A stretch of 64,000 nt of DNA from an uncultured delta proteobacterium. Its GTDB lineage: Bacteria; Myxococcota; UBA727; VGSZ01. The stretch is from positions 192,001 through 256,000 of the forward strand of contig CAVZJB010000007.1 in assembly GCA_963775425.1 (NCBI GenBank), in the 5' to 3' direction. Shown here piece after piece: positions 1-64,000 of this stretch. The notes beneath the pieces are model-generated. The model was not told the origin of the DNA, ran no database searches, and saw only the letters and a program-made list of their open reading frames with translations. A program made the translations under genes and the position numbers. The stretch's first letter is position 1. The number at the start of each line of letters is the position of its first letter.

Positions 1-1473
1 CTGTGCCAGGTCTTCGACGTCGGCATCGTCGACGACGAGCACTACCTCGCGATGGAGCTCGTCGAGGGCGTCACCCTCCAGCGCGCCGCCGCCGCCGCGC
101 GCTTCAGCGCCGCAGTCGCCCTCTACGTCATCGACGAGATGCTCGACGCGCTCGACTACGCGCACAACCTCAGAGACCCCGCCACCGGCCAGGCGCTCCA
201 CATCGTCCACCGCGACGTCTCGTCGCACAACGTGATGCTCTCGTTTTCGGGCGCGGTGAAGCTCATCGACTTCGGCCTCGTGTCGTCGACGCTGAAGCAA
301 GAGAAGACCGTGGGCGGTGTCGTCGTCGGCAAGCTCGAGTACATGTCGCCGGAGCAGGCGCGGGCCGAGCCCCTCGACGCGCGGTCCGACGTCTACGCCG
401 CCGCCGTCATCGCGTACGAGCTCCTCAGCGGCCGGCGCTTCTATGAAGGGCTCTCTGCAGGCGCGGTGATGACGGCCGTCGTCGACGGCAGCTACCTGCC
501 TTCGTTCGACGGCGTCGATCCCACCCTCGTCGGACCGCTCACGCGCGCGCTCACTGGCGAGCGAGAGGAGCGCACCCCGTCCTGTGCCGCTCTGCAAGCC
601 GAGCTCGCCGCGGCGGGGCTGCCGCGCGGGTCGAGCCGCGACCTGCGCGACGCGCTCCAGCAAGCGCTCCCCGAAGAGCAAGCGCGGCTCGAGGCGCTGA
701 TGCGGAGCTTCCGCGACGTCGGCGTCGAGCCGCCGCCCGACGTCGCCACCAGGGTCAGGCACATCGCGCGCTCCGACGAGGACGTCAGCGCCGCTCCCCC
801 TGCGCAGCCCGCGGTGACGGCAGGGCCCTCGCCCGTCCCGCGGGATCCGTCGATCGCCGCGCCCGACATCTTCACCGAGCCGACGCTCATCGCCCGCGCC
901 CGCCGGCCCGCGAACGCGCGTCGCGACGGAGCGCCGCCCCGGCTCGCCCTCGGCGCGCTCGCCGTGCTCGCGCTCGGCGTCGTCATCACCCTCGCCTACG
1001 TCGTCGTCGCACCCGCCGGCGAGCAGACCGTCACAGGCGCCACCGCCGACGCAGGCGGCGTGACGGGGCGCGCGCCGCAGGCCGCCGACGCCGGCGACGT
1101 CGCCGCCAGCGCTGTCGAAGGCGACGAAGACGACGTCGCCGCCAGCGCCGTCGAAGGCGGAGGAGACGGAGGCGACGAAGCCGGCGCGGGCGGCGCAGGC
1201 GGCGCGAACGTCGTCGACGCCGGCGGCGCAGGCGGCGCGAAGCTCGTCGACGCCGGCGGCCACCGAGCGCACAAGGCGAGGCGCGTGCGGCCGCCCGACA
1301 CGCCGCTGCCCGACCTCGCCGCGCACCTCGACTACCTGGCGCGCTGGTGCGCGCGGACGCCCTGCGCGCGACGCGTGCTCGCGGCGCGCGGCCGCGTCCC
1401 CGTGCTCGACGTCGCGGGCCTCCACGCCCTGCGCCGCGACGCCGAAACATGCGTGGTAGAGTGCCGCCGTTGA
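1..1473 (+). CDS. Hanks-type Ser/Thr protein kinase, single TM segment (5' truncated by window edge)
   Basis: Frame is open from base 1 (LCQVFDVG..YLAMELVEG). Kinase motifs HRDVSSHN, DFG, YMSPEQ and DVYA are present. Hydrophobic segment LALGALAVLALGVVITLAYVVVA; Cys-containing C-terminal tail. Confidence 0.93.
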   Translation: MCQVFDVGIVDDEHYLAMELVEGVTLQRAAAAARFSAAVALYVIDEMLDALDYAHNLRDPATGQALHIVHRDVSSHNVMLSFSGAVKLIDFGLVSSTLKQEKTVGGVVVGKLEYMSPEQARAEPLDARSDVYAAAVIAYELLSGRRFYEGLSAGAVMTAVVDGSYLPSFDGVDPTLVGPLTRALTGEREERTPSCAALQAELAAAGLPRGSSRDLRDALQQALPEEQARLEALMRSFRDVGVEPPPDVATRVRHIARSDEDVSAAPPAQPAVTAGPSPVPRDPSIAAPDIFTEPTLIARARRPANARRDGAPPRLALGALAVLALGVVITLAYVVVAPAGEQTVTGATADAGGVTGRAPQAADAGDVAASAVEGDEDDVAASAVEGGGDGGDEAGAGGAGGANVVDAGGAGGAKLVDAGGHRAHKARRVRPPDTPLPDLAAHLDYLARWCARTPCARRVLAARGRVPVLDVAGLHALRRDAETCVVECRR

Positions 1474-1486
1474 CACGAGCCCGCTG

Positions 1487-2476
1487 TTGATCGTCGCCGT
1501 CACGCTGTTCAGCTCCTTGCTCTCGTCCGCGCCGACGCCGGCCGCTCCAGTCGCGCTGTTCGGGTCGTTGCCCGCGGCGACGACGCCGACCGTCGCCGTC
1601 ATGCCCGTGCGCGGTCCCGACCCCGAGCCAGCGCAGGCGGCCATTCGCGGCGCCGTCGCTGCGAGCACCGAGGTGAACGCCGTCGCCACCGACGCCCTCG
1701 GCCACCTCATCGAGCGCGCCGCCGCGAGCGGCATCTCCTGCGAGCCCACGCGTGCCGACTGCGCCACGCGCATCTGCGCCTTCGGCGGCCTCGACTTCGT
1801 GATCGTCGCGCGCCTCGAGGACGCGCGCGCCACGCTCTCCCTGCACGACTGCGTCGACGGCCGCCAGGTGCGCGCCGCCGCCGCCGTCCTCGGCGCCGGC
1901 GCGGCCGCGCGCGACGCCGGGCTCGCCGCGCTGACCCACGCGGTGCTCGGCGAGACCGAGGCGCGCGGGCGGCTCGCCGTCACCGCGCCGGCGGGCGTCG
2001 TCGTCGTCGACGGTGTCCCGGGCGGCCCGGCGCCCATCGCCTTCAGCCTCGTCGCCGGACCGCACGAGGTCGCGTGGCGCCCGAGCCGCGGCGGCGCGCC
2101 GCAGCGGCGGACCGTCGAGGTCCCGGCGGCCGCGACGGTCGACGTCGCGTTCGCCGCCGACGACGGCGAGACCCGCGCGGGCGGCGCGCTCGCGTCGTCA
2201 CCGTCATCGCCGTCGTCGTCATCGTCGTCGTCGTCGCTCTGGCCGCCGCTCGCGCTCGGCGGGCTCGCTGTCGGGAGCGCGCTCGCCGTCGGCGGCGGCG
2301 TGGGCGCGCTGATCGTGGCGCCCACGGAGCGCGCGCGCTACTCCGCGCGCCAGTACAACGACGCCGTCACGCTCGGGCGCGCGTCCCTCGGCGTCGGCGT
2401 GGTCGGCGCCGTGCTCGCCGTCGTCGCCGGCGCCGCGCTCGTGTGGGTGCCCGCGGACGCCGAGGGCTCCCGGTGA
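1487..2476 (+). CDS. Secreted PEGA-domain protein with N-terminal alpha/beta (CsgG/TolB_N-like) domain and hydrophobic C-terminus
   Basis: Signal-peptide-like start; TVAVMPV..C..ADC..LDFVIVARL domain; PEGA-like GRLAVTAPAGVVVVDG..GPHEV; two Gly-rich hydrophobic C-terminal segments. Confidence 0.7.
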   Translation: MIVAVTLFSSLLSSAPTPAAPVALFGSLPAATTPTVAVMPVRGPDPEPAQAAIRGAVAASTEVNAVATDALGHLIERAAASGISCEPTRADCATRICAFGGLDFVIVARLEDARATLSLHDCVDGRQVRAAAAVLGAGAAARDAGLAALTHAVLGETEARGRLAVTAPAGVVVVDGVPGGPAPIAFSLVAGPHEVAWRPSRGGAPQRRTVEVPAAATVDVAFAADDGETRAGGALASSPSSPSSSSSSSSLWPPLALGGLAVGSALAVGGGVGALIVAPTERARYSARQYNDAVTLGRASLGVGVVGAVLAVVAGAALVWVPADAEGSR

Positions 2477-5202
2477 CCTCGCCGCGCGTGCCGTTGCTCC
2501 TGCAGCCCGCGAACCCGCCGGTGCCCTTCGTGGGCCGCGCGGCGGAGAGCGCGCGCCTCGCGACCTTGATCGAGCGCGGGCCGATCGCCATCGTGTGCGG
2601 GCTCTCGGGCGTGGGCAAGTCCGGCGTGCTCACGGCCACGCTGGCGACGCGCTTCGCCGACGAGCGCGAGCGCACCGTCGTCGTCGACGCCAACGACGAC
2701 GGCGGCGGCGTCGCCGGCGCGCTGCGGGCGCTCCAGCAGATCGGTGTGCGGCCGCCGGCGCATGATGCGCCGGCCGCGCGACGGTCTGCGCACGTCGCTC
2801 ACGACCCACGCGCCTCGACGCCCGCCGCTGCGGCCGCGGCCGGCGCTTTGGTCGAAGCGCTCGAGTCGGAGGGGCTCTGGCTCCTCGTCGAGAACCTCGA
2901 GCGGATCGACGACGAGCTGCGCGAGGCCCTCACGCTCGCCCAGCGCCACTGTCGAAGGGCGCGCATCCTCTGCGTCGTCCGCGAAGACCCGCGCGCCCCC
3001 GCGCTCGCCCCTCACACGATCACCATCGGTGCGCTGTCGGCGGCGGAGCTGCGCGCGCTGCTCGACGAGATCGAGCCCGGGCTCTCGGAGACGGAGGCCG
3101 CCGGCATTGTCGCGCACGCCAAGGGCTCGCCGTGGCGTCTGCGGCAGCTCTCGCTCGGCGGCGTCGTCGACGAGGCGGGCCCCGAGAAGTCGTTGCTGAT
3201 GTTGGCGCCGGTGGCGGTCGGGTTGCTGCGGACGCTCGCGCTCCTGCCGTCGAGCGTGCCGCAGCCGGTGCTCGCGCGCGCGACGCGGCTGCCGTCGAAC
3301 GACGCCGTGGAGTCGCTCGCGCGCCGCGGGTACGTCGAGATCTCCGCGCGCGGCGTCCGCTTGCACGACGCCGCCCGCCCGCTCGTCGAGGCGCTCCTCG
3401 ACGCCGACGAGCGCGCCGCGCGCGCGCACAAGCTCGCGCGCGCGATCGCCGACGCCGGCAGCGCCGAGCTCGGCGCGGCCGCCCTCGGCTTGCTGCGCGC
3501 CGCAGGCGACGCGGACGCCGTGCGGATCTTCCTCGAGCGCCACGGCGCCGCGCTGTGCGACGCCGGCCACGCCGCGGCGCTGCTCGACGTCGTCACCCAC
3601 GTCGGCGCGGCCGCGACGGACGGCGCGCCGGCGCTCGAGGCGTGGGCGTGCCGGCTCGCGCTGGACGCCGGCGGCGACGCCCTCGTCCGCGCCGCCGTCC
3701 GCGCCGACGACGCTGACGACGCCGACGCAGCCACGCTCGCGCTCCGCGCCGCGGTGCTCGCCGCGCGGGGCGAGCTCGCCCGCGCGTGCGCCGTCGCCCG
3801 CGCGGCGCTCGCGGCGCGCTCGTCGACGGGCGGGCCGGACGCGGGCACGGCGCTGCGCGCCCTCGAGGTCCTCCTCTGCGCGCGCGACGACGACGGCGAC
3901 CGCGCGATCCTCGCGGGCCTCCGGCAGGACGCGCTCGCGAGCGAGGCCGACGCGGTGCGCCGGGCGGCCTTGGCGCACACGCCCGACGGCGACGGCGACG
4001 CCCTCGTACACCGCTTCGCCCGTCTGCCGCGCGAAGGGCAACACGCGCTCGTCGCGCTCGTCGCCCGCGCGCTGCGCACCGCGGGCGACGCGCGCGGCGC
4101 CCAGGCGGTCCTCGCGATGACGCCGGCAGCGCCGGCGGATGAGCAGCGATATGCGCCGGCGACGGCGAGCGCCCGAGCGGCGGAGCTCGAGCGCGCCCAC
4201 GTCGCGCTCGCGCTCGGGGACCTCGCCGGTGCCGGCGCCCGCTTCGCGCGCGCCGCCGCGGCCGCGGCCACCACGCCGCTCGACAACGCCGAGGCGCGCC
4301 TCGGGGCGCTCGCGGTCCGCCTCGCCCGCGGCGAGCTGCGGGGCGTCGACGCCGAGCTCGCCGCCGTCGTCGCGGTGGTGCAGGAGCGCGAGGCGCCGCC
4401 GGCGCTGGCGCGGATGGCGGACGCGCTGACGACGAGCCTCGCCTTGCTCGCGGGCAAGAGCGCCCACCGCCCGGTGCCGTCGCTCGAGGAGGCGCGCAAG
4501 GCGCGGGCGCGCGCCCGCGACGCGGGGCTGGTCATCGACGCGCTCGACGCCGCCGTCGCCTGCATCGACGCCGCCATCATCGCCGGCGACCGCACCTGCG
4601 TCGCGGTCGAAGCCGAGCAGCTCGCCGCCGCGAGCGCGAGCGTGGGGAGCCGCCGCTACGCGCTGCACGCGCGCTTCGGCGCGCTGGCTGCGCGGGACGG
4701 GGCGGAGGCGAGCGCGTTCGTGCAGCTCGCGCAGGCCATGCAGCACAGCCCGATCGTCGCGCGGAGGGCCACGGCGCTCCTCGGTGAGGCCGTGCCGCTC
4801 GACGACGTCGATCGCGCCGTGCTCGCGGCGATGCCGGGGTACGCCGCGCGACCGCCGCCGGCGTCGGTGGTGCGGCAGGCCGCGGGGCCCGAGTGGACCG
4901 TGGACGCGGCCACCATGCGCATCATCCTCGTCGACGGCCGCACCGTCGAGCTCGCTCACAGGAAGGTGCTCTTCGACGTCCTCGCCACGCTCTGCGCCAA
5001 CGGCGGCGCGGCCACCAAGGAGCAACTGCTCGAGCGCGCGTGGGGCGTGCGCGACTACCACCCGCTCCGGCACGACAACCGGCTCAAGGTGGCCGTGCGC
5101 AAGCTCCGCCGCCTCCTCGAAGAGACGCTCGGCGACGATCCGATCGAGAGCGCCGACGACGGATATCGCCTGCGCGGCAAGGTGCGCTTCCTGCGCGGGT
5201 GA
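2473..5202 (+). CDS. STAND-type NTPase transcriptional regulator with C-terminal OmpR/PhoB-type winged helix
   Basis: GTG at 2473 overlaps the upstream TGA (GTGA). PFVGR motif, Walker A GLSGVGKS, Walker B-like LLVENLE, GSPWRL (GxP) and LHDAAR (MHD-like). C-terminal EQLLERAWG..RLKVAVRKLRR..GYRL. Confidence 0.85.
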   Translation: MTSPRVPLLLQPANPPVPFVGRAAESARLATLIERGPIAIVCGLSGVGKSGVLTATLATRFADERERTVVVDANDDGGGVAGALRALQQIGVRPPAHDAPAARRSAHVAHDPRASTPAAAAAAGALVEALESEGLWLLVENLERIDDELREALTLAQRHCRRARILCVVREDPRAPALAPHTITIGALSAAELRALLDEIEPGLSETEAAGIVAHAKGSPWRLRQLSLGGVVDEAGPEKSLLMLAPVAVGLLRTLALLPSSVPQPVLARATRLPSNDAVESLARRGYVEISARGVRLHDAARPLVEALLDADERAARAHKLARAIADAGSAELGAAALGLLRAAGDADAVRIFLERHGAALCDAGHAAALLDVVTHVGAAATDGAPALEAWACRLALDAGGDALVRAAVRADDADDADAATLALRAAVLAARGELARACAVARAALAARSSTGGPDAGTALRALEVLLCARDDDGDRAILAGLRQDALASEADAVRRAALAHTPDGDGDALVHRFARLPREGQHALVALVARALRTAGDARGAQAVLAMTPAAPADEQRYAPATASARAAELERAHVALALGDLAGAGARFARAAAAAATTPLDNAEARLGALAVRLARGELRGVDAELAAVVAVVQEREAPPALARMADALTTSLALLAGKSAHRPVPSLEEARKARARARDAGLVIDALDAAVACIDAAIIAGDRTCVAVEAEQLAAASASVGSRRYALHARFGALAARDGAEASAFVQLAQAMQHSPIVARRATALLGEAVPLDDVDRAVLAAMPGYAARPPPASVVRQAAGPEWTVDAATMRIILVDGRTVELAHRKVLFDVLATLCANGGAATKEQLLERAWGVRDYHPLRHDNRLKVAVRKLRRLLEETLGDDPIESADDGYRLRGKVRFLRG

Positions 5203-5319
5203 CCGCCTCCCGCGCGCCTCGCACCGCCTCGCGTGGTGCGGGCGCGGGCGGCGCGCGGGCGACGCCCGAGGACACCGCCCGACACCCCTGCCCTCCTGCG
5301 CGGCGGACACAATGGCGCC

Positions 5320-6435
5320 ATGTGGAACAGCAAGCTCCGCCCGCTCCTCTCGCTGCTCGCGCTCGCTCTCGGCACCGTCGCCTGCGGCGGCCCGCTGGAC
5401 GACGCCGCCCCCGTCGCCGTCTACGCCGACGAGGGGAGCGTCCCCGCAGATGAGCCGCCGGGCGACGACGTCGACGCCGACGACGTCGACGTCGGCCCGA
5501 GCGCGGACGTCGCCGACGACGACGTCGCCGACGACGGCGACGTGGGCGACGTGGGCGACGTGGGCGACGTGGGCGACGTGGGCGACGTGGGCGACGCGGG
5601 CGACGCGGGCGACGGGGGCGATGAGGCGGGTGACGCCGGCGCCGGCACGCTCGGCGGGCAGGTGGCGGCGCTTGGCCGGTGCCCGGCCTACACCACGCGC
5701 CACCTGCAGGCGTCGATGCAGCACACGGACTCCGTGGCGCAACGGCGCGCGGCGATCGACAAGGCCTTTCGCAACCCCGACGGCAACAGCCCGGACACCA
5801 TCAGTTGGACCGAGATCGAGACGCAGGCGCAGATCGATCGCATCAACAACAGGAGCGGGTGGGCGACGTATTGGCCGGTTCACCACAGCCACCCCGTGGT
5901 GAGCGCGCGCAACGCCGTCCCGATCTCGTGGAAGAAGAGCGTCTATCGCTTCATCAGCGGCAGCTCACACAAGGCGTCCGACGGCTTGGCCGGCGTGTCG
6001 CCGAACCGCTACGTCACGCGCGTGCGCCTGCGCCACATCCCGAGCGGGACCATCGTCATCCGCGTCGCGACCCACACGGTCTCCGCCGTCGATCACCCCA
6101 CGAACCACATCGCCTATCGCCTCGCCACGCACCGCAAGGACATCGCGATGTTCAACACGGTGATGGCCGGCGCGGCGTTCCCCGTGATCGGCTCCGGCGA
6201 CTTCAACACGGCGCACTTGCGCAGCAAGCTCCGCGACGAAAACCACGGCGTGCAGCCGTACGTATTCGACGTGCCCGCGCACGGCGGCTCGCACGGCAGC
6301 CACCTGCTCGACTGGATCGTGCGCCGAAAGAGCGACGGCGACGCGTACCGCCTCAGGAGCGTGCGCTTCATCGATCTCAGCCCGTCCGACCACAAGGGCG
6401 TGCGCGCTCGCTACACGTATCGCCCCTGCGGTTGA
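5320..6435 (+). CDS. Lipoprotein with acidic stalk and endonuclease/exonuclease/phosphatase (EEP) domain
   Basis: Lipobox LGTVAC; EEP motifs WTE, GDFN, LDWI and SDH; Asp-rich linker. Confidence 0.75.
   Translation: MWNSKLRPLLSLLALALGTVACGGPLDDAAPVAVYADEGSVPADEPPGDDVDADDVDVGPSADVADDDVADDGDVGDVGDVGDVGDVGDVGDAGDAGDGGDEAGDAGAGTLGGQVAALGRCPAYTTRHLQASMQHTDSVAQRRAAIDKAFRNPDGNSPDTISWTEIETQAQIDRINNRSGWATYWPVHHSHPVVSARNAVPISWKKSVYRFISGSSHKASDGLAGVSPNRYVTRVRLRHIPSGTIVIRVATHTVSAVDHPTNHIAYRLATHRKDIAMFNTVMAGAAFPVIGSGDFNTAHLRSKLRDENHGVQPYVFDVPAHGGSHGSHLLDWIVRRKSDGDAYRLRSVRFIDLSPSDHKGVRARYTYRPCG
5536..5616 (+). repeat. 9-bp coding tandem repeat (GGCGACGTG x6 plus 3 variants; encodes GDV/GDA)
   Basis: Read directly from the sequence. 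Confidence 0.95.
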
Positions 6436-6450
6436 GCGCCCGCGAGGGCG

Positions 6451-7506
6451 TCAGGCGATGGTGACGCCCTTGTCGAGGTAGACGTCCTGGATGGTGTGGA
6501 GCAGCTCCACACCTTCCCTGCGCGACTTCTGGAACGCCTTGCGGCCCGAGATGAGGCCCATGCCGCCCGCGCGCTTGTTGACGACGGCGGTGCGCACGGC
6601 CTCGGCGAGGTCCGTGTCGCCCTTGGACTCGCCGCCCGAGTTGATGAGCGGCGCGCGACCCATGTAGCAGCACGCGATCTGGTAGCGGCACAGGTCGATG
6701 GGGTTGTCGCTCGTGAGGTTTTCGTAGACGAGCTTGGAGGTCTTGCCGAAGCCGATGGCGTTGTAGCCGCCGTTGTTGCTCGGCAGCTTCTGCTTGATGA
6801 TGTCCGCCTGCAGCGTGGCGCCGAGGTGGTTGGCCTGACCCGTGAGGTCCGCCGAGGCCTCGTAGTTGACGCCGTCCTTCTTGAAGGCGCTGTTGCGGAC
6901 GTAGCACCACAGGACGGTGACCATGCCGAGCTCGTGCGCGCGGGCGAAGGCGTCGGACACCTCCTGCAACTGGCGGCGCGAGTTGGGGTGCCCCCAGTAC
7001 ACGGTGGCGCCCACCGACGTGCAGCCCATCTCGAAGGCGCGGTCGACGGTGGTGAACATGGTCTGGTCGGGCTCTTGCGGCAGCGACAGCAGCTCGTTGT
7101 GGTTGAGCTTGAGCATGATCTGGATCTTGTGCGCGTACTTGCGGGCGATGGATCCGAGGACGCCGTACGTCGAGCACACGGCGTTGCAGCCGCCCTCGAT
7201 GGCGAGCTCCACGATGTTCTTCGGATCGAAGTACTCGGGGTTCGGCGCGAACGACGCGCCCGCCGAGTGCTCGATGCCCTGGTCCACGGGGAGGATGCTG
7301 ACGTAGCCGGTGCCCGCCAGGCGGCCGTTGTTCATGATCGCCTGGAAGTTCCGCATCACGGCGGGGCCGCGGTCGCTGGAGCTGAAGACGCGGTCGACGA
7401 AGTCGGGGCCGGGCAGGTGCAGGCTCTCCTTCGGGATGGTCTTGCTCGTGTGGTTGAGCAGGCTCTCGTCTTTGCCGAGCAGCGACGTGATCTTCTGAAG
7501 CGACAT
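6451..7506 (-). CDS. fbaB: Class I fructose-bisphosphate aldolase (DhnA/FbaB type)
   Basis: [41 protein letters not shown] and [17 protein letters not shown] motifs; GGAGGG RBS before the ATG at 7506. Confidence 0.96.
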
Positions 7507-7543
7507 CGATCCCTCCGGATACACAAGTCCGGGCGGGGAAGTA

Positions 7544-8686
7544 TCACCGCCTCCGAAGCAGCGCCAGAGCGACCGCGGCCACGGCGACGACCGCAGCGGA
7601 CACGGTGAGCGCCGCACGTCCCGACACCTGCTCCCAGACTTCGCCGATGAGCAGGCCCGACGGCAGGGAGGCGAGACCGGTGAACAGGTAATACGCGCCG
7701 AAGGCACGGCCGCGCGCCTCGTCGGGCGCGGCGTTTCGCACGAGCACCTTCTCCACCGGCTCGCGCGCCCCGTGGCCGACGCCGACGACGACGGCGCCCA
7801 CCCAGATGATGGCGGGGCTCTGGACGGTGAGGAGCGCGAAGCCCGCGGCCACCGCGGCCCACGCGGCGACGACGGCGAAGCGCGAGTGGACGTTGTACCG
7901 GCCCATCTGGCTGGCGGCGATGACCTTGGCGAGGTGCAGGACGCTCCAGAGCGCCGGCAAGAGCGGCTCGGCGAGCCCGAGGTCGCGGCCGCGCACGAGG
8001 AGGAAGCTGTCGCCGGCGACGCCGACGGAGAACAGACCGACGACGGACAGGAGCGCCCACAAAGACGCCGGCAGCTTCACGCGCGGTCGCTTCTCGCCGG
8101 CGGCGGCGGCGGCGGCCTTTCGCGGCTTTTCCTTCGCGAAGAAGAACAGGGTGAGCACGGCGACGGCGCCGGGGATCCAGGCGAGCGCGATGGCCTCGCG
8201 GGCGCTGAGCCCGGCGAAGAGCAGCCCGGACGCGACGAGCGGACCGAAGAACGCCCCCGTGTGGTCCATCATGCGGTGGAACGCGTACGCCTTGGGCGCG
8301 TCGTCGGGGGGGACGGCGTCGGCGATGAGGGCGTCGCGGGGCGCGGAGCGCAGGCCCTTGCCCACGCGGTCGACGGCGCGGACCAGCACGGCGTGCCAGG
8401 GGGCGGTGGCGAACGTGACCAGCGGGCGGACGGCGGTGGACAGCGTGTAGCCGGCGAGGACGAAGGGCTTCCGTTTGGCCGCGCGATCGGAGAGGCCGCC
8501 GAAGACCAGCTTCAAGACCGCGGCCACGGCGTCGGCGATGCCCTCGAGCAGGCCGACGGCGACGGGCCCGGCGCCCATGCCGCCGATGAGCAGGGACGGC
8601 AGCAGCGGGAGGATCATCTCCGACGACACGTCGGTGAAGAGGCTCACGAGCCCGAGCGCGATGACGAGCCGCGGAAGCTTGCGCAC
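7544..8686 (-). CDS. MFS transporter
   Basis: [22 protein letters not shown] and [18 protein letters not shown] motifs; multiple TM helices. Confidence 0.92.
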
Positions 8687-8792
8687 GCGCCATCCTGCGA
8701 ACCCCCGCCCCGCGCGTCAAACGCGGCGCGCTCGGCCATCCCTCGTGGGGCGCATGTGGCGCGCGCCGCCGGGTTCATGCGACGGTCATCCC

Positions 8793-10964
8793 GTGGTGCT
8801 CGACATCGTCGTCGCGCTCTCCGCCGTGGCGAGCGGCCCCGGCTTCCCGGCGTTCGACGCCGGCGTCGAGCGCGTGCTCGCCGGCAGCGGACCCGCGTAC
8901 GCCCGCGGCGGGAGCGAGGACGCCGCCGGCGGGGCCTGCGAACAGGCGCGCACGCACGGCGTCTTCTCCGTCGACGGCGGCGCGCTCCGCTTGCAGGCGC
9001 CCGCGGCGTACGGCGAGAGCACGTGGGTGTGCGACGCCCGCGTCGACGACGGCGTCGCGCGCATGAAGATCCACGCGGGCACGCGCACCGACGTCAGCCT
9101 GCTCCTGCGGGCCAAAGCCGCCGCACCCTGCCGGGGCCCCGCGTCGGCGTGCGCTCACCCCGGCGGACCACGAGCCGGCGAGCTCGAAGAGGGCTACGCC
9201 GTCACCGTCGACGACACCCGCGGGCGCGCGCTCCTCAAGCTCTCGCGCTTCGAGCACGGCGTGCCGCGCTTGCTCGGCGCCGAGGCCCGCATCCCCGGCT
9301 TCAGGAGCGGCGCCGACACGGAGCTCGTCGTCGTCGCCGCCGGGCCGTTCCTGTCGGCGACGCTGTACGACGCCGACACGCTCGCGCCCCGCGCGCACGT
9401 CGAGGTGCACGACGGCCGCGCCCGCGCCGGCGGCGTGGGCGTGCGCTTCGGCAAGAGGAGCGACGCCGCCGTGACGCTCTTGTCCGCGGGCCCGGTGCGC
9501 TCGTCGACGACGGCGGCGCGCGACGGGGGCGGACACACCGGGGGTGCCGGGGACGTCGACGAGGACGCCGGCGCCGGTGCCGAGCGCCTGGTGATCTTTC
9601 CGCCCGCACAGCGCCCGCGCGTCCCCCGGGGGCTCCACGCCTATGCGCGCGGCGACGCCGCCGCCGTCTTGACCGACCCCGTCGGCCTCGAGCGCCTCCT
9701 GCGCGCCGGCGTCGTCCCCCTCGAGGTGCACGCGCAGATCCCCTGGATGGACGAGGACGCGGAGCTGCGCGCCCACCTCGGCCAACCGCCGAAGAAGACG
9801 GCGCGCGGCTTCGTCATCGACGAGAGCTACAAGGACGCGGACATGGTCGCGGCGCTCCTGCACGGCTACGCCGAGCGCTACCCCGGGCTCACCCGCCTCG
9901 AGCAGATCGGCACCACCACCGACGGCCGCGCGCTGTGGGCGCTCGCGATCGGCGAGCACATCGACGGCGACGTCGACACCGTCCTCCTCGACGGCGCCCA
10001 CCACGGCGGCGAGCTCATGTCCATCGAGGTCGTGCTCGACGCCGTGCAACAGCTCCTCGAGCACCCCGGCGACTACGACGACGTCCTCGAGCGCGTCACC
10101 GTGTGGTGCGTGCCCCTCGTCAACGTCGACGGCAACATGCGCTACATCCACGACACGCGCGACTACGACCGCAAGAACGGCCGCGACGTCGACGAAAACG
10201 GCAGGGTCGACGGCTGGGACGGCGTGGACCTCTACCGCAACTACCCCGCCGACTGGGGCGGCCTCGGCGAGGTCGGCTCGCGCTCGAACCCGTTTCACTA
10301 CCGCTACCGGGGGCCGGCCGCGGGGAGCGAGCCGGAGCCGCAGGCGATGATGAAGCTGGCGGCGCGCGAGCGCTTCACGGCGTCCATCGACTTCCACACC
10401 AACGCCACGGCCATCCTCGTGCCCTACACCGATCCGGACATGAAGAGCCCGGAGCCGAACGAGGCCTGGGACGTGGCCGAGGAGGTCGCCCGCGGCCTGC
10501 CTGTGCAAATTAACGGTAAGCGCTACACCGTCCGAAGGAACCTCTACGCCGTCGACGGCACCTTCCAGGACTGGCTGCGCGAGACCTTCGGCACCGTCGC
10601 CCTCCTCGTCGAGGGCCCCGAGAACAACCCCCTGCCCTACGCCCGGCACCGCGGCGCCAACGTCGCCGGCACGCGCGGCACCTGGCAGCACCTGCTTTTG
10701 CGCACCGTCCGCGGGCCCGGCGTCGCCGGCCACGTCCGCGGCGACGACGGCGCGCCCCTCGAGGCGCAAGTCTCCGTCGACGAGCAGCAGGCCGCGCGCG
10801 GCGAGCGCTGGACCTCCCGCCCGCGCGACGGCCGCTTCCACCGGTTGCTGCCGGCGGGCACGTACACCCTGCGCGCCCGCGCCGCCGGCTACGCCGACAA
10901 GACCGCGCGGGTCGTCATCAAGCCCGGCAAGACCGCGGTGGTCGAGCTCGTCCTGTCCCGCTGA
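8793..10964 (+). CDS. M14 zinc carboxypeptidase with N-terminal beta-sandwich-like region and C-terminal carboxypeptidase-regulatory-like domain
   Basis: HHGGE (HxxE), PLVNVDG, RKN..GVDLYRNY, SEPE, IDFH and VEG motifs; C-terminal GHV..DGRF..PAGTYTL..GY. Start codon uncertain. Confidence 0.85.
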   Translation: MVLDIVVALSAVASGPGFPAFDAGVERVLAGSGPAYARGGSEDAAGGACEQARTHGVFSVDGGALRLQAPAAYGESTWVCDARVDDGVARMKIHAGTRTDVSLLLRAKAAAPCRGPASACAHPGGPRAGELEEGYAVTVDDTRGRALLKLSRFEHGVPRLLGAEARIPGFRSGADTELVVVAAGPFLSATLYDADTLAPRAHVEVHDGRARAGGVGVRFGKRSDAAVTLLSAGPVRSSTTAARDGGGHTGGAGDVDEDAGAGAERLVIFPPAQRPRVPRGLHAYARGDAAAVLTDPVGLERLLRAGVVPLEVHAQIPWMDEDAELRAHLGQPPKKTARGFVIDESYKDADMVAALLHGYAERYPGLTRLEQIGTTTDGRALWALAIGEHIDGDVDTVLLDGAHHGGELMSIEVVLDAVQQLLEHPGDYDDVLERVTVWCVPLVNVDGNMRYIHDTRDYDRKNGRDVDENGRVDGWDGVDLYRNYPADWGGLGEVGSRSNPFHYRYRGPAAGSEPEPQAMMKLAARERFTASIDFHTNATAILVPYTDPDMKSPEPNEAWDVAEEVARGLPVQINGKRYTVRRNLYAVDGTFQDWLRETFGTVALLVEGPENNPLPYARHRGANVAGTRGTWQHLLLRTVRGPGVAGHVRGDDGAPLEAQVSVDEQQAARGERWTSRPRDGRFHRLLPAGTYTLRARAAGYADKTARVVIKPGKTAVVELVLSR

Positions 10965-11097
10965 GCCTCCCGCAGACCGGGGGCGCCCCGCCCCCGTCCG
11001 CGCTACGCTTCCGCCCGCGCGCTGTGCTACGGAATTGCGACCCAAGGGAGCAGCCGCGCTCCTCTTCGGCACCGGGCGCCCGCGGAGGTCCCGTCGC

Positions 11098-12825
11098 ATG
11101 CTCATCCCCACCCTCGCCATCCTCGGCCGCGCGCTCGTCACGGTCGCCGCCGCCTCCTCCTCCCCCGCGTCGTTGTCGCCGTGCGCCACGGCGCCGCCGG
11201 GGATGACCTGCGTCGCCGGCGGCGCCGTCACCGTCGGCAGCGACGACGCACCCAACGAGAAGCCACAGCGGAGCGTTCAGCTCTCGACGTTCTACGTCGA
11301 CACGCACGAGGCCACGAACGCGGAGTACGCCGCGTGCGCCAAGGTCGGCGCGTGCCCCAAGCGCAACAGGACAGGCGCCGCCGGCGACGCCGCCACCGGG
11401 CTCGACTATCACCGGGCGCTGCGCTTCTGCACCTGGGCGGGCAAGCGCCTGCCGACGGAGTGGGAGTGGGAGAAGGCGGCGCGCACGGTGAAGCTCGACA
11501 CGGCCGGCCGTCGCGAGTGGACGTCGTCGTGGCTCGGCATCACCGGCAAGCGGAAGGCGCCCGTCGACGCTGCCGCCACCGGCGACGCCGACGTCCTCCC
11601 CGCGAAGAAGAGGCCCGCGTACGTCGGCATCCCGCGCACGAGCAAGGATCCGTGTCAGGACTGCGACGGCGTCGATCCGCGCGGTCCGTGTGACGGCGCC
11701 ATGCCCTGCGTCGACGGCGGCGACGCCAAGATCGTGCGCGGCGGCAAGAGCGTGAGCTGGCGCCGCGGTGAGCCGTTGACGGCGGCGACGCCGAAGCTCG
11801 CCGTGCGCTGCGTGTCGTCGTCGCCGGTGCTCACGCGCTTCCCCGCGAAGATAGCGACGGAGAAGCGGGCGACGCCGCCGGCGCCCACGCCGCCCACGGC
11901 GGAGCAGTTGAAGACGTTCGCCGACGTCAAAGAGGACCCCCTCGATACGCAGGTGTGCGCGAAGAAGGGCCGCTCCTTCCTCGATTGCCGCGACCCCAAG
12001 TCGTACATCAAGTCGAACGAGCCGCGGCAGCAGGTGTGGCGGCCGTACATCGAGAACCTCGGCGGCGGCTACACCGGCGTGGGCATCGACCAGAACTACA
12101 CGTTCATCGCGGCCGCGCACTCGCAGTGGGCGTGGCTGTTCGACTACGACCCCACCGTCGTGCGCCTGCACTGGATCCTGCGCGCCGTGATCCTGCACGC
12201 GGACAACCGCGGGAGCTTCGTGGACGCGTTCCGGCCGAAGAACGCCGCCTCCACCCTGGCCGTCCTCGACGAGGAGTACCGGGGCAACGCCGAGCTGCCC
12301 GCGTACCGCGAGATCTACAAGGTGTCCCGCGCCGCGTTGCTCAAGTACTACGCGCGCCAGCTCGTGGGCGAAGGCGGCGACGCCACGTTCGGTTGGCTGT
12401 CCACCGACGACAACTACGGCTACATCCGCACGATGTACCAGCAGGGGCGCATCCGCGCGTTCAAGGGCAACATGCTCGGCGACAACACGATGCAGGGGAT
12501 CGCGGCGGCGGCCAAGAAGATGGGGGTGACCATCCGCGTCTACTATCCCTCGAACGCGCCGGAGTGCTGGCCGTTCACCCGGTCCTACAAGAACAACGTC
12601 ATCGCGTTGCCCTTCGACGACCACAGCGTCGTCCTGCAGACCGTGTCCGGGCTCGCGCCGGGCTACGTCAAAAAGACAGGTCATTGGCACTACAACGTCC
12701 AGTCCGCTTTGCTCCAGCAGGACCTCATGCGCCGCAAGGGGACGGTGTTGGCCAAGCAGCTCATCGAGGTCCGCAACAAGACGCAGGACCCCGATCTCAC
12801 CATCTCGGGCCTCGCGGGCGATTGA
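11098..12825 (+). CDS. Secreted FGE-sulfatase (SUMF1-like) domain protein fused to an uncharacterised Rossmann-like C-terminal domain
   Basis: PPGM..V.GG..GSD, FYVDTHEATNAEY, FCTWAGKRLPTEWEWEKAAR and RGG..RC motifs; second domain with YTGVGIDQNYTF..DYD..YYPSNA. Confidence 0.75.
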   Translation: MLIPTLAILGRALVTVAAASSSPASLSPCATAPPGMTCVAGGAVTVGSDDAPNEKPQRSVQLSTFYVDTHEATNAEYAACAKVGACPKRNRTGAAGDAATGLDYHRALRFCTWAGKRLPTEWEWEKAARTVKLDTAGRREWTSSWLGITGKRKAPVDAAATGDADVLPAKKRPAYVGIPRTSKDPCQDCDGVDPRGPCDGAMPCVDGGDAKIVRGGKSVSWRRGEPLTAATPKLAVRCVSSSPVLTRFPAKIATEKRATPPAPTPPTAEQLKTFADVKEDPLDTQVCAKKGRSFLDCRDPKSYIKSNEPRQQVWRPYIENLGGGYTGVGIDQNYTFIAAAHSQWAWLFDYDPTVVRLHWILRAVILHADNRGSFVDAFRPKNAASTLAVLDEEYRGNAELPAYREIYKVSRAALLKYYARQLVGEGGDATFGWLSTDDNYGYIRTMYQQGRIRAFKGNMLGDNTMQGIAAAAKKMGVTIRVYYPSNAPECWPFTRSYKNNVIALPFDDHSVVLQTVSGLAPGYVKKTGHWHYNVQSALLQQDLMRRKGTVLAKQLIEVRNKTQDPDLTISGLAGD

Positions 12826-12910
12826 GCGACCGTCCTCGTCGAGTGAGCACATTTCCCTACTGCGCGCGAGCGAACGAAGCGCGCCCGCGACGATGTGCGA
12901 TAGTCGACGC

Positions 12911-15190
12911 ATGCGCGAATGCACGGAGTGCGGCGCGACCTACGGCGACGAGGTGCTGTTCTGCAGCATCGACGAGTCGCCGACGACGCCGAAGCTTCAG
13001 CCTCCATCGACGCGACGGAGCGTCGCCAAGGCCGGCGACGTGCTCGGCAACTACCAGCTCAAGGAGCTGCTCGGCGTCGGGGGCATGGGCCTGGTGTTCC
13101 TCGCGGAGCACACGCTGTTGAAGCGCAAGGTGGCGCTGAAGCTCCTGCGCCCCGATCTCGCCTACGACCCGGTCGCCATCCAGCGCTTCTTCGCGGAGGC
13201 GCGCGCGGTGAACCAGATCGCGCACGAGAACATCGTCGAGGTCACCGACTTCGTCGAGGAGGGCGACCACCGCTACTTCGTGATGGAGCTGTTGCAGGGC
13301 CACGTGCTCGCGGAGGCGCTGCGCGACGGCCGCCTGCCCCTGCCACGCGCCGTGCACATCGCCCGGCAGATCGCGGCGGCGCTGGGGGCGACGCACGACG
13401 CCGGCGTCATCCATCGCGACATGAAGCCCGACAACATCTTCCTCATCCGCCGCGGCGCGGACCGGGACTTCGTGAAGGTGCTCGACTTCGGCGTCGCCAA
13501 GGTCTCCGGGCTCGAGCGTGACGCCGTGGAGAAGACGGCGGCCGGCAGCCTGCTGGGGACGCCGGCGTACATGGCGCCGGAGCAGCTCTCGCAAAAGCCC
13601 GTCGACCACCGCGTCGACATCTACGCCCTGGGCGTGTTGATGTTCGAGCTGGTCGTGGGGCGGCGGCCGTTTCAGGGCACGAGCATCGGCGAGATCATCG
13701 TGCAGCAGCTCACGCACCCGGCGCCGCGGCCCTCGGTGGTGATGCAGGGCACCGGCGAAGGCCTCGTGATGCCGGAGGCGCTGGAGGCGTTGATCCTGTC
13801 TTGTCTGGAGAAAGACCCGGACAAACGGCCGCAGACCATGCGCGCCATCGTCGACGCGCTCGGCGGGATCGACAAGGCGGTACGCGAGCTGTCGCGGGCG
13901 GGCGCCGACGACGAGGCCGGCGGCGACGGCGGCACCGGCGACTACGCTCTGCCGTCGTCGGGCGGGTGGATCGTGGTGCCCGCGCAGCGCGACCAGCCCG
14001 TGGAGACCTCGGGCGCGAACACGCCCGCGCCCGGCGCGGCGCCGGCGCCCATCGCGCTGCCGGCGACGACGCCCGCGCAGGCGGAGCCGGAGCAGCTCGA
14101 CGAGGTCGAGGACTTCGAGCCCCTCGACGATCCCGCGGAGCAGGGCGCCGCCGCGTTCTTCCCCGCGGCGCCCGCGACGACGGAGGCCCCGGCCGCAGCG
14201 CCGGCGACGAACGACGCGGCGCCTCCCTCGGGCACGGGGACGAACGACGCAGCGCCGCCCCCGGGCACAGGGGCGGCGACGACGAACGGCCCGGCGCCGC
14301 CCTCGAGCACAGGGACGAACGATGCAGCGCCGCCATCGGGGACGGCGAGCAAGGACGCGCCGGCGACGAACGCGGCGGAGACGAACGCGGCGGAGGCGAC
14401 GGCGGGCGACGACATCGCCGAAAAGACCGCGCCGACGGGCGCGCACGACGTGCTCGGCGACCAGGCCGAGGTGCGCTATCCGATCGCGCGCCCCCCGGCG
14501 TCGCGTCAACCCCGGGCGCGCCGCACGCGATCGCTCGCCATCGCCGCCGGCGTCATCGTCGTCGTCGGCGTCGTGGCCGTCGTCGCCGTCGTCGCGCTCT
14601 CGCCGGCGAGCGGGCCGGACACCTCCGCCGGCGGCGCGCACACCGGTGACGCGGCCGCGCACGCCCGCGACGACGGCGCGGGGGCGCGAGCGGACGAGGG
14701 CGCGGCGCACGCTGCGGCGACGCACGCCGACGAGGGCGCGGCGCGCGCTCCGGCGACGCAGGGCGACGAGGGCGCGGCGCACGCTGCGGCGACGCACGCC
14801 GACGAGGGCGCGGCGCACGCTGCGGCGACGCACGCCGACGAGGGCGCGGCGCACGCCGACGAGGGCGCGGCACACCGCGCGGCCGCGAAGGAGCCGGGCC
14901 GCGCCGCCGCCGCGCCGGAGCGCGTGTCGGTGCGGTTCTCGTCGAAGCCCCCGGGCGCCACCGTCGTCGTCGCCGGGCACACGATTGGAAAGACGCCGCT
15001 GTCGGCGCCGGTGCCGGCCGGCCGCCACACGGTGGCCTTCAAGCTCGCCGGCTACGCGACCCGCATGAGCATGACCACGCTCGCCGAGGGCGCCGCCGTC
15101 GACGCCGTCCTCGTCATGAAGCAGCCGAAGGCGGCGCCGGCCGAGGACCTCAAGAGCGGCGGCCTCATCAACCCCTTCAAGAAGAACTGA
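12911..15190 (+). CDS. Membrane Ser/Thr protein kinase with N-terminal Cys knuckle and C-terminal PEGA domain
   Basis: CTECG..FC; LGVGGMGLV, VALK, HRDMKPDN, DFG and GTPAYMAPE; TM segment; SKPPGATV..GKTPL..GRHTV..GY. Confidence 0.95.
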   Translation: MRECTECGATYGDEVLFCSIDESPTTPKLQPPSTRRSVAKAGDVLGNYQLKELLGVGGMGLVFLAEHTLLKRKVALKLLRPDLAYDPVAIQRFFAEARAVNQIAHENIVEVTDFVEEGDHRYFVMELLQGHVLAEALRDGRLPLPRAVHIARQIAAALGATHDAGVIHRDMKPDNIFLIRRGADRDFVKVLDFGVAKVSGLERDAVEKTAAGSLLGTPAYMAPEQLSQKPVDHRVDIYALGVLMFELVVGRRPFQGTSIGEIIVQQLTHPAPRPSVVMQGTGEGLVMPEALEALILSCLEKDPDKRPQTMRAIVDALGGIDKAVRELSRAGADDEAGGDGGTGDYALPSSGGWIVVPAQRDQPVETSGANTPAPGAAPAPIALPATTPAQAEPEQLDEVEDFEPLDDPAEQGAAAFFPAAPATTEAPAAAPATNDAAPPSGTGTNDAAPPPGTGAATTNGPAPPSSTGTNDAAPPSGTASKDAPATNAAETNAAEATAGDDIAEKTAPTGAHDVLGDQAEVRYPIARPPASRQPRARRTRSLAIAAGVIVVVGVVAVVAVVALSPASGPDTSAGGAHTGDAAAHARDDGAGARADEGAAHAAATHADEGAARAPATQGDEGAAHAAATHADEGAAHAAATHADEGAAHADEGAAHRAAAKEPGRAAAAPERVSVRFSSKPPGATVVVAGHTIGKTPLSAPVPAGRHTVAFKLAGYATRMSMTTLAEGAAVDAVLVMKQPKAAPAEDLKSGGLINPFKKN
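14693..14875 (+). repeat. 36-bp coding tandem repeat (DEGAAHAAATHA, ~4-5 units) in the kinase extracytoplasmic linker
   Basis: GACGAGGGCGCGGCGCACGCTGCGGCGACGCACGCC units visible in the DNA. Confidence 0.85.
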
Positions 15191-15193
15191 CCC

Positions 15194-15718
15194 ATGCGCT
15201 CCCTCGTCGTCATCGTCCTCCTCGCCGGCGCCGCGCGCGCCGGCGACGCCGAGGTCAAGGCGCAGGCGCTCTACAACGACGGCGAGGCCGCCTACGCGGC
15301 CGGCCACTACGACGAGGCCCTCGGCAGGTTCCAGGCCGCCTACGACGCGGCCCCGGTCCCCGCGCTCCTGTTCAACATCGGCCAGTGCCACCGCCAGCTC
15401 AAGCACCACGACAAGGCCGTCGAGTACTTCCAGCGCTACCTCGACGAGGCCGCCGACATCAAGAACCGCGGCGAGATCTCCGAGATGATCGCCGACGAGA
15501 AGGCCCTCGCCGCCGCCGAGAAGCCGCCCCCGCCCCCGCCTGCGCCGCCCGCCGACGAGCCGCCCGCGATCTGGCAGCAGCCGCTGTTCTGGGGCGTCGC
15601 CGGCGGCGCCGCGCTCGCCGTCCTCGCGGGCAGCACCGTCGCCGTCGTCATCGCCACGCAGCCGCCGCCGCCCTCGCCGACGGGATCCCTCGGCACGTTC
15701 GACTTGAGGGCGCGGTGA
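15194..15718 (+). CDS. Secreted TPR protein with C-terminal Trp/Gly hydrophobic tail
   Basis: AQALYNDGEAAYAAGHYDEAL..PALLFNIGQCHRQL..A..YFQRYL; Pro linker; WQQPLFWGVAGG. Confidence 0.85.
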   Translation: MRSLVVIVLLAGAARAGDAEVKAQALYNDGEAAYAAGHYDEALGRFQAAYDAAPVPALLFNIGQCHRQLKHHDKAVEYFQRYLDEAADIKNRGEISEMIADEKALAAAEKPPPPPPAPPADEPPAIWQQPLFWGVAGGAALAVLAGSTVAVVIATQPPPPSPTGSLGTFDLRAR

Positions 15719-17814
15719 CGGCGGTGGCCCGCCGCTCCCTCCCGGCGCCGATCGCCCTCGCGGCGCTCGCCCTCGTGGCCGCGTGCGCGCCGGCGGTCAC
15801 CGGCGTCGAGGTCGAGGTCACCTTCGACCCCTCGCTCGCCGTCGATCAGCTCGTGTTCACGTTGTCCGCGGACGGCGCCGCCGCCGTCGATCCCGTCAAG
15901 GCGCCCGCGGAACCGACGCTCCTCACGAGCGGCGACGAGAGCGCGGGCTTCATCGTCCCCGACGACATGGCCGGCAAGTCCGTCACCGTCTCCGTCGAGG
16001 CCGACGACAACGGCGTCCCCGTCGCGCGCGGCTCCGCCAAGGTGCTCACCAAGGCCGGCGACATCGTCACCGTCGTCGTCGACGCCGCCCGGATCGCCGG
16101 CTGCGGCGACGGCGTCGTCGACGCGCCCGAGGCCTGCGACGACGGCAACACCGGCGCCGACGACGGCTGCGACGGCGCGTGCGAGGTGGAGCTCGGGTGG
16201 GACTGCGCGGGCGAGCCCAGCGTCTGCCAGCGCTGCGGCGACGGCATCACGGAGGGCACCGAGGGCTGCGACGACGCCAACTTCGACGACGGCGACGGCT
16301 GCAGCGCCTGCCACGTCGACGACGGCTTCACCTGCGACACCGGCGCCGTCCCCTCCGTGTGCGCTCCGCCGTGCGGCGACGGCATCATCGGCGGTGCCGA
16401 GACCTGCGACGACGGCGGCAACGACGACGGCGACGGCTGCTCGAGCGCCTGCGCGGTCGAGGCCGGTTGGACGTGTGACGGCGCCGAGCCCACCACGTGC
16501 ACGCCCGTCTGCGGCGACGGCCTCGTCGTCGGCGGCGAGGCCTGCGACGACGGCGGCACCGACGACGGCGACGGCTGCTCGTCCGCCTGCACCGTCGAAG
16601 GCGGCTTCGCCTGCGTCACCGACGATGGCGCCGCGCCGCAGAGCACGTGCGCCCCCGTGTGCGGCGACGGCCTCGTGCGCGGCGGCGAAGAGTGCGACGA
16701 CGGCGCAGACGCGGCCACGGGCAACAGCGACACCCGGCCGAACGCCTGCCGCACCGACTGCACCGGTCCGCGCTGCGGCGACGGCGTCACCGACGACACC
16801 CTCGGCGAGGAGTGCGACGACAACGACGCCAACACCGACAACGCCGACGGCTGCCTCACCGGCTGCCGGCTCCCCTCCTGCGGCGACGGCTTCCTCGAGG
16901 GCGGCGAGGCGTGCGACGACGGAAACGGCGCCGACCTCGACGGCTGCTCGTCGTCGTGCGCCGTCGAGGGCGGCAGCACCTGTGGCGGCGCGCCCAGCTT
17001 CTGCGTCCCCTCGGCGCGCGCGCACAGCGTCGGCGCCGGCGGCGACTTCGCCACCGTCGGCGCGGCCGTCGCCTCCGCGGCGGTGCTGGACGGCGACACG
17101 CTCTTCCTCGCGAGCCAGCGCTTCGACGAGGGCACCGTCGACGTCGCCAGCAAGGACCTCGCCATCGTCGGCGTCCCCGGCACCGTCATCGGCTTCGCCG
17201 GCGGCAACGGCGAGACCATCCGCATCACCAACGGGAGCGACGTGCTCTTGCAGGGGGTCGCCGTCGAGGACGACAGCAACAACCGCTCCGCCATCCGAGT
17301 GGAGGACGCCGGCACCAGCCTGACGATCGTCGGCTGCACCATCGGGCCGTCGAGGAACCTGGGCGTCGACGCGCGCGCGGGAACCAACGTCGTCATTCGG
17401 CGCTCGCTCGTGACGCAAAACAGCGGAGGCGGCATGAGCATTGCTGGCAGCTTCACGGTCGAAAACACCGTGGTGCGCGACAACGGCTCCGCGGGCGTCA
17501 CCCTCGCCGGCGCAGGCACGCTCCGCTTCGACACCGTCACGGCGAACCAGGGCGGCGGCGTGACGTGCGGCGCCGCCACGGAGGTGACGTCCTCCATCGT
17601 CTTCGGAAACGGCGGCGCGCAGGTGTCGAGCGGGTGCGACGCGTCCACGAGCGACACCGGCCAGGAGCCGCTCTTCGAGGCCGACGGCGTGCACGTCGCC
17701 GCGGGCTCGCCCGTCGTCGACGCTGGCGGCGGCGACTGCCCCGCGCTCGACTTCGACGGCGACGCGCGGCCCATCAACGGCGCCTGCGACGCCGGCGCGG
17801 ACGAGCGGCCATGA
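15715..17814 (+). CDS. Lipoprotein with myxobacterial Cys-rich repeats (CGDG..E.CDDGN..DGC, DUF4215-like) and C-terminal right-handed beta-helix
   Basis: GTG overlaps the upstream stop; lipobox LVAAC; seven CGDG repeats; beta-helix-like tail ending SPVVDAG..DFDG..R..DAGADE. Confidence 0.88.
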   Translation: MTAVARRSLPAPIALAALALVAACAPAVTGVEVEVTFDPSLAVDQLVFTLSADGAAAVDPVKAPAEPTLLTSGDESAGFIVPDDMAGKSVTVSVEADDNGVPVARGSAKVLTKAGDIVTVVVDAARIAGCGDGVVDAPEACDDGNTGADDGCDGACEVELGWDCAGEPSVCQRCGDGITEGTEGCDDANFDDGDGCSACHVDDGFTCDTGAVPSVCAPPCGDGIIGGAETCDDGGNDDGDGCSSACAVEAGWTCDGAEPTTCTPVCGDGLVVGGEACDDGGTDDGDGCSSACTVEGGFACVTDDGAAPQSTCAPVCGDGLVRGGEECDDGADAATGNSDTRPNACRTDCTGPRCGDGVTDDTLGEECDDNDANTDNADGCLTGCRLPSCGDGFLEGGEACDDGNGADLDGCSSSCAVEGGSTCGGAPSFCVPSARAHSVGAGGDFATVGAAVASAAVLDGDTLFLASQRFDEGTVDVASKDLAIVGVPGTVIGFAGGNGETIRITNGSDVLLQGVAVEDDSNNRSAIRVEDAGTSLTIVGCTIGPSRNLGVDARAGTNVVIRRSLVTQNSGGGMSIAGSFTVENTVVRDNGSAGVTLAGAGTLRFDTVTANQGGGVTCGAATEVTSSIVFGNGGAQVSSGCDASTSDTGQEPLFEADGVHVAAGSPVVDAGGGDCPALDFDGDARPINGACDAGADERP

Positions 17815-18488
17815 GCGGCTTGCGCGGCGTCCGCAACAACGTCGGTGGTGGCGGCAACGCCGTCGGCGGCCGCGGCATGGGCGACGCCCCGGCGCGCGTG
17901 TCGCTCAAGGACCTGCCGCTCGAGGAGCAGCACGCCTGGGAGATCATCGAGTCGTTGAAGTCGATGAGCGAGACGGAGCTGCGCGACAAGATCGTCGAGG
18001 CGGCGGGGGCCACGGAGCCCGTCGGCGCCGGCGGGCTCAAGGCCATCGCGGAGCTGTACGAGTCGCTCGACATGACGCTGTCGGCGCCGGGCGTGCAGCG
18101 CTTCAAGCAGGACCGCGGCCTGGTGGGCGGGACGTCTTTGAGCGGCGCGGTGGCCAAGGCCTACGCGCGCGCGCTCGACGGTGACGAGGTGATTGTGCGC
18201 GTGAACCGCCGCGAGGAGTCCGCGCTGCGGCCGAGCGAGCGCGCCTGCCTCCAGTTCCTGCGTGAATTCGGCAAGCGCTTCGGCGCCCACGAGCTGACGC
18301 CGGTGAAGCGCGGCCTCGGGCTCGGCAACCCGCCGCTGCCGGAGGCGGCGCAGGAGCTCGCCAACGAATACGTCGGGGTGACCACCGTGCAAGAGATCGC
18401 CAAAGCAACCACCATGCGCGAGATCCCTCTGACGCGCGCCGGCCTGCGCGCGCTCGCCGCCGCGCTGCGCGAGGAGGGCGGCCGATGA
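17811..18488 (+). CDS. Hypothetical protein (Gly/Asn-rich N-terminus, helical core)
   Basis: ATGA overlaps at both ends; typical high-GC3 codon use; fills the operon gap. Confidence 0.7.
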   Translation: MSGLRGVRNNVGGGGNAVGGRGMGDAPARVSLKDLPLEEQHAWEIIESLKSMSETELRDKIVEAAGATEPVGAGGLKAIAELYESLDMTLSAPGVQRFKQDRGLVGGTSLSGAVAKAYARALDGDEVIVRVNRREESALRPSERACLQFLREFGKRFGAHELTPVKRGLGLGNPPLPEAAQELANEYVGVTTVQEIAKATTMREIPLTRAGLRALAAALREEGGR

Positions 18489-19414
18489 GCCCGCTCGTCG
18501 TCGCGCTCGTCGTCGCGGCCGCCGCTCCCGCCGCTCCCGCCGCTCCCGTCGCTGGGGCCGCCGGTGACGCCGCGGCCCCGGCGGCGCCGGATCCGGGCCA
18601 CGCGTTCAAGCGCATCGCCGTGATGAAGACCGACGTGGTCGGCGCCGTCGACGCCGCGCTCGCGCCGCAGATCACCTCCAAGCTCGCGGAGGAGGTGCGG
18701 GCGCAGACGCACGCGGAGGTCATCTCGTCCGACGAGATCATCGCGCTCCTCAAGCACGAGAAGGAGCGCGCCATCGTCGGTGAGTGCAAGGAGCAGGAGA
18801 GCTGCCTCGCGGAGCTCGCCAACGCGCTCGGCGCGGAGGTGGTCGTGTCGGCCAGGCTCACGTCCACGCCGGGCAAGGGGGGCGCCGGCGGGTACGCGCT
18901 CGCGGTGAGCGCCGTCGACGCCACCAGCGCGTCGGTGGTGGGGCGCGTGAACGAGTCCTGGGGCGGCGACGCGCTCGGGCTCCTCGCGCTCGTGCGGCCG
19001 GTGGTCACGCGCTTGTTCGCCACCACGTCCATCCCCAAGGGCTCCATCGAGGTCGTCGGCGCGCTGCCCGGCAGCAAGATCCTCGTCGACGATCAGGTGC
19101 GCGGGTCCGCGGAGCTGCCCACGGTGGCCGGCCTCCTCGTCGGCGGCCACCACGTGGTGGTGCAGCACGACGACATGAAGCCGGTGGACAAGTGGGTGAT
19201 CGTCGAGGACGGCAAGCTCGCGTCGCTGGCGGTGACGCAGGAGTCCGTGAGCGGCCCCTTCTACACGTCGTGGTGGTTCTGGACCGCCGCCGGCGCGGGC
19301 GTCGCCGTCGCCGGCGCCACCACCGCCGGCATCGTCCTCGCCCTCGGCGGTGGCGGCAAGACGGGCGTGAACGTCCAGCTCAACGCCGACAACACGCTCG
19401 GAGGCTCCCGATGA
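18485..19414 (+). CDS. Secreted PEGA-domain protein with CsgG/TolB_N-like N-domain and WWFW hydrophobic tail
   Basis: RIAVM..C..ESCLAELANALGAEVVVSARL; GSIEV..GSKILVDD..GGHHVVV; FYTSWWFWTAAGAG. Confidence 0.8.
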   Translation: MSPLVVALVVAAAAPAAPAAPVAGAAGDAAAPAAPDPGHAFKRIAVMKTDVVGAVDAALAPQITSKLAEEVRAQTHAEVISSDEIIALLKHEKERAIVGECKEQESCLAELANALGAEVVVSARLTSTPGKGGAGGYALAVSAVDATSASVVGRVNESWGGDALGLLALVRPVVTRLFATTSIPKGSIEVVGALPGSKILVDDQVRGSAELPTVAGLLVGGHHVVVQHDDMKPVDKWVIVEDGKLASLAVTQESVSGPFYTSWWFWTAAGAGVAVAGATTAGIVLALGGGGKTGVNVQLNADNTLGGSR

Positions 19415-21441
19415 CCCCGACGCCCCCGATGCCCCCGATGCCACCGATGCCCCCGATGCCACCGGGGCCCCCGATGCCCCCGGGGACGCCGCGGATCCCG
19501 CGCGCGGCGGCGGTCGCCCTGGGCGCGCGCGCGGCGGCCCTCGCCGGGCTCTTCGCGCTCGCGCTCTGCGGCTGCCTGCGGCCCGCGATCAGCGTGCGCG
19601 CCCCCGGCCGCATCGCGAGCGCGCTCTCGGTGGTCTCCGATCTCGAGGCGTCCGCCGTGCTCGTCCCCGCGAAGGGCGGCGCGCTGCCGGCGGTGGACCT
19701 CGCGCGGGGCAAGGACGGCGTCACCTTCTCCGGCTTCCTCGCCGCCGACCCCGGGCAGTACACGCTCGAGGTCACGTTCACCGGCGTCCCCGCCGGGGGC
19801 GCGCGGCACTTCCTCGGCCGGCTCACGTCCGACTCCTTCACCGTGACCCAGGGCGACGCCGCCACGCCGGCGTTCGGCTCGCCCGTGGACACGCTCGGGC
19901 GCGACGGCGACCACGGCGACGACGACGGCGACGGCCTCGGGTTCCTCGACGAGCTCCTGCTCGGCACCGACCTCGAGTCCGCCGACAGCGACGGCGACGG
20001 CGTGGACGACGGCGCCGACTGCCGCCCCACCGACGATCAGGACGCGTTCACCATCGTCGACGGCGGCACCTTCGAGGACTGCGACGGCGACGGCTTCCGC
20101 GCGGTGACCTCGCCGCTCGGCGAGCCCGGCCAGGACTGCGACGACGAAAACGGCGGCGTCCACCCCGGCGTCCACGACGACTGCACCAACTCCGTCGACG
20201 AGGACTGCAACCCGCAGACCTGCCCCATCGCCGACTTCGAGGGGCCCGCCGTGGAGGTGGTCTCGCCGGCCGACGGCGCCACCATCGGCTGCAACACGCC
20301 GTTCGTCGTGCACGCCACCGATCCGTCGGACGTCGCGTCCGCGTTCATCACGGCGCCCGACGCGCCGCTCGCCGGCGGAACGCAGCGCACGGTGGCGCTC
20401 CTCGCGGACGACGACGGCGTCACCTTTCGCGCCGAAAACGGCTTCGGCTTCAGCGGTGGCGGCATGAGCGACGGCGCGTTCGCCGTCGACGTCACCGCCG
20501 CCGACAACGCCGCCAACTCCAACACCGTGCACGCCTCGTACACGCTGGCGCTCGGCTTCCCGTCGGTGACCATGAGCGGGCCCGACACCATCACCGACGG
20601 CGCGCCGGTCGACGTCACCATCACGCCGACGGGTCCGCGGCCGCTGGCGTCGCTGGAGCTGCGGGCCGCGCCGTTCAACGCGTCCACCACGCTGCTCGAT
20701 CTCGACAACGAGATCACGCTCGGCGCGGTGGCGGCCACGGGCGGCACGCTGAGCGTCGACCCGGGCGATCTCCCCGGCGACTTCGTCGTCTACCCCGTCG
20801 CCGTCGACGACGTCGGCAACAAGGCGGCGCCGTCGGTGTCCGCGAGCTTCGTCGCCTCGTTCGGCACCGTGAACACCGGGTACCTGTGCGACGGCGTGAG
20901 CCACTCCGTGCCCGGCATCGCGCGGCGCCAGAACCTCGGCCCCGTCACGATGCGCGACCACCTCCAGGAGGCCATCGACGCCGCCCACGCCGTCGACCCC
21001 GCGGCGTTCCTCGTCATCATCATCGGCTTCGGCGCCGCCGCCGACGGCACCATCGACCTCGCGAGCACCGACTTCCTCCGTTGGACCTACGGCTTCGCCG
21101 TGCCGAGCCGTATCCAACAGCTCGGCGACAACGCCGACGGGATCTCGGTGAATTGGTACTCCGCCGGCTTCGGCGACATCCCGCAGGTCAACGAGCAAGA
21201 CGGCAGCGTCTTCGAGCAGGACGCCATCGTGAACGTCGACGGCATGATCGACTCCGACGTCGTCGCCGCGGCGTACCCGTGCGGCGGCGTCGGCTTGCAG
21301 GGCACGTCCGACGACTACATCCAGTACATCCGCATCACGAGCGACAACGCCGATCAGGTGGCCGTCACGCCCGTCAGCGGCGCCGACTGGGGCGTGCACG
21401 CCGACGACCTCAGCCAGGAGACCTTCGGATGCCTGCAGTGA
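19411..21441 (+). CDS. Surface lipoprotein with acidic Ca-binding DxDGDG motifs, MopE-like/putative metal-binding Cys motif and Ig-like domains
   Basis: Lipobox ALCGC; DDDGDGL..E..GTD..ADSDGDGVDDG; DCDGDGF..DCDD..HPG..C.NSVDEDC; D.A.N Ig motifs. Start uncertain because of a (PPM)n 9-bp repeat at ~19420-19480. Confidence 0.75.
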   Translation: MTPTPPMPPMPPMPPMPPGPPMPPGTPRIPRAAAVALGARAAALAGLFALALCGCLRPAISVRAPGRIASALSVVSDLEASAVLVPAKGGALPAVDLARGKDGVTFSGFLAADPGQYTLEVTFTGVPAGGARHFLGRLTSDSFTVTQGDAATPAFGSPVDTLGRDGDHGDDDGDGLGFLDELLLGTDLESADSDGDGVDDGADCRPTDDQDAFTIVDGGTFEDCDGDGFRAVTSPLGEPGQDCDDENGGVHPGVHDDCTNSVDEDCNPQTCPIADFEGPAVEVVSPADGATIGCNTPFVVHATDPSDVASAFITAPDAPLAGGTQRTVALLADDDGVTFRAENGFGFSGGGMSDGAFAVDVTAADNAANSNTVHASYTLALGFPSVTMSGPDTITDGAPVDVTITPTGPRPLASLELRAAPFNASTTLLDLDNEITLGAVAATGGTLSVDPGDLPGDFVVYPVAVDDVGNKAAPSVSASFVASFGTVNTGYLCDGVSHSVPGIARRQNLGPVTMRDHLQEAIDAAHAVDPAAFLVIIIGFGAAADGTIDLASTDFLRWTYGFAVPSRIQQLGDNADGISVNWYSAGFGDIPQVNEQDGSVFEQDAIVNVDGMIDSDVVAAAYPCGGVGLQGTSDDYIQYIRITSDNADQVAVTPVSGADWGVHADDLSQETFGCLQ

Positions 21442-22387
21442 GTCGCGCGGCGAGCGCGCGCCACTCCTCGGGACGCAGCGCGCACGCGTAGAGGGCGAGC
21501 GACGCGCCGGTGAAGGCGCCGATGTCCATGGTGGCCTCGATGCCGAGGTGCATGGCCAGACCGAACAGCAGGTACAGCTCGCGGAAGCGGACGCGGTCGA
21601 GGAGGCGCTTGAGGCGCGACGTCGACGACGCGCGCTCGCGCAGGAACACCGACAGCACGAAGAGCGGGCCGAGCGCCTCGAAGCACCACACCGCCGTCGT
21701 GGCCACCTGTGTGAGCGGGAAGGACCACGCGGGCAGGCCGCCGCCGAAGCGCGCCCACATGGGTTGGTGCAGGATGTTCCACAAGGCGTCGGCGCTGCCG
21801 CCGGGCACCCAGCCGGACGACGCCTTCATCATTGCGGTGCCGCCGTACAACAGCCCCATCTGGAGCACGAGCAACATGCGCGGCCAACGCGACGCCTCGA
21901 GAGGGGGACGCCCACGTCGCCGGCGCAGCCACGCGTCGACGGAGAGCGTGCGGCCGCAGCCCGACAAGAGCAGAAGGAAGAGCGTGTCGACGAGGAGGTT
22001 GTCGTACGCGGCGCGCGCGTCGTACGCGGTGCCGATGAGCGCGCGGAAGGTGAGCCACGCGACGAGCAGCATCGGCCTCGTCAAGAGGCCGGCGCAGGCG
22101 CACAACGACGCGAGCGCGCACACCGACGCGACCACCACCACGCTCGCCTCGGTGTTGCCACCGACGAGGTCGAAGAGCCAATCGCTGTGCTGCCCGATGC
22201 CGCCGTGTGCGGGGCTCGTCCAGGAAAACACGGCCGAGCCGTTCAAGAGCATGCGCAGCACGTGACCGCCGAGCGTGCCGGCGGCGACGACGCGGCAGAG
22301 CGCGAGCGAGAGCGCGTCCTCGCGCGCGCCCACGAAGGCGACGAGCCCGCCCCACGCCCGCGCGGGCCCTCTGGCCGCGGGGCTCAC
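21410..22387 (-). CDS. HTTM-domain integral membrane protein (vitamin-K-dependent carboxylase/SdpB-like)
   Basis: Multiple TM helices; GLLTR, LSVDA, WPRMLLVLQMGLLY..K..W..G and MHLGI..IGAF motifs; GTG overlaps the upstream stop. Confidence 0.82.
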   Translation of the reverse strand: MSPAARGPARAWGGLVAFVGAREDALSLALCRVVAAGTLGGHVLRMLLNGSAVFSWTSPAHGGIGQHSDWLFDLVGGNTEASVVVVASVCALASLCACAGLLTRPMLLVAWLTFRALIGTAYDARAAYDNLLVDTLFLLLLSGCGRTLSVDAWLRRRRGRPPLEASRWPRMLLVLQMGLLYGGTAMMKASSGWVPGGSADALWNILHQPMWARFGGGLPAWSFPLTQVATTAVWCFEALGPLFVLSVFLRERASSTSRLKRLLDRVRFRELYLLFGLAMHLGIEATMDIGAFTGASLALYACALRPEEWRALAARLTAGIRRSPG

Positions 22388-23061
22388 GGCGTCACCGGTG
22401 GCAGCGCGTCCCGGAGCACGGTGACCTCGCGGCCGTACGACGGCGGCGGCGCCGTCCAGCCCGGCGGGGCGTGTCCGGGCGGAGACGCGACGCGGGCGAA
22501 GCGGCACTGGACGACGGCGAGGGCGGGTCGCGCGGCGAAGGCGCGGCGGGCGACGGCGGTGCAGCCGCGCGTGTACGCGGTCCTGTCGAGGGGCCAGCCC
22601 CACTTGAAGACGGCGGAGCGGATGCGCGAGGCCTCGAGCACGGTCTTCATGAACCCGTGCGCGGGATCGCCGCGGCGGTAGAGGAGCTCCCAGTCGCAGG
22701 CGTCGTCCCTGACGGGGCAAGCGCGCGCGCGCACCTCGAAGGTGTCGCTGGTGGTGGTGCCGGCGACGAACATCGCCCACGACTGGTGTTGGCCGGTGAG
22801 CGCCAGGTACGGGCGAAACGGCGACGAGATCGCGCGCCGCGTGTGCAAGAGGAGCCGCGCGGCCTGGTAGAGCCGATCCTCGAACACCGGCAGCGGCATG
22901 CCGAGCCGCTCGGCCCACGCCTGCAGCTCGCGCTCCACCCGCGGCTCGGACCAGCGCCGGCGGTTCATGCCCATGCTGACGTCGGGGATGACGTCGGCGC
23001 AGCTCGCCGCGACGTGGAACACCACGAACACGGCGACGACGTGGGTCCAGATGCGGCGCAC
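22384..23061 (-). CDS. HTTM-partner protein (SdpA/DUF5819-like)
   Basis: N-terminal TM segment; PYL.LTG.HQSWAMF motif of the kind found in HTTM partner proteins; coupled to the HTTM gene. Confidence 0.65.
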   Translation of the reverse strand: MRRIWTHVVAVFVVFHVAASCADVIPDVSMGMNRRRWSEPRVERELQAWAERLGMPLPVFEDRLYQAARLLLHTRRAISSPFRPYLALTGQHQSWAMFVAGTTTSDTFEVRARACPVRDDACDWELLYRRGDPAHGFMKTVLEASRIRSAVFKWGWPLDRTAYTRGCTAVARRAFAARPALAVVQCRFARVASPPGHAPPGWTAPPPSYGREVTVLRDALPPVTP

Positions 23062-23140
23062 GCCTCGTCTGTACCGCATGGCGCGCGCCCGCGCGACGCG
23101 TTCGGAGCGACGGCGAAGCCGCCTCGAACGCAGGGGCGGA

Positions 23141-25037
<1,897 letters not shown>

Positions 25038-25064
25038 GTTGACCTCGTGACCTGCTGGTCCGGC

Positions 25065-25520
25065 TTAACGCACCACGTCGCCGCCGTCATTCCGCCCCGC
25101 CCCGCGCGCACGGCCGCGCAACGCCGCCACCGCCCGCGCGCCGTCCGTGCCGAGCGCCGTGGCCGCCCCGAACAGCACGCTGACCGCGCCGCCGATCTGC
25201 GTCACGGCCCACGACGACGACGACGACGGCAGGCCCGCTCGCGCGGCCGCCACCAGGGCCAGACCGCACAGCACGCTCGTGGCCGGGCCCGCCGCGAAGA
25301 ACGCCGCCGCCCGCGGATCAGCGGCCGGGGGGCGCGGCCGCGCTCGATCTTCCAGGTCGGCCTCGACGACGACGCCGAAGAACCCGCGCCGCCGCTCGAG
25401 CCGGACGCGCACCGCGCGCGCCCCCAGCGCCCGCGCCGCCAGCGCGTGCCCCGCCTCGTGCAGCGCGAGCGCCGCGGGCAGGCTGGCGACGACGACAAAG
25501 ACGACGGCGAAGACGCTCAC
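25065..25520 (-). CDS. Small M50 (site-2 protease)-like membrane metallopeptidase
   Basis: HEAGH in a TM segment, AAGP motif and a later TDG; only 151 aa. Confidence 0.6.
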   Translation of the reverse strand: MSVFAVVFVVVASLPAALALHEAGHALAARALGARAVRVRLERRRGFFGVVVEADLEDRARPRPPAADPRAAAFFAAGPATSVLCGLALVAAARAGLPSSSSSWAVTQIGGAVSVLFGAATALGTDGARAVAALRGRARGAGRNDGGDVVR

Positions 25521-25542
25521 GCCCCGATCTTGACCCGCCGCA

Positions 25543-28500
25543 TCACGGGCAGGTGACGTTGGTGGAGATGTCGTACGTGTTTTCGGCCTGGCCGAAGCCG
25601 AACACCTTCACCTGGAAGGTGCCGCCGGCCGTACCGATGGCCTTGTTGATGATCTCGTCGTTGGTGGTGCCCGTCGACGAAGCGATCGCCGTCGTCCCGG
25701 TGTCGTCGTCGTTGTTCTCGTTGAACAAGAGCATGTCGACGTCGCCCTCCGCGTGGACGAAGTGGATGTGCGCGTGCACCGTGCAGCCGCTCGCGTTCGC
25801 CGGCGCGGTGATCTGGTAACGGTCGGGGTCGTTCCGGCAGACGATGGCGTTGAGCCCGGCGCCGCTGTTCATCGGCGTCGCCGTCGCCTTCGAGTCGTTC
25901 TCTTCGTAGATGTCGTCCTGCGGACAACGCAAGCGCGTCGGCCCCGGGTTGACGAAGTCCTGCGGCAGGTCGGGCTCGACGCCGAAGTAATACTTGTCGA
26001 TGTCGTCCTTGAAGACCTGGGCGGTGGTCACGCCGTAGGCGAGGACGTCGCCGTCGATGCTCACGCCGTCGTCGGCGTCCGCCGACTTGCTCAACACACG
26101 CACGCTGAGATCGGCCAGGTCGCCGACGGCGACGCGCTGGGTCTGGGAGCGCGTGTCGATCCATGCGACGCGGTCGCCGGAGAGCGACAGGTGCTCCTGG
26201 ACGGACACACCGGACGGTTGGAAGAACCGGCGGGTGACGTTGTCCGACGTCGTCGCCAGCTTGTGATCCGCGCCCGCCTCGATCACCTCGACGTCGCTGC
26301 TCGCGAACGCCACGCGCTCCCCGTCGAGCGCCGCGCCGCCCGCCGAAGCGACGAGCTGGGTGACGGTGGCGCCGCTGGCGCAGGGATCGGCGCCGCTCAC
26401 CTCGCGCACGAACAGGCTCTCGGTGGTGCTGTTGCAGGCCACGTCGGGGCACGTCTGGAACAGCGCGCGGTTCTTGGACAACACGAGGTTCTGGTAGTTC
26501 GGCCCCGGCGACGCCCCGGCGACCTCGAGCTCCGGATCGTCGGCGGTGCCGAGCGTGCCGTCGGCGCCGACGCAACGAAGCACGGGCACCACGGTGGAGA
26601 GGCTCGGCTGCACGCCGGCCCACAGGACCGCGTTTTCGTCGACGTCGAACGACGGCCCGCCGTTCGCCGTCGAGCTGTTGTTGTTCATCTCGAGCAGGTG
26701 TGTGCCGGTGACCGTGCGCTCGACGTCGTCGGCGGTGCCGAAGATCTCGTCGACGGCGCGGTCGCGCACGAAGAGCGTCGTGGTGCCGCCGCCGAAGACG
26801 GCCCCTTGCGCATAGGCCCACCACCGGTCGAACGCCTCCACCTCGAAGCTGGCCGTCCGCGGCACGCGCATGGTCCGTGTGGCCAGGTCGTAGAAGCCGA
26901 TGCCGCCGAAGGCCACGCCGAAGCGGTCCGTGTCGAGGTTGTTGGTGTTCAAGCCCTCGCTCCGCGGCCACAGCGGGCGGTCGGAGCCGAGCTCGAGGAC
27001 CGAGACGTCGGGGGTCGGCGACAGCACCTCGGAGACGATGGTGTTTTGGTAGACCTCGCCGTAGTTGCCGAAGATCTGGCTGTCGAAGACCACGTTGTCC
27101 GCCTTCCGGGTGAGGCAGCCGTCCGGCCCGCCGGTGGCGACCTCGATGCGCGGAGGCGCGAAGCCGTCCGACGACAGCGCCACGTTGTCCCACAGCGAGA
27201 AGTAGCGCTCACCTCCCGGCGTGAGCGCGTCGGCCACCATCACCTGCACCGGCACGTCCGAGGCGACGAACTTGCCGTCAGGCTCCGTGGCGATCACCTG
27301 TACGCCCTTGTTCGGGCCCGCCCTGCCCGCGTACGCGACCACGTTGCGGCAGGCGGCGCGCCCCGTGGTGCCCGGCGTGAACAGCTCGATGCGCATGGCG
27401 TCGATGTCCACGGCCTGGGTGAGCGTGACCGGCGCGAGGTCGTCGCCGGTCCCGAAGCGGTGATCGGGCCCCGCGTTCACCACCACGAGCTCGAACGGCG
27501 TGGTGGAGGGACACGCGGAACGATTGGAGCTGTTGCACAGGAGGAACGCGAGGTTGTCGCCGCTCACCGCCGGGAACAGGCGGTGCTGGCCCGCCGCGCC
27601 GATCTTGGCGAACGTGTCGTCGAGGTCGCCGAACACGCCGTCGCCGCCGTCCTGGCGAACGATGACGTCGGTCTCGCTGCTGGACGTCGCCTGCTTCCAC
27701 GCGAGCGAGTCCCTCCAGAACGACGGCTGCGACTGCTCCTTGGTCTCGTCGACGACCGTGCCCGCGCCGTCGCTGGACACGACGACCGGGCCCGTGTTGT
27801 CACCGGTGCTCGCGAACAGACCGTCGGCCCCGGCGGTGCGCATCAGGATCGCCCGCGCGCCGCTGTTCCTCTCGTAGAAAAGCATGTTCGGGCCCATCGC
27901 GAGCGAGCGCGCCGGGGGCCCGTCGTCGAAGCTCTCGATGGCGGCGGTGTCGGGGGCGAAGTCACCGTCGTCGCTCGTTCCCCAAAGCGCGTCGCCGCCC
28001 GCCTCGGCCACGTGCACGAGGCTCGTGGTGTCGTCGATGTAGGCGATCTTGTCGCCGAACGCGACGATGCCCGACTCCCTGGCGGCGTTGTTGGTGACCC
28101 GCTGCGACGTGACGTCCCGGGTGAACACCGTCGTCTCCAGCGAGACGTTGCCGGCCTTGTCCACGCTCCTGAGCGTGAACGTGTTGGTCTCGCCGGGGAC
28201 CGCCGGGATGCGGAAGCCCGCGATGTTGTCTCCCGAATGAATCGCGATGGTGGTCTGGTCGACGACGTCGCCGGTGTCACTCGTGAACGGGATGGGGCAC
28301 AGGGCGGTGGGCGCGTCGCAAACGGGGACGAAGCCGACGAACGCGCCGACCGCTCCACGGATCTCGAAGTGATCGAAGTTCGGATCGATCTGCGCCGGCG
28401 CGATGTTCGTCTCGCTGCGCGCGAGCATGACGTCCACGTACGGCCCGCGCGATCCTGAGGCCGTCACCGGCGGGCCCGCCGTCACCACCGCCGGCAACGG

Positions 28501-31500
28501 CTCGAGCTGCACGGGCCGCGGGTTGTGGGAGTCCTCGACGACGACGATCTGCGCCGCGCCCGACACGTTCCCCGCCTTGTCACGGCCGCGCACCGCGAAC
28601 GTGGTGGACTGATCCTGCGCGAGGTTGAAGGTGAAGACGCCGTTCCCGGGGTTCGCCGAGAACGCGCCGACGATGCAACCGCTCCCCGTGCAGCTCGCGG
28701 TCTCGTAGGTCTCGAAATTCGCGTCGAACGCCGTGGGCGAGCTCGGATCCAGGGAGAAGGTGAACGTGTCGGCGTTGACGAAGTGCGTGGTGCCGCCGCC
28801 GAGGATGATGGGCGCCTGTGGCGGCGTGGTGTCCTTGGTGATGGTCACCGCCACCTCGGGGCTCAGGTTGTCGGCGAGGTCGACGCCGCGCACGCGCACG
28901 ATGTTGGCGCCGTCGCCCGCGGACAGGGGCACCGAGAACGACAAGCCGGCGAACGGGGTGAACGACGACACGGTGCCGCCGACGAACTCGTGGTGATCGA
29001 AGTTGGTGTCCGACGAGCCCGACGTCAAAGACACCGTGAACGCCGCCTGGTTGGTGAACGTGTTCTGGGTGGCGAGGATGGGCGTGGTGGGCGCCACGGT
29101 GTCGACGGAGATGCTGTTGTCCACCGTGGCGCTCTTGTTGCCGGCGGCGTCGCTCACCACGGCCGCCACCGTGTGCGCGCCCTGACCCGGGGGCAACACG
29201 CAGGTGCTGACGTTCGCGAACGAGACGAAGGGCTTGCCCGTCGGATCGCCGTCGCAGCCGATCTGCATGAGGCTCGGGTTGTCACCGATGCACTGCAGTT
29301 GCACGGTGACGACGGAGCTGTTGGTGAAGCCGTTGGGCGTGCCGCTCGCGCCGACGAGATCGATCTGCGAGCTCACCGAGCACGGCGCCACGGTGTCATT
29401 CAAGAACGTAGCCGTGGTGAAGGCGCTCTGGTTGCCCAGCGCGTCGATGGCGGCCACGCGGAAGATGTGCCGCACGGCGGCGCCGTCGACGAGGTCTCCC
29501 TTCACGTCGATGGTGGTGGCGCCCTGCGTGACGGCCACCAGCGGCGCGCCGAAGCCGAGCGAGTCGGTGGTGAGCTCGAAGCGGTAGGTGAGCGCGCCGG
29601 TGCCGCCCTCGTTCGTCCACTTGAGCGGGATGGTGGACGCGAGCGTCTGGGACACCGGGTCCTGGGGCGGCACGATGGTCGGCGGCGTCGGCGGCGCGCG
29701 GTCCACCTGGAAGTTGCTGGTGGCCGAGGTGGTGCTGTTGCCGGCACCGTCCACGGCGCGCACGCGCCAGTGGTACACGCCGTCGCCGAGCGAGAAGGGC
29801 ACGTCGAACGCGCTGCCGTCGGGGCGGGGCAACGAGAACAGCGGCGACGTGAACGCCACGTCGGTGCCGAGCGCCACGTCGACGAACTGCGTGACGCCGG
29901 TGCCCGTGTCGGTGCCGGGGGTGAACGACAGCGTGGGGAAGGGATCGTTGATGCACGGCTGCGCCACCGTGCACGGCGGCGGCGTGGTCACGAGCGCGCT
30001 CCCGCTGTGGATGGCGACGGTGAGGCCCGTGGGCGCGCTGGGCGCGGTGGCGTCCGGCGTCACGCGCGGCGCGTCCGTGAACGTGACGACGCTGGTGCGC
30101 CCCGACGCCTTGCGCGCCACCACGATCCACTCGAGCGGCACCTCGGGCAGCGCCGCCGACGGCGTGAAGCTCAGCCCCGTGACGCCGGCCTGCGACAGCA
30201 CGGTGCTCTGGTCGCTCACCTTGCGCACGATGAGCGTGTAGCTGACGGCGCCGTTGACGGCGGCCCAGGAAAACGCAGGCTTGCGCGTGCTCACCAGGGC
30301 ACCGCTCTGCGGCGCCAGCGGCTGCGCGAGCGGCGGATCGGTGGGATCGACGAACACGGTGTCGGTGGTGGACGTCAACAGGCCCGACTGCGCCTTGAAG
30401 CAGCCGGTCACCGAGCGCGTGCCCTCGCCGTCGGCGACGGTGACGTCCTGCACGGAATTCGTAGACACGGCCAGCGGCACGAAGGACGCCGCCGGCACCG
30501 ACGCGCAGTCGAGCGGCGCCTGGCCGAACGCGAGCGCCGCGATGGACGGATCGTCGCTGCGGAACGTGGTGGACAAGACGCCGTTGCCGGCGGTGGAGAA
30601 GTTGCCGACGGCGCGGGCGATGGCGACGGTGCCGGTGGGGCCGACGAGGTCGAGGCTGATGTCGGTGCAGGTGCTGGCGGTGCGGCCGGCGGCGTCGGTG
30701 ACCTCCACGCACACCGTCTTCAGCTCCTCGGTGGTGGGCGCCGCGAGCGTGGTGGTGCGCTGGGTGGTGAACGGCTCCTGGGCGCCGGTGAAGGTGGCGG
30801 TGGTGTTGGCGATGCGCATGGAGACCACGCCGCCGAGCGGCGACGTGAGGTCGTCCGACGCGCCGACGGTGAGGCTGACGGTGGCGTTGGTGGTGAAGGC
30901 GTCCCCGTTGTTGACCGCGAGGGTGACGCTGGGCGCGGCGGCGTCGAACACGATGGTGTCGCTGACGGGCGCGGGGTTGCCGCCGGCGTCGGTGCTCACG
31001 TTGCCCGCGCTGTCCTTCAGGCACACCTGCGCCGTGTACAGGCCGGCGCCCGCGCTGCCCGTGCCGGGGATGGTGAGCGTGACGTCGGGCGGGCTCGGCA
31101 GCGCGACGTAGCCGGTGGCGGACGCGCAATCGAGCGGCGTCACCGTGCCCGGCCCCGACAGCGACGACTTGATCAGCGCCGTGTCCGCCGGCGCCGACAC
31201 CGTGGCGGTGAGCGCGCGCGTGGTGGTGAAGGTGGCGCCGCCGTTGAGCGTGACCGAGCCGGTGGGGAATTCCTCGTCGAGGACGGTGGTGGCCGTGGCG
31301 AGCGCGGTGTTGTCCGCGGCGTCCCGCGTGCACACCGACACCGTGCGCGCCTCGGGCCCGCCGCTCGTCGACGCGAACGTCACCTGCGACGGGAACGCGC
31401 TGCCGCTCGTGAACGTGACGCCGCCGCAGTCGGCGGGGAAGCCGCTCGCGGCCGTGGTGACGGCGAAGGCGGCGACGTCGCTCAAGGTGTACGCGTAGCT

Positions 31501-34500
31501 GACGTTGGCCACGGTGCTGTTGATGCGCGCGGCGCCACCCTCGATGCTGACCGTGCCCGTGGGCGAGGTCTTGTCGAGGATGATGGAGCGGCTCGTGACG
31601 CCGACGTTGCCGGCGGCGTCGGTGGCCTCGAGGAACACGAGCTTGTTCTCGTCGACGGCGGGGTTGGCGAGCTGCCACTGGAGGTTCGGCACCACGGGCT
31701 GCGGCAGGCCGCTGAAGGTGGCGGCCGTGTTCTGCACGCGGATGCCGGTGATGGGGGCGGTGGACGCGCCGCCGTCGATGGTGAGAGACACGTTCTCGCT
31801 GCGGGTGAACGCGGCGCTCGCGCCGATGGCCCCGTTGATGGCGAGGGCGGGCGCCGGCGCCGTGGTGTCGAGCGTGATGGGCAGCGACACCGGCGCGCTG
31901 TCGTTGCCGGCCTCGTCGGTGAAGACGACGTCGACGACGTAGTCGCCGTCGTCGGAGACGGCGCCGCCGCCGGCGTCGAGCACGCTGAGCGTGACCGTCT
32001 GCGTCCCCGAGAACGACGCGGTCTGCGGCAGCCCCGACAGGCCGGCCTTGCGCACCGTGGTGGTGACGGTGGCGACGCTGCCGGAGTTGTCGGCGGCGAG
32101 CGTGTCGAGCACCACCTGGTGGCTGGCCGCGTTGGTGAAGCTTGCGCCGCTGCTCTGGGTGCAGCTCGCGCAATCGACGAGGAGCGGGCCCGGCGCCTGG
32201 CGGTCGAGGAAGATGACGGCGCTGCGCTCGGTGAGGTTGCCGGCGGCGTCGAAGAAGCGGCCGAACACCGTGACCTGTCCGTCGCCCGCGGGCGGCGCGG
32301 GCGGGCTCAGATCGAAGGCGGTGTCGGCGAGCGGCAGGTCGCGCTCGTCGAAGGTGGACGGGTCGGTGTCGACGAACACGCCGGTGGTGTTGAGCTGCAC
32401 CTTGGCCGCGTCGCCGCCCTGGTCGTTCACGCCCAGGGTGACGACGGGGTCGTTGGTGAAGGCGGCGCCCGCGTCGAGCGTGAAGGTGACGGCCGGCCCG
32501 CGCGTGTCGAGCACAATGTCGACGTGGAAGGAATTGCTGTTGAGGGACGACGCGTTGCCGGCGGCGTCGGTGAGCTGGCCGAAGATGGTGTACGAGCCGT
32601 CCACGGGCGGCAGCGCCACGCCCGGGACCAGGCGCGCGGTGTCGGGCGAGGGGGAGGGCGCGGGGATGACGCGGAAGGTGCCGTCGTCGACCACGGGCGA
32701 CAGGCCGAAGCGCGTGCCGAACACCCCGGCGACGGCGTTGCCGGCGGCGTCGGCGACGTTGTTGTGGCCGGTTTGCACGGCGATGTCGAACTGCGCGCTG
32801 CGGGAAAACAGCGTGCCGCCCGAGGACACGATGAAGCTGGAGCTCGGCGCAAAGCTCACGCCGTCGGTGAGCGCGGGCGGCGTGCGGTCGACGACGACGT
32901 CGGCGCTGGCGGGGGTGGCGGAGCAGTTGCCCGCCTGGTCGCACGAAAACGCGAACGCGGTGTGCTTGCCCTCGTTGTCGTTCTCGAACGGGACGGCGCA
33001 CGCCGTGTCGTGGGGACACGCGGTCTGCGCCGGCGCCGACGCCGGCGCCGACGCCGCGAACACCACGCGCGCGTCCTTCAGGGGCGCGACGTTGCCGCTG
33101 CCGGGGTCGGCGTGCACGGTGACGCGGCCGACGGCCTCGTTGGTGAACCCGTCGACGAGCGCGGCCGTCCCTCTGGCGACGGTGGCGGTCACGCTCTGTG
33201 GCGGCGTGGTGTCGAAGACCACCTGCGACTGCAGCACGGGGCCGGGGCTGCCCTGCGTCGGCTGCAATTGGAGGAACACCGTGATCTTGCCCTCGCTCGG
33301 CCCGAGCGTGACGGACGGCGCCACGAAGCCGCTCGGCGTCGCGGGCGTCACGTCGACGAACGGCGGGTCGACGTCGGTCTCCTGAAACGGCGTGGTGGAC
33401 ACGCGGAACTTCGCGATGCCGTCGAAGCTGAGCCCGCCGACGTTCACGGTGGTGAGGTTGGTGAACTGAAGCGGCGTGCACCCCGGGTCGAGCACGGGCG
33501 CGGCGGCGCACAGGCGGAAGTCACCCGAGAGCTGCGCGAGCACGACGGGCGTCGGCTTGCCGGTGCCGTCGTCGTCGACGACGCTCTCGCGGTTGGCCAC
33601 CACCTCGATGCCGGGGACGTCGGACTCGATGAAGCCGTCGAAGAACGCGACGGCGAGGTAGCCGGTGTCGGCGGGGACGCCGGCGACGCGCCAGGTGCCG
33701 TCGGCGAAGGTGAGGGCGCTGGCGACGTCGTCGCCGAGGCTGTCGACGAGCGTGACCTGGATGCCGCTGTTGGTGAGCGCGCTCTCGCGCCCCTCGAGGA
33801 CGAAGCGCCCGACCAGCGACCCGCGCGGCAACAGGAGCGAGACGGGCGCCGCCGACGCCGACGTGGCCGGCGTGAGGGTGACGGCGGTGCTCCCGTCGAG
33901 GAAGGGCGCCGGGCCGCGCGCCACGACGGTGTACGTCTCGATGGGCGCGCCGCCGGCGGCGCCCACGGGGACGCCGGTGAAGGCATATGCGCCGTCGAGG
34001 TTGAACGCGCCCGCCACCGGCTGGGGGTTGCCGACGTCGACGGCGTTTTGCGTGCCGGCGTCCACGGTGATGACGGTGGCGCCCGCGGCGTTCACCAGCG
34101 ACACGCTCGCGCCGGTGACGTCGGCGCGGTTCTCCAGCGACACGTCTCCGCTGAGCTCGCCGGTGCGCGTGAGCGTCAGGGTGACGGGCACGGTGGTGCG
34201 CGTGAGGTTGCCGGCGCCGTCGAAGGCGTCGACGAGCAACTGCAGCGCCTGGCCGTCGGCGCCCGTGACGTCGAGGACCTCGGGCCCGGTGTAGGGGATG
34301 GTGCCTGCCACCACCGCGCCCTGCGCGCGCGCCGCGCCCTGGTTCTCGATGCGCCACGACGCCGGCTGCTCTCCTGCCCCGCCGCCGGAGGCCGGGGGCA
34401 CCGCCACGTCGACCGTCACCGAGGCGCCCGGCACCAGCGCGGCGCCCGCCTGCGTGATGACGCCGGCGGTGGCGACGAGCGCGGGGCTGTCGAGGGCGAC

Positions 34501-36006
34501 GCCGGCGACGTCGACGTCGAGGCTGCGCACGTCCACGAGCCCCACGTTGCCCGCGGCGTCCTCCGCCCACAGCCGCAGTGTGCGCGTCGCCGGCCCGGCC
34601 TTGTCGACGGCGGGTCCCTGCGCCTGCACGCGCGCGAGCTGGCCGAGGGTGCCGAGCGGCGTGAACTGCGTCGGCGCGGCGTCGTCGTCGAGGGTGATGA
34701 AGAAGCCGTGGACGCGGCTGGTGTCGTCGACGAGGTCGCCGGCGACGACGGGGTTCTCGCTCGGCAACGACGCCGCCGCGCACTCGACGTCGCCGAAGCG
34801 CGCGCAGTTGACGGGCACGTGGCCGGCGACGAGGTCGCCGTTTTCGTCGACGTCGAACACCGTGCGCGCGACGTCGTCGACGCTGACGTTCACGGCGCGC
34901 GGCGGCGTGGCGTCGAACACGAAGTCGAGCGGGATCTCGCGCGACACGAGCGGCGTCTGGAACGCGGGATCGGCGCAGGTGCCGTCGGGGTTCGGATCGG
35001 CGCAGGTGCAGCCGCCGAAGCACACCCGCAATTGCGCGAGCAGCGTGCGCGGCCCGTCGCCGCCGGCGACCTCGTAGTCGGCGGCGAGGACGTCGGCGCC
35101 GCCGCCGAGCGCCTGCCAAGCGTCCTCGGGCCCGGGGCGCGTGTCGTCGGTGTACACGCGCGCGAACGCGGTGAGGCTCGGATCGACGAACACGAGCGGC
35201 GCCACCGCCACGTGCGCCGGCGACGCGTTCAAAAACGGCGAAAACGGCGGCCGGTCCGGGTGGCCCTCGAAGTCGTCGATGGCGAACACGCGCCCGAGCG
35301 TGGTGAGGTGCAGCGGCTCCGCGAGGTCGACGGCGCCGTCGGCGACCTGGAAGAACGCCGTCGACGTCGGCGCGTAGTCGTCGCCGGTGGCCTCCACGCG
35401 GTAGCTGCCGGCGGCGACGTGCTTGAAGCTGAAGTCGCCGTTGTCGCTCAGGAACGCGAGCTGCCCGAGCTCGGGGTTCCTGTCCTCGGAGACGAGGCGC
35501 ACGAGGAAGCTCGCGCCGCCTTCGGCGCCGTCGACGCTGCCGTTCACGGAGCCGGGGACGTCGTTCAGGTCGCGCCGCTGCGGCGCGAGGTTCCGCACGG
35601 CGACGTCGCCGGGGAGGAGCTTGGCGGGCTCGGCGAGCGCGTCGAGGAAGAGCGGCTCGGCGTTGAGCGCCGCGTCGAACTTCACGGTGTACGTGCCCGG
35701 CTGAAGGCCGCCGATCTGAAACGACTTGCCCGGCGCGTCGTCGAGGCCATCGGGCAACGGCGCCCCCGCGACGAGGGTCGGGAACTGCGCCACCGCGCCG
35801 GTGCCGGAGTCGACGAGGGGCTGGCCGCGCGCGTCGAGCACGGTGAGGAGCGCGGGGTCCTTGGTGATGTCTCCTTGCAGGTGCCCGACGATGCGCGCCT
35901 TCTGCTGCAGCTCGGCGGGCGCGTCCGGATCGAACGGGTTCGAGGGCGCACACGCGGCGACAACGACGACGACGACGCCGGTAGACAGGAGAGATCGCAT
36001 GAGCAT
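25543..36006 (-). CDS. Giant (~3,490 aa) surface lipoprotein/adhesin: carboxypeptidase-regulatory-like and Ig-like repeats, beta-propeller-like region, C-terminal PPC-like domain
   Basis: Uninterrupted ORF; lipobox VVAAC; many D.AGN..D.T.P Ig repeats; C-terminal D.YEENDS..AT..D.D.Y..GDVDM.L..STGTT..E.I..Y (PPC-like). Confidence 0.9.
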   Translation of the reverse strand: MLMRSLLSTGVVVVVVAACAPSNPFDPDAPAELQQKARIVGHLQGDITKDPALLTVLDARGQPLVDSGTGAVAQFPTLVAGAPLPDGLDDAPGKSFQIGGLQPGTYTVKFDAALNAEPLFLDALAEPAKLLPGDVAVRNLAPQRRDLNDVPGSVNGSVDGAEGGASFLVRLVSEDRNPELGQLAFLSDNGDFSFKHVAAGSYRVEATGDDYAPTSTAFFQVADGAVDLAEPLHLTTLGRVFAIDDFEGHPDRPPFSPFLNASPAHVAVAPLVFVDPSLTAFARVYTDDTRPGPEDAWQALGGGADVLAADYEVAGGDGPRTLLAQLRVCFGGCTCADPNPDGTCADPAFQTPLVSREIPLDFVFDATPPRAVNVSVDDVARTVFDVDENGDLVAGHVPVNCARFGDVECAAASLPSENPVVAGDLVDDTSRVHGFFITLDDDAAPTQFTPLGTLGQLARVQAQGPAVDKAGPATRTLRLWAEDAAGNVGLVDVRSLDVDVAGVALDSPALVATAGVITQAGAALVPGASVTVDVAVPPASGGGAGEQPASWRIENQGAARAQGAVVAGTIPYTGPEVLDVTGADGQALQLLVDAFDGAGNLTRTTVPVTLTLTRTGELSGDVSLENRADVTGASVSLVNAAGATVITVDAGTQNAVDVGNPQPVAGAFNLDGAYAFTGVPVGAAGGAPIETYTVVARGPAPFLDGSTAVTLTPATSASAAPVSLLLPRGSLVGRFVLEGRESALTNSGIQVTLVDSLGDDVASALTFADGTWRVAGVPADTGYLAVAFFDGFIESDVPGIEVVANRESVVDDDGTGKPTPVVLAQLSGDFRLCAAAPVLDPGCTPLQFTNLTTVNVGGLSFDGIAKFRVSTTPFQETDVDPPFVDVTPATPSGFVAPSVTLGPSEGKITVFLQLQPTQGSPGPVLQSQVVFDTTPPQSVTATVARGTAALVDGFTNEAVGRVTVHADPGSGNVAPLKDARVVFAASAPASAPAQTACPHDTACAVPFENDNEGKHTAFAFSCDQAGNCSATPASADVVVDRTPPALTDGVSFAPSSSFIVSSGGTLFSRSAQFDIAVQTGHNNVADAAGNAVAGVFGTRFGLSPVVDDGTFRVIPAPSPSPDTARLVPGVALPPVDGSYTIFGQLTDAAGNASSLNSNSFHVDIVLDTRGPAVTFTLDAGAAFTNDPVVTLGVNDQGGDAAKVQLNTTGVFVDTDPSTFDERDLPLADTAFDLSPPAPPAGDGQVTVFGRFFDAAGNLTERSAVIFLDRQAPGPLLVDCASCTQSSGASFTNAASHQVVLDTLAADNSGSVATVTTTVRKAGLSGLPQTASFSGTQTVTLSVLDAGGGAVSDDGDYVVDVVFTDEAGNDSAPVSLPITLDTTAPAPALAINGAIGASAAFTRSENVSLTIDGGASTAPITGIRVQNTAATFSGLPQPVVPNLQWQLANPAVDENKLVFLEATDAAGNVGVTSRSIILDKTSPTGTVSIEGGAARINSTVANVSYAYTLSDVAAFAVTTAASGFPADCGGVTFTSGSAFPSQVTFASTSGGPEARTVSVCTRDAADNTALATATTVLDEEFPTGSVTLNGGATFTTTRALTATVSAPADTALIKSSLSGPGTVTPLDCASATGYVALPSPPDVTLTIPGTGSAGAGLYTAQVCLKDSAGNVSTDAGGNPAPVSDTIVFDAAAPSVTLAVNNGDAFTTNATVSLTVGASDDLTSPLGGVVSMRIANTTATFTGAQEPFTTQRTTTLAAPTTEELKTVCVEVTDAAGRTASTCTDISLDLVGPTGTVAIARAVGNFSTAGNGVLSTTFRSDDPSIAALAFGQAPLDCASVPAASFVPLAVSTNSVQDVTVADGEGTRSVTGCFKAQSGLLTSTTDTVFVDPTDPPLAQPLAPQSGALVSTRKPAFSWAAVNGAVSYTLIVRKVSDQSTVLSQAGVTGLSFTPSAALPEVPLEWIVVARKASGRTSVVTFTDAPRVTPDATAPSAPTGLTVAIHSGSALVTTPPPCTVAQPCINDPFPTLSFTPGTDTGTGVTQFVDVALGTDVAFTSPLFSLPRPDGSAFDVPFSLGDGVYHWRVRAVDGAGNSTTSATSNFQVDRAPPTPPTIVPPQDPVSQTLASTIPLKWTNEGGTGALTYRFELTTDSLGFGAPLVAVTQGATTIDVKGDLVDGAAVRHIFRVAAIDALGNQSAFTTATFLNDTVAPCSVSSQIDLVGASGTPNGFTNSSVVTVQLQCIGDNPSLMQIGCDGDPTGKPFVSFANVSTCVLPPGQGAHTVAAVVSDAAGNKSATVDNSISVDTVAPTTPILATQNTFTNQAAFTVSLTSGSSDTNFDHHEFVGGTVSSFTPFAGLSFSVPLSAGDGANIVRVRGVDLADNLSPEVAVTITKDTTPPQAPIILGGGTTHFVNADTFTFSLDPSSPTAFDANFETYETASCTGSGCIVGAFSANPGNGVFTFNLAQDQSTTFAVRGRDKAGNVSGAAQIVVVEDSHNPRPVQLEPLPAVVTAGPPVTASGSRGPYVDVMLARSETNIAPAQIDPNFDHFEIRGAVGAFVGFVPVCDAPTALCPIPFTSDTGDVVDQTTIAIHSGDNIAGFRIPAVPGETNTFTLRSVDKAGNVSLETTVFTRDVTSQRVTNNAARESGIVAFGDKIAYIDDTTSLVHVAEAGGDALWGTSDDGDFAPDTAAIESFDDGPPARSLAMGPNMLFYERNSGARAILMRTAGADGLFASTGDNTGPVVVSSDGAGTVVDETKEQSQPSFWRDSLAWKQATSSSETDVIVRQDGGDGVFGDLDDTFAKIGAAGQHRLFPAVSGDNLAFLLCNSSNRSACPSTTPFELVVVNAGPDHRFGTGDDLAPVTLTQAVDIDAMRIELFTPGTTGRAACRNVVAYAGRAGPNKGVQVIATEPDGKFVASDVPVQVMVADALTPGGERYFSLWDNVALSSDGFAPPRIEVATGGPDGCLTRKADNVVFDSQIFGNYGEVYQNTIVSEVLSPTPDVSVLELGSDRPLWPRSEGLNTNNLDTDRFGVAFGGIGFYDLATRTMRVPRTASFEVEAFDRWWAYAQGAVFGGGTTTLFVRDRAVDEIFGTADDVERTVTGTHLLEMNNNSSTANGGPSFDVDENAVLWAGVQPSLSTVVPVLRCVGADGTLGTADDPELEVAGASPGPNYQNLVLSKNRALFQTCPDVACNSTTESLFVREVSGADPCASGATVTQLVASAGGAALDGERVAFASSDVEVIEAGADHKLATTSDNVTRRFFQPSGVSVQEHLSLSGDRVAWIDTRSQTQRVAVGDLADLSVRVLSKSADADDGVSIDGDVLAYGVTTAQVFKDDIDKYYFGVEPDLPQDFVNPGPTRLRCPQDDIYEENDSKATATPMNSGAGLNAIVCRNDPDRYQITAPANASGCTVHAHIHFVHAEGDVDMLLFNENNDDDTGTTAIASSTGTTNDEIINKAIGTAGGTFQVKVFGFGQAENTYDISTNVTCP

Positions 36007-36034
36007 GAGCGGCCCGGGGCAATAGGGAGCACGC

Positions 36035-36040
36035 AGTGTA
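36035..36040 (-). promoter_or_regulatory. Putative sigma70 -10 element (TACACT) for the giant lipoprotein gene
   Basis: Minus-strand TACACT about 28 nt upstream of the ATG at 36006. Confidence 0.4.
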
Positions 36041-36238
36041 GCGGGCGCCCGGCCGACGGCGAGGGGGCAAAAAAGCCCTCCAAGAACCAGGGGCCTCAAA
36101 TCGAAACGCTCACGAGCGGCTGCCGGCGGCGGGAGGAGCGCCGAAGGCGCGCGCGCGGCGGTAGACATTCACGGCGGGCGCGACGTCGTCGTCAGCGACA
36201 AACGTCGGCCCGCCGTGAATGTCGTAACGCCGCTCAAA

Positions 36239-36958
36239 TCAGCCGAGGTTCTTTTCCTTGATGAGCTGCTTCACGCCGTCCACGGAGCGGGTGCGGAGCT
36301 CCCAGCCGTTGACGAAGAGCGACGGCGTGCCGCGGACGTGGCCTTCCTTGGCGCCGAGCTCGGACTCCTTCTTGATGATGTCCTCGAACTTGGCGTCGTC
36401 GTCCTTGAGGGCCTTCTCGAACTTCTTCACGTCGACACCGACCTCACCCGCCCACTTGCTGTAGTTCTCGGGGGAGAGCTGGCGCTGGTTCTCGAAGAGC
36501 TTGCGCGAGAACTCCCAGAACTTGGCGTCGCCCGCGAGCTCGCGAACGGCCAGCGCCGCCTTGGACGCCGGGCGCGCGTTCTGGTGGAACGACAGCGGGA
36601 ACTGCTTGTAGACGACGTTGACCTTGTCCTTCAGCTCGGGATCCGCCACGACTTCGCGGAGCATGGGCTCCACGCGCGAGCAGAACGGGCACTGGTAGTC
36701 GGACCAGATCATCAGCGTGATCTTCGCGTCCTTCTTGCCGAGCACCGGGCTGTCGCCGACGGGCAGGGTGTAGGCCGTGGTCTGCGGCGGCGGGGGCGCC
36801 GGACGCCGCGGGCTGGGGCCGCGCTTCTCGAGGGCCTCGACCTTCTTCTCGAGCTTCTCGATGCGCTCGACGAGCTCCTTGCTTCCGCCGCCGCCCGGGG
36901 GCTGGCAGGCGGCGAGGACGCCGAGGATGGAGGAGGTGATGATGAGCTTCTTCAGCAT
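36239..36958 (-). CDS. DsbA-family thioredoxin lipoprotein
   Basis: Lipobox VLAAC, short coiled coil, SDYQCPFC active site, FPL..H and GTPS (cis-Pro loop); AAGGA RBS. Confidence 0.92.
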   Translation of the reverse strand: MLKKLIITSSILGVLAACQPPGGGGSKELVERIEKLEKKVEALEKRGPSPRRPAPPPPQTTAYTLPVGDSPVLGKKDAKITLMIWSDYQCPFCSRVEPMLREVVADPELKDKVNVVYKQFPLSFHQNARPASKAALAVRELAGDAKFWEFSRKLFENQRQLSPENYSKWAGEVGVDVKKFEKALKDDDAKFEDIIKKESELGAKEGHVRGTPSLFVNGWELRTRSVDGVKQLIKEKNLG

Positions 36959-37056
36959 TGTCTTTTCCTTGTTGGTTGACTTGCGTACGAACGAAACGAG
37001 CGATGCGGGGTGCCGCACGCGGCGCACTGTCACCAGGCTGGCGCGCGGCGAGCGGC

Positions 37057-37536
37057 CTACGACGGCGGCACGCTGAAGCGGGCGTGGCCGTCGCGCAGCC
37101 CGCCGGCGCCGTCCGTCGGGGCGGCGGCGAGGACTCGCGCGAAGACGGGGGGCAGCCGGGCGCCGGACGCGGCGGCGGCCGCGGCCGCGGTGAACGCGGA
37201 CGACGGCGGCGGCGCGGGCAGCGCGGGGGCGTCCTCGAAGTGCGCGCCGGAGCCCGCGTCGGCGAGCGCCGGGATGTCGATCTGACAGAGCAGCACGCCG
37301 GCGGTGGTGACGACGTACACGGCCGCGTCGGCGCAGCCAGCCGCGCCCCCCATGCTGACGCCGTCGGCGAGGGCGCAGGGCAGGATCACGCGCTCGGGCT
37401 CGGGCTCGGCGGCCGCGGGCTCGTCGGCGTCGGCGTCGGCCTTGCCTTCTTCACAGAGCTGAAACGCGTGCGCCGGCATCGCGAACGAAGCCACGGCGAG
37501 GGTGAGGCAGGCGCAAAGTGCGAGCCTGGTGAGCAC
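37057..37536 (-). CDS. Hypothetical secreted protein
   Basis: Signal peptide ending PAHA, four Cys in the mature part, Pro/Ala-rich tail. No family recognised. Confidence 0.5.
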   Translation of the reverse strand: MLTRLALCACLTLAVASFAMPAHAFQLCEEGKADADADEPAAAEPEPERVILPCALADGVSMGGAAGCADAAVYVVTTAGVLLCQIDIPALADAGSGAHFEDAPALPAPPPSSAFTAAAAAAASGARLPPVFARVLAAAPTDGAGGLRDGHARFSVPPS

Positions 37537-37605
37537 GGCGACCCGGGTCTTAACAAACACGAACCGGATGCGCGAGGCCGATCGCAACCGGTAGAATGGG
37601 CCTGG

Positions 37606-38025
37606 ATGCCCTTCACCGCCGAGGACATGGGGAACTACTTCGACGCCTACGGGTGGAAGTACGAGCGCCGGGAGGGCACCGTGTTCCGCACCGGCTTCGT
37701 CGGAGACACGGGCCACTACGACATCTGGCTGAAGGTGACCGACACCTGGGTCTATTTCGCCATCAACCCCTACGTGCCCCGCCCGACGGGGCGCTCCCAC
37801 GGAGCCGGGACCCTGCACGCCATGCTCAAGGCCAACCACGAGCTGAACCTGGCCAAGTTCGCGGTCGACGACGACGGCGACCTGCTGTTGTCGGTGGAAT
37901 TGCCCTGCGAGGGATTCTGCTACACGCACTTCGCCGACGCCCTCACGGCCCTCGCCCACTACGCGGACGACTACCGCGAGCGCATCGAAGAAGCCGTCGC
38001 CGCGGACGCCGCGGAGACCGTGTGA
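37606..38025 (+). CDS. YbjN-family (T3SS chaperone-like fold) protein, copy 1
   Basis: 139 aa, acidic; LKANHELNLAKFAVDDDGDLLLSVELP followed by a C-terminal amphipathic helix. Confidence 0.75.
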   Translation: MPFTAEDMGNYFDAYGWKYERREGTVFRTGFVGDTGHYDIWLKVTDTWVYFAINPYVPRPTGRSHGAGTLHAMLKANHELNLAKFAVDDDGDLLLSVELPCEGFCYTHFADALTALAHYADDYRERIEEAVAADAAETV

Positions 38026-38029
38026 CCCC

Positions 38030-38461
38030 ATGAAGACCCAGGCGCGCGCGGCGCGGACGTCGGCGGCGGAGGTGGCGCGGTTCTTCCGTCGCTACGGCTG
38101 GAGCTTCGAGCGCCTCGAGGAGGACACGTTCCGCACCGGCTTCCGCGGCAAAAACGCCGCGTTCGTGGCGCTGGTGAGGGTGACGCCGCACTGGGTGGTG
38201 TTCACGGTGAACCCGCTGCTGCGCTGCCCCGAGGACGGCTTCGGCGTGGCCACGCTGCGCGCGCTGGCCATCGCCAACCAGCAAGCCAACCTCGCCAAGC
38301 TCGGCATCGACGACGACGGCGACGCCTTCATCAACGTCGAGCTCCCGTCCGAAGGCTTCGCGTTCTCCCACTTCGTCGCGGCGCTGGGCGCGCTCGCGCA
38401 CTTCGCCGACACGTTCATCGTGATGCTGCTGCAAGCCAAGGCCATCGACGACAGGAACTGA
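38030..38461 (+). CDS. YbjN-family (T3SS chaperone-like fold) protein, copy 2
   Basis: Paralog of the upstream gene (FRTGF.G; NLAK..DDDGD..VELP.EGF..HF..AL.ALAH.AD). Confidence 0.75.
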   Translation: MKTQARAARTSAAEVARFFRRYGWSFERLEEDTFRTGFRGKNAAFVALVRVTPHWVVFTVNPLLRCPEDGFGVATLRALAIANQQANLAKLGIDDDGDAFINVELPSEGFAFSHFVAALGALAHFADTFIVMLLQAKAIDDRN

Positions 38462-38614
38462 AAGGCTGACGAAAATGCGGCTCGTAGCAGCACTCGGCGA
38501 AGCCGCCCACAAGGTGGCTCGCCGCGCGGAGTACGTGGCGAGGCACGTCGGCGCGCATCGGGCCAGCCCTCGTCGCCACTCGCGGCGCACGTTACGCGTC
38601 AGCCTCGCGCAGCG

Positions 38615-39214
38615 TCAGCAGTCGGGGTCGCTCGCGCACGTGCTGTCGCAGACGCCGTCGACGGCGGCGCAGGGGTCGGCGCCGGCGGCGAGGGGATCGT
38701 CCCACAGCTCGAGGTCGAGGCTCTCGTACGTGGTGGGCGTGGCGCCGAGACCGAAGGCGAGCGAGGTCACGAGGAGGTTCACGCCCGTGGCGGAGTTGGC
38801 GAGGTTTCGCCACTGGACGCCGGCGCCGATCTCGAGGCCCACGTGCGGGCCCTCGTATGACCCCAGCAACCCGCGCGCGCTGACGCCGCCGCCCTCGGGG
38901 AGATCGAACGGGTACTGCGCGCCGTCGAGCCTGGGCTCGAAGGAGGCGTCGGCGACGAGCCCGACCATGGTCCCATCGAGCCGCGCATCGAAGTCGTGCT
39001 CCTCGCCTTCGAGGTCGTGCACGAGGAGGGTGGCGTCTCCTTCGATGTGACCGACGCCGAGGCCGGCCTGCCACATGCCGAGGTCGACGAGCTGCGCGTC
39101 GGCGACGCTGAAGCCGAGCGGATCGCTCGGGTTCGCGCCGCAGCCGGCGCCGCTCGAGTCGGCGGGCGGCCGACAGCCGGCGAACAAGAGGCACAGGACA
39201 ATCGCGCGTCTCAT
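38615..39214 (-). CDS. Hypothetical lipoprotein (beta-rich, C-terminal Cys motif)
   Basis: MRRAIVLCLLFAGC lipobox; ends DPCAAVDGVCDSTCASDPDC. Confidence 0.65.
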   Translation of the reverse strand: MRRAIVLCLLFAGCRPPADSSGAGCGANPSDPLGFSVADAQLVDLGMWQAGLGVGHIEGDATLLVHDLEGEEHDFDARLDGTMVGLVADASFEPRLDGAQYPFDLPEGGGVSARGLLGSYEGPHVGLEIGAGVQWRNLANSATGVNLLVTSLAFGLGATPTTYESLDLELWDDPLAAGADPCAAVDGVCDSTCASDPDC

Positions 39215-39318
39215 CGGCTCGGATTGTGCCCCGGGCCGCTCGTCGCGCAAGCGCGACATTCGTGTCGCTCCTTCGACGCGGCGGGCGGCGCCGGCGTCGA
39301 CCACGCGCACCGACCGCG

Positions 39319-40308
39319 TCAGCCGAGCGCCGCGCGCCGGACGCGGTCGCGCACGGCGTCCCACGCGTCCCCGGCGGGGACGGCCTCGATGACGACGTCG
39401 GCGGCGCCGCTGCGCTCGAGCCGGTAGAGCGCCGCGTACAGCCCGCGCCCGTACCCGCCGACGTCGTCGGGGAGCACCTCGAGCGGCGCGACGCGCGTCC
39501 CGAGCGCCGCCCGCGTCGACGCGCGCACGAGGAGCGCCGCGGGGCCTGGCCAGGCGCCGGCGACGTCGTCTACGACGGCGACGCGCTTGCCGAGCGGCGC
39601 GTAGTGCCTGTGCCGCAGCCCCGGCGACGCCTCCTGCGGCGCGGCGCCGCTCCGATCGGGGGCCGGCGCGCGAACGTCGGGGAGCACCCGGCGCACCGCC
39701 TCGGCGGACAGCGCGCCCGGGCGAAGGATCACCGGCGCCGCTCCGCTCACGTCGACGACGGTGCTCTCGATCCCCTGCGCGCACGGGCCGCCGTCGACGA
39801 CGGCGTCGATCCTCCCGTCGAGGCTCGCGAGCACGTCATCGGCCGTGGTCGGGCTCGGCCGCCCCGACGCGTTCGCCGACGGCGCCGCGAGCGGCTCGCC
39901 GAGCGCGGAGAGCACGCGCAGGAAGACGTCGTGCGCCGGCACGCGCACGGCGACCTTCGACAGGCCGGCGGTGACGACGTCGGAGACGATGCCGCTCTTG
40001 TCGGCGACGACGGTGATCGGGCCGGGCGCGAACGCCGCGAGCAGCGCGCGCGCGCGCCCCCGGGGCGGGGCGGCGGCGCTCTCGAAGCGCCACAGGGGCA
40101 TCGCGTCCGCCGGCGACGCCACGTGGACGATCACGGGGTTGTCCTGCGGACGCCCCTTCGCGCGAAAGATGGCGCGAACGCACTCGTCGTCGAGCGCCCG
40201 GCCCGCGAGCCCGTACACGGTCTCGGTGGGCAGCGCCACGAGGCCGCCGGCGCGCAAGACGCGCACCACCTCGTCGAGGTCACCGGGCCCGAGCCTCCGC
40301 GTCTGCAC
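39319..40308 (-). CDS. sua5: L-threonylcarbamoyladenylate synthase (Sua5/TsaC2, with C-terminal Sua5 domain)
   Basis: VALPTETVYGL, KGRPQDNP, AAPSAN.SG.PSPT, GIESTVVD and SPG..HYAP motifs. Confidence 0.95.
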   Translation of the reverse strand: MQTRRLGPGDLDEVVRVLRAGGLVALPTETVYGLAGRALDDECVRAIFRAKGRPQDNPVIVHVASPADAMPLWRFESAAAPPRGRARALLAAFAPGPITVVADKSGIVSDVVTAGLSKVAVRVPAHDVFLRVLSALGEPLAAPSANASGRPSPTTADDVLASLDGRIDAVVDGGPCAQGIESTVVDVSGAAPVILRPGALSAEAVRRVLPDVRAPAPDRSGAAPQEASPGLRHRHYAPLGKRVAVVDDVAGAWPGPAALLVRASTRAALGTRVAPLEVLPDDVGGYGRGLYAALYRLERSGAADVVIEAVPAGDAWDAVRDRVRRAALG

Positions 40309-40383
40309 CGGCTCGGTATACACGGGCGAGCCGACGTCCCCCAGCCGCCGTGACCGCGGCGCCGGCCGCCGCGGGGGCGCCGC

Positions 40384-40668
40384 TCAAATCGTCGTCGTCG
40401 CCTGGAGCCGGCCGCGCGCCCAGCCGTCGTGAGCGTCCATCCAGCGCACCGCGGCCCAGTACCAGCCGGCGGCCGCGTAGAAGGCGGCGCCCGCGAGGAA
40501 CACCGGAGAGCCCATCAGCCCGACGAGCACGGTCCCCGTCGCGAGCAGCGCCGAGGCCAACGCATAGAACACGGCGGTGTTGCGCGAGTGGACCTGCCAG
40601 AGGCTGAGCCGCACCCAGAGCGGGCGCTCGGCGTCTCTTCGCGCGGGGATCAGGGTCGACGTGTCCAT
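40384..40668 (-). CDS. Small two-TM hypothetical membrane protein
   Basis: 94 aa; PLWVRLSLW..two hydrophobic helices..WYWAAVRWMD. Confidence 0.55.
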   Translation of the reverse strand: MDTSTLIPARRDAERPLWVRLSLWQVHSRNTAVFYALASALLATGTVLVGLMGSPVFLAGAAFYAAAGWYWAAVRWMDAHDGWARGRLQATTTI

Positions 40669-40759
40669 ACCCTCGATGGTGGCACGCGGGCGCCGGCGCC
40701 TTCCATGCCCCGGTGTGCGATGCGTTGGCACCCGCCGCCGCTCCGGGTACACCGCGGCC

Positions 40760-41827
40760 GTGGTCTCCGTCGCCTACGTGCTCGCCGCCGGGCTCGGCAC
40801 ACGCCTGCGCCCCCTCACCGAGCAGCGGCCCAAGCCGCTCCTCGAGGTGTGTGGCACGCCGCTCGTGCACTTCGCGCTCGGCTTGCTCGAGCGCGCGGGC
40901 GTCCGCCGCGTCGGTCTCAATTCGCACTGGCTGCACCCGCGATTGCCCGACGCCCTCGGCGAGCGGTTCGGCGGCATGGAGATCGTCACCGTGCACGAGC
41001 CCGCCGTCCTCGGCACCGGCGGCGGCCTGCGCGGCCTGGCCAAGGCGCTGCCGGCGCCCGCCGGCGAGAAGGTGCTCGTCATGAACGCCGACGCGCTCAT
41101 CGACGTCGACCTCGAGGCGCTCGTCGAGGCCGATCGCGAGGACGCGCTGGCCACGCTGGTGCTCAAGGAGACGCCCGACGTCGACGCCTACGGCGCCATC
41201 GGCACCGACGCCGCCGACCGCATCACCGACTTCGCCGGCCGCGCGCACACCGGGAGCGTGGTGCGCCGGCGCATGTTCTGCGGCGTCCACCTCGTCCACC
41301 CGCGCGCGTTCGAGGTGTTGCCCGACGTCACCGTCGAAGGCGGTGTGGCGCGCGGGCCGCAGTCGGGGATCAACGACGAGGGCTACCCGGTGTGGATGAT
41401 GCGAGGCGAGGCGCTCTACGCCTTCGACACCACCGGGACCTTCTGCGACGTCGGCACCCCCGAGCGCCTGCTCGAAGCCAACCTCTCCGTCTTGAGCGGC
41501 GCGTGGAGCAGCAATCACCTGCGGCCGTTTGCGCGGCTCGAGGAGCGCGCGCCGCGGGTGTTCGTGTCGCCGCGCGCGCGGGTGCACCCGGACGCCGCGC
41601 TGGTCGCGCCCGTGCTCGTCGACGACGACGCCGAGGTCGGCGCCGGCGCGCGCGTGGCTTCGAGCGTGGTCGGCAAGCGCGCGCGCGTGGCCGCCGGCGC
41701 GCGCTTGAATCAAGTGGTGATTCAGTCGGACAGCAGCGTCGACGGCGACGTCGAGCGCGCCGTCCTTTTGAACCGCGCGGTGGGGCCAAACTCCCCGGGA
41801 TCGCTCGTCGACAAGAACCGCAGTTGA
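40760..41827 (+). CDS. Sugar-phosphate nucleotidyltransferase (mannose-1-P guanylyltransferase/MurU-like) with hexapeptide tail
   Basis: LAAGLGTRLRPLT..PKPL, E..LGTGGG, NAD and DVGTP motifs; left-handed beta-helix C-terminus. Confidence 0.9.
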   Translation: MVSVAYVLAAGLGTRLRPLTEQRPKPLLEVCGTPLVHFALGLLERAGVRRVGLNSHWLHPRLPDALGERFGGMEIVTVHEPAVLGTGGGLRGLAKALPAPAGEKVLVMNADALIDVDLEALVEADREDALATLVLKETPDVDAYGAIGTDAADRITDFAGRAHTGSVVRRRMFCGVHLVHPRAFEVLPDVTVEGGVARGPQSGINDEGYPVWMMRGEALYAFDTTGTFCDVGTPERLLEANLSVLSGAWSSNHLRPFARLEERAPRVFVSPRARVHPDAALVAPVLVDDDAEVGAGARVASSVVGKRARVAAGARLNQVVIQSDSSVDGDVERAVLLNRAVGPNSPGSLVDKNRS

Positions 41828-41878
41828 CCCCGAGGGGTCTCCTCGCTAACCCACACGCACTCTCGAATGGAGACCTCC

Positions 41879-43042
41879 GTGAAGCGCAACCGCAAGTCCC
41901 ATGTGACCGTCACCGGTCGCTTGTTGTTCGCCGTCATCGCCGCGGGCGCCCTCGCCCTGGCCGGCTGCCCGAAGAAGGGTGACAGCGGGAGCGACAACGG
42001 CGGCTCGTCGCCGTCGAGCTCCCCAATGGCCCCGTCGCCCGCGTCAACGGCGAAGACATCCCGCGCGCCGACTTCGAGAAGCAGATGGAGCGCACCCGCG
42101 CCCGCTTCCAGCGCGCCGGGCGGCAAATCGCGCCCGCGCTCGAGAGCCGGCTGAAGGAGAACCTCATCCGCAAGCTCGTCGAGGAAGAGCTCATCGCGCA
42201 GAAGGCCAAGGCCGAAGGCGTGAGCCTGGACAAGGCGGAGATCGACGCCAAGCTCACGGAGCACAAGGGCCGCTTCGGCTCGGACAAGGCGTTCCAGTCG
42301 TTCCTCGAGCGCACGCAGCAGTCCGAGGCGGACGTCCGCTCCGACCTCGAGAAGAACCTGCTTCGCGACAAGCTCTTCGCCAAGCTCCTCTCCGGGCAGG
42401 AGCCCACCGAGGACGACGCCAAGAAGTACTACGACGAGAACAAGGACAAGTATAAGCAGCGCGAGCAGATCAACGCGCAGCACATCCTGTTCAAGATCGA
42501 CAAGACCACGTCGGACGCGGACAAGAAGAAGAAGCTCTCCGAGGCCAAGAAGGTCCTGGCCGAGGCCAAGAAGCCCGGCGCTGACTTCGCCGCGCTCGCC
42601 AAGAAGTACAGCGAGGGCCCCACCGCGCAGCGCGGCGGCGACCTCGGCACCTTCTCGCGCGGCCGCATGGTGAAGCAGTTCGAAGACGCGGCCTTCGCCG
42701 CCAAGCCGGGCGAGATCGTCGGGCCGGTGGAGACGCAGTTCGGCTACCACATCATCAAGGTCAACTCGAAGAACCCCGAGGTGCAGCGCCCGTACGACGA
42801 GGTGAAGGACTCCATCCTCACGAGCCTCAAGGCGCGGCAGAAGTCCAAGGCCACCCGTGAGCTGCTCGACAAGCTGAAGGCCGACGCCAAGATCGAGAAT
42901 CCTCGAGCCCGGCGTCTCCATCGAGCCCCGCCGGCCGACCATGATGGGCGGCAAGCCCGTGGTCCCCGCGGACCTCGACAACGTGCGCGCGCAGGCCAAG
43001 AAGGCCGCCGAGGCCGCCAAGGATTCCTCCGGCTCGAAATGA
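41879..43042 (+). CDS. PrsA/SurA-like parvulin peptidyl-prolyl isomerase lipoprotein, interrupted by two single-base indels (~42022 and ~42898)
   Basis: GGAG RBS, GTG start and lipobox LAGC in one frame. VARVNGEDI..HIL..FAALAKKYSE..GGDLG..ETQFGYHIIK lie in a second frame. The natural C-terminus (KIEILEPG..GSK*) lies in the first frame again, and its TGA overlaps the next ATG. Confidence 0.85.
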
Positions 43043-44562
43043 CCCGGAGCGGGCGCGCGCTCGTCGTGGGGCGCGCCCCTGTGGCGGCGCGCGCGCTGCG
43101 CGCGAGCTGTGCGTGCCTCGCGCTCGCCTCGTGCGCGTCGGCGCAGACCGCGGGCGGCGGCGCCGCCACCACCGGGGTCGAGCCCGTCGACATCGACCCC
43201 ATCCTCCTCGACGAGACCGTCGGCCTCACCGCCGAGCTGATCCGCGCGCACGCGGTGAACCCGCCCGGTGAGGAGAAGCGCGTCGTCGACGTCCTCGCCG
43301 CCACGCTGCAGGACGCCGGCCTCGACGTCGTCACCGCGCCCTTCGGCGGCGATGCCCGGCGCGCCAACCTCAAGGCCGTCCTGCACGGACGCGATCCGAC
43401 GGCGCCGCCGCTGCTGCTGCTCGGCCACAGCGACGTCGTCCCCGCCGACGCCGCCGAGTGGTCGGTGCCGCCCTTCGACGGCGCCATCCAGGGCGGCCGG
43501 CTCATCGGCCGCGGCGCCTTCGACATGCTCTCCATGGACGCCCTCGAGGCGTTGACGCTGGTCGCCCTCAAGCGCGGCGGCACGACGCTCGAGCGCGACG
43601 TCGTCCTCGTCATCGAGGGCGACGAGGAGGTCGGCGGCGAGGGCATGAAGCAGGCGCTCGTCGACTGGCCCGAGCTGAAGAAGGCAGCCTTCGCGCTCAC
43701 CGAAGGCGGCGCGTTCCTCGAGAGCTACCTGCGGCCGGGCGAGGACCTCGCCGCCGTCGCCGTCGCCGAGAAGGGTCTGTTCCAGTTCTCGCTCACCGCG
43801 CACGGCAAGAGCGGCCACGGCAGCACCCCCGTCGACGACGCCGCGCCGGACCGCATCATCCGCGCCGCCGCCCGCGTCCTCGACCGCGACGTCCGGTTCA
43901 CCATCACGCCCATCGCCGCGCGCCAGCTCGCGGACATCGGCGCCGCGCACGGCGGCATCGAGGGCGTCGTGTTGTCGTCGCCGGCGCTGGCCAAGGCCTT
44001 CGCGCGCCCGCTCCTCGACGCCACGCCGTCGTCGGCCGCGCTGTTTCGCGACACCTGCTCGCTCACCGTGCTCGACGCCGGGCAGAAGCGAAACGTCATC
44101 CCCGGCACCGCCAGCGCCACCTTCGACTGCCGCCTGTTGCCCGGCACCGACCCCCACGCCTTCCGCGATCGCATGCTCGCCATCGTCGACGACCCGCGCG
44201 TGGACCTCACCGTCCTCGAGGCCGCGCCCGCGAGCGGCTCGGCTCCGGACAGCCCCGTCGTCGACGCGCTGCGCGCGCGCATCAAGCGCGAGATCCCCGG
44301 CGCCGCCGTCGTCGCCACGCTCTCCAAGGCCGCCACCGACTGCCGCTTCGTGCGCAAGGCCGGCGTCCCCTGCTACGGCTTCATCCCCATCCTCATCACC
44401 CGCGAGGAGCTCGACGCCGTGCACGGCAAGGACGAGTCCGTCCGCACCGAAGAGCTCGCCAAGGCCCTGCCCCGCCTGGTCGACGTCGTCGCCGCCCTCG
44501 CCACGGTGGCGCCCACGACGGCGCCGGGCGCGGCGCGCTCCTCGCCGCCGGGGTCCCCGTGA
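43039..44562 (+). CDS. M20/M25/M40 family metallopeptidase, probable lipoprotein
   Basis: LASC lipobox; GHSDVVP, GRGAFDM, DEEVGG, GHGS, NVIP, TD.R and HG.DE motifs. Confidence 0.9.
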   Translation: MTRSGRALVVGRAPVAARALRASCACLALASCASAQTAGGGAATTGVEPVDIDPILLDETVGLTAELIRAHAVNPPGEEKRVVDVLAATLQDAGLDVVTAPFGGDARRANLKAVLHGRDPTAPPLLLLGHSDVVPADAAEWSVPPFDGAIQGGRLIGRGAFDMLSMDALEALTLVALKRGGTTLERDVVLVIEGDEEVGGEGMKQALVDWPELKKAAFALTEGGAFLESYLRPGEDLAAVAVAEKGLFQFSLTAHGKSGHGSTPVDDAAPDRIIRAAARVLDRDVRFTITPIAARQLADIGAAHGGIEGVVLSSPALAKAFARPLLDATPSSAALFRDTCSLTVLDAGQKRNVIPGTASATFDCRLLPGTDPHAFRDRMLAIVDDPRVDLTVLEAAPASGSAPDSPVVDALRARIKREIPGAAVVATLSKAATDCRFVRKAGVPCYGFIPILITREELDAVHGKDESVRTEELAKALPRLVDVVAALATVAPTTAPGAARSSPPGSP

Positions 44563-45725
44563 ACCCCGCCGCCCACGGCTTCCTGCTCGACCCCGACGTG
44601 ATCTTCTTGAACCACGGGTCCTTCGGGTCCTGCCCCCGCGTCGTGCTCGACGAGCAGGCGCGCCTGCGCGAGCGCATGGAGCGCGAGCCCATGCGGCTCC
44701 TGCTGCGCGACCTCGAGGGGCTGCTCGACGATGCCCGCGCGCGCCTCGCCGCGTTCGTGAACGCGCCGCCGGCGTCGCTCGCGTTCGTGCCGAACGCCAC
44801 CACCGGCGTGAACGCCGTGCTCGGCTCCTTCCCGCTCTCCGCCGGCGACGAGCTCCTCGTCACCGACCACGAGTACAACGCCTGCCGCAACGCCCTCGAC
44901 CGCGCCGCCGCCGGCGCCGGCGCCGGCGTCAACGTCGTGTCGCTGCCGCTGCCGCTCACGAAGGACGCGGTGGTTCACGCGGTGCTCGCCGCCGTCACGC
45001 CGAGGACGCGCCTCGCGCTCCTCGATCACGTCACCAGCCCCACCGCCGCCGTGCTCCCGCTCGAGCACATCGTCCCCGCGCTCGAGGCGCGCGGCGTCGC
45101 CGTCCTCGTCGACGGCGCACACGCCCCCGGGATGATCCCCCTCGACGTCACCGCGCTCGGCGCGTCGTTTTACACGGGCAACTGCCACAAGTGGCTGTGC
45201 GCGCCCAAGGGCGCGGGCTTCCTCGCGGTCCGCCCCGATCGCGCCGCCGGCGTGCGCCCCGTGGTCACCAGCCACGGCGCCAACTCTCCGCGCACGGACC
45301 GCGCGCGTTTCCTCCTCGAGTTCGACTGGACCGGCACCGGCGACTTCACCGCGTATCTGTGCGTCCCCGCCGCCCTCGACTTCCTCGCCGCCCTCCTGCC
45401 CGGCGGCGTCTCCGCCGTCATGGCGGCAAACCACGCGCGCGCCCTCGAGGGCGGGCGCATCGTCGCCGAGGCGCTCGGCGTCGAGCCCACCTGTGCCGGG
45501 GACATGGCCGGTTCCATGCGCGCCGTCGCGCTCCCCGACGACGGCCGCGGCCCCACGTCGGCGCTCGCCCTCGACGACCCGCTGCAGCGGCGGCTCTTCG
45601 AGGAGCACCGCGTCGAGGTGCCCGTGTTCCCCTTCGGCGGCCGGCGGCTGCTGCGCGTCTCGGCGCAGGTCTACAACGAGCGCAGCGACTACGAGGCCCT
45701 CGCCCGCGCGCTCCGCCCCGCCTGA
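44559..45725 (+). CDS. Class V PLP-dependent aminotransferase (isopenicillin-N-epimerase/EgtE-like lyase)
   Basis: LNHGSFG, PNATTG, DHVTSPT, VDGAH and NCHKWL (PLP lysine) motifs; LRVSAQVYN. Confidence 0.9.
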   Translation: MNPAAHGFLLDPDVIFLNHGSFGSCPRVVLDEQARLRERMEREPMRLLLRDLEGLLDDARARLAAFVNAPPASLAFVPNATTGVNAVLGSFPLSAGDELLVTDHEYNACRNALDRAAAGAGAGVNVVSLPLPLTKDAVVHAVLAAVTPRTRLALLDHVTSPTAAVLPLEHIVPALEARGVAVLVDGAHAPGMIPLDVTALGASFYTGNCHKWLCAPKGAGFLAVRPDRAAGVRPVVTSHGANSPRTDRARFLLEFDWTGTGDFTAYLCVPAALDFLAALLPGGVSAVMAANHARALEGGRIVAEALGVEPTCAGDMAGSMRAVALPDDGRGPTSALALDDPLQRRLFEEHRVEVPVFPFGGRRLLRVSAQVYNERSDYEALARALRPA

Positions 45726-45790
45726 GCACCCGGCGCCGGATCGCCGGGCGGCGGCTTGTCCGCCGCCGTCGACGGCGTAGGCTCCCGCCC

Positions 45791-46399
45791 GTGAGCGACG
45801 ACGCCTTGCCCGAGCCCCTCGAGCGGTTCCGCCTGTGGTGGAGCGAGCGGAAGGCGCTCGACCCGACGGAGATCGCGGCGGCGATGGTGCTGTCGTCGGT
45901 GGACGACCGCGGCCGCCCGTCGTCGCGCGTGGTGCTCTTGCGCGGCTTCGACGCGCGGGGCTTCGCGTTCTACACGAACCTCGAGTCGCGCAAGGCGCGC
46001 GAGCTGCTCGCGCACCCCTTCGCCGCGCTCAACTTCCACTGGCCCGCGCTCAACCCCGACAATCGCGGGCGCCAGGTCCGCGTCGAGGGCGCCGTCGAGG
46101 CCGTCAGCGACGCCGAGTCCGACGCCTACTTCGCCGGCCGCCACCGCGACTCCCAGCTCGGGGCGTGGGCCTCCGACCAGTCGCGGCCGCTCGCCAGCGC
46201 GGACGCGCTCGCGGCGCGCGTCGAAGAGCTGCGCGGGCGCTTCGCGGGCGCGCCCGTGCCGCGACCGCCGCACTGGGGCGGGCTGCGGGTGGTGCCCGAC
46301 GCGCTCGAGCTCTGGCAGGAGGGCGCCTTTCGGCTGCACAGCCGGGAGCGCTACGAGCGCCGCGGGGACGCCTGGTCGCGGACGCTCCTGTACCCGTAA
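45791..46399 (+). CDS. pdxH: Pyridoxamine 5'-phosphate oxidase
   Basis: PSSRVVLL, FYTN.ESRK, RQVRVEG, SQLGAWAS.QS, WGG, E.WQ..RLH.R and L.P motifs. Confidence 0.95.
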   Translation: MSDDALPEPLERFRLWWSERKALDPTEIAAAMVLSSVDDRGRPSSRVVLLRGFDARGFAFYTNLESRKARELLAHPFAALNFHWPALNPDNRGRQVRVEGAVEAVSDAESDAYFAGRHRDSQLGAWASDQSRPLASADALAARVEELRGRFAGAPVPRPPHWGGLRVVPDALELWQEGAFRLHSRERYERRGDAWSRTLLYP

Positions 46400-46429
46400 G
46401 ACCTACATCAAGATCCCCGAAACACACAG

Positions 46430-46456
46430 GAAACCCCTCCGTCATTTGGGCGATAC
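46430..46456 (+). promoter_or_regulatory. Putative sigma28 (FliA/WhiG-type) promoter GAAA-N15-GGCGATAC
   Basis: Matches the TAAA-N15-GCCGATAA consensus at 3/4 and 6/8 positions with an exact 15-bp spacer, 62 nt before a start with a strong RBS. Confidence 0.5.
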
Positions 46457-46518
46457 TCGTCCCGACCACCCCGTCGCGCGCCCGCCGTGGCGCGCGCAAC
46501 CACGGAGGGAACCCCATC

Positions 46519-47979
46519 ATGGCCGTTACGCTGAACAAGGACCCCAAGGCGCTCGCGCGCGAGCTCAACAAATTCGTCACCGACGCCGGGGGCAAGGAGA
46601 TCCCCGGGCTCGACAACCTGGACCCCAAGGAGCTCATCCAGATCCGGGATGGGCTGCGGCAGTTCCTCGACAATTTCGACCAGGCCGGCCAGAAGGACCC
46701 GCAGCTCGCCAAGCTGGCGGACACGGCGGCGGTGAAGTCCCTCCGCCAGCTCGCCCAGATCGCGAGCCAGAAGGTGGACCAGGCCGCGGTCGCCAACACC
46801 GCGCAGACGCAGCAGGGGCTCGCGGCCAACAAGAAGCTGAGCGCCGACGACGTCGCCGCCGGCAACCAGGACATCGCCAACCTGCAGGCGCAGGTGGCGC
46901 AGCAGAAGCTCGCGGTGTCGCAGCAGAAGGTGCAGCTCCAGGGCGAGGTGCAAAAGCTCGAGGCCAACCCCAACCGCACGCCCGCCGAGGAGGCGCTGCT
47001 CGCGGGCAAGCGCACGCAGCTGCAGGTGCTGGGCGGCATCGACCAGAACCTCGACGTCAAAAAGCAGGGCCTCGAGGCGGCGCAGCTCGCGCTCAGCGAC
47101 GGCGTGCTCACCGGCAGCGAGGCCAAGGACCTCCAGACCATCCAGCGCGCCGTGCTCCAGAAGGACCAGATGCTCGGCCAGCTCGGCGCGCAGGCCGATC
47201 AGCTCGTCGGGCACGCGCAGGCGCTGTCGGCGGCGCCCTACGCCCAAAACGGCTCCAACTTCGACCCGATGGCGCTCAACCAGGTGGCCACCTCGGCCAT
47301 CCTCGCGTCGGCGATGCAGGCCAACGGTCTGCCGGGCATCACCGCGCCGGGCAGCAACAGCCTCCAGAACCTCCAGAACCTGATCGGCAACGCCGGCGGC
47401 TTCGCCAACACCGGCGTCGCCAACACCGCGCAGAACTTCCAGCGCGCGGGCGCGCTGAGCACGCCCTCGCGCATCGGTGACGACGCCAGCCTCGGCACCG
47501 ACGCCAACCTGGCTTCGCTCACCGCGGCCGGCGGCGGCGGCGGCTTCTTCGAGGACCGCGTCTTCGCCATCATGTGCAAGGTCGTCGAGGACTTCCAAAA
47601 GCAGATCGAGCAGCGCCTCGAGAAGCTCCAGCAGCAGGCCCAGGACGCCGAGAGCGGCGGGGGCAAGGGCGGCGGCGGCAAGGGCGGCGGCCTCGGCGGC
47701 ATCATCGGCGGCGTCGCGGGCACCGCGCTCGGCGGCCCCGTCGGCGGCATGGTCGGCAAGGCGGTCGGCGGCGCGGTCGGCGGCGCGGTCGACGGCGGCG
47801 GCAAGGGCGGCGCCGGCGGCGCCAGCGGCGGCAACGGTCAGGAGAGCCGCAACATCGAGTTCGAGAAGATCAAGTACGACATGCAGAAGCTCAGCCAGAT
47901 GCAGCAGGCCATGTCGAACATCTTGAACACGATGGACGACCTCGCCAAGAACGCCATCCGCCACATCAAGGCGGGCTGA
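46519..47979 (+). CDS. Q/N/A-rich coiled-coil protein with glycine zipper; candidate type-III-secreted filament/translocator subunit
   Basis: GGAGGG RBS; no signal peptide; no Trp and only 1 Cys; long coiled coil; GGIIGGVAGTALGGPVGGMVG zipper; C-terminal EKIKYDMQKLSQMQQAMSNILNTMDDLAKNAIRHIK. The CDS is certain; the function is inferred. Confidence 0.6.
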   Translation: MAVTLNKDPKALARELNKFVTDAGGKEIPGLDNLDPKELIQIRDGLRQFLDNFDQAGQKDPQLAKLADTAAVKSLRQLAQIASQKVDQAAVANTAQTQQGLAANKKLSADDVAAGNQDIANLQAQVAQQKLAVSQQKVQLQGEVQKLEANPNRTPAEEALLAGKRTQLQVLGGIDQNLDVKKQGLEAAQLALSDGVLTGSEAKDLQTIQRAVLQKDQMLGQLGAQADQLVGHAQALSAAPYAQNGSNFDPMALNQVATSAILASAMQANGLPGITAPGSNSLQNLQNLIGNAGGFANTGVANTAQNFQRAGALSTPSRIGDDASLGTDANLASLTAAGGGGGFFEDRVFAIMCKVVEDFQKQIEQRLEKLQQQAQDAESGGGKGGGGKGGGLGGIIGGVAGTALGGPVGGMVGKAVGGAVGGAVDGGGKGGAGGASGGNGQESRNIEFEKIKYDMQKLSQMQQAMSNILNTMDDLAKNAIRHIKAG

Positions 47980-48045
47980 TGACGTTCGCGCACGGCGCTG
48001 CCGCCCGCTCGACGGCGCGGCGGCAGTGCCCGTAGGATGCCGGCG

Positions 48046-49320
48046 ATGGCGAAACCCCCGGCACCCGGCAGCGGCAAGGGGCGCCCCTCGGGCGCGCCGG
48101 GGAAGCACTCCGAGCAACGGCAGAGCGACGCGCGGCAGACCTCTCTCGAGGCCGGCCGCGCGTTGCAGCGCTTGCTCGACTCCGCGCCCGCGGCGCAGGT
48201 GGCCAAGAACCTCGACCCCGCCACCGCCAAGAACGCGGAGCGCGCGCTGGAGATGGCATCGAGCCTCGAGGTGCACGTCCCCGTCGGGCGCGTCACGGAC
48301 GCCGACATCGAGCGCCGCATCGAGGACATCCGCCAGACGCTGTCGTGGGTGCAGCCGCGCGCGTACGGCGAGCACCTTCAGCCGGGCGACGAGGTGCTGC
48401 TGGACCTCCTCGGCTACATGAACGGCGACGTGTTCCTGGCCCACACGGACACCTGGTACACGCTGGTCCCCAACCGCTTCCTGCCGGGGCTGTTCGAGTC
48501 GCTCGTCGGCGCCAAGGTGCCGGACCACCGCATCGTCCACGTGAAGCTCCCCGACGACTACCCCGTCACGCTGCAGGCGGGGCGCACCGCGGTGTTCGCC
48601 GTCAGCATCAAGCAGGGACGCGGGCGCAAGCTGCCGGACCCCGAGGACCCGGCGTTCCTCCCGTTCGTGAACCGCGGCGTGAAGACGCTCGACGACTTGC
48701 GCGAGCAGATCAAGCACGAGCTCGTCACGGAGCGCGCGCAGCAGATGGTGGAGCACGCCAAGCTCCTCCTGCTGCGCGAGCTCTACATGAAGTGCATGGA
48801 CGACGAGGTCCCGATGATGCTCGTCGACGAGGAGCTCACGCGGCGTTGGCGTGACTTCCAGGGCGAGCCGCTCATCCGCCAGGGCGTGTCCATCGAGGAG
48901 CAGAAGAAGTCGGCGGAGTCGTTCGCCGCGGACCAGAACAACCGCAGCGAGGCGCGCCGCACCATCTGGGAGTACCGCATCCTCGAGGCCATCGCGGCGC
49001 ACCACGGCATCGAGGTCAGCGAGGCCAGCCTGCGCCCCGTCCTCGTCGGCATCTTCGGCCCCGACGTCGACCTCGACGGGCTGCTGTACAAAAACCCCGG
49101 CCTGCACAAGGACCTGGTGAAGGGCATGCGCATGCGCCGCGCGTGCGACGTGCTCTTGAAGAAGGCCAAGGTCTACTTCGACGCGCCGCCGACGCCGCCG
49201 GACAAGGCGTACAAGCCGCTCATCCCCGCCCGCGAGCGCCCCAAGACCGAGGAGCGCCTGGTCTTCACCGCCGCCCGCGGCCTCAAGCGCCCGCCCTCCA
49301 AGGGCCCGCCCCGCAAGTAG
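48046..49320 (+). CDS. Trigger-factor paralog (FKBP-like and C-terminal domains) lacking the ribosome-binding domain
   Basis: VTDADIE..GDEVLLD..G..FLPGLFESLVGAK..LPDDYP..AGRTAVFAV..LP..D..F..TLDDLREQI..VP..LVDEE..ILEAIA..IEVS; no GFRxGxxP motif. Confidence 0.8.
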   Translation: MAKPPAPGSGKGRPSGAPGKHSEQRQSDARQTSLEAGRALQRLLDSAPAAQVAKNLDPATAKNAERALEMASSLEVHVPVGRVTDADIERRIEDIRQTLSWVQPRAYGEHLQPGDEVLLDLLGYMNGDVFLAHTDTWYTLVPNRFLPGLFESLVGAKVPDHRIVHVKLPDDYPVTLQAGRTAVFAVSIKQGRGRKLPDPEDPAFLPFVNRGVKTLDDLREQIKHELVTERAQQMVEHAKLLLLRELYMKCMDDEVPMMLVDEELTRRWRDFQGEPLIRQGVSIEEQKKSAESFAADQNNRSEARRTIWEYRILEAIAAHHGIEVSEASLRPVLVGIFGPDVDLDGLLYKNPGLHKDLVKGMRMRRACDVLLKKAKVYFDAPPTPPDKAYKPLIPARERPKTEERLVFTAARGLKRPPSKGPPRK

Positions 49321-49324
49321 CCTG

Positions 49325-49452
49325 CGTCTCACCGAGGCGAGCGTCGGACGAGACGATGGAATTTCATCGTCTTATCGAGCGCACCTTCCGTCGACAATTT
49401 TCGTCTCACCGTATGAGACGATGATTTACATTTCGTCTCATGGCGGTATCAT
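49325..49452 (+). promoter_or_regulatory. AT-enriched promoter with an array of inverted (T)GAGACGA/TCGTCTCA half-sites; -35 TTTACA (49425-49430), -10 TATCAT (49447-49452)
   Basis: AGACGATG-N6-CATCGTCT at 49351-49372; TCGTCTCA-N5-TGAGACGA at 49401-49421; ATGAGACGA-N11-TCGTCTCAT at 49413-49441, bracketing the -35. Confidence 0.75.
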
Positions 49453-49458
49453 CGAGCC

Positions 49459-50892
49459 GTGGAGGAGACGGTGCTGCGCCTCGCGAGCAAGGAGGGCCCC
49501 CTCACCGGGGACCAGGTGGAGGGCGCGCTCGGCGTCTCCCGCGCCACGGCCCGCCGCGTGCTCAAGGCCCTCGTCGACGCAGGGAGCCTGACGCGCCTGG
49601 GGAGCGGGCGCGCCACCCGCTACGTGCTCGCTCCCCGGCAGTTCCATTGGCCGCGCCCGGCGCTCGACGAGCACGAGGCATGGAAGCAGATCGAGCCCGT
49701 CTTCGCGGGCTCGACCACGCTGTCGCCCGAAGAGCTCCGGACGGTCAACTACTGCGTGACGGAGATGCTCAACAACGCGCACGACCACAGCGCCGGGGCG
49801 AACGTCGACGTCGCGGTGCGGTTCGCCCGCGGTGTCGTCGAGATCGAGATCGTCGATGACGGCGTCGGCGTGTTCGAGCGCATCCGCGACGTCCACGGCC
49901 TGGCGACGCTCGAGGACGCCGTGGTGCAGCTCGAGAAGGGCAAGCTCACGTCGGCGCCGGATCGGCACAGCGGAGAGGGCATCTTCTTCACGTCCAAGGC
50001 GGTCGCACGGTTTCGCCTCGAGAGCGACGGGCTGGCGTGGCTGGTGGACAACGAGATCGACGATCGATCGATCGTCGCGCTCGAGCGCCGCCGGGTCGGG
50101 ACGCGTGTGGTCCTCGAGCTCGTGCCCGGCGAGGTCAAGCCCGTCGAGCAGGTCTTCGCCCCGTGGACCGGCGCCGAGGGCGGCTTCACGACGACGCGGA
50201 CGACGGTGAAGCTGCTCGTGCACGGTGACACGCTCATCTCGCGCTCGGAGGCGAAGCGCGCCGTCTCCGGGCTGGAGCGCTTCCGCGAGGTGCTCTTCGA
50301 CTTCGAGGGCGTGACCGCGGTCGGGCAGGGGTTCGTCGACGAGGTGTTCCGCGTCTTCGCGGTCGCCCACCCCGCGATCCGGTTGCGCGCGACGAACATG
50401 AGCCCGGCCGTGGCGTTCATGGTGAGCCGGGCCCGGCCTCGGCTGGTCGACGACGCCGAAGCGCGCGCGCACCTCTCTGCGCGGTACCGCGTGGCGTGCG
50501 CGCGCCTCGATCTGCTCGCGCACTGCACCTCCAAGGACGACGCCATCCTCCTCGCGACCTCCGCGGCGTTCGGCGTCCTCCGCGTCGACGGCGGCTCCGG
50601 CGACGGCGGGGCGCGCTTCAACGACATCGTCGAGCCGCGGCTCGTGGGCGACCTCGGCGCCGCGTGGGCGCTCGCCGAGCGCTCGCTCCGCCTCGACGAC
50701 GTCGCCCTCGCTGAGACGCTCCTGTGGCGCGTCGAGACCATCGCGCGGGGCATCGTCGAGCGCATCGCGGAGCGGCGGGAGCTGTGGACGTGGTTCGACA
50801 GCGATGACCACCTCGCCGCGTTCTGGGCGCTCGACGGGGCCGAGCGCCGGCGCCTGTGGGGTCCGCGTGTCGCGGTCGCCCCTGGCGCGTGA
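49459..50892 (+). CDS. HTH + HATPase + STAS-like (DUF4325) regulator with extra C-terminal domain
   Basis: LGVSRATARRVL..G.GRATRY winged HTH; TEMLNNAHDHS, DDGVG, HSGEGIFFTSK and GT motifs; LISRSEAKR..LDFEGV..GQGFVDEVFRVF; ~145 additional aa. Confidence 0.85.
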   Translation: MEETVLRLASKEGPLTGDQVEGALGVSRATARRVLKALVDAGSLTRLGSGRATRYVLAPRQFHWPRPALDEHEAWKQIEPVFAGSTTLSPEELRTVNYCVTEMLNNAHDHSAGANVDVAVRFARGVVEIEIVDDGVGVFERIRDVHGLATLEDAVVQLEKGKLTSAPDRHSGEGIFFTSKAVARFRLESDGLAWLVDNEIDDRSIVALERRRVGTRVVLELVPGEVKPVEQVFAPWTGAEGGFTTTRTTVKLLVHGDTLISRSEAKRAVSGLERFREVLFDFEGVTAVGQGFVDEVFRVFAVAHPAIRLRATNMSPAVAFMVSRARPRLVDDAEARAHLSARYRVACARLDLLAHCTSKDDAILLATSAAFGVLRVDGGSGDGGARFNDIVEPRLVGDLGAAWALAERSLRLDDVALAETLLWRVETIARGIVERIAERRELWTWFDSDDHLAAFWALDGAERRRLWGPRVAVAPGA

Positions 50893-50904
50893 CGGCGGAC
50901 GCGA

Positions 50905-53900
50905 TCAGCCCTTGCCGTTCTTGGCCATCAGCGCTTCGTCCACCAGCGAGAGCACCTGCTCGAAGCGGAACGGCTTGGAGATGACGAGGTCGACGCCGTG
51001 GCTGCGGGCCTTCTCGGCGTCGAGCGTGGCGCCCCAGCCGGTGACGAGGCCGACGGGGAGGTTGGGGCGGATCTTCTTTATCTCGCTGGCCACCTCGTAG
51101 CCGTTCATGCCCGGGAGGCCGAGGTCGGTGAAGACGAGGTCGAAGGAGTCGTTCTCACGCAGGCGATGGAGCGCCTCGGCGCCGTCGGCGGCGGTGACCA
51201 CCTCGTGGTCGCCGTTCATCAAGATCTCGGCGAGGATCTCGCGGATGTTCTGCTCGTCGTCGACGACGAGGACGCGGGCCTTGCCCTGGGACAGCGCGTG
51301 CGGCGCCTTCTTGGCCTCGGCCTTCTTCTGCGGCTCGTGCCAACGCGGGAACGTGAGGATGAACGTGGTGCCGTGGTTCGGCCCGCTCATCTCGCTCTTC
51401 ACGTCGACGTCGCCGCCGTGGCGGCGCACGATGGAGAGGCTCACCGAGAGGCCGAGGCCGGTGCCGCGCTCGTCCTTGGTAGTGAAATACGGGTCGAAGA
51501 TGCGGTGCACGATCTCCTGCGGCATCCCGGTGCCGGCGTCGCGCACGCGCAGCTCGCACAGATCGCCGAGCACCCGGGTGGACAGCACGATGCGGCCGCC
51601 CTTGGGCATGGCGTCGACGGCGTTGTGCACGAGGTTCACCAGCACCTCGCGGAGCTGGTGCGGGTTGCCGGCGACCACCGCCTCGTCCCCGGAGGGCTCC
51701 ACCACCACGGCGATGGGGCGGCCCTCGCGCGCGGGCAGGTCGCGCCAGCGCGGCTGCGTGAGGTCGACGACGTCCTGCACGATCTCGTCGAGGTCGACGG
51801 CGACGAAGTCGTCGATCTTGTCCTGCCGCCCGATCTCCTGGATGCGCCGGACGGTCTCCGCGCCGTCCACCGCCGCCTTCTCGATGATGTCGGCGTGCTT
51901 GAGCAGCGCCGGATCGCGCAACTGCGACTTCAGGAGCTGCACGCGCCCGAGGATGGAGCCGAGGATGTTGTTGAAGTCGTGGGCGACGCCGTGGGCGATG
52001 AGGCCGATGGCGTTGAGCTTCTCGCTCTCGACGAGCTTGTCCTGCGCGGCCTCCAGGTCTTCGAGCGCCTTGTTGCGCGCCGCGAACAGCTCCGCGTTCT
52101 TGGTGGCGATGGCCACGTGCATACCGATGGATGACAAGACCCCGAGGTCCTGCGACGACAGCGGCTCCGCCTCCGCCCAGCCGAGCCACAGGGCGGCGAC
52201 CGGCTCACCGTCCTGGATGACGGGCACGGCGACGCCCGTGCCCACGCCTTGCTCGAAGAGGACCTCCTCGTAGGGCAACAAGCGCACGGGCTTCCCCGTG
52301 AAGGGATCGATGCTGACGTCGCCGACGCCGCTCGGCGGACGCACGCGCTGGACCGGCGTGCGCTCCGACAGGCAGAGGCCCATGATGGTGTCCTCGACGA
52401 GGATGGGCGGCGCGCTCACGGGCTCGCCCTCGTCGAGGACGTGCAGCGGGACGAAGAAGCGCTTTGCCTCGTCGAGCCGCGCGATCAGGACGCGCATGGC
52501 GCCGAACAGGTGGTGGACGCTGCGCGCCACCGTGAGCGCCACCTCGTTCATGTCGAGGGTGGACGCGAGCGCCACGGCGATCTCGTCGAGGGCGACGAGC
52601 TTCTTGACCGCGCTGCGCTCGGCCTCGAGCAGCGACGCCTTCTCGACGGCGTTCCCGAGCAGCGTGCCGATGCTGATCATCAGCTCGCGGTCGGCGTCGG
52701 TGGGCCTCCTGCCCCGCGCGAGGAAGACGAAGGCGGCGCCGAGGACCTCGTTGCGCACCTCCTTGCCGTCCACCGCCGCGCGCGCCTTCAGGGGCACGAC
52801 GAGGCAGCCGCCGAAGCGCGAGGCGCGCACGACGTCGACGGCGACGCGGTCGTCAACGGAGAGGTCGTCGACGACCTGCACCTCGCCGGTGCGCACCGCG
52901 TGGGCGAGCAGGCTCTGGGCGTCGAGGGGCATGTCGGCGAGCGCGCGGGTGACGCGGTCATCGAGGCCCTGGGAGAAGCGCAGCACCAGCGAGCGCTCGT
53001 CGGGCGCGAGCAGCGTGATGCCGGCGGCCTCGGCGCCGAGGATGGCGGCGATCTGCCTGCAGCCCTGCGCCAGGGTCTCGTCGAGGGCGACGGCCTGGTT
53101 GATGGACGTGGCGACGTCGTTGAGCAGGGCGAGCTCGCGGTTCTTTCGGACGAGCTGGCTCTCGAAGCGCTTGCGCTCCGTGATGTCCTGCATGATGCCG
53201 AGCGCGCCGCTCTTGCTCTCGAACCCGGTGCCCGCGGCGGGCTCGTCGAGCTCGATGTAGGAGATGGAGACCTGGGCGTCGAAGCGCTCACCTCCCTTGC
53301 GCATCGCCACGAATTCATAGCGCGGCTCGACGGGGAGCCCGGCGGCCACGCGGCGGCTGCGCTCGGCGAGGAACGCGCGGCTCTCGGGCGCGGTGATCAG
53401 CTCGGCGATGTTGAAGTCGTCGGCGACGAGCTCGTCGGCGGTGTAGCCGACCATGCGTTGGAAGCGGCGGTTGGTGTAGAGGAAGCGGCCGTCGCGGATG
53501 ATGTAGATGCCGTCGTTGCTGTTGTCGACGAGCATGCGGAACTGACGGCTGGCCTGATCGAGCTTGGCCTCGAGGACGTCGCGCATCATCAACCGGTCGA
53601 CGAGCGCGATGAACGGCTGGAGCGCGAGCGTGGGCGGGACGACGTGGCCGATCGCCCCCGCCTGGGCCACGAGGGCGCGGCGGGAGTCGGCGGGATCGTC
53701 GAACAGCACGATGGCCTGGGGGATGGAGCCGAAGGCGCCGAGCTCCCGCAGGATGGACGCGCCGGCCGTCTCGTCGATGCGGCGCGAGAGCACGAGCAGG
53801 CTCACCGCCTGCGTGGCGCACGCGTCGACGATCTCCGAGCGCTCATGGCAGAGCCGCACCGACAGGCGCGGCGAATGATCGAGCAGCGTCGCGTGGAGCG

Positions 53901-53955
53901 CGTGCGCCACCGGATCGTCCGCGAGGGCAAGGAGGACGAGGGGAGGAGAGCTCAC
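50905..53955 (-). CDS. Hybrid sensor histidine kinase (pseudo-REC, PAS, GAF, GAF, HisKA, HATPase, REC)
   Basis: GVAHDFNNIL, NLVHNAVDAM, DAGTGM, IFDPYFTTK and GTGLGL motifs; C-terminal VLVVDD..TDLGLPGMNG..KPF. The track's 1803-aa ORF has a spurious N-terminal extension. Confidence 0.93.
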   Translation of the reverse strand: MSSPPLVLLALADDPVAHALHATLLDHSPRLSVRLCHERSEIVDACATQAVSLLVLSRRIDETAGASILRELGAFGSIPQAIVLFDDPADSRRALVAQAGAIGHVVPPTLALQPFIALVDRLMMRDVLEAKLDQASRQFRMLVDNSNDGIYIIRDGRFLYTNRRFQRMVGYTADELVADDFNIAELITAPESRAFLAERSRRVAAGLPVEPRYEFVAMRKGGERFDAQVSISYIELDEPAAGTGFESKSGALGIMQDITERKRFESQLVRKNRELALLNDVATSINQAVALDETLAQGCRQIAAILGAEAAGITLLAPDERSLVLRFSQGLDDRVTRALADMPLDAQSLLAHAVRTGEVQVVDDLSVDDRVAVDVVRASRFGGCLVVPLKARAAVDGKEVRNEVLGAAFVFLARGRRPTDADRELMISIGTLLGNAVEKASLLEAERSAVKKLVALDEIAVALASTLDMNEVALTVARSVHHLFGAMRVLIARLDEAKRFFVPLHVLDEGEPVSAPPILVEDTIMGLCLSERTPVQRVRPPSGVGDVSIDPFTGKPVRLLPYEEVLFEQGVGTGVAVPVIQDGEPVAALWLGWAEAEPLSSQDLGVLSSIGMHVAIATKNAELFAARNKALEDLEAAQDKLVESEKLNAIGLIAHGVAHDFNNILGSILGRVQLLKSQLRDPALLKHADIIEKAAVDGAETVRRIQEIGRQDKIDDFVAVDLDEIVQDVVDLTQPRWRDLPAREGRPIAVVVEPSGDEAVVAGNPHQLREVLVNLVHNAVDAMPKGGRIVLSTRVLGDLCELRVRDAGTGMPQEIVHRIFDPYFTTKDERGTGLGLSVSLSIVRRHGGDVDVKSEMSGPNHGTTFILTFPRWHEPQKKAEAKKAPHALSQGKARVLVVDDEQNIREILAEILMNGDHEVVTAADGAEALHRLRENDSFDLVFTDLGLPGMNGYEVASEIKKIRPNLPVGLVTGWGATLDAEKARSHGVDLVISKPFRFEQVLSLVDEALMAKNGKG

Positions 53956-54078
53956 GTCGTGGGCTAACGATGAATGGTTCCGAGGCGCGGGGCAAGTACA
54001 GGGCCGGCGGTCGTCTCGGTCCCGCCCCCGCCGAGATCTTGCGTGCCCCGGGCGGCGGAGGCGGGCTATGCACGAGCC

Positions 54079-55626
54079 GTGGAACGGCTGCACCTCGACC
54101 TGTCCGCGGGCGCGCGCGCCGACATGATCGCCGCCGCGCTCCTGGCGCTCGCCCCCGACGCGGGCGCCCACGCCGCCCACGCCGCGCTCGCTGCGCTCGG
54201 GCTCGACGCCCGCGTCGCCGTCGAGCCTGCGCGCCGGGCGGGCCTGGCGGCCGTGCGCGCGCGCCTCGTCGTCGACGGGGCGGAGCTGCCCGGGAGCGGC
54301 CCCGGCCATGGGGAGCCCCGGCGGGCGGGGACCGGGGCGGCCGCGGGGGCGCGGCGCCCGGCCGGGGGGCGGCACGCGGCGCAGAAGCCCCGCATGATGC
54401 GCTCCGGCCGCGTCCCCGACGACACCGCGGCCAGCGCCGCCGGCGTCGAGGACGGCGGCGGCGGCCTCGGCGGCATCGCCGTCAACCGGCAGGAGCCGCC
54501 GCAGCGCACCCGCGGACAGCCGCCGCCGGCCGCCGCGTGGCTCGCCGGCGCCGACGCGCGCATGAGCGACGTCGTCGACGCGCTCAAGGCGTCGGCCCTG
54601 CCGCCGGTGGCCAAGGCGCTCGCCGTCAAGGCCGCGCGGCGCGCCGCCGACGCGCTCGAGGCCGTCACCGCCCCCCGGCCCGGCGCCGCCCCATCCGCGC
54701 GGCGTGCGTCCGCCTCGCCGCTGCTCCACGGGCCGCACGCGGCGCGCCTCGCCTGCGACCTCGCCGTGTGCGCCGCCCTGGTCGACGCCCTGTCGCCCGC
54801 CTCGGTGAGCGCGTCGCCGGTCGCGGTGTCGAGCGGCGCCGTCGACGACGAGGGCGTCGCGGGGGCCGCCGCCTGGCCCGCGCCGTCGCCGTGGCTCCTC
54901 GAGGTGCTCGCCGGCGTCCCCGTCGTCGAGCGCGATCTGCCCTACGCCCCGAGCGACGTCGCCGGCGCCGCCTTCGCGTGGAGCTGCGTGCACCGCTTCG
55001 GCGCGCGCGGCGTGTCGTCGTCGACCCGCCAGGGCGTCGGGGCGGGCGCCGTCGACGACCCCGGCCGCGCCGCCGTCGCCCGCGCCTTGCTGGGCCCGCC
55101 CACGTGGGTGAAGACCCGGGCGGGCGAGCGCGCCGTCGACGCCGCCGTGCAGATCGAGGCCCGCCTGCCCCTCGACGTCGACCGCCCCGGCCTCGGCCGC
55201 GCGCTGGCCGCGCTCGCGCTGCCCGCTTGCGCGCCCGCGGTCGTCGACGCTTCGGGCCTCGACGGCGCGCGCTTCGCATGTGTGCACATGGCGCTCGACG
55301 GCCACCGCGCCGACGACGCCGCGCGGATCTTGTGGCGCGCCGGCGCCGTCGACGTGAGGCTGCAATGGATCGAGCTGCGCACCGCCGGGGTCATGGAGGT
55401 GACCGTTCCGGTCGGCCGCGGTAGAACCAAGGCGAGCGTCAGGGTGCGCGTCGTCAAAGACGACGTCGGCGTCGCTCGCGTCGAGCCAGACGTCGAGGAC
55501 GTGCGGGCGGCTGCGCACAAGCAGCGCGCGGCGGTGCAGGCGGTGGCGGCGGAGGCGGTCGCGGCGTGGGAGCGGTTGGCGGCAAAGAAGCACGAGGCGA
55601 AGAAGGATCGCGATGAGCAGACCTGA
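54079..55626 (+). CDS. Degenerate LarC-like (nickel-pincer cofactor Ni-insertase, DUF111) protein
   Basis: LHLDLSAGARADMIAAALL resembles the LarC N-terminus; PAPSPWLLEVLAGVPV, GAA, GVGAG and C-terminal EPDVEDVRAAA parallel LarC motifs. The His-rich segment and HFHEVG motif are absent. Confidence 0.65.
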   Translation: MERLHLDLSAGARADMIAAALLALAPDAGAHAAHAALAALGLDARVAVEPARRAGLAAVRARLVVDGAELPGSGPGHGEPRRAGTGAAAGARRPAGGRHAAQKPRMMRSGRVPDDTAASAAGVEDGGGGLGGIAVNRQEPPQRTRGQPPPAAAWLAGADARMSDVVDALKASALPPVAKALAVKAARRAADALEAVTAPRPGAAPSARRASASPLLHGPHAARLACDLAVCAALVDALSPASVSASPVAVSSGAVDDEGVAGAAAWPAPSPWLLEVLAGVPVVERDLPYAPSDVAGAAFAWSCVHRFGARGVSSSTRQGVGAGAVDDPGRAAVARALLGPPTWVKTRAGERAVDAAVQIEARLPLDVDRPGLGRALAALALPACAPAVVDASGLDGARFACVHMALDGHRADDAARILWRAGAVDVRLQWIELRTAGVMEVTVPVGRGRTKASVRVRVVKDDVGVARVEPDVEDVRAAAHKQRAAVQAVAAEAVAAWERLAAKKHEAKKDRDEQT

Positions 55627-58111
55627 GGACGAGGCGAGCGGGTTCGAGGAGGAGAAGACCTCTCCCGAGGTGGTGCGCACGCGCGCCCACGGCGCCCAGC
55701 GTGTCCTCGAGGAGCTGAACCCCATCGCCGTCGTCGCCGTCACCGATCGCGTGCGGCGCCGCCGGGTGGTGGAGCTGCTGTGGGCCGACGGCTGGAACGC
55801 CGTCGAGGCCCGCGAGCCCGACGAGCTCGTCGAGATTTGCCGCACGCTGGCGCCGCACATCGCGCTCATCGAGGCCGAGATGCAGATGGCCGACGGCACC
55901 CCCGTCGGCGAGATGCTGCGCCAGGTGCGCCCCGACGCCGCCGTGCGCGTCATCGGGCTCCTGTCGCACGCGGCGTCGAGCAACATCGCCTCCGCGCTCG
56001 CCGACGGCTTCGACGACTTCGTCAGCGACCCCGACAACGAGGTCGAGGTCCTCGCGCGCGCCACCGCCAACCTCCGTGCGGCGCGCAACCTCGGCGAGAT
56101 CCACAAGCAGCGGCGCGACTCCGCGCTGCTCCTCGAGCTCAGCCAGACGCTGGCGTCGTCTTTGGACATGCAGCTCATCCTGCACACCGTCAGCCGCCTC
56201 ATCGCCGAGGTCATCGCGCTCGAGCGCTGCTCCATCGTGCTGCTCGACCCGGACCACGACGACGCGGTGATGGTGGCGGCCTCGGAAGATCGCGCGGTGA
56301 AAGACCTGCGCATCAAGCTGTCGAACTATCCCGAGCTCAAGCGCTGCGTGGAGAGCGCCGCCCCCGTCCTCATCGACGACGCCACCAACGAGCCGCTGCT
56401 CATCGGCGTGCAAAAGACCATGGCGGAGAAGAACATCCGCACCATGGCGCTGTTCCCCGTGGTTTTCGAGGAGCGCGTCACCGGCGTCTTGTTCCTCCGC
56501 TCCACCAAGCCCGCGCGCAAGCTGCTCGACACCGAGGTGCAGTTCGGGCAGACCGTCGCCTCCGCCTGCGCCGTCGCCATCAGGAACGCGCGCCTCTTCG
56601 ATCAGTTCCGCGACCAGACCGAGCGCATCAACTCCATGCGCATGCTCGCGGAGCGCCAGACCGAGGCGCTCAAGAAGTACCAGGACTTCTTCGAGTACGC
56701 CGCCGACGGCATGGCCATCATCGACGCCGACGGCTGCGTCCTCTACGTGAACAAAGAGGGCCGGCGCCTGCTCGGGCGCACGCGGGACGACCTGTTGCAG
56801 CTCCGCTTCCAGGAGCTCTTGTTGGAGGAGTCGCAGTCGCGCTGGCAGGACGTCGTGGACCAGGTGCGCCACGGGCGCTTCAAGCGCTCCTTCGACGTGT
56901 ACGTCGGCCGCGGCGACGGCAACGAGCGCGTGTTCTCCTTGAGCGCCGGCGGCGGCGGCCAGGAGACGGGCCTCATCATCGTGTCCTTCCGCGACGTCAC
57001 CGAGACGCGCGAGATGGAGGGCGAGCTCCGCACCACCAAGGAGTTCCTCGAAAACCTCATCGACAACTCCGTCGACGCGATCGTGGCCGCCGACATGAAC
57101 GGCAACATCATGCTGTTCAACAAGGGCGCCGAGGCCCTCTACGGCTACGACGCCGAGGAGGTCATCGGCCGCATGCACGTGAGCCAGCTCTACCCGGTGA
57201 GCGTGGCCACCGAGGTCATGCGCAAGCTGCGCGACGAGCGCTGGGGAGGGCGCGGGCGCCTCGAGGCGTCCCGGCGGGAGATCGTGACGGCCACCGGCGA
57301 CGTGGTGCCGGTGAGCATGACGGCCTCCATCATCTACGAGGACGGCGACGAGGTCGCCACCGTCGGCGTGTACACCGACTTGCGCGATCGCATGGCCGTG
57401 GAGCGGCAGCTCGCCGAGGCGCGCGACCAGCTCACCAAGACCGAGAAGGCGCGCGTGGCGGCCGAGCTCGCGGGCATGGCCGCGCACGAGCTCAACCAGC
57501 CGCTCACGTCGGTGCTCGGCTACGCCGACATGTTGAAGAACCGCATCGCGGAGACCGACGAGCGCCTGCGCCGCCCGGTGGACACCATCTTCCTGCAGGC
57601 CGAGCGCATGGCCGAGATCGTGCGCAAGATCGGCCGCATCACCAAGTACGAGACCACGCGCTACGGCCTCAACACCGACATGATCGATCTCAAGCGCGCG
57701 AGCGAGGACGCCGCCGGCGTCCTCGAGGCGCTGCCGTCCACCACGCCGCCCACCGGCCTCCCCGGTCCGGCGCGCGAGGAGGGGCAGCGCTCGGACCCCT
57801 CGTTGATGGCCGCGCTCGCGAGCGTGCCCGCGCGAAGCTCGCCGGCCCCGGGCGCCGACCCGCGCGCGGCGGTGGTGCGCATGGACACCGTCGACGAGGA
57901 GCCCGCGGGGTACGAGCGCAACCTGCGCGAGCGCGAGCGGCGGATGCGGGCGCAGGACGAAGAGCAGACGGTGCGCAACTCCCCCGCCCCCGCCGGCGCG
58001 CCCATGCCCCGCTCGGTCGCCTTGTCGGGCACCGTCGTCGACGCCAACGACGAGAGCGACGACCACACCAACCCGGGCGTCAAGATCAGCGACCTCCACC
58101 GGAAGAAGTAG
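55613..58111 (+). CDS. Sensor protein (pseudo-REC, GAF, PAS, PAS, HisKA) lacking a HATPase domain
   Basis: H-box AAHELNQPL; the helical hairpin is followed only by YG..MIDL and a low-complexity tail, with no N/G1/F/G2 boxes. Confidence 0.85.
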   Translation: MSRPEDEASGFEEEKTSPEVVRTRAHGAQRVLEELNPIAVVAVTDRVRRRRVVELLWADGWNAVEAREPDELVEICRTLAPHIALIEAEMQMADGTPVGEMLRQVRPDAAVRVIGLLSHAASSNIASALADGFDDFVSDPDNEVEVLARATANLRAARNLGEIHKQRRDSALLLELSQTLASSLDMQLILHTVSRLIAEVIALERCSIVLLDPDHDDAVMVAASEDRAVKDLRIKLSNYPELKRCVESAAPVLIDDATNEPLLIGVQKTMAEKNIRTMALFPVVFEERVTGVLFLRSTKPARKLLDTEVQFGQTVASACAVAIRNARLFDQFRDQTERINSMRMLAERQTEALKKYQDFFEYAADGMAIIDADGCVLYVNKEGRRLLGRTRDDLLQLRFQELLLEESQSRWQDVVDQVRHGRFKRSFDVYVGRGDGNERVFSLSAGGGGQETGLIIVSFRDVTETREMEGELRTTKEFLENLIDNSVDAIVAADMNGNIMLFNKGAEALYGYDAEEVIGRMHVSQLYPVSVATEVMRKLRDERWGGRGRLEASRREIVTATGDVVPVSMTASIIYEDGDEVATVGVYTDLRDRMAVERQLAEARDQLTKTEKARVAAELAGMAAHELNQPLTSVLGYADMLKNRIAETDERLRRPVDTIFLQAERMAEIVRKIGRITKYETTRYGLNTDMIDLKRASEDAAGVLEALPSTTPPTGLPGPAREEGQRSDPSLMAALASVPARSSPAPGADPRAAVVRMDTVDEEPAGYERNLRERERRMRAQDEEQTVRNSPAPAGAPMPRSVALSGTVVDANDESDDHTNPGVKISDLHRKK

Positions 58112-58159
58112 GCCGCCCCCGCGCGCGACGAGGGCGCGCCGTCGCCGAAGCAGGCCTCG

Positions 58160-59626
58160 CTACACGTGGACGATCGACACCGTCGGCTCCACCTGCCCGT
58201 CGGCGCCCGCGTCCCACACGAGCAGCACGGTCTGCCCTGGTTCGGCGAGGCCGAGGCGGCGCACCATCTCGACGGCGACCTCGCGCGGCGAGGCGAGGTC
58301 CGCCGGCGCCACCAGCTCGGGCATCAGCCCCCAGGACAGCGCGAGCCGCCGGCACATGGCGATGTCGGGGGTGAGCGCGACGACGGGCGCGGCCGGTCGC
58401 TCGGCGCTGACGAGGCGCGCGGTGCGCCCCGTGCGCGTGGGGACGACGACGGCGCGCACGCCGAGGTCGGCGGACAGCAGCGACGTGGCGCGCGAGAGCG
58501 CCTCACCGGGATCCTGCGCGTTCTGCCCGGTCTTCACCTCGAGGACGCGACCGTGCTGGTTGTGCGTGTACTGGTAGCCCTCCACCAGCCGCAGGATGCG
58601 GTCCATGGTGGCCACGGCCGTGACGGGGTTCTTGCCCGCCGCCGTCTCCGCCGAGAGCATCACCGCGTCGGTGCGGCCGAGGGCGGCGGCCGCGACGTCG
58701 GTGACCTCCGCGCGCGTGGGCCGCGCGTTCTCGATCATGCTCTCGAGCATCTGCGTGGCCACGATGACGGGCCGATTCCTCTCGATGGACACGCGGATGA
58801 GCTCGCTCTGCAACAGCGGCACCTCCTCCGCGGGCATCTCCACGCCGAGGTCGCCGCGGGCGATCATGATGGCGTCGACGACTTCGAGGATCTCGTCGAT
58901 GGCCGCGATGGCCTCGGGCTTCTCGATCTTGGCGACGATCGGGATGTCGTTCTTGCCGAGCGCGCCGAGGAGCGCGCGCAGCAGCTTGACGTCGCCCGCG
59001 CTGCGCACGAACGAGAGCGCGAGGAAGTCCACGCCCTCGTTCGCGGCGAAGGTGGCGTCGTCCTTGTCCTTGGGCGTGAGCGCCGGTGCGGAGACGGCGA
59101 CGCCGGGGAGGTTCATGCCCTTCTTGTTCGACAGCCAGCCGCCGTGAACGACCTCGCAGGTGACCTCGGTCTTTCCGTCGGTGGACACCACGCGCAGCTC
59201 GAGCTTGCCGTCGTCGAGCAGCACGCGGTCTCCCGGCGTGACGTCCTTGGCCAGGTGCTCGTACTGCGAGGGCACGACGTCGCCGTGGCCCTCGACGTCG
59301 CGCGTGGTGACGGTGACCTTGGCGCCGTGGGCGAGCTCGATGCCGCCGCCGGTGAACGTGCCCACACGGATCTTGGGGCCGCAGAGGTCGCCGAGGATGG
59401 CGACGTTCTGGCCGAGCTTCTCCGCGACCTTCCTGATCCGCGCGATGTTCTCGGCGTGCGTGGCGTGCGTGCCGTGCGAGAAATTCAAGCGGAAGACGTC
59501 GACGCCGGCGACGATGAGCCGCTCCACCATCTCGTCCGACGACGACGCCGGCCCGATGGTGGCGACGATCTTGGTGCGGCGGCGCTTGAGGGCGACACGA
59601 GAGAGATCGATGCGCAGGTCCGTCAT
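58160..59626 (-). CDS. pyk: Pyruvate kinase
   Basis: TKIVATIGPAS, RLNFSHG, AKIEKPEA, IARGDLGVE, ATQMLESM..PTRAE and MLSAETA motifs. Confidence 0.97.
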   Translation of the reverse strand: MTDLRIDLSRVALKRRRTKIVATIGPASSSDEMVERLIVAGVDVFRLNFSHGTHATHAENIARIRKVAEKLGQNVAILGDLCGPKIRVGTFTGGGIELAHGAKVTVTTRDVEGHGDVVPSQYEHLAKDVTPGDRVLLDDGKLELRVVSTDGKTEVTCEVVHGGWLSNKKGMNLPGVAVSAPALTPKDKDDATFAANEGVDFLALSFVRSAGDVKLLRALLGALGKNDIPIVAKIEKPEAIAAIDEILEVVDAIMIARGDLGVEMPAEEVPLLQSELIRVSIERNRPVIVATQMLESMIENARPTRAEVTDVAAAALGRTDAVMLSAETAAGKNPVTAVATMDRILRLVEGYQYTHNQHGRVLEVKTGQNAQDPGEALSRATSLLSADLGVRAVVVPTRTGRTARLVSAERPAAPVVALTPDIAMCRRLALSWGLMPELVAPADLASPREVAVEMVRRLGLAEPGQTVLLVWDAGADGQVEPTVSIVHV

Positions 59627-59652
59627 GCGGCGACCCTACCGCGATCGTCTAC

Positions 59653-61203
59653 TCACGGGGCGGGGCACGTGAGGTCACCGGCGTCCTCGCACAGCGAGAA
59701 GCGCGCCGCCGTGGCGCCGACCGCGAGCACCGTGCCGTCGTCGAGGGGAACGAGCGCCGCTCCGGCGGTGGGGCTGTCGCCGAGCGAGCGCGTCCCGTCG
59801 ACGAACGCGCCGCCGTAGTCGGCGGCGCCGAAGGAAGGCGGCGAAGGGGCAATGAAGAACAACCGGTGGGGCGCCGCGCCGCCGACGAGCGCGGGGCATG
59901 GAGGTGCGCCGCAACGGAGCGTCGCCGCGGCGAGGCCGGGCGCCGGCGTCACCGCGCGCGCCGCCGGGACGGCCGGGAGGGCGCGCTCCTCCTCGAGGAG
60001 GAACACCTCGGCGTCGGGGGGCGGAGCGTCGCTGTTGTCGAGCGCCTCGACGCTGCCGCCGGCGAGGAGGACGTTGCCGTCGTCGAGGACGGTGGCGGCG
60101 GCGCCGGCGCGCCTGGCGCAGAGGTTCTCGCCGCCGGGCGCGCCGGGGCACGCGATGCTCGGGCCGCCCCAGGTCTCGCTGTCGATGTCGAAGAGCTCGA
60201 GCGAGTCGAGCAACGCGCCCGACGCGTCGCTGCCGCCGGCGACGAGCACCTTGTTGGACGCGAGCAGCGCGGCCGCCGCGTGGGTGCGCGCGGCCGCGAG
60301 CGGCTCCACGGCGCGCACGCCGCCGTCTTCGCCGACGACGACGGCGCCGGCGCTCGCGGCGGCGGCGGCGGCGCTGCCGCCCGCGACGAGGACGGCGTCG
60401 GCGGCGACGGCGACGGCGACGTGTCCGCTGAGCTCGAGGGAGCCCACGGTGGAGAACGCGCCGGTGCCCGGGTCGAAGACGAGGATGTCGGCGGCCAAGG
60501 CGGAAGCGTCGTCGGGGGCGTGGCCGCCGACGATGAGGACCTTGCCGTCGGCGAGGGCGGTGGCGGTGTGCTCCGTGCGCGAGGCGGGCGGATTGGCGAT
60601 GCACGCGCTCGTGCAGAATGACGGCGCGTCCGGCGTGCCGGGCGCGCGCGGATCAAAGACGGCGGCGCTCGGCTCGCCCGCACCGCCGAAGACCAGCACC
60701 CGGCCGTCTTCGAGGAGCGTCGCGGTGGCGCCGGTGAAGTCCCGCGGCGCGGGCACGGGTGCGAACGCGTTGGCGGGGCCAAGGTAGAGGGGCACGTCGA
60801 CGTCGCCGTCGACGTCGCAGTCGAAGCGCGCCCGGCCGGTGGCGACGATGGTGTCCTGGTTGACGCTCGAAAACACCTGGACAAGGAGCTCGAGGCCCGT
60901 CCCGCGCGGGACGGCGGCGCCGGGGTCGACGGCGGCGACGTCGCCGCCTGTCTGTCCCTTGCCTGCGAGGTCCCGCACCGCGTCGAAGACGACAGCGCCG
61001 CCGCGCTTGATGACGAGCCGCGCCTCGTCGCCCTCGTCGGCGAGGGGCTTCGGCTCGGGCTGGTGCACCTGGATCCGGGCGTTGCACACCTGCTGCGCCG
61101 GCGCGGGGCAACCCGCGAGCGAAACCACGGCGGCGACGGCCAGCGCGCGGAAGGCCGGCTGCGCCTGCCCCCCTGCGTGAGCCCGAGGCGCCGCGGCGAT
61201 CAC
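59653..61203 (-). CDS. Kelch-repeat (galactose-oxidase-type propeller) lipoprotein
   Basis: GTG overlaps the upstream stop; lipobox SLAGC; repeated R..HTAT.L.DG.VL..GG. Confidence 0.85.
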   Translation of the reverse strand: MIAAAPRAHAGGQAQPAFRALAVAAVVSLAGCPAPAQQVCNARIQVHQPEPKPLADEGDEARLVIKRGGAVVFDAVRDLAGKGQTGGDVAAVDPGAAVPRGTGLELLVQVFSSVNQDTIVATGRARFDCDVDGDVDVPLYLGPANAFAPVPAPRDFTGATATLLEDGRVLVFGGAGEPSAAVFDPRAPGTPDAPSFCTSACIANPPASRTEHTATALADGKVLIVGGHAPDDASALAADILVFDPGTGAFSTVGSLELSGHVAVAVAADAVLVAGGSAAAAAASAGAVVVGEDGGVRAVEPLAAARTHAAAALLASNKVLVAGGSDASGALLDSLELFDIDSETWGGPSIACPGAPGGENLCARRAGAAATVLDDGNVLLAGGSVEALDNSDAPPPDAEVFLLEEERALPAVPAARAVTPAPGLAAATLRCGAPPCPALVGGAAPHRLFFIAPSPPSFGAADYGGAFVDGTRSLGDSPTAGAALVPLDDGTVLAVGATAARFSLCEDAGDLTCPAP

Positions 61204-62303
61204 AGCTCGAGCACCACGCCCAACGCTGGCGTCGGCGCCGGCTTCGGCCACAGGGCGACGGCACCGGCGACGCCGAGGGCGGTGACCGCGAGGACGCCGG
61301 CGCCGAGCGCGCCATAGACCCACCACGCCGGGCCCTCGTCGACGACGGCGGGCGGGGCGGGCGCGGCGGCCGGCGGGAACAGCGGCGCCGCCGGCGCGGC
61401 AGCGGCCGGGTGCGCGTCGATGCGGCGCGTGGCGACGCCGGGCGCGCGCACGCCCACGAGGACGACCGCGTCGACGTGCGCCGCGCGGGCGACGGCGGCG
61501 ATCTCCTCGACCACGGCGGCGGCCGGGGCGCCGGACACGGCCACACGCGCGGCGTCGTCGAGGGCGCGGCGCGCGGGGGTGGGCGCGAGCGTGACGGCGT
61601 GGACGGCGCCGGCGCCGGCGACGACGGCCACCTCCGCCGTCGACGGCGCGTACCCCGGCGCGCCCACGCGCACGCGGTGCGTCCCCGGCGCGAGCCCGAG
61701 GAGCGACACCGGTGCGGTACCGCGCGCCGCGCCGTCGACGACGACCTCGGCGCCCGCCGGCGTGCTGCGCACCTCGAGCCCGCCGGTGCCCGCGCCGTGC
61801 GCGGCGGCGACGGCCTCGTCGAAGAGCGCGCGCGCCGCCGGCGACAAGAGCTCGGCGTCCGGCGCGACGTCGGGGCGCACGACGAGGAGCGCGCGCAGGG
61901 CGTCGCGCGCGGCGGCGTCGTCCTTCGCCTCGGTCCACGCTTCGGCCTCGAGGAGGCGTGCGCGGGTGAGGGTGTCGAGGTCGGCGGGCGCGAGGTCGGC
62001 CTCGATGACGGCGGCGCACTCGGCGAGGGCGGCGGCGGCGCGCGCGTACTCGAAGGTCAACAGGAGGTCCTCGCCGGACTTCAGCAGCTCCGCCGCGCGG
62101 GGACTGGGCGGCGGCGGCGGCGGGTCGGTGCGGGCGAACAGCGCGGCGCGATCGAGGACGTCGTCGCCGCCGAGGGCGCCGGCGGCCTTGGCGCGCGCGG
62201 CAGCGGCAGCGGCGGCGTCGAGCGTGGAGCCGTCGAGGGCGACGGGATCGTCGACGACGACGGTGCCCGCGGGGATCGCGAGCGCGAGGAGGGCGGCGAG
62301 CAC
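61200..62303 (-). CDS. TPR-like + PEGA domain protein with Trp/Gly hydrophobic C-terminal tail
   Basis: GGLEVRSTPAGAEVVVDG..GTAPV..APGTHRVRV..PGY; PAWWVYGALGAG. Confidence 0.85.
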   Translation of the reverse strand: MLAALLALAIPAGTVVVDDPVALDGSTLDAAAAAAARAKAAGALGGDDVLDRAALFARTDPPPPPPSPRAAELLKSGEDLLLTFEYARAAAALAECAAVIEADLAPADLDTLTRARLLEAEAWTEAKDDAAARDALRALLVVRPDVAPDAELLSPAARALFDEAVAAAHGAGTGGLEVRSTPAGAEVVVDGAARGTAPVSLLGLAPGTHRVRVGAPGYAPSTAEVAVVAGAGAVHAVTLAPTPARRALDDAARVAVSGAPAAAVVEEIAAVARAAHVDAVVLVGVRAPGVATRRIDAHPAAAAPAAPLFPPAAAPAPPAVVDEGPAWWVYGALGAGVLAVTALGVAGAVALWPKPAPTPALGVVLEL

Positions 62304-62363
62304 CGAAGCAGCCTAGCGCGAACCGCACACCGCGCGCCGCGGCGTTGTCCTCGTGCGCCCGAC

Positions 62364-62941
62364 GAGAGAGTTGAACCGCAAAAACAAATGGGTCGGCCAG
62401 GCACTCGGCGCGAAGCGCCGCCCGCACGTGGCGGGCGTGCCGGCACGCGCGCCAGGCCCGTCGCCGGTGCGCTGACACCGAGACGTCCGGACGCGGAATT
62501 TGGAGCGGTGTCGCTGTGGCGGCTTCGCGGCGGTGTGCAGGGCTCTCGTGCGCACCGGCGACGGGACCCGGCGCGGGCTCTGCGACGCCGCGCGGCGGGG
62601 CTTGGCGATCTCTTGCAGGTTGTTGATCACGGCCGCGGCGCGGTTCCGGTCGAGCTCGTTGTTGCGCACGCCCTTGTCACGGGCGCGACCGCCCTGCACG
62701 GCGTCGACGCGAGCGAGCTTGTGCTCCACGACGGTGCGCGCCCGGTACGCCTCGCCGCCGCCGTCGGGATCGGGCTCGATGTCCTGCTCGACGACGCGGC
62801 GCATGAGCGCGAGCGCGTCGGACACCGGCGGTTTGTCGGATCGCCCTGCAGCTCGCACCGAACCCATGCGTCGAGCAGCTCGGCTTGCTCGATCACGACT
62901 TGGATGTCCAACGCGGCTTTGACCTGCGGATCACTTCTCTA
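62364..62941 (-). mobile_element. Internally deleted IS remnant (IS1182-like) retaining imperfect 17-bp terminal inverted repeats
   Basis: Ends GAGAGAGTTGAACCGCA (62364-62380) and TAGAGAAGTGATCCGCA (minus strand, 62941-62925) match at 13/17. Transposase-like fragments: RRVVEQDIEPDPDGG and YRARTVVEHKLAR..RARDKGVRNNELD..AAV.NLQ. Confidence 0.65.
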
Positions 62942-64000
62942 GCGACGGCGTCTGCGGAGAGAGAGGGCCGCCAGAGCGAGGGCGAGCGCGTCGAGGGAGG
63001 ACGCGGGCCCGGAGGCGGAGGCGCAGCTCGCGGGCGCCGCGCGCGACGGCTGCGCCGAGGTCACCAGGAGGATGAACTCGTGGAGCGTGGCGCCCGCGGC
63101 GTTCTCCACGCGCACGCTGACGGGCACCTCACCGGACACGTCTTTGCCCGGCGTCCACGTGAGCTTGCCGGTGCGCTCGTCGAGCTTCATGCCCGCCGGC
63201 GCGTTCACGATTGCGTCGCCGAGCTCCTTGCCGAGCGTGAACGCGTACGGCCCGCCGCCGGTGACGGAGATGACCCCGTCGGCGTCGTACGACCAGGGCT
63301 GCCCCGCGACGGCGTGGGTGTTCGGCGTGGACACCACGCGCGGCGGGATGGTGCCGTCCTTGGTGGCCGTGATGACCGCGCGGGCCCGCGTCTCGAGTCC
63401 GTCATCGTCGGCGACCACCAGCTCCACCGTGTGCTTCCCCGGTGCCGTCAGCGTGACGGTGGGCCGGACCTCGCCGGACACCGTCCCGTCGGGCAGGATC
63501 CACGTCGAGCGCACCACGTAGCCGTCGAGGTCGTTCTTCTCCGCGTCGAGCTGCACGGTGAGCGGCACCTCGCCGCGCGACGGGAACGCGAGGATGCGCG
63601 CCTCGGGCGGCGAGCCGTCGGCCGCGGTGGCGACGATGTCCGCGGTGGAGGTCGCCTGCCGGCCGAGCGTGTCGGTCACGGTGAGCGTCGCCGTGTACGC
63701 CCCCGGCCGCGCGTAGGTGTGCTGCGGCGACGGCTCGACGAAACCGACGAGGTCGGAGAACGCAGCTTCGAAGTGGTCGCCGTCGCCGAAGTCGACGCTA
63801 TAGGCCGCGATGACCGCGTCGCCCGGCAGCGTATGGCTGGTGAAGCGCACGCCGAACGGCGCCGGCCCCGTGCTCGCGTCGGTCACCAACGACGTCGCCG
63901 GCGGCCGCGACTCCGCGGCGTCGACGGTGATGACCACGGTGGTGAGCGCGCTGAACGTCGCCCGCTCCACCGCTTGATCGCGCGCGACGAGCTGCAGCGT
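62939..64000 (-). CDS. PKD/Ig-repeat surface protein with MYXO-CTERM-like sorting tail (5' part outside window)
   Basis: G.APF.V.F..DFGDG..HTY..PG.YTATLTVTD PKD repeats; He_PIG-like PAGM.LD..TG.L.WTP; tail SCAS..LALALAALSLRRRRR. Frame is open to the window end. Confidence 0.88.
   Translation of the reverse strand, partial: TLQLVARDQAVERATFSALTTVVITVDAAESRPPATSLVTDASTGPAPFGVRFTSHTLPGDAVIAAYSVDFGDGDHFEAAFSDLVGFVEPSPQHTYARPGAYTATLTVTDTLGRQATSTADIVATAADGSPPEARILAFPSRGEVPLTVQLDAEKNDLDGYVVRSTWILPDGTVSGEVRPTVTLTAPGKHTVELVVADDDGLETRARAVITATKDGTIPPRVVSTPNTHAVAGQPWSYDADGVISVTGGGPYAFTLGKELGDAIVNAPAGMKLDERTGKLTWTPGKDVSGEVPVSVRVENAAGATLHEFILLVTSAQPSRAAPASCASASGPASSLDALALALAALSLRRRRR

Follow-up and report, generated by a model that had tools for sequence, protein, structure and literature searches.

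What does a long helical protein, encoded far from any type III secretion system (T3SS) gene, do behind a sigma-28-like promoter and directly in front of a copy of trigger factor? The question is raised by a two-gene unit at positions 46430-49320 of the window, the 64,000-nucleotide stretch of Myxococcota DNA analysed here. Judged by its sequence, this unit looks like an exported T3SS part combined with a ribosome-independent trigger factor copy and a sigma-28-like promoter. Gene A (486 aa) is followed 57 nt downstream by gene B, a trigger-factor paralog, and no terminator-like site was found between them on the plus strand. Flanking genes are not kept in relatives, where pdxH alone recurs (in L019); therefore, the unit consists of gene A and gene B. 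Near gene A, there are neither T3SS genes nor a neighbour encoding a TPR protein, and the family gene in genome G020 likewise sits amid unrelated genes. A look for sequencing runs covering 46300-49400 came back empty, for RNA data as well. A previous sequence-only reading of the locus had pointed to a motif GAAA-N15-GGCGATAC, a GGAGGG ribosome-binding site and a 486-aa protein without signal peptide that is rich in Gln, Asn, Ala and Gly. We recovered the motif as GAAAC-N16-CGATAC together with the ribosome-binding site, and the open reading frame at 46519-47979 encodes 486 aa with an N-terminus devoid of hydrophobic stretches and a composition of 14.8% A, 14.0% G, 11.1% Q and 5.8% N. The features of the unit are as follows.

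46430-46434, plus strand: -35-like element GAAAC of a sigma-28-like promoter, conserved in the form G(A/C)AAC before the genes of orthologues and paralogs
46451-46456, plus strand: -10-like element CGATAC, separated from the -35-like element by 16 nt; exact pattern unique in the genome
46504-46509, plus strand: ribosome-binding site GGAGGG, 9 nt 5' of the ATG at 46519, read from the sequence
46519-47979, plus strand: gene A, open reading frame of 486 aa (P0001), candidate T3SS substrate
46519-46809, plus strand: N-terminal helical domain, residues 1-97 (AlphaFold2 helices at 9-97, block pLDDT 80-90; alignment A4)
46843-47229, plus strand: coiled-coil insertion specific to the lineage, made up of three long helices (residues 109-237, pLDDT 87-97)
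47548-47658, plus strand: residues 344-380 with the motif FEDxV...RLxKL, forming helix 1 of the conserved C-terminal module; amphipathic, helix in the model
47659-47832, plus strand: linker of residues 381-438, rich in Gly (33 in 60 residues) and with low pLDDT; it varies within the family and is dispensable there
47833-47976, plus strand: terminal amphipathic helix, residues 439-486, up to the stop codon (invariant columns, hydrophobic moment, AlphaFold2 helix)
48037-49320, plus strand: gene B (P0002), trigger-factor paralog and candidate dedicated chaperone (Pfam and NCBIfam matches)

The AlphaFold2 model of the gene A product, which has 1 Cys and lacks a signal peptide, reaches a mean pLDDT of 67.9, with low confidence in the Gly-rich residues 385-438. 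Its long helices span residues 109-149, 155-193 and 199-237 (block pLDDT 87-97), an insertion that is missing from most relatives in alignment A2. Two more helices are modelled at residues 344-380 and 439-485. Conservation is found in the C-terminal module instead: F344, E345 and D346 of helix 1 are invariant or nearly so among relatives, most of the 29 invariant columns of A2 lie within the terminal helix, and all 13 rows end 0-2 residues past this helix. The two amphipathic helices proposed from the sequence were borne out, as a hydrophobic moment of 0.41 (residues 343-370) was reached by 4.5% of 2000 shuffles and one of 0.53 (residues 455-484) by none of 2000. A Gly-zipper had been proposed to mediate membrane insertion. 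This did not hold up: in L020 and L024, only a few residues of the Gly-rich linker are left, and since the Gly-zipper is absent from some members, it cannot be a defining membrane-insertion device. Some members do match the Gly-zipper families C19orf12 and Transgly_assoc.

Gene A is a member of a so far undescribed family with 211 cluster representatives (E<=1e-3), whose hallmark is the C-terminal two-helix module ending at the stop codon. For the locus search, alignment A2 was used, as the first alignment, A1, was too diverse. Family members comprise 240-550 aa with large extra domains and, in A2, variable middle regions; within the home family of the genome, several divergent paralogs occur per genome (3-7 matches). 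The gene A family was present in 48 of the 401 genomes sampled overall, with no match among the 172 sampled genomes of the phylum's largest family (0/172).

The sequence-only reading had further proposed that gene A encodes an axial or translocator protein, and here the comparisons do not follow it: no HMM, profile or fold comparison places gene A in SctF, SctI, EspA, SctB or SctE. P0001 has no match in Pfam or NCBIfam; specifically, PF09392 and PF03433 matched neither P0001 (E<=1) nor any of 71 relatives (E<=0.01). SseC (PF04888) did not match P0001 either, and no member reached its gathering cut-off of 30.2 bits. It did match 4 of the 71 relatives at E<=0.01 over helix 1 and a hydrophobic linker, with 26.8 and 22.9 bits over profile positions 25-92 of 312 in the two that were examined. 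Conserved hydrophobic membrane-spanning segments, which are a trait of SctE, were not found, the sole hydrophobic Gly-rich stretch being variable and nearly gone in L020 and L024. Comparison of alignment A3 with four proteins of the LEE by hhalign gave probabilities of at most 1.2%: 0.3% for EscF (residues 40-64 of 73, its C-terminal helix), 1.2% for EspA (11 columns, residues 161-171 of 192, again the C-terminal helix) and no significant result for EspB and EspD. Because single sequences, as used here, are weak templates, these results leave distant homology possible. Profile searches with A1 and A3 against sequences of the Protein Data Bank yielded nothing below E=0.05, and Foldseek with the full-length model yielded no match to the Protein Data Bank at E<=0.001. 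The top fold matches were BAR, ESCRT-III and other generic helical proteins. VIA-align gave no specific fold either; it returned generic helical bundles only, with Z up to 11.7, a range common for helical models, and placed the coiled coil of IpaB at rank 30 (Z 9.6). The nearest named clusters in a language-model comparison carried T3SS_needle_F, SseC and EspA, with every score below 0.9 (0.77-0.84 for the axial families). Together with the SseC matches, this sub-threshold similarity is in line with a T3SS substrate. One relative carries DUF1521.

The architecture nevertheless invites comparison with known T3SS substrates. Like SctE/SctB translocators, gene A lacks a signal peptide and encodes a coiled coil, after which come a hydrophobic stretch rich in Gly and Ala and an amphipathic helix at the C-terminus. 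In contrast to these translocators, some family members miss the hydrophobic linker, the family genes are scattered outside an apparatus operon, and gene A is paired with a trigger-factor paralog instead of a TPR chaperone. With the axial proteins SctF, SctI and EspA, the family has in common a similar helix-linker-helix arrangement in which the last helix lies at the C-terminus with the pattern Q..SN...(D/H)..A...I..I, a comparison at the level of arrangement and pattern. However, needles have about 80 aa, whereas family proteins have 240-550 aa.

The promoter-like motif at 46430-46456 is more than a chance occurrence. The pattern [TG]AAA-N15-N[GC]CGATA[AC] occurs a single time on both strands of the 8.26-Mb genome, at gene A, and the motif is conserved upstream of orthologues although the spacer sequence diverges. 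A search for other genes with this promoter using the relaxed form G[CA]AAC-N15-17-CGATA[AC] gave 16 matches genome-wide, 5 of which lie 34-62 nt upstream of genes, namely gene A, 2 paralogs and the genes for 2 small needle- or rod-like proteins. One of these, of 177 aa, has a related C-terminal helix, and its gene is followed by one for a TPR protein; the other, of 170 aa, shows weak similarity to SctI/FliE. In other genomes, a motif with the core CGATA(A/C/T) was found upstream of 21 of the 33 family ORFs with enough upstream DNA (12/33 are without a strict motif), and the 848 kb of fetched loci contain 29 motif copies, 21 of which are those upstream of these ORFs. The sigma-28-like promoter that had been suggested for the locus is thus a real, conserved element that resembles sigma-28 promoters and is common to paralogs. 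Its -10 core CGATA(A/C) and spacing fit the sigma-28 consensus TAAA-N15-GCCGATAA of the FliA/FlgM system. The -35 element here differs, being G(A/C)AAC, and the regulon appears to comprise non-flagellar T3SS substrates. Furthermore, no CGATA element was found upstream of the flagellin gene of the same genome, and the motif is therefore not an ordinary flagellar late promoter.

For gene B, which has the PPIase and C-terminal arm domains of trigger factor, Pfam Trigger_C was matched above cut-off (E=1.1e-11) and FKBP_C weakly and below cut-off (E=0.0028). The trigger factor model TIGR00115 gave E=3.6e-36 and 124.9 bits, below its cut-off of 180.2, and aligned only over positions 109-364 of 410, leaving positions 1-108, the N-terminal ribosome-binding domain, unmatched. 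The ribosome-binding signature of trigger factor, GFRxGxxP, is absent in all 7 gene B orthologue rows and present in the canonical trigger factor on contig C16. Given the unmatched domain, the score below cut-off and the absent signature, we consider gene B a paralog and not the housekeeping trigger factor, in agreement with the earlier suggestion of a ribosome-independent trigger-factor paralog. Internal TGA flags in the orthologues were rejected after a check in L030, where the search had simply run past the normal stop codon of the gene.

As a candidate chaperone next door, which had also been suggested, the trigger-factor paralog is strictly syntenic with gene A. In 7 fetched loci, it lies directly 3' of the family gene, and another 7 genomes from the same family show the pairing as well (G028-G033, G037); in G027, a family member is followed by a trigger-factor gene that is only 29% identical. 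The N-terminal helical domain is confined to members with the paralog immediately 3', and members with this domain always have the paralog; domain and gene were found together by tblastn in L024, L026, L028, L030 and L038. Complex prediction with the paralog (A5) and the N-terminal domain (A4) gave 0.50, 0.00 and 0.01 in separate runs against a mark of 0.32, which is evidence neither way. A trigger-factor-like protein encoded beside a single client gene also occurs in organohalide respirers as PceT/RdhT, where PceT reportedly lacks the ribosome-binding domain as well. The PceT client, however, is a Tat-exported reductive dehalogenase, whereas that of gene B would be a candidate T3SS substrate. 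On these trigger-factor-like proteins, PMC8905343 refers to Morita 2009 and Maillard 2011. In a literature search at the level of titles and abstract beginnings, no paper connected such a paralog with type III secretion.

While gene A itself has no TPR neighbour, its paralogs, like SctE/SctB translocators, adjoin small TPR proteins with LcrH/SycD as best, below-cut-off family. Proteins of the LcrH/SycD type are injectisome-type chaperones, and well-known pairs of this class II are YopB/YopD with SycD, IpaB/IpaC with IpgC and EspD/EspB with CesD. Of the best four LcrH/SycD-like matches in the genome, 3 are neighbours of family paralogs (on C16 and C6), and the fourth flanks a DUF1521 protein. 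These matches, at 57-81 bits, stay below the curated cut-off of 104.8, and since the model also matches in 11 of 14 control genomes (none above cut-off), TPR cross-matching is possible. Still, LcrH/SycD is the best NCBIfam family of the TPR neighbours over its full length, with 80.9 bits vs 36.4 for the next.

If gene A encodes a T3SS substrate, the genome should encode an export apparatus, and flagellar and non-flagellar export genes are both present. Of two FHIPEP (FlhA/SctV) genes, the one on C4 is 38% identical to EscV (465 bits) and the flagellar copy 30% (291 bits); the C4 protein is also 68% identical to the sole FHIPEP of the flagellin-less G020. SctU, SctR and the ATPase each have a second copy, and SctT, SctS, SctR, SctQ (101.4 bits, above cut-off), a FliJ-like protein and SctN are grouped at 110-122 kb of C9. 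This non-flagellar core is scattered in the genome, which in addition has a full flagellar cluster with 2 FliA-like genes and, in total, 3 FliA/WhiG-type sigma factors, such as the sequence-only reading had called for. The needle family PF09392 had no match in the six-frame translated genome at E<=1, and both secretin-like matches fell below the SctC cut-off.

The co-occurrence of family and apparatus was assessed in 38 genomes of the order, 22 family-positive and 16 family-negative. FHIPEP was found in 21/22 of the former and 10/16 of the latter, related genomes being non-independent samples, and homologues of gene A thus share their genomes with FlhA/SctV as had been expected. A FliA-like sigma factor was found in 17/22 family-positive vs 1/16 family-negative genomes, and one of the type on C13 is kept in flagellin-less genomes. 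In G003, a family member is divergent from fliA and an FlgM-like gene. Flagellin is missing from 11 of the 22 family-positive genomes, including three that have only one FHIPEP each, namely G018 (99% complete), G020 (96%, 4 contigs) and G028 (92%). Wherever flagellin was found in the order (11 genomes), the family is present too. None of the observations that the sequence-only reading had named as speaking against it was made. Overall, it was partly supported, by the T3SS, the sigma factors, the promoter, the chaperone synteny and the TPR context found here, while the Gly-zipper and membership in SctF, EspA or SseC found no support.

On balance, gene A probably belongs to a new protein family of the translocator or filament type whose members are exported by a non-flagellar T3SS, and gene B would be its dedicated chaperone, of a new kind. 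One of the 3 FliA/WhiG-type sigma factors would read G(A/C)AAC-N16-CGATA(A/C) and yield a single mRNA for both genes. The trigger-factor paralog, presumably unable to dock on ribosomes, could capture the finished substrate, most likely via the family-specific N-terminal helical domain of this substrate, which would stop the C-terminal helix-linker-helix module from self-associating and deliver the gene A product to the export gate. Outside the cell, both conserved amphipathic helices may form coiled coils and so build up a polymer or an oligomer associated with a membrane, in the manner of the terminal helices of needle, filament and translocator proteins.

It is unlikely, but the best surviving alternative, that gene A encodes a non-secreted cytoplasmic or envelope coiled-coil protein with a scaffold, membrane-remodelling or stress function in an alternative-sigma regulon, with TPR and trigger-factor proteins as ordinary partners in folding or assembly. 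The missing T3SS family match, the BAR, ESCRT-III and generic helical folds, the C19orf12 and Transgly_assoc matches, the wide cross-matching of TPR models and the position of gene A away from any apparatus gene would all suit such a protein. It fits less well with TPR neighbours that match LcrH/SycD over its full length, with a shared promoter in front of small proteins with needle- or rod-like C-termini, and with FHIPEP in 21/22 family-positive genomes. Moreover, family and TPR genes are kept in genomes of 1.1-2.0 Mb, and the terminal helix ends exactly at the C-terminus in 13/13 A2 rows.

Rather improbable is that the gene A product, once secreted, acts as an effector or harpin-like toxin and not as a structural part, or that it leaves the cell by another route (type I, type VI, Tad-linked or vesicles). 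Several properties are in line with this, namely the Gly-/Gln-rich composition with a single Cys and no signal peptide, the divergent paralogs (3-7 matches per genome in the home family), the variable middle regions, the relative with DUF1521 and the DUF1521 protein beside an LcrH-like gene. However, conservation concerns the two terminal helices and not a catalytic or variable head, the neighbourhoods read contain no link to other secretion genes, and one orthologous locus is kept with its TPR genes even in reduced genomes, as would be expected of a core part more than of an accessory effector. Finally, a flagellum-linked late gene, with a product that, like flagellin, cap and FlgM, depends on flagellar sigma-28 and passes through, or works with, the type III apparatus of the flagellum, is very unlikely: while the resemblance to the sigma-28 consensus, the full flagellar cluster with 2 FliA-like genes, the family in all 11 flagellin-positive genomes of the order and a G003 member lying divergent from fliA and an FlgM-like gene speak for it, 11/22 family-positive genomes have no flagellin match (among them G018, G020 and G028 with their single FHIPEP, that of G020 resembling the non-flagellar copy), the flagellin gene here has no upstream CGATA element, and the paralogs adjoin injectisome-type TPR proteins.

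If gene A is a non-flagellar T3SS substrate, what system would it serve? According to reports on Myxococcus xanthus, a member of the same phylum, its T3SS* is likewise non-flagellar with parts missing or scattered, and is 'needleless', with homologues of secretin, needle and translocon absent (PMC10849154, PMC12075869, PMC3459982). Myxobacterial type III systems are described as having no needle or translocon and substrates that are not known (PMC10849154, PMC12075869), and they are seen as descendants of an early flagellum-injectisome intermediate (PMC3459982). It is conceivable, though we hold it to be rather doubtful, that the family represents the 'missing' extracellular parts (needle extension, filament or translocon) of a scattered, deep-branching non-flagellar Myxococcota T3SS with a sigma-28/FlgM checkpoint inherited from the flagellum, and that in one subfamily a trigger factor freed from the ribosome has become a new T3SS chaperone, the fourth kind, with the N-terminal domain as its recognition site. 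In any case, a promoter-tagged, conserved family of candidate substrates and chaperones offers concrete proteins for testing what such systems export and assemble, and the promoter is a simple sequence tag for finding the remaining regulon. Gene B would possibly be the first trigger-factor paralog in type III secretion and would widen the known kinds of secretion chaperones. The arrangement in which a family member lies between two TPR genes was found in 8 of the 27 fetched loci with a family member, including genomes of 1.1-2.0 Mb and 41-42% GC; the retention of the family and its TPR partners in such relatives hints that they live in association with a host and that the system plays a central role in this lifestyle.

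The two-gene unit is more structured than was visible to the sequence-only reading, whose description of the DNA was confirmed in full: the promoter-like motif, the GGAGGG ribosome site, the 486-aa frame, the amphipathic helices and the trigger-factor paralog are all present. From sequence comparison, gene A, which bears the promoter motif, appears to belong to a new family of candidate substrates of a non-flagellar type III secretion system (T3SS), and gene B, a trigger factor without the ribosome-binding signature, is likely the private chaperone of its product, P0001. We infer export, assembly and chaperone binding of P0001, and consider the odds to lean slightly towards its being a T3SS substrate.

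Elements of the two-gene unit (window positions)
46430-46434, + strand, -35-like element GAAAC, read from the sequence
46451-46456, + strand, -10-like element CGATAC, 16 nt after GAAAC, read from the sequence
46504-46509, + strand, GGAGGG ribosome site, read from the sequence
46519-47979, + strand, gene A, 486-aa frame with its ATG at 46519, from ORF reading
48037-49320, + strand, gene B, 427-aa frame, from ORF reading

No terminator-like site was found on the + strand within the 57-nt gap between the genes, and no other neighbors of the pair are conserved among the genomes compared. Only one site in the scanned stretch matches a sigma-70-like promoter (TTTACA-16-TATCAT, 10/12; window 49425-49452), and it directly precedes a 477-aa ORF (window 49459-50892), the N-terminus of which resembles a helix-turn-helix domain and which is not kept beside the pair in other genomes.

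A, G, Q and N are abundant in P0001, which contains a single Cys and lacks a hydrophobic N-terminus, and the two helices quoted in the sequence-only reading are more amphipathic than shuffled sequences. An AlphaFold2 model based on 71 relatives (mean pLDDT 67.9) divides the protein as follows.

Segments of P0001 in the AlphaFold2 model
Residues 9-97, helical N-terminal domain
Residues 109-237, three long confident helices
Residues 240-340, disordered stretch
Residues 344-380, helix before the linker
Between the two flanking helices (344-380 and 439-485), Gly-rich linker of low confidence, with Gly at 33/60 residues
Residues 439-485, last helix

The gene B protein matches trigger factor from model position 109 onward only (Trigger_C, E=1.1e-11; TIGR00115, E=3.6e-36, under the equivalog cut-off). 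GFRxGxxP, which we take to be the ribosome-binding signature of trigger factors, is absent from this protein and its six aligned orthologues, and present in the canonical trigger factor of the same genome (contig C16).

P0001 does not stand alone: 33 relatives of similar length were found (90% clusters), and among 1.84 billion 50% clusters the family comprises 211 representatives (E<=1e-3), of which 80 reach E<=1e-10 and 17 reach E<=1e-30. Five clear members are encoded in the same genome (C7, C16, C18, C3 and C6), plus a weak one on C11. The conserved part is a C-terminal module consisting of a helix starting FEDxV, a variable linker and a terminal helix with the nearly invariant core SRN..FE..K..MQKLSQMQQA.SN.LN, and it stops 0-2 residues short of the stop codon in 13/13 rows of the family alignment. 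Since the Gly-rich linker is cut to a few residues in the members of loci L020 and L024, the Gly-zipper emphasized earlier is not a defining feature of the family. According to the alignment, the three-helix coiled coil is an insertion common only to P0001 and its closest relative. By title, the 23 family loci from species genomes come from metagenome bins assigned to Myxococcota, Myxococcales or Deltaproteobacteria, apart from one short contig labeled Opitutaceae. This contig (L033, 3.7 kb) holds a family member between two TPR proteins that are 79-86% identical to those of the corresponding locus in our genome, and its label is most likely a binning error.

P0001 resembles translocator or filament proteins and may work as they do, yet it fits into none of these families, and no direct test of membership placed it among the axial or translocator T3SS proteins proposed earlier. 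Neither Pfam nor NCBIfam assigned it to a family, a profile search of Protein Data Bank sequences returned no match, and hhalign against EscF, EspA, EspB and EspD gave probabilities of at most 1.2%; in EscF and EspA, the aligned segments do lie in the C-terminal helices. SseC matches, spanning helix 1 and the linker, were obtained for 4 of the 71 relatives and lie under the cut-off. Fold searches with the model returned generic coiled coils only. Language-model neighbors include clusters with T3SS_needle_F, DUF720, SseC and EspA; their scores (0.77-0.84) serve as leads only.

The genome (8.26 Mb) does encode the export genes and sigma factors that the sequence-only reading called for. It has two FHIPEP (FlhA/SctV) genes, one of which (C9:346 kb) is part of a flagellar cluster. 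This cluster also holds flagellin, hook-associated, rod, ring and motor genes, FlhF/FlhG and two genes of FliA type (C9:348363-349076 and C9:343362-344087). C13 encodes another sigma factor of FliA/WhiG type, the third in the genome (C13:131332-132138). The second T3SS gene set is scattered.

Second T3SS gene set
C9:110-122 kb, SctT, SctS, SctR, SctQ (101.4 bits, exceeding its cut-off), a FliJ-like protein and the ATPase
C9:218 kb, SctJ-like gene
C16, isolated SctU
C4, isolated second FHIPEP

The C4 FHIPEP resembles EscV more closely (38%, 465 bits) than the flagellar copy does (30%, 291 bits). No match to the needle family was found in this genome, and its two secretin-like matches are both under the SctC cut-off. 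For the T3SS* of Myxococcus xanthus, two reports describe the absence of secretin, needle and translocon and mention only potential effectors (PMC10849154; PMC12075869), and a third places the Myxococcales system at the root of the non-flagellar T3SSs (PMC3459982). Judged by titles and abstract starts, literature searches on Myxococcus/Myxococcota T3SSs and trigger-factor paralogs listed nothing about the P0001 family or about trigger factors as T3SS chaperones, and a search linking sigma-28, Chlamydia and T3SS returned no paper.

Co-occurrence in 38 genomes of the order (FliA-like sigma factor counted at E<=1e-40)
Family-positive genomes (22): FHIPEP present in 21, flagellin absent from 11, FliA-like sigma factor in 17
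Family-negative genomes (16): FHIPEP present in 10, flagellin absent from 16, FliA-like sigma factor in 1

As related genomes are non-independent samples, these counts are descriptive and carry no test. FHIPEP is missing from a single family-positive genome, which is 85% complete and gave only a weak family match. Carriers without flagellin include 92-99% complete genomes, each with a single FHIPEP, and that of G020 shares 68% identity with the non-flagellar FHIPEP of our genome. The near-constant presence of FHIPEP, the frequent absence of flagellin and the non-flagellar FHIPEP of G020 together argue that the family tracks the non-flagellar T3SS and not the flagellum; it tracks a FliA-like sigma factor as well. 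In G003 (L049, G003:C18, 7576-10492), a fliA gene (237.6 bits) and a gene of 76 aa that is FlgM-like by eye are divergent from a 546-aa family member; both are distinct from the flhA-linked fliA of G003. Across the phylum, the family was found in 48/401 sampled genomes, and in 0/172 of the largest family. In one family of this order, the 21 genomes measure only 0.3-3.4 Mb, compared with 8.3 Mb here, and the regions read have 41-48% GC, compared with 72%; a P0001-family member is kept in 6/21 of them and a single FlhA/SctV gene in 14/21, which suggests host-dependent relatives.

The promoter appears to be real and to mark a regulon. Upstream of orthologues (L024, L026, L028, L038, L030), GAAAC and (G/A/C)GCGATAC or CCGATAA stay while the spacer is wholly changed; the motif was not found upstream of the L019 orthologue. 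A slightly relaxed form of the original pattern matches a single site in 8.26 Mb, and G[CA]AAC-N15-17-CGATA[AC] occurs 16 times. Five of these copies sit 34-62 nt upstream of start codons, namely those of gene A, the C16 and C18 paralogs, a 177-aa protein on C8 and a 170-aa protein on C14. The C14 protein (C14:81748-82260) shows weak similarity to SctI (E=0.019) and FliE (E=0.021) in its C-terminal 60 residues and is a candidate inner rod. The C8 protein, whose motif lies 58 nt upstream, has a C-terminus like the family helix and is followed by a TPR protein. It belongs to a small cluster (G000:C8:51279-53156) of 112-aa, 177-aa Gly-rich, 139-aa TPR and 124-aa proteins, the layout of which resembles a needle gene with its chaperones; no needle match was found there in Pfam or NCBIfam. 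A sixth copy lies upstream of the gene for a 668-aa coiled-coil protein (G000:C16:16245-18270) that resembles the middle of P0001 (residues 64-240) and lacks the C-terminal module. Upstream of the C6 paralog the motif occurs as a GCATC variant, and upstream of the C3 paralog it is absent.

Within the fetched loci, [GA][CA]AAC-N16/17-CGATA[ACT] precedes 21/33 of the family ORFs for which 120 nt or more of upstream sequence is available, or 20/31 once a twice-fetched region (L036 = L051) is removed, and 21 of the 29 copies in 848 kb (both strands) lie upstream of family ORFs. The -10 core and the spacing agree with the consensus of sigma-28 promoters. The -35 element deviates, and the flagellin gene of this genome lacks the motif. 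For gene A, transcription is predicted to begin near window position 46463.

In keeping with the suggestion of a dedicated chaperone next door, a trigger-factor paralog lies directly downstream of the family member in 7/27 fetched loci. Its predicted binding site on P0001 is the N-terminal domain (residues 1-97). Within the home family, a trigger-factor orthologue (42-60% identity) adjoins the family member in 7/7 genomes with both inside a contig; in G027, the adjoining trigger-factor gene is only 29% identical. PceT is a client-specific trigger-factor paralog. Other members have TPR neighbors, with a small TPR protein on either side of the C16 member and one after the C6 member. The best NCBIfam family of all three is LcrH/SycD, T3SS-type chaperones (full model; E=6.9e-23, 2.9e-21 and 2e-15), well above the next family, yet under the curated cut-off. 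They are 3 of the four best matches in a genome-wide LcrH-like scan. The fourth adjoins a 407-aa DUF1521 protein (Pfam E=2.6e-16; G000:C12:241386-243297); DUF1521 is the self-cleaving domain of NopE-type rhizobial T3SS effectors. An LcrH-like gene adjoins the family member in 8/27 loci, including ones from 1.1-2.0 Mb genomes of 41-42% GC, where the TPR protein is 64-65% identical to that of our genome. Because TPR genes accompany some members and a trigger-factor paralog others, one family would have two chaperone solutions. The trigger-factor solution appears to accompany the extra N-terminal domain, which was detected in such loci by tblastn (5/7) and by alignment (P0014 of L019); L039 is truncated at its start.

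The trigger-factor orthologue at L038:2027-3295 contains one in-frame stop codon, which may be a sequencing error or mark a broken copy. A second trigger-factor-like gene without GFRxGxxP (G000:C5:131211-132587), 30% identical to gene B, faces a convergent Gly-rich gene of 117 aa with an upstream GCATC-N16-CGATAA motif; these two may be another substrate-chaperone pair.
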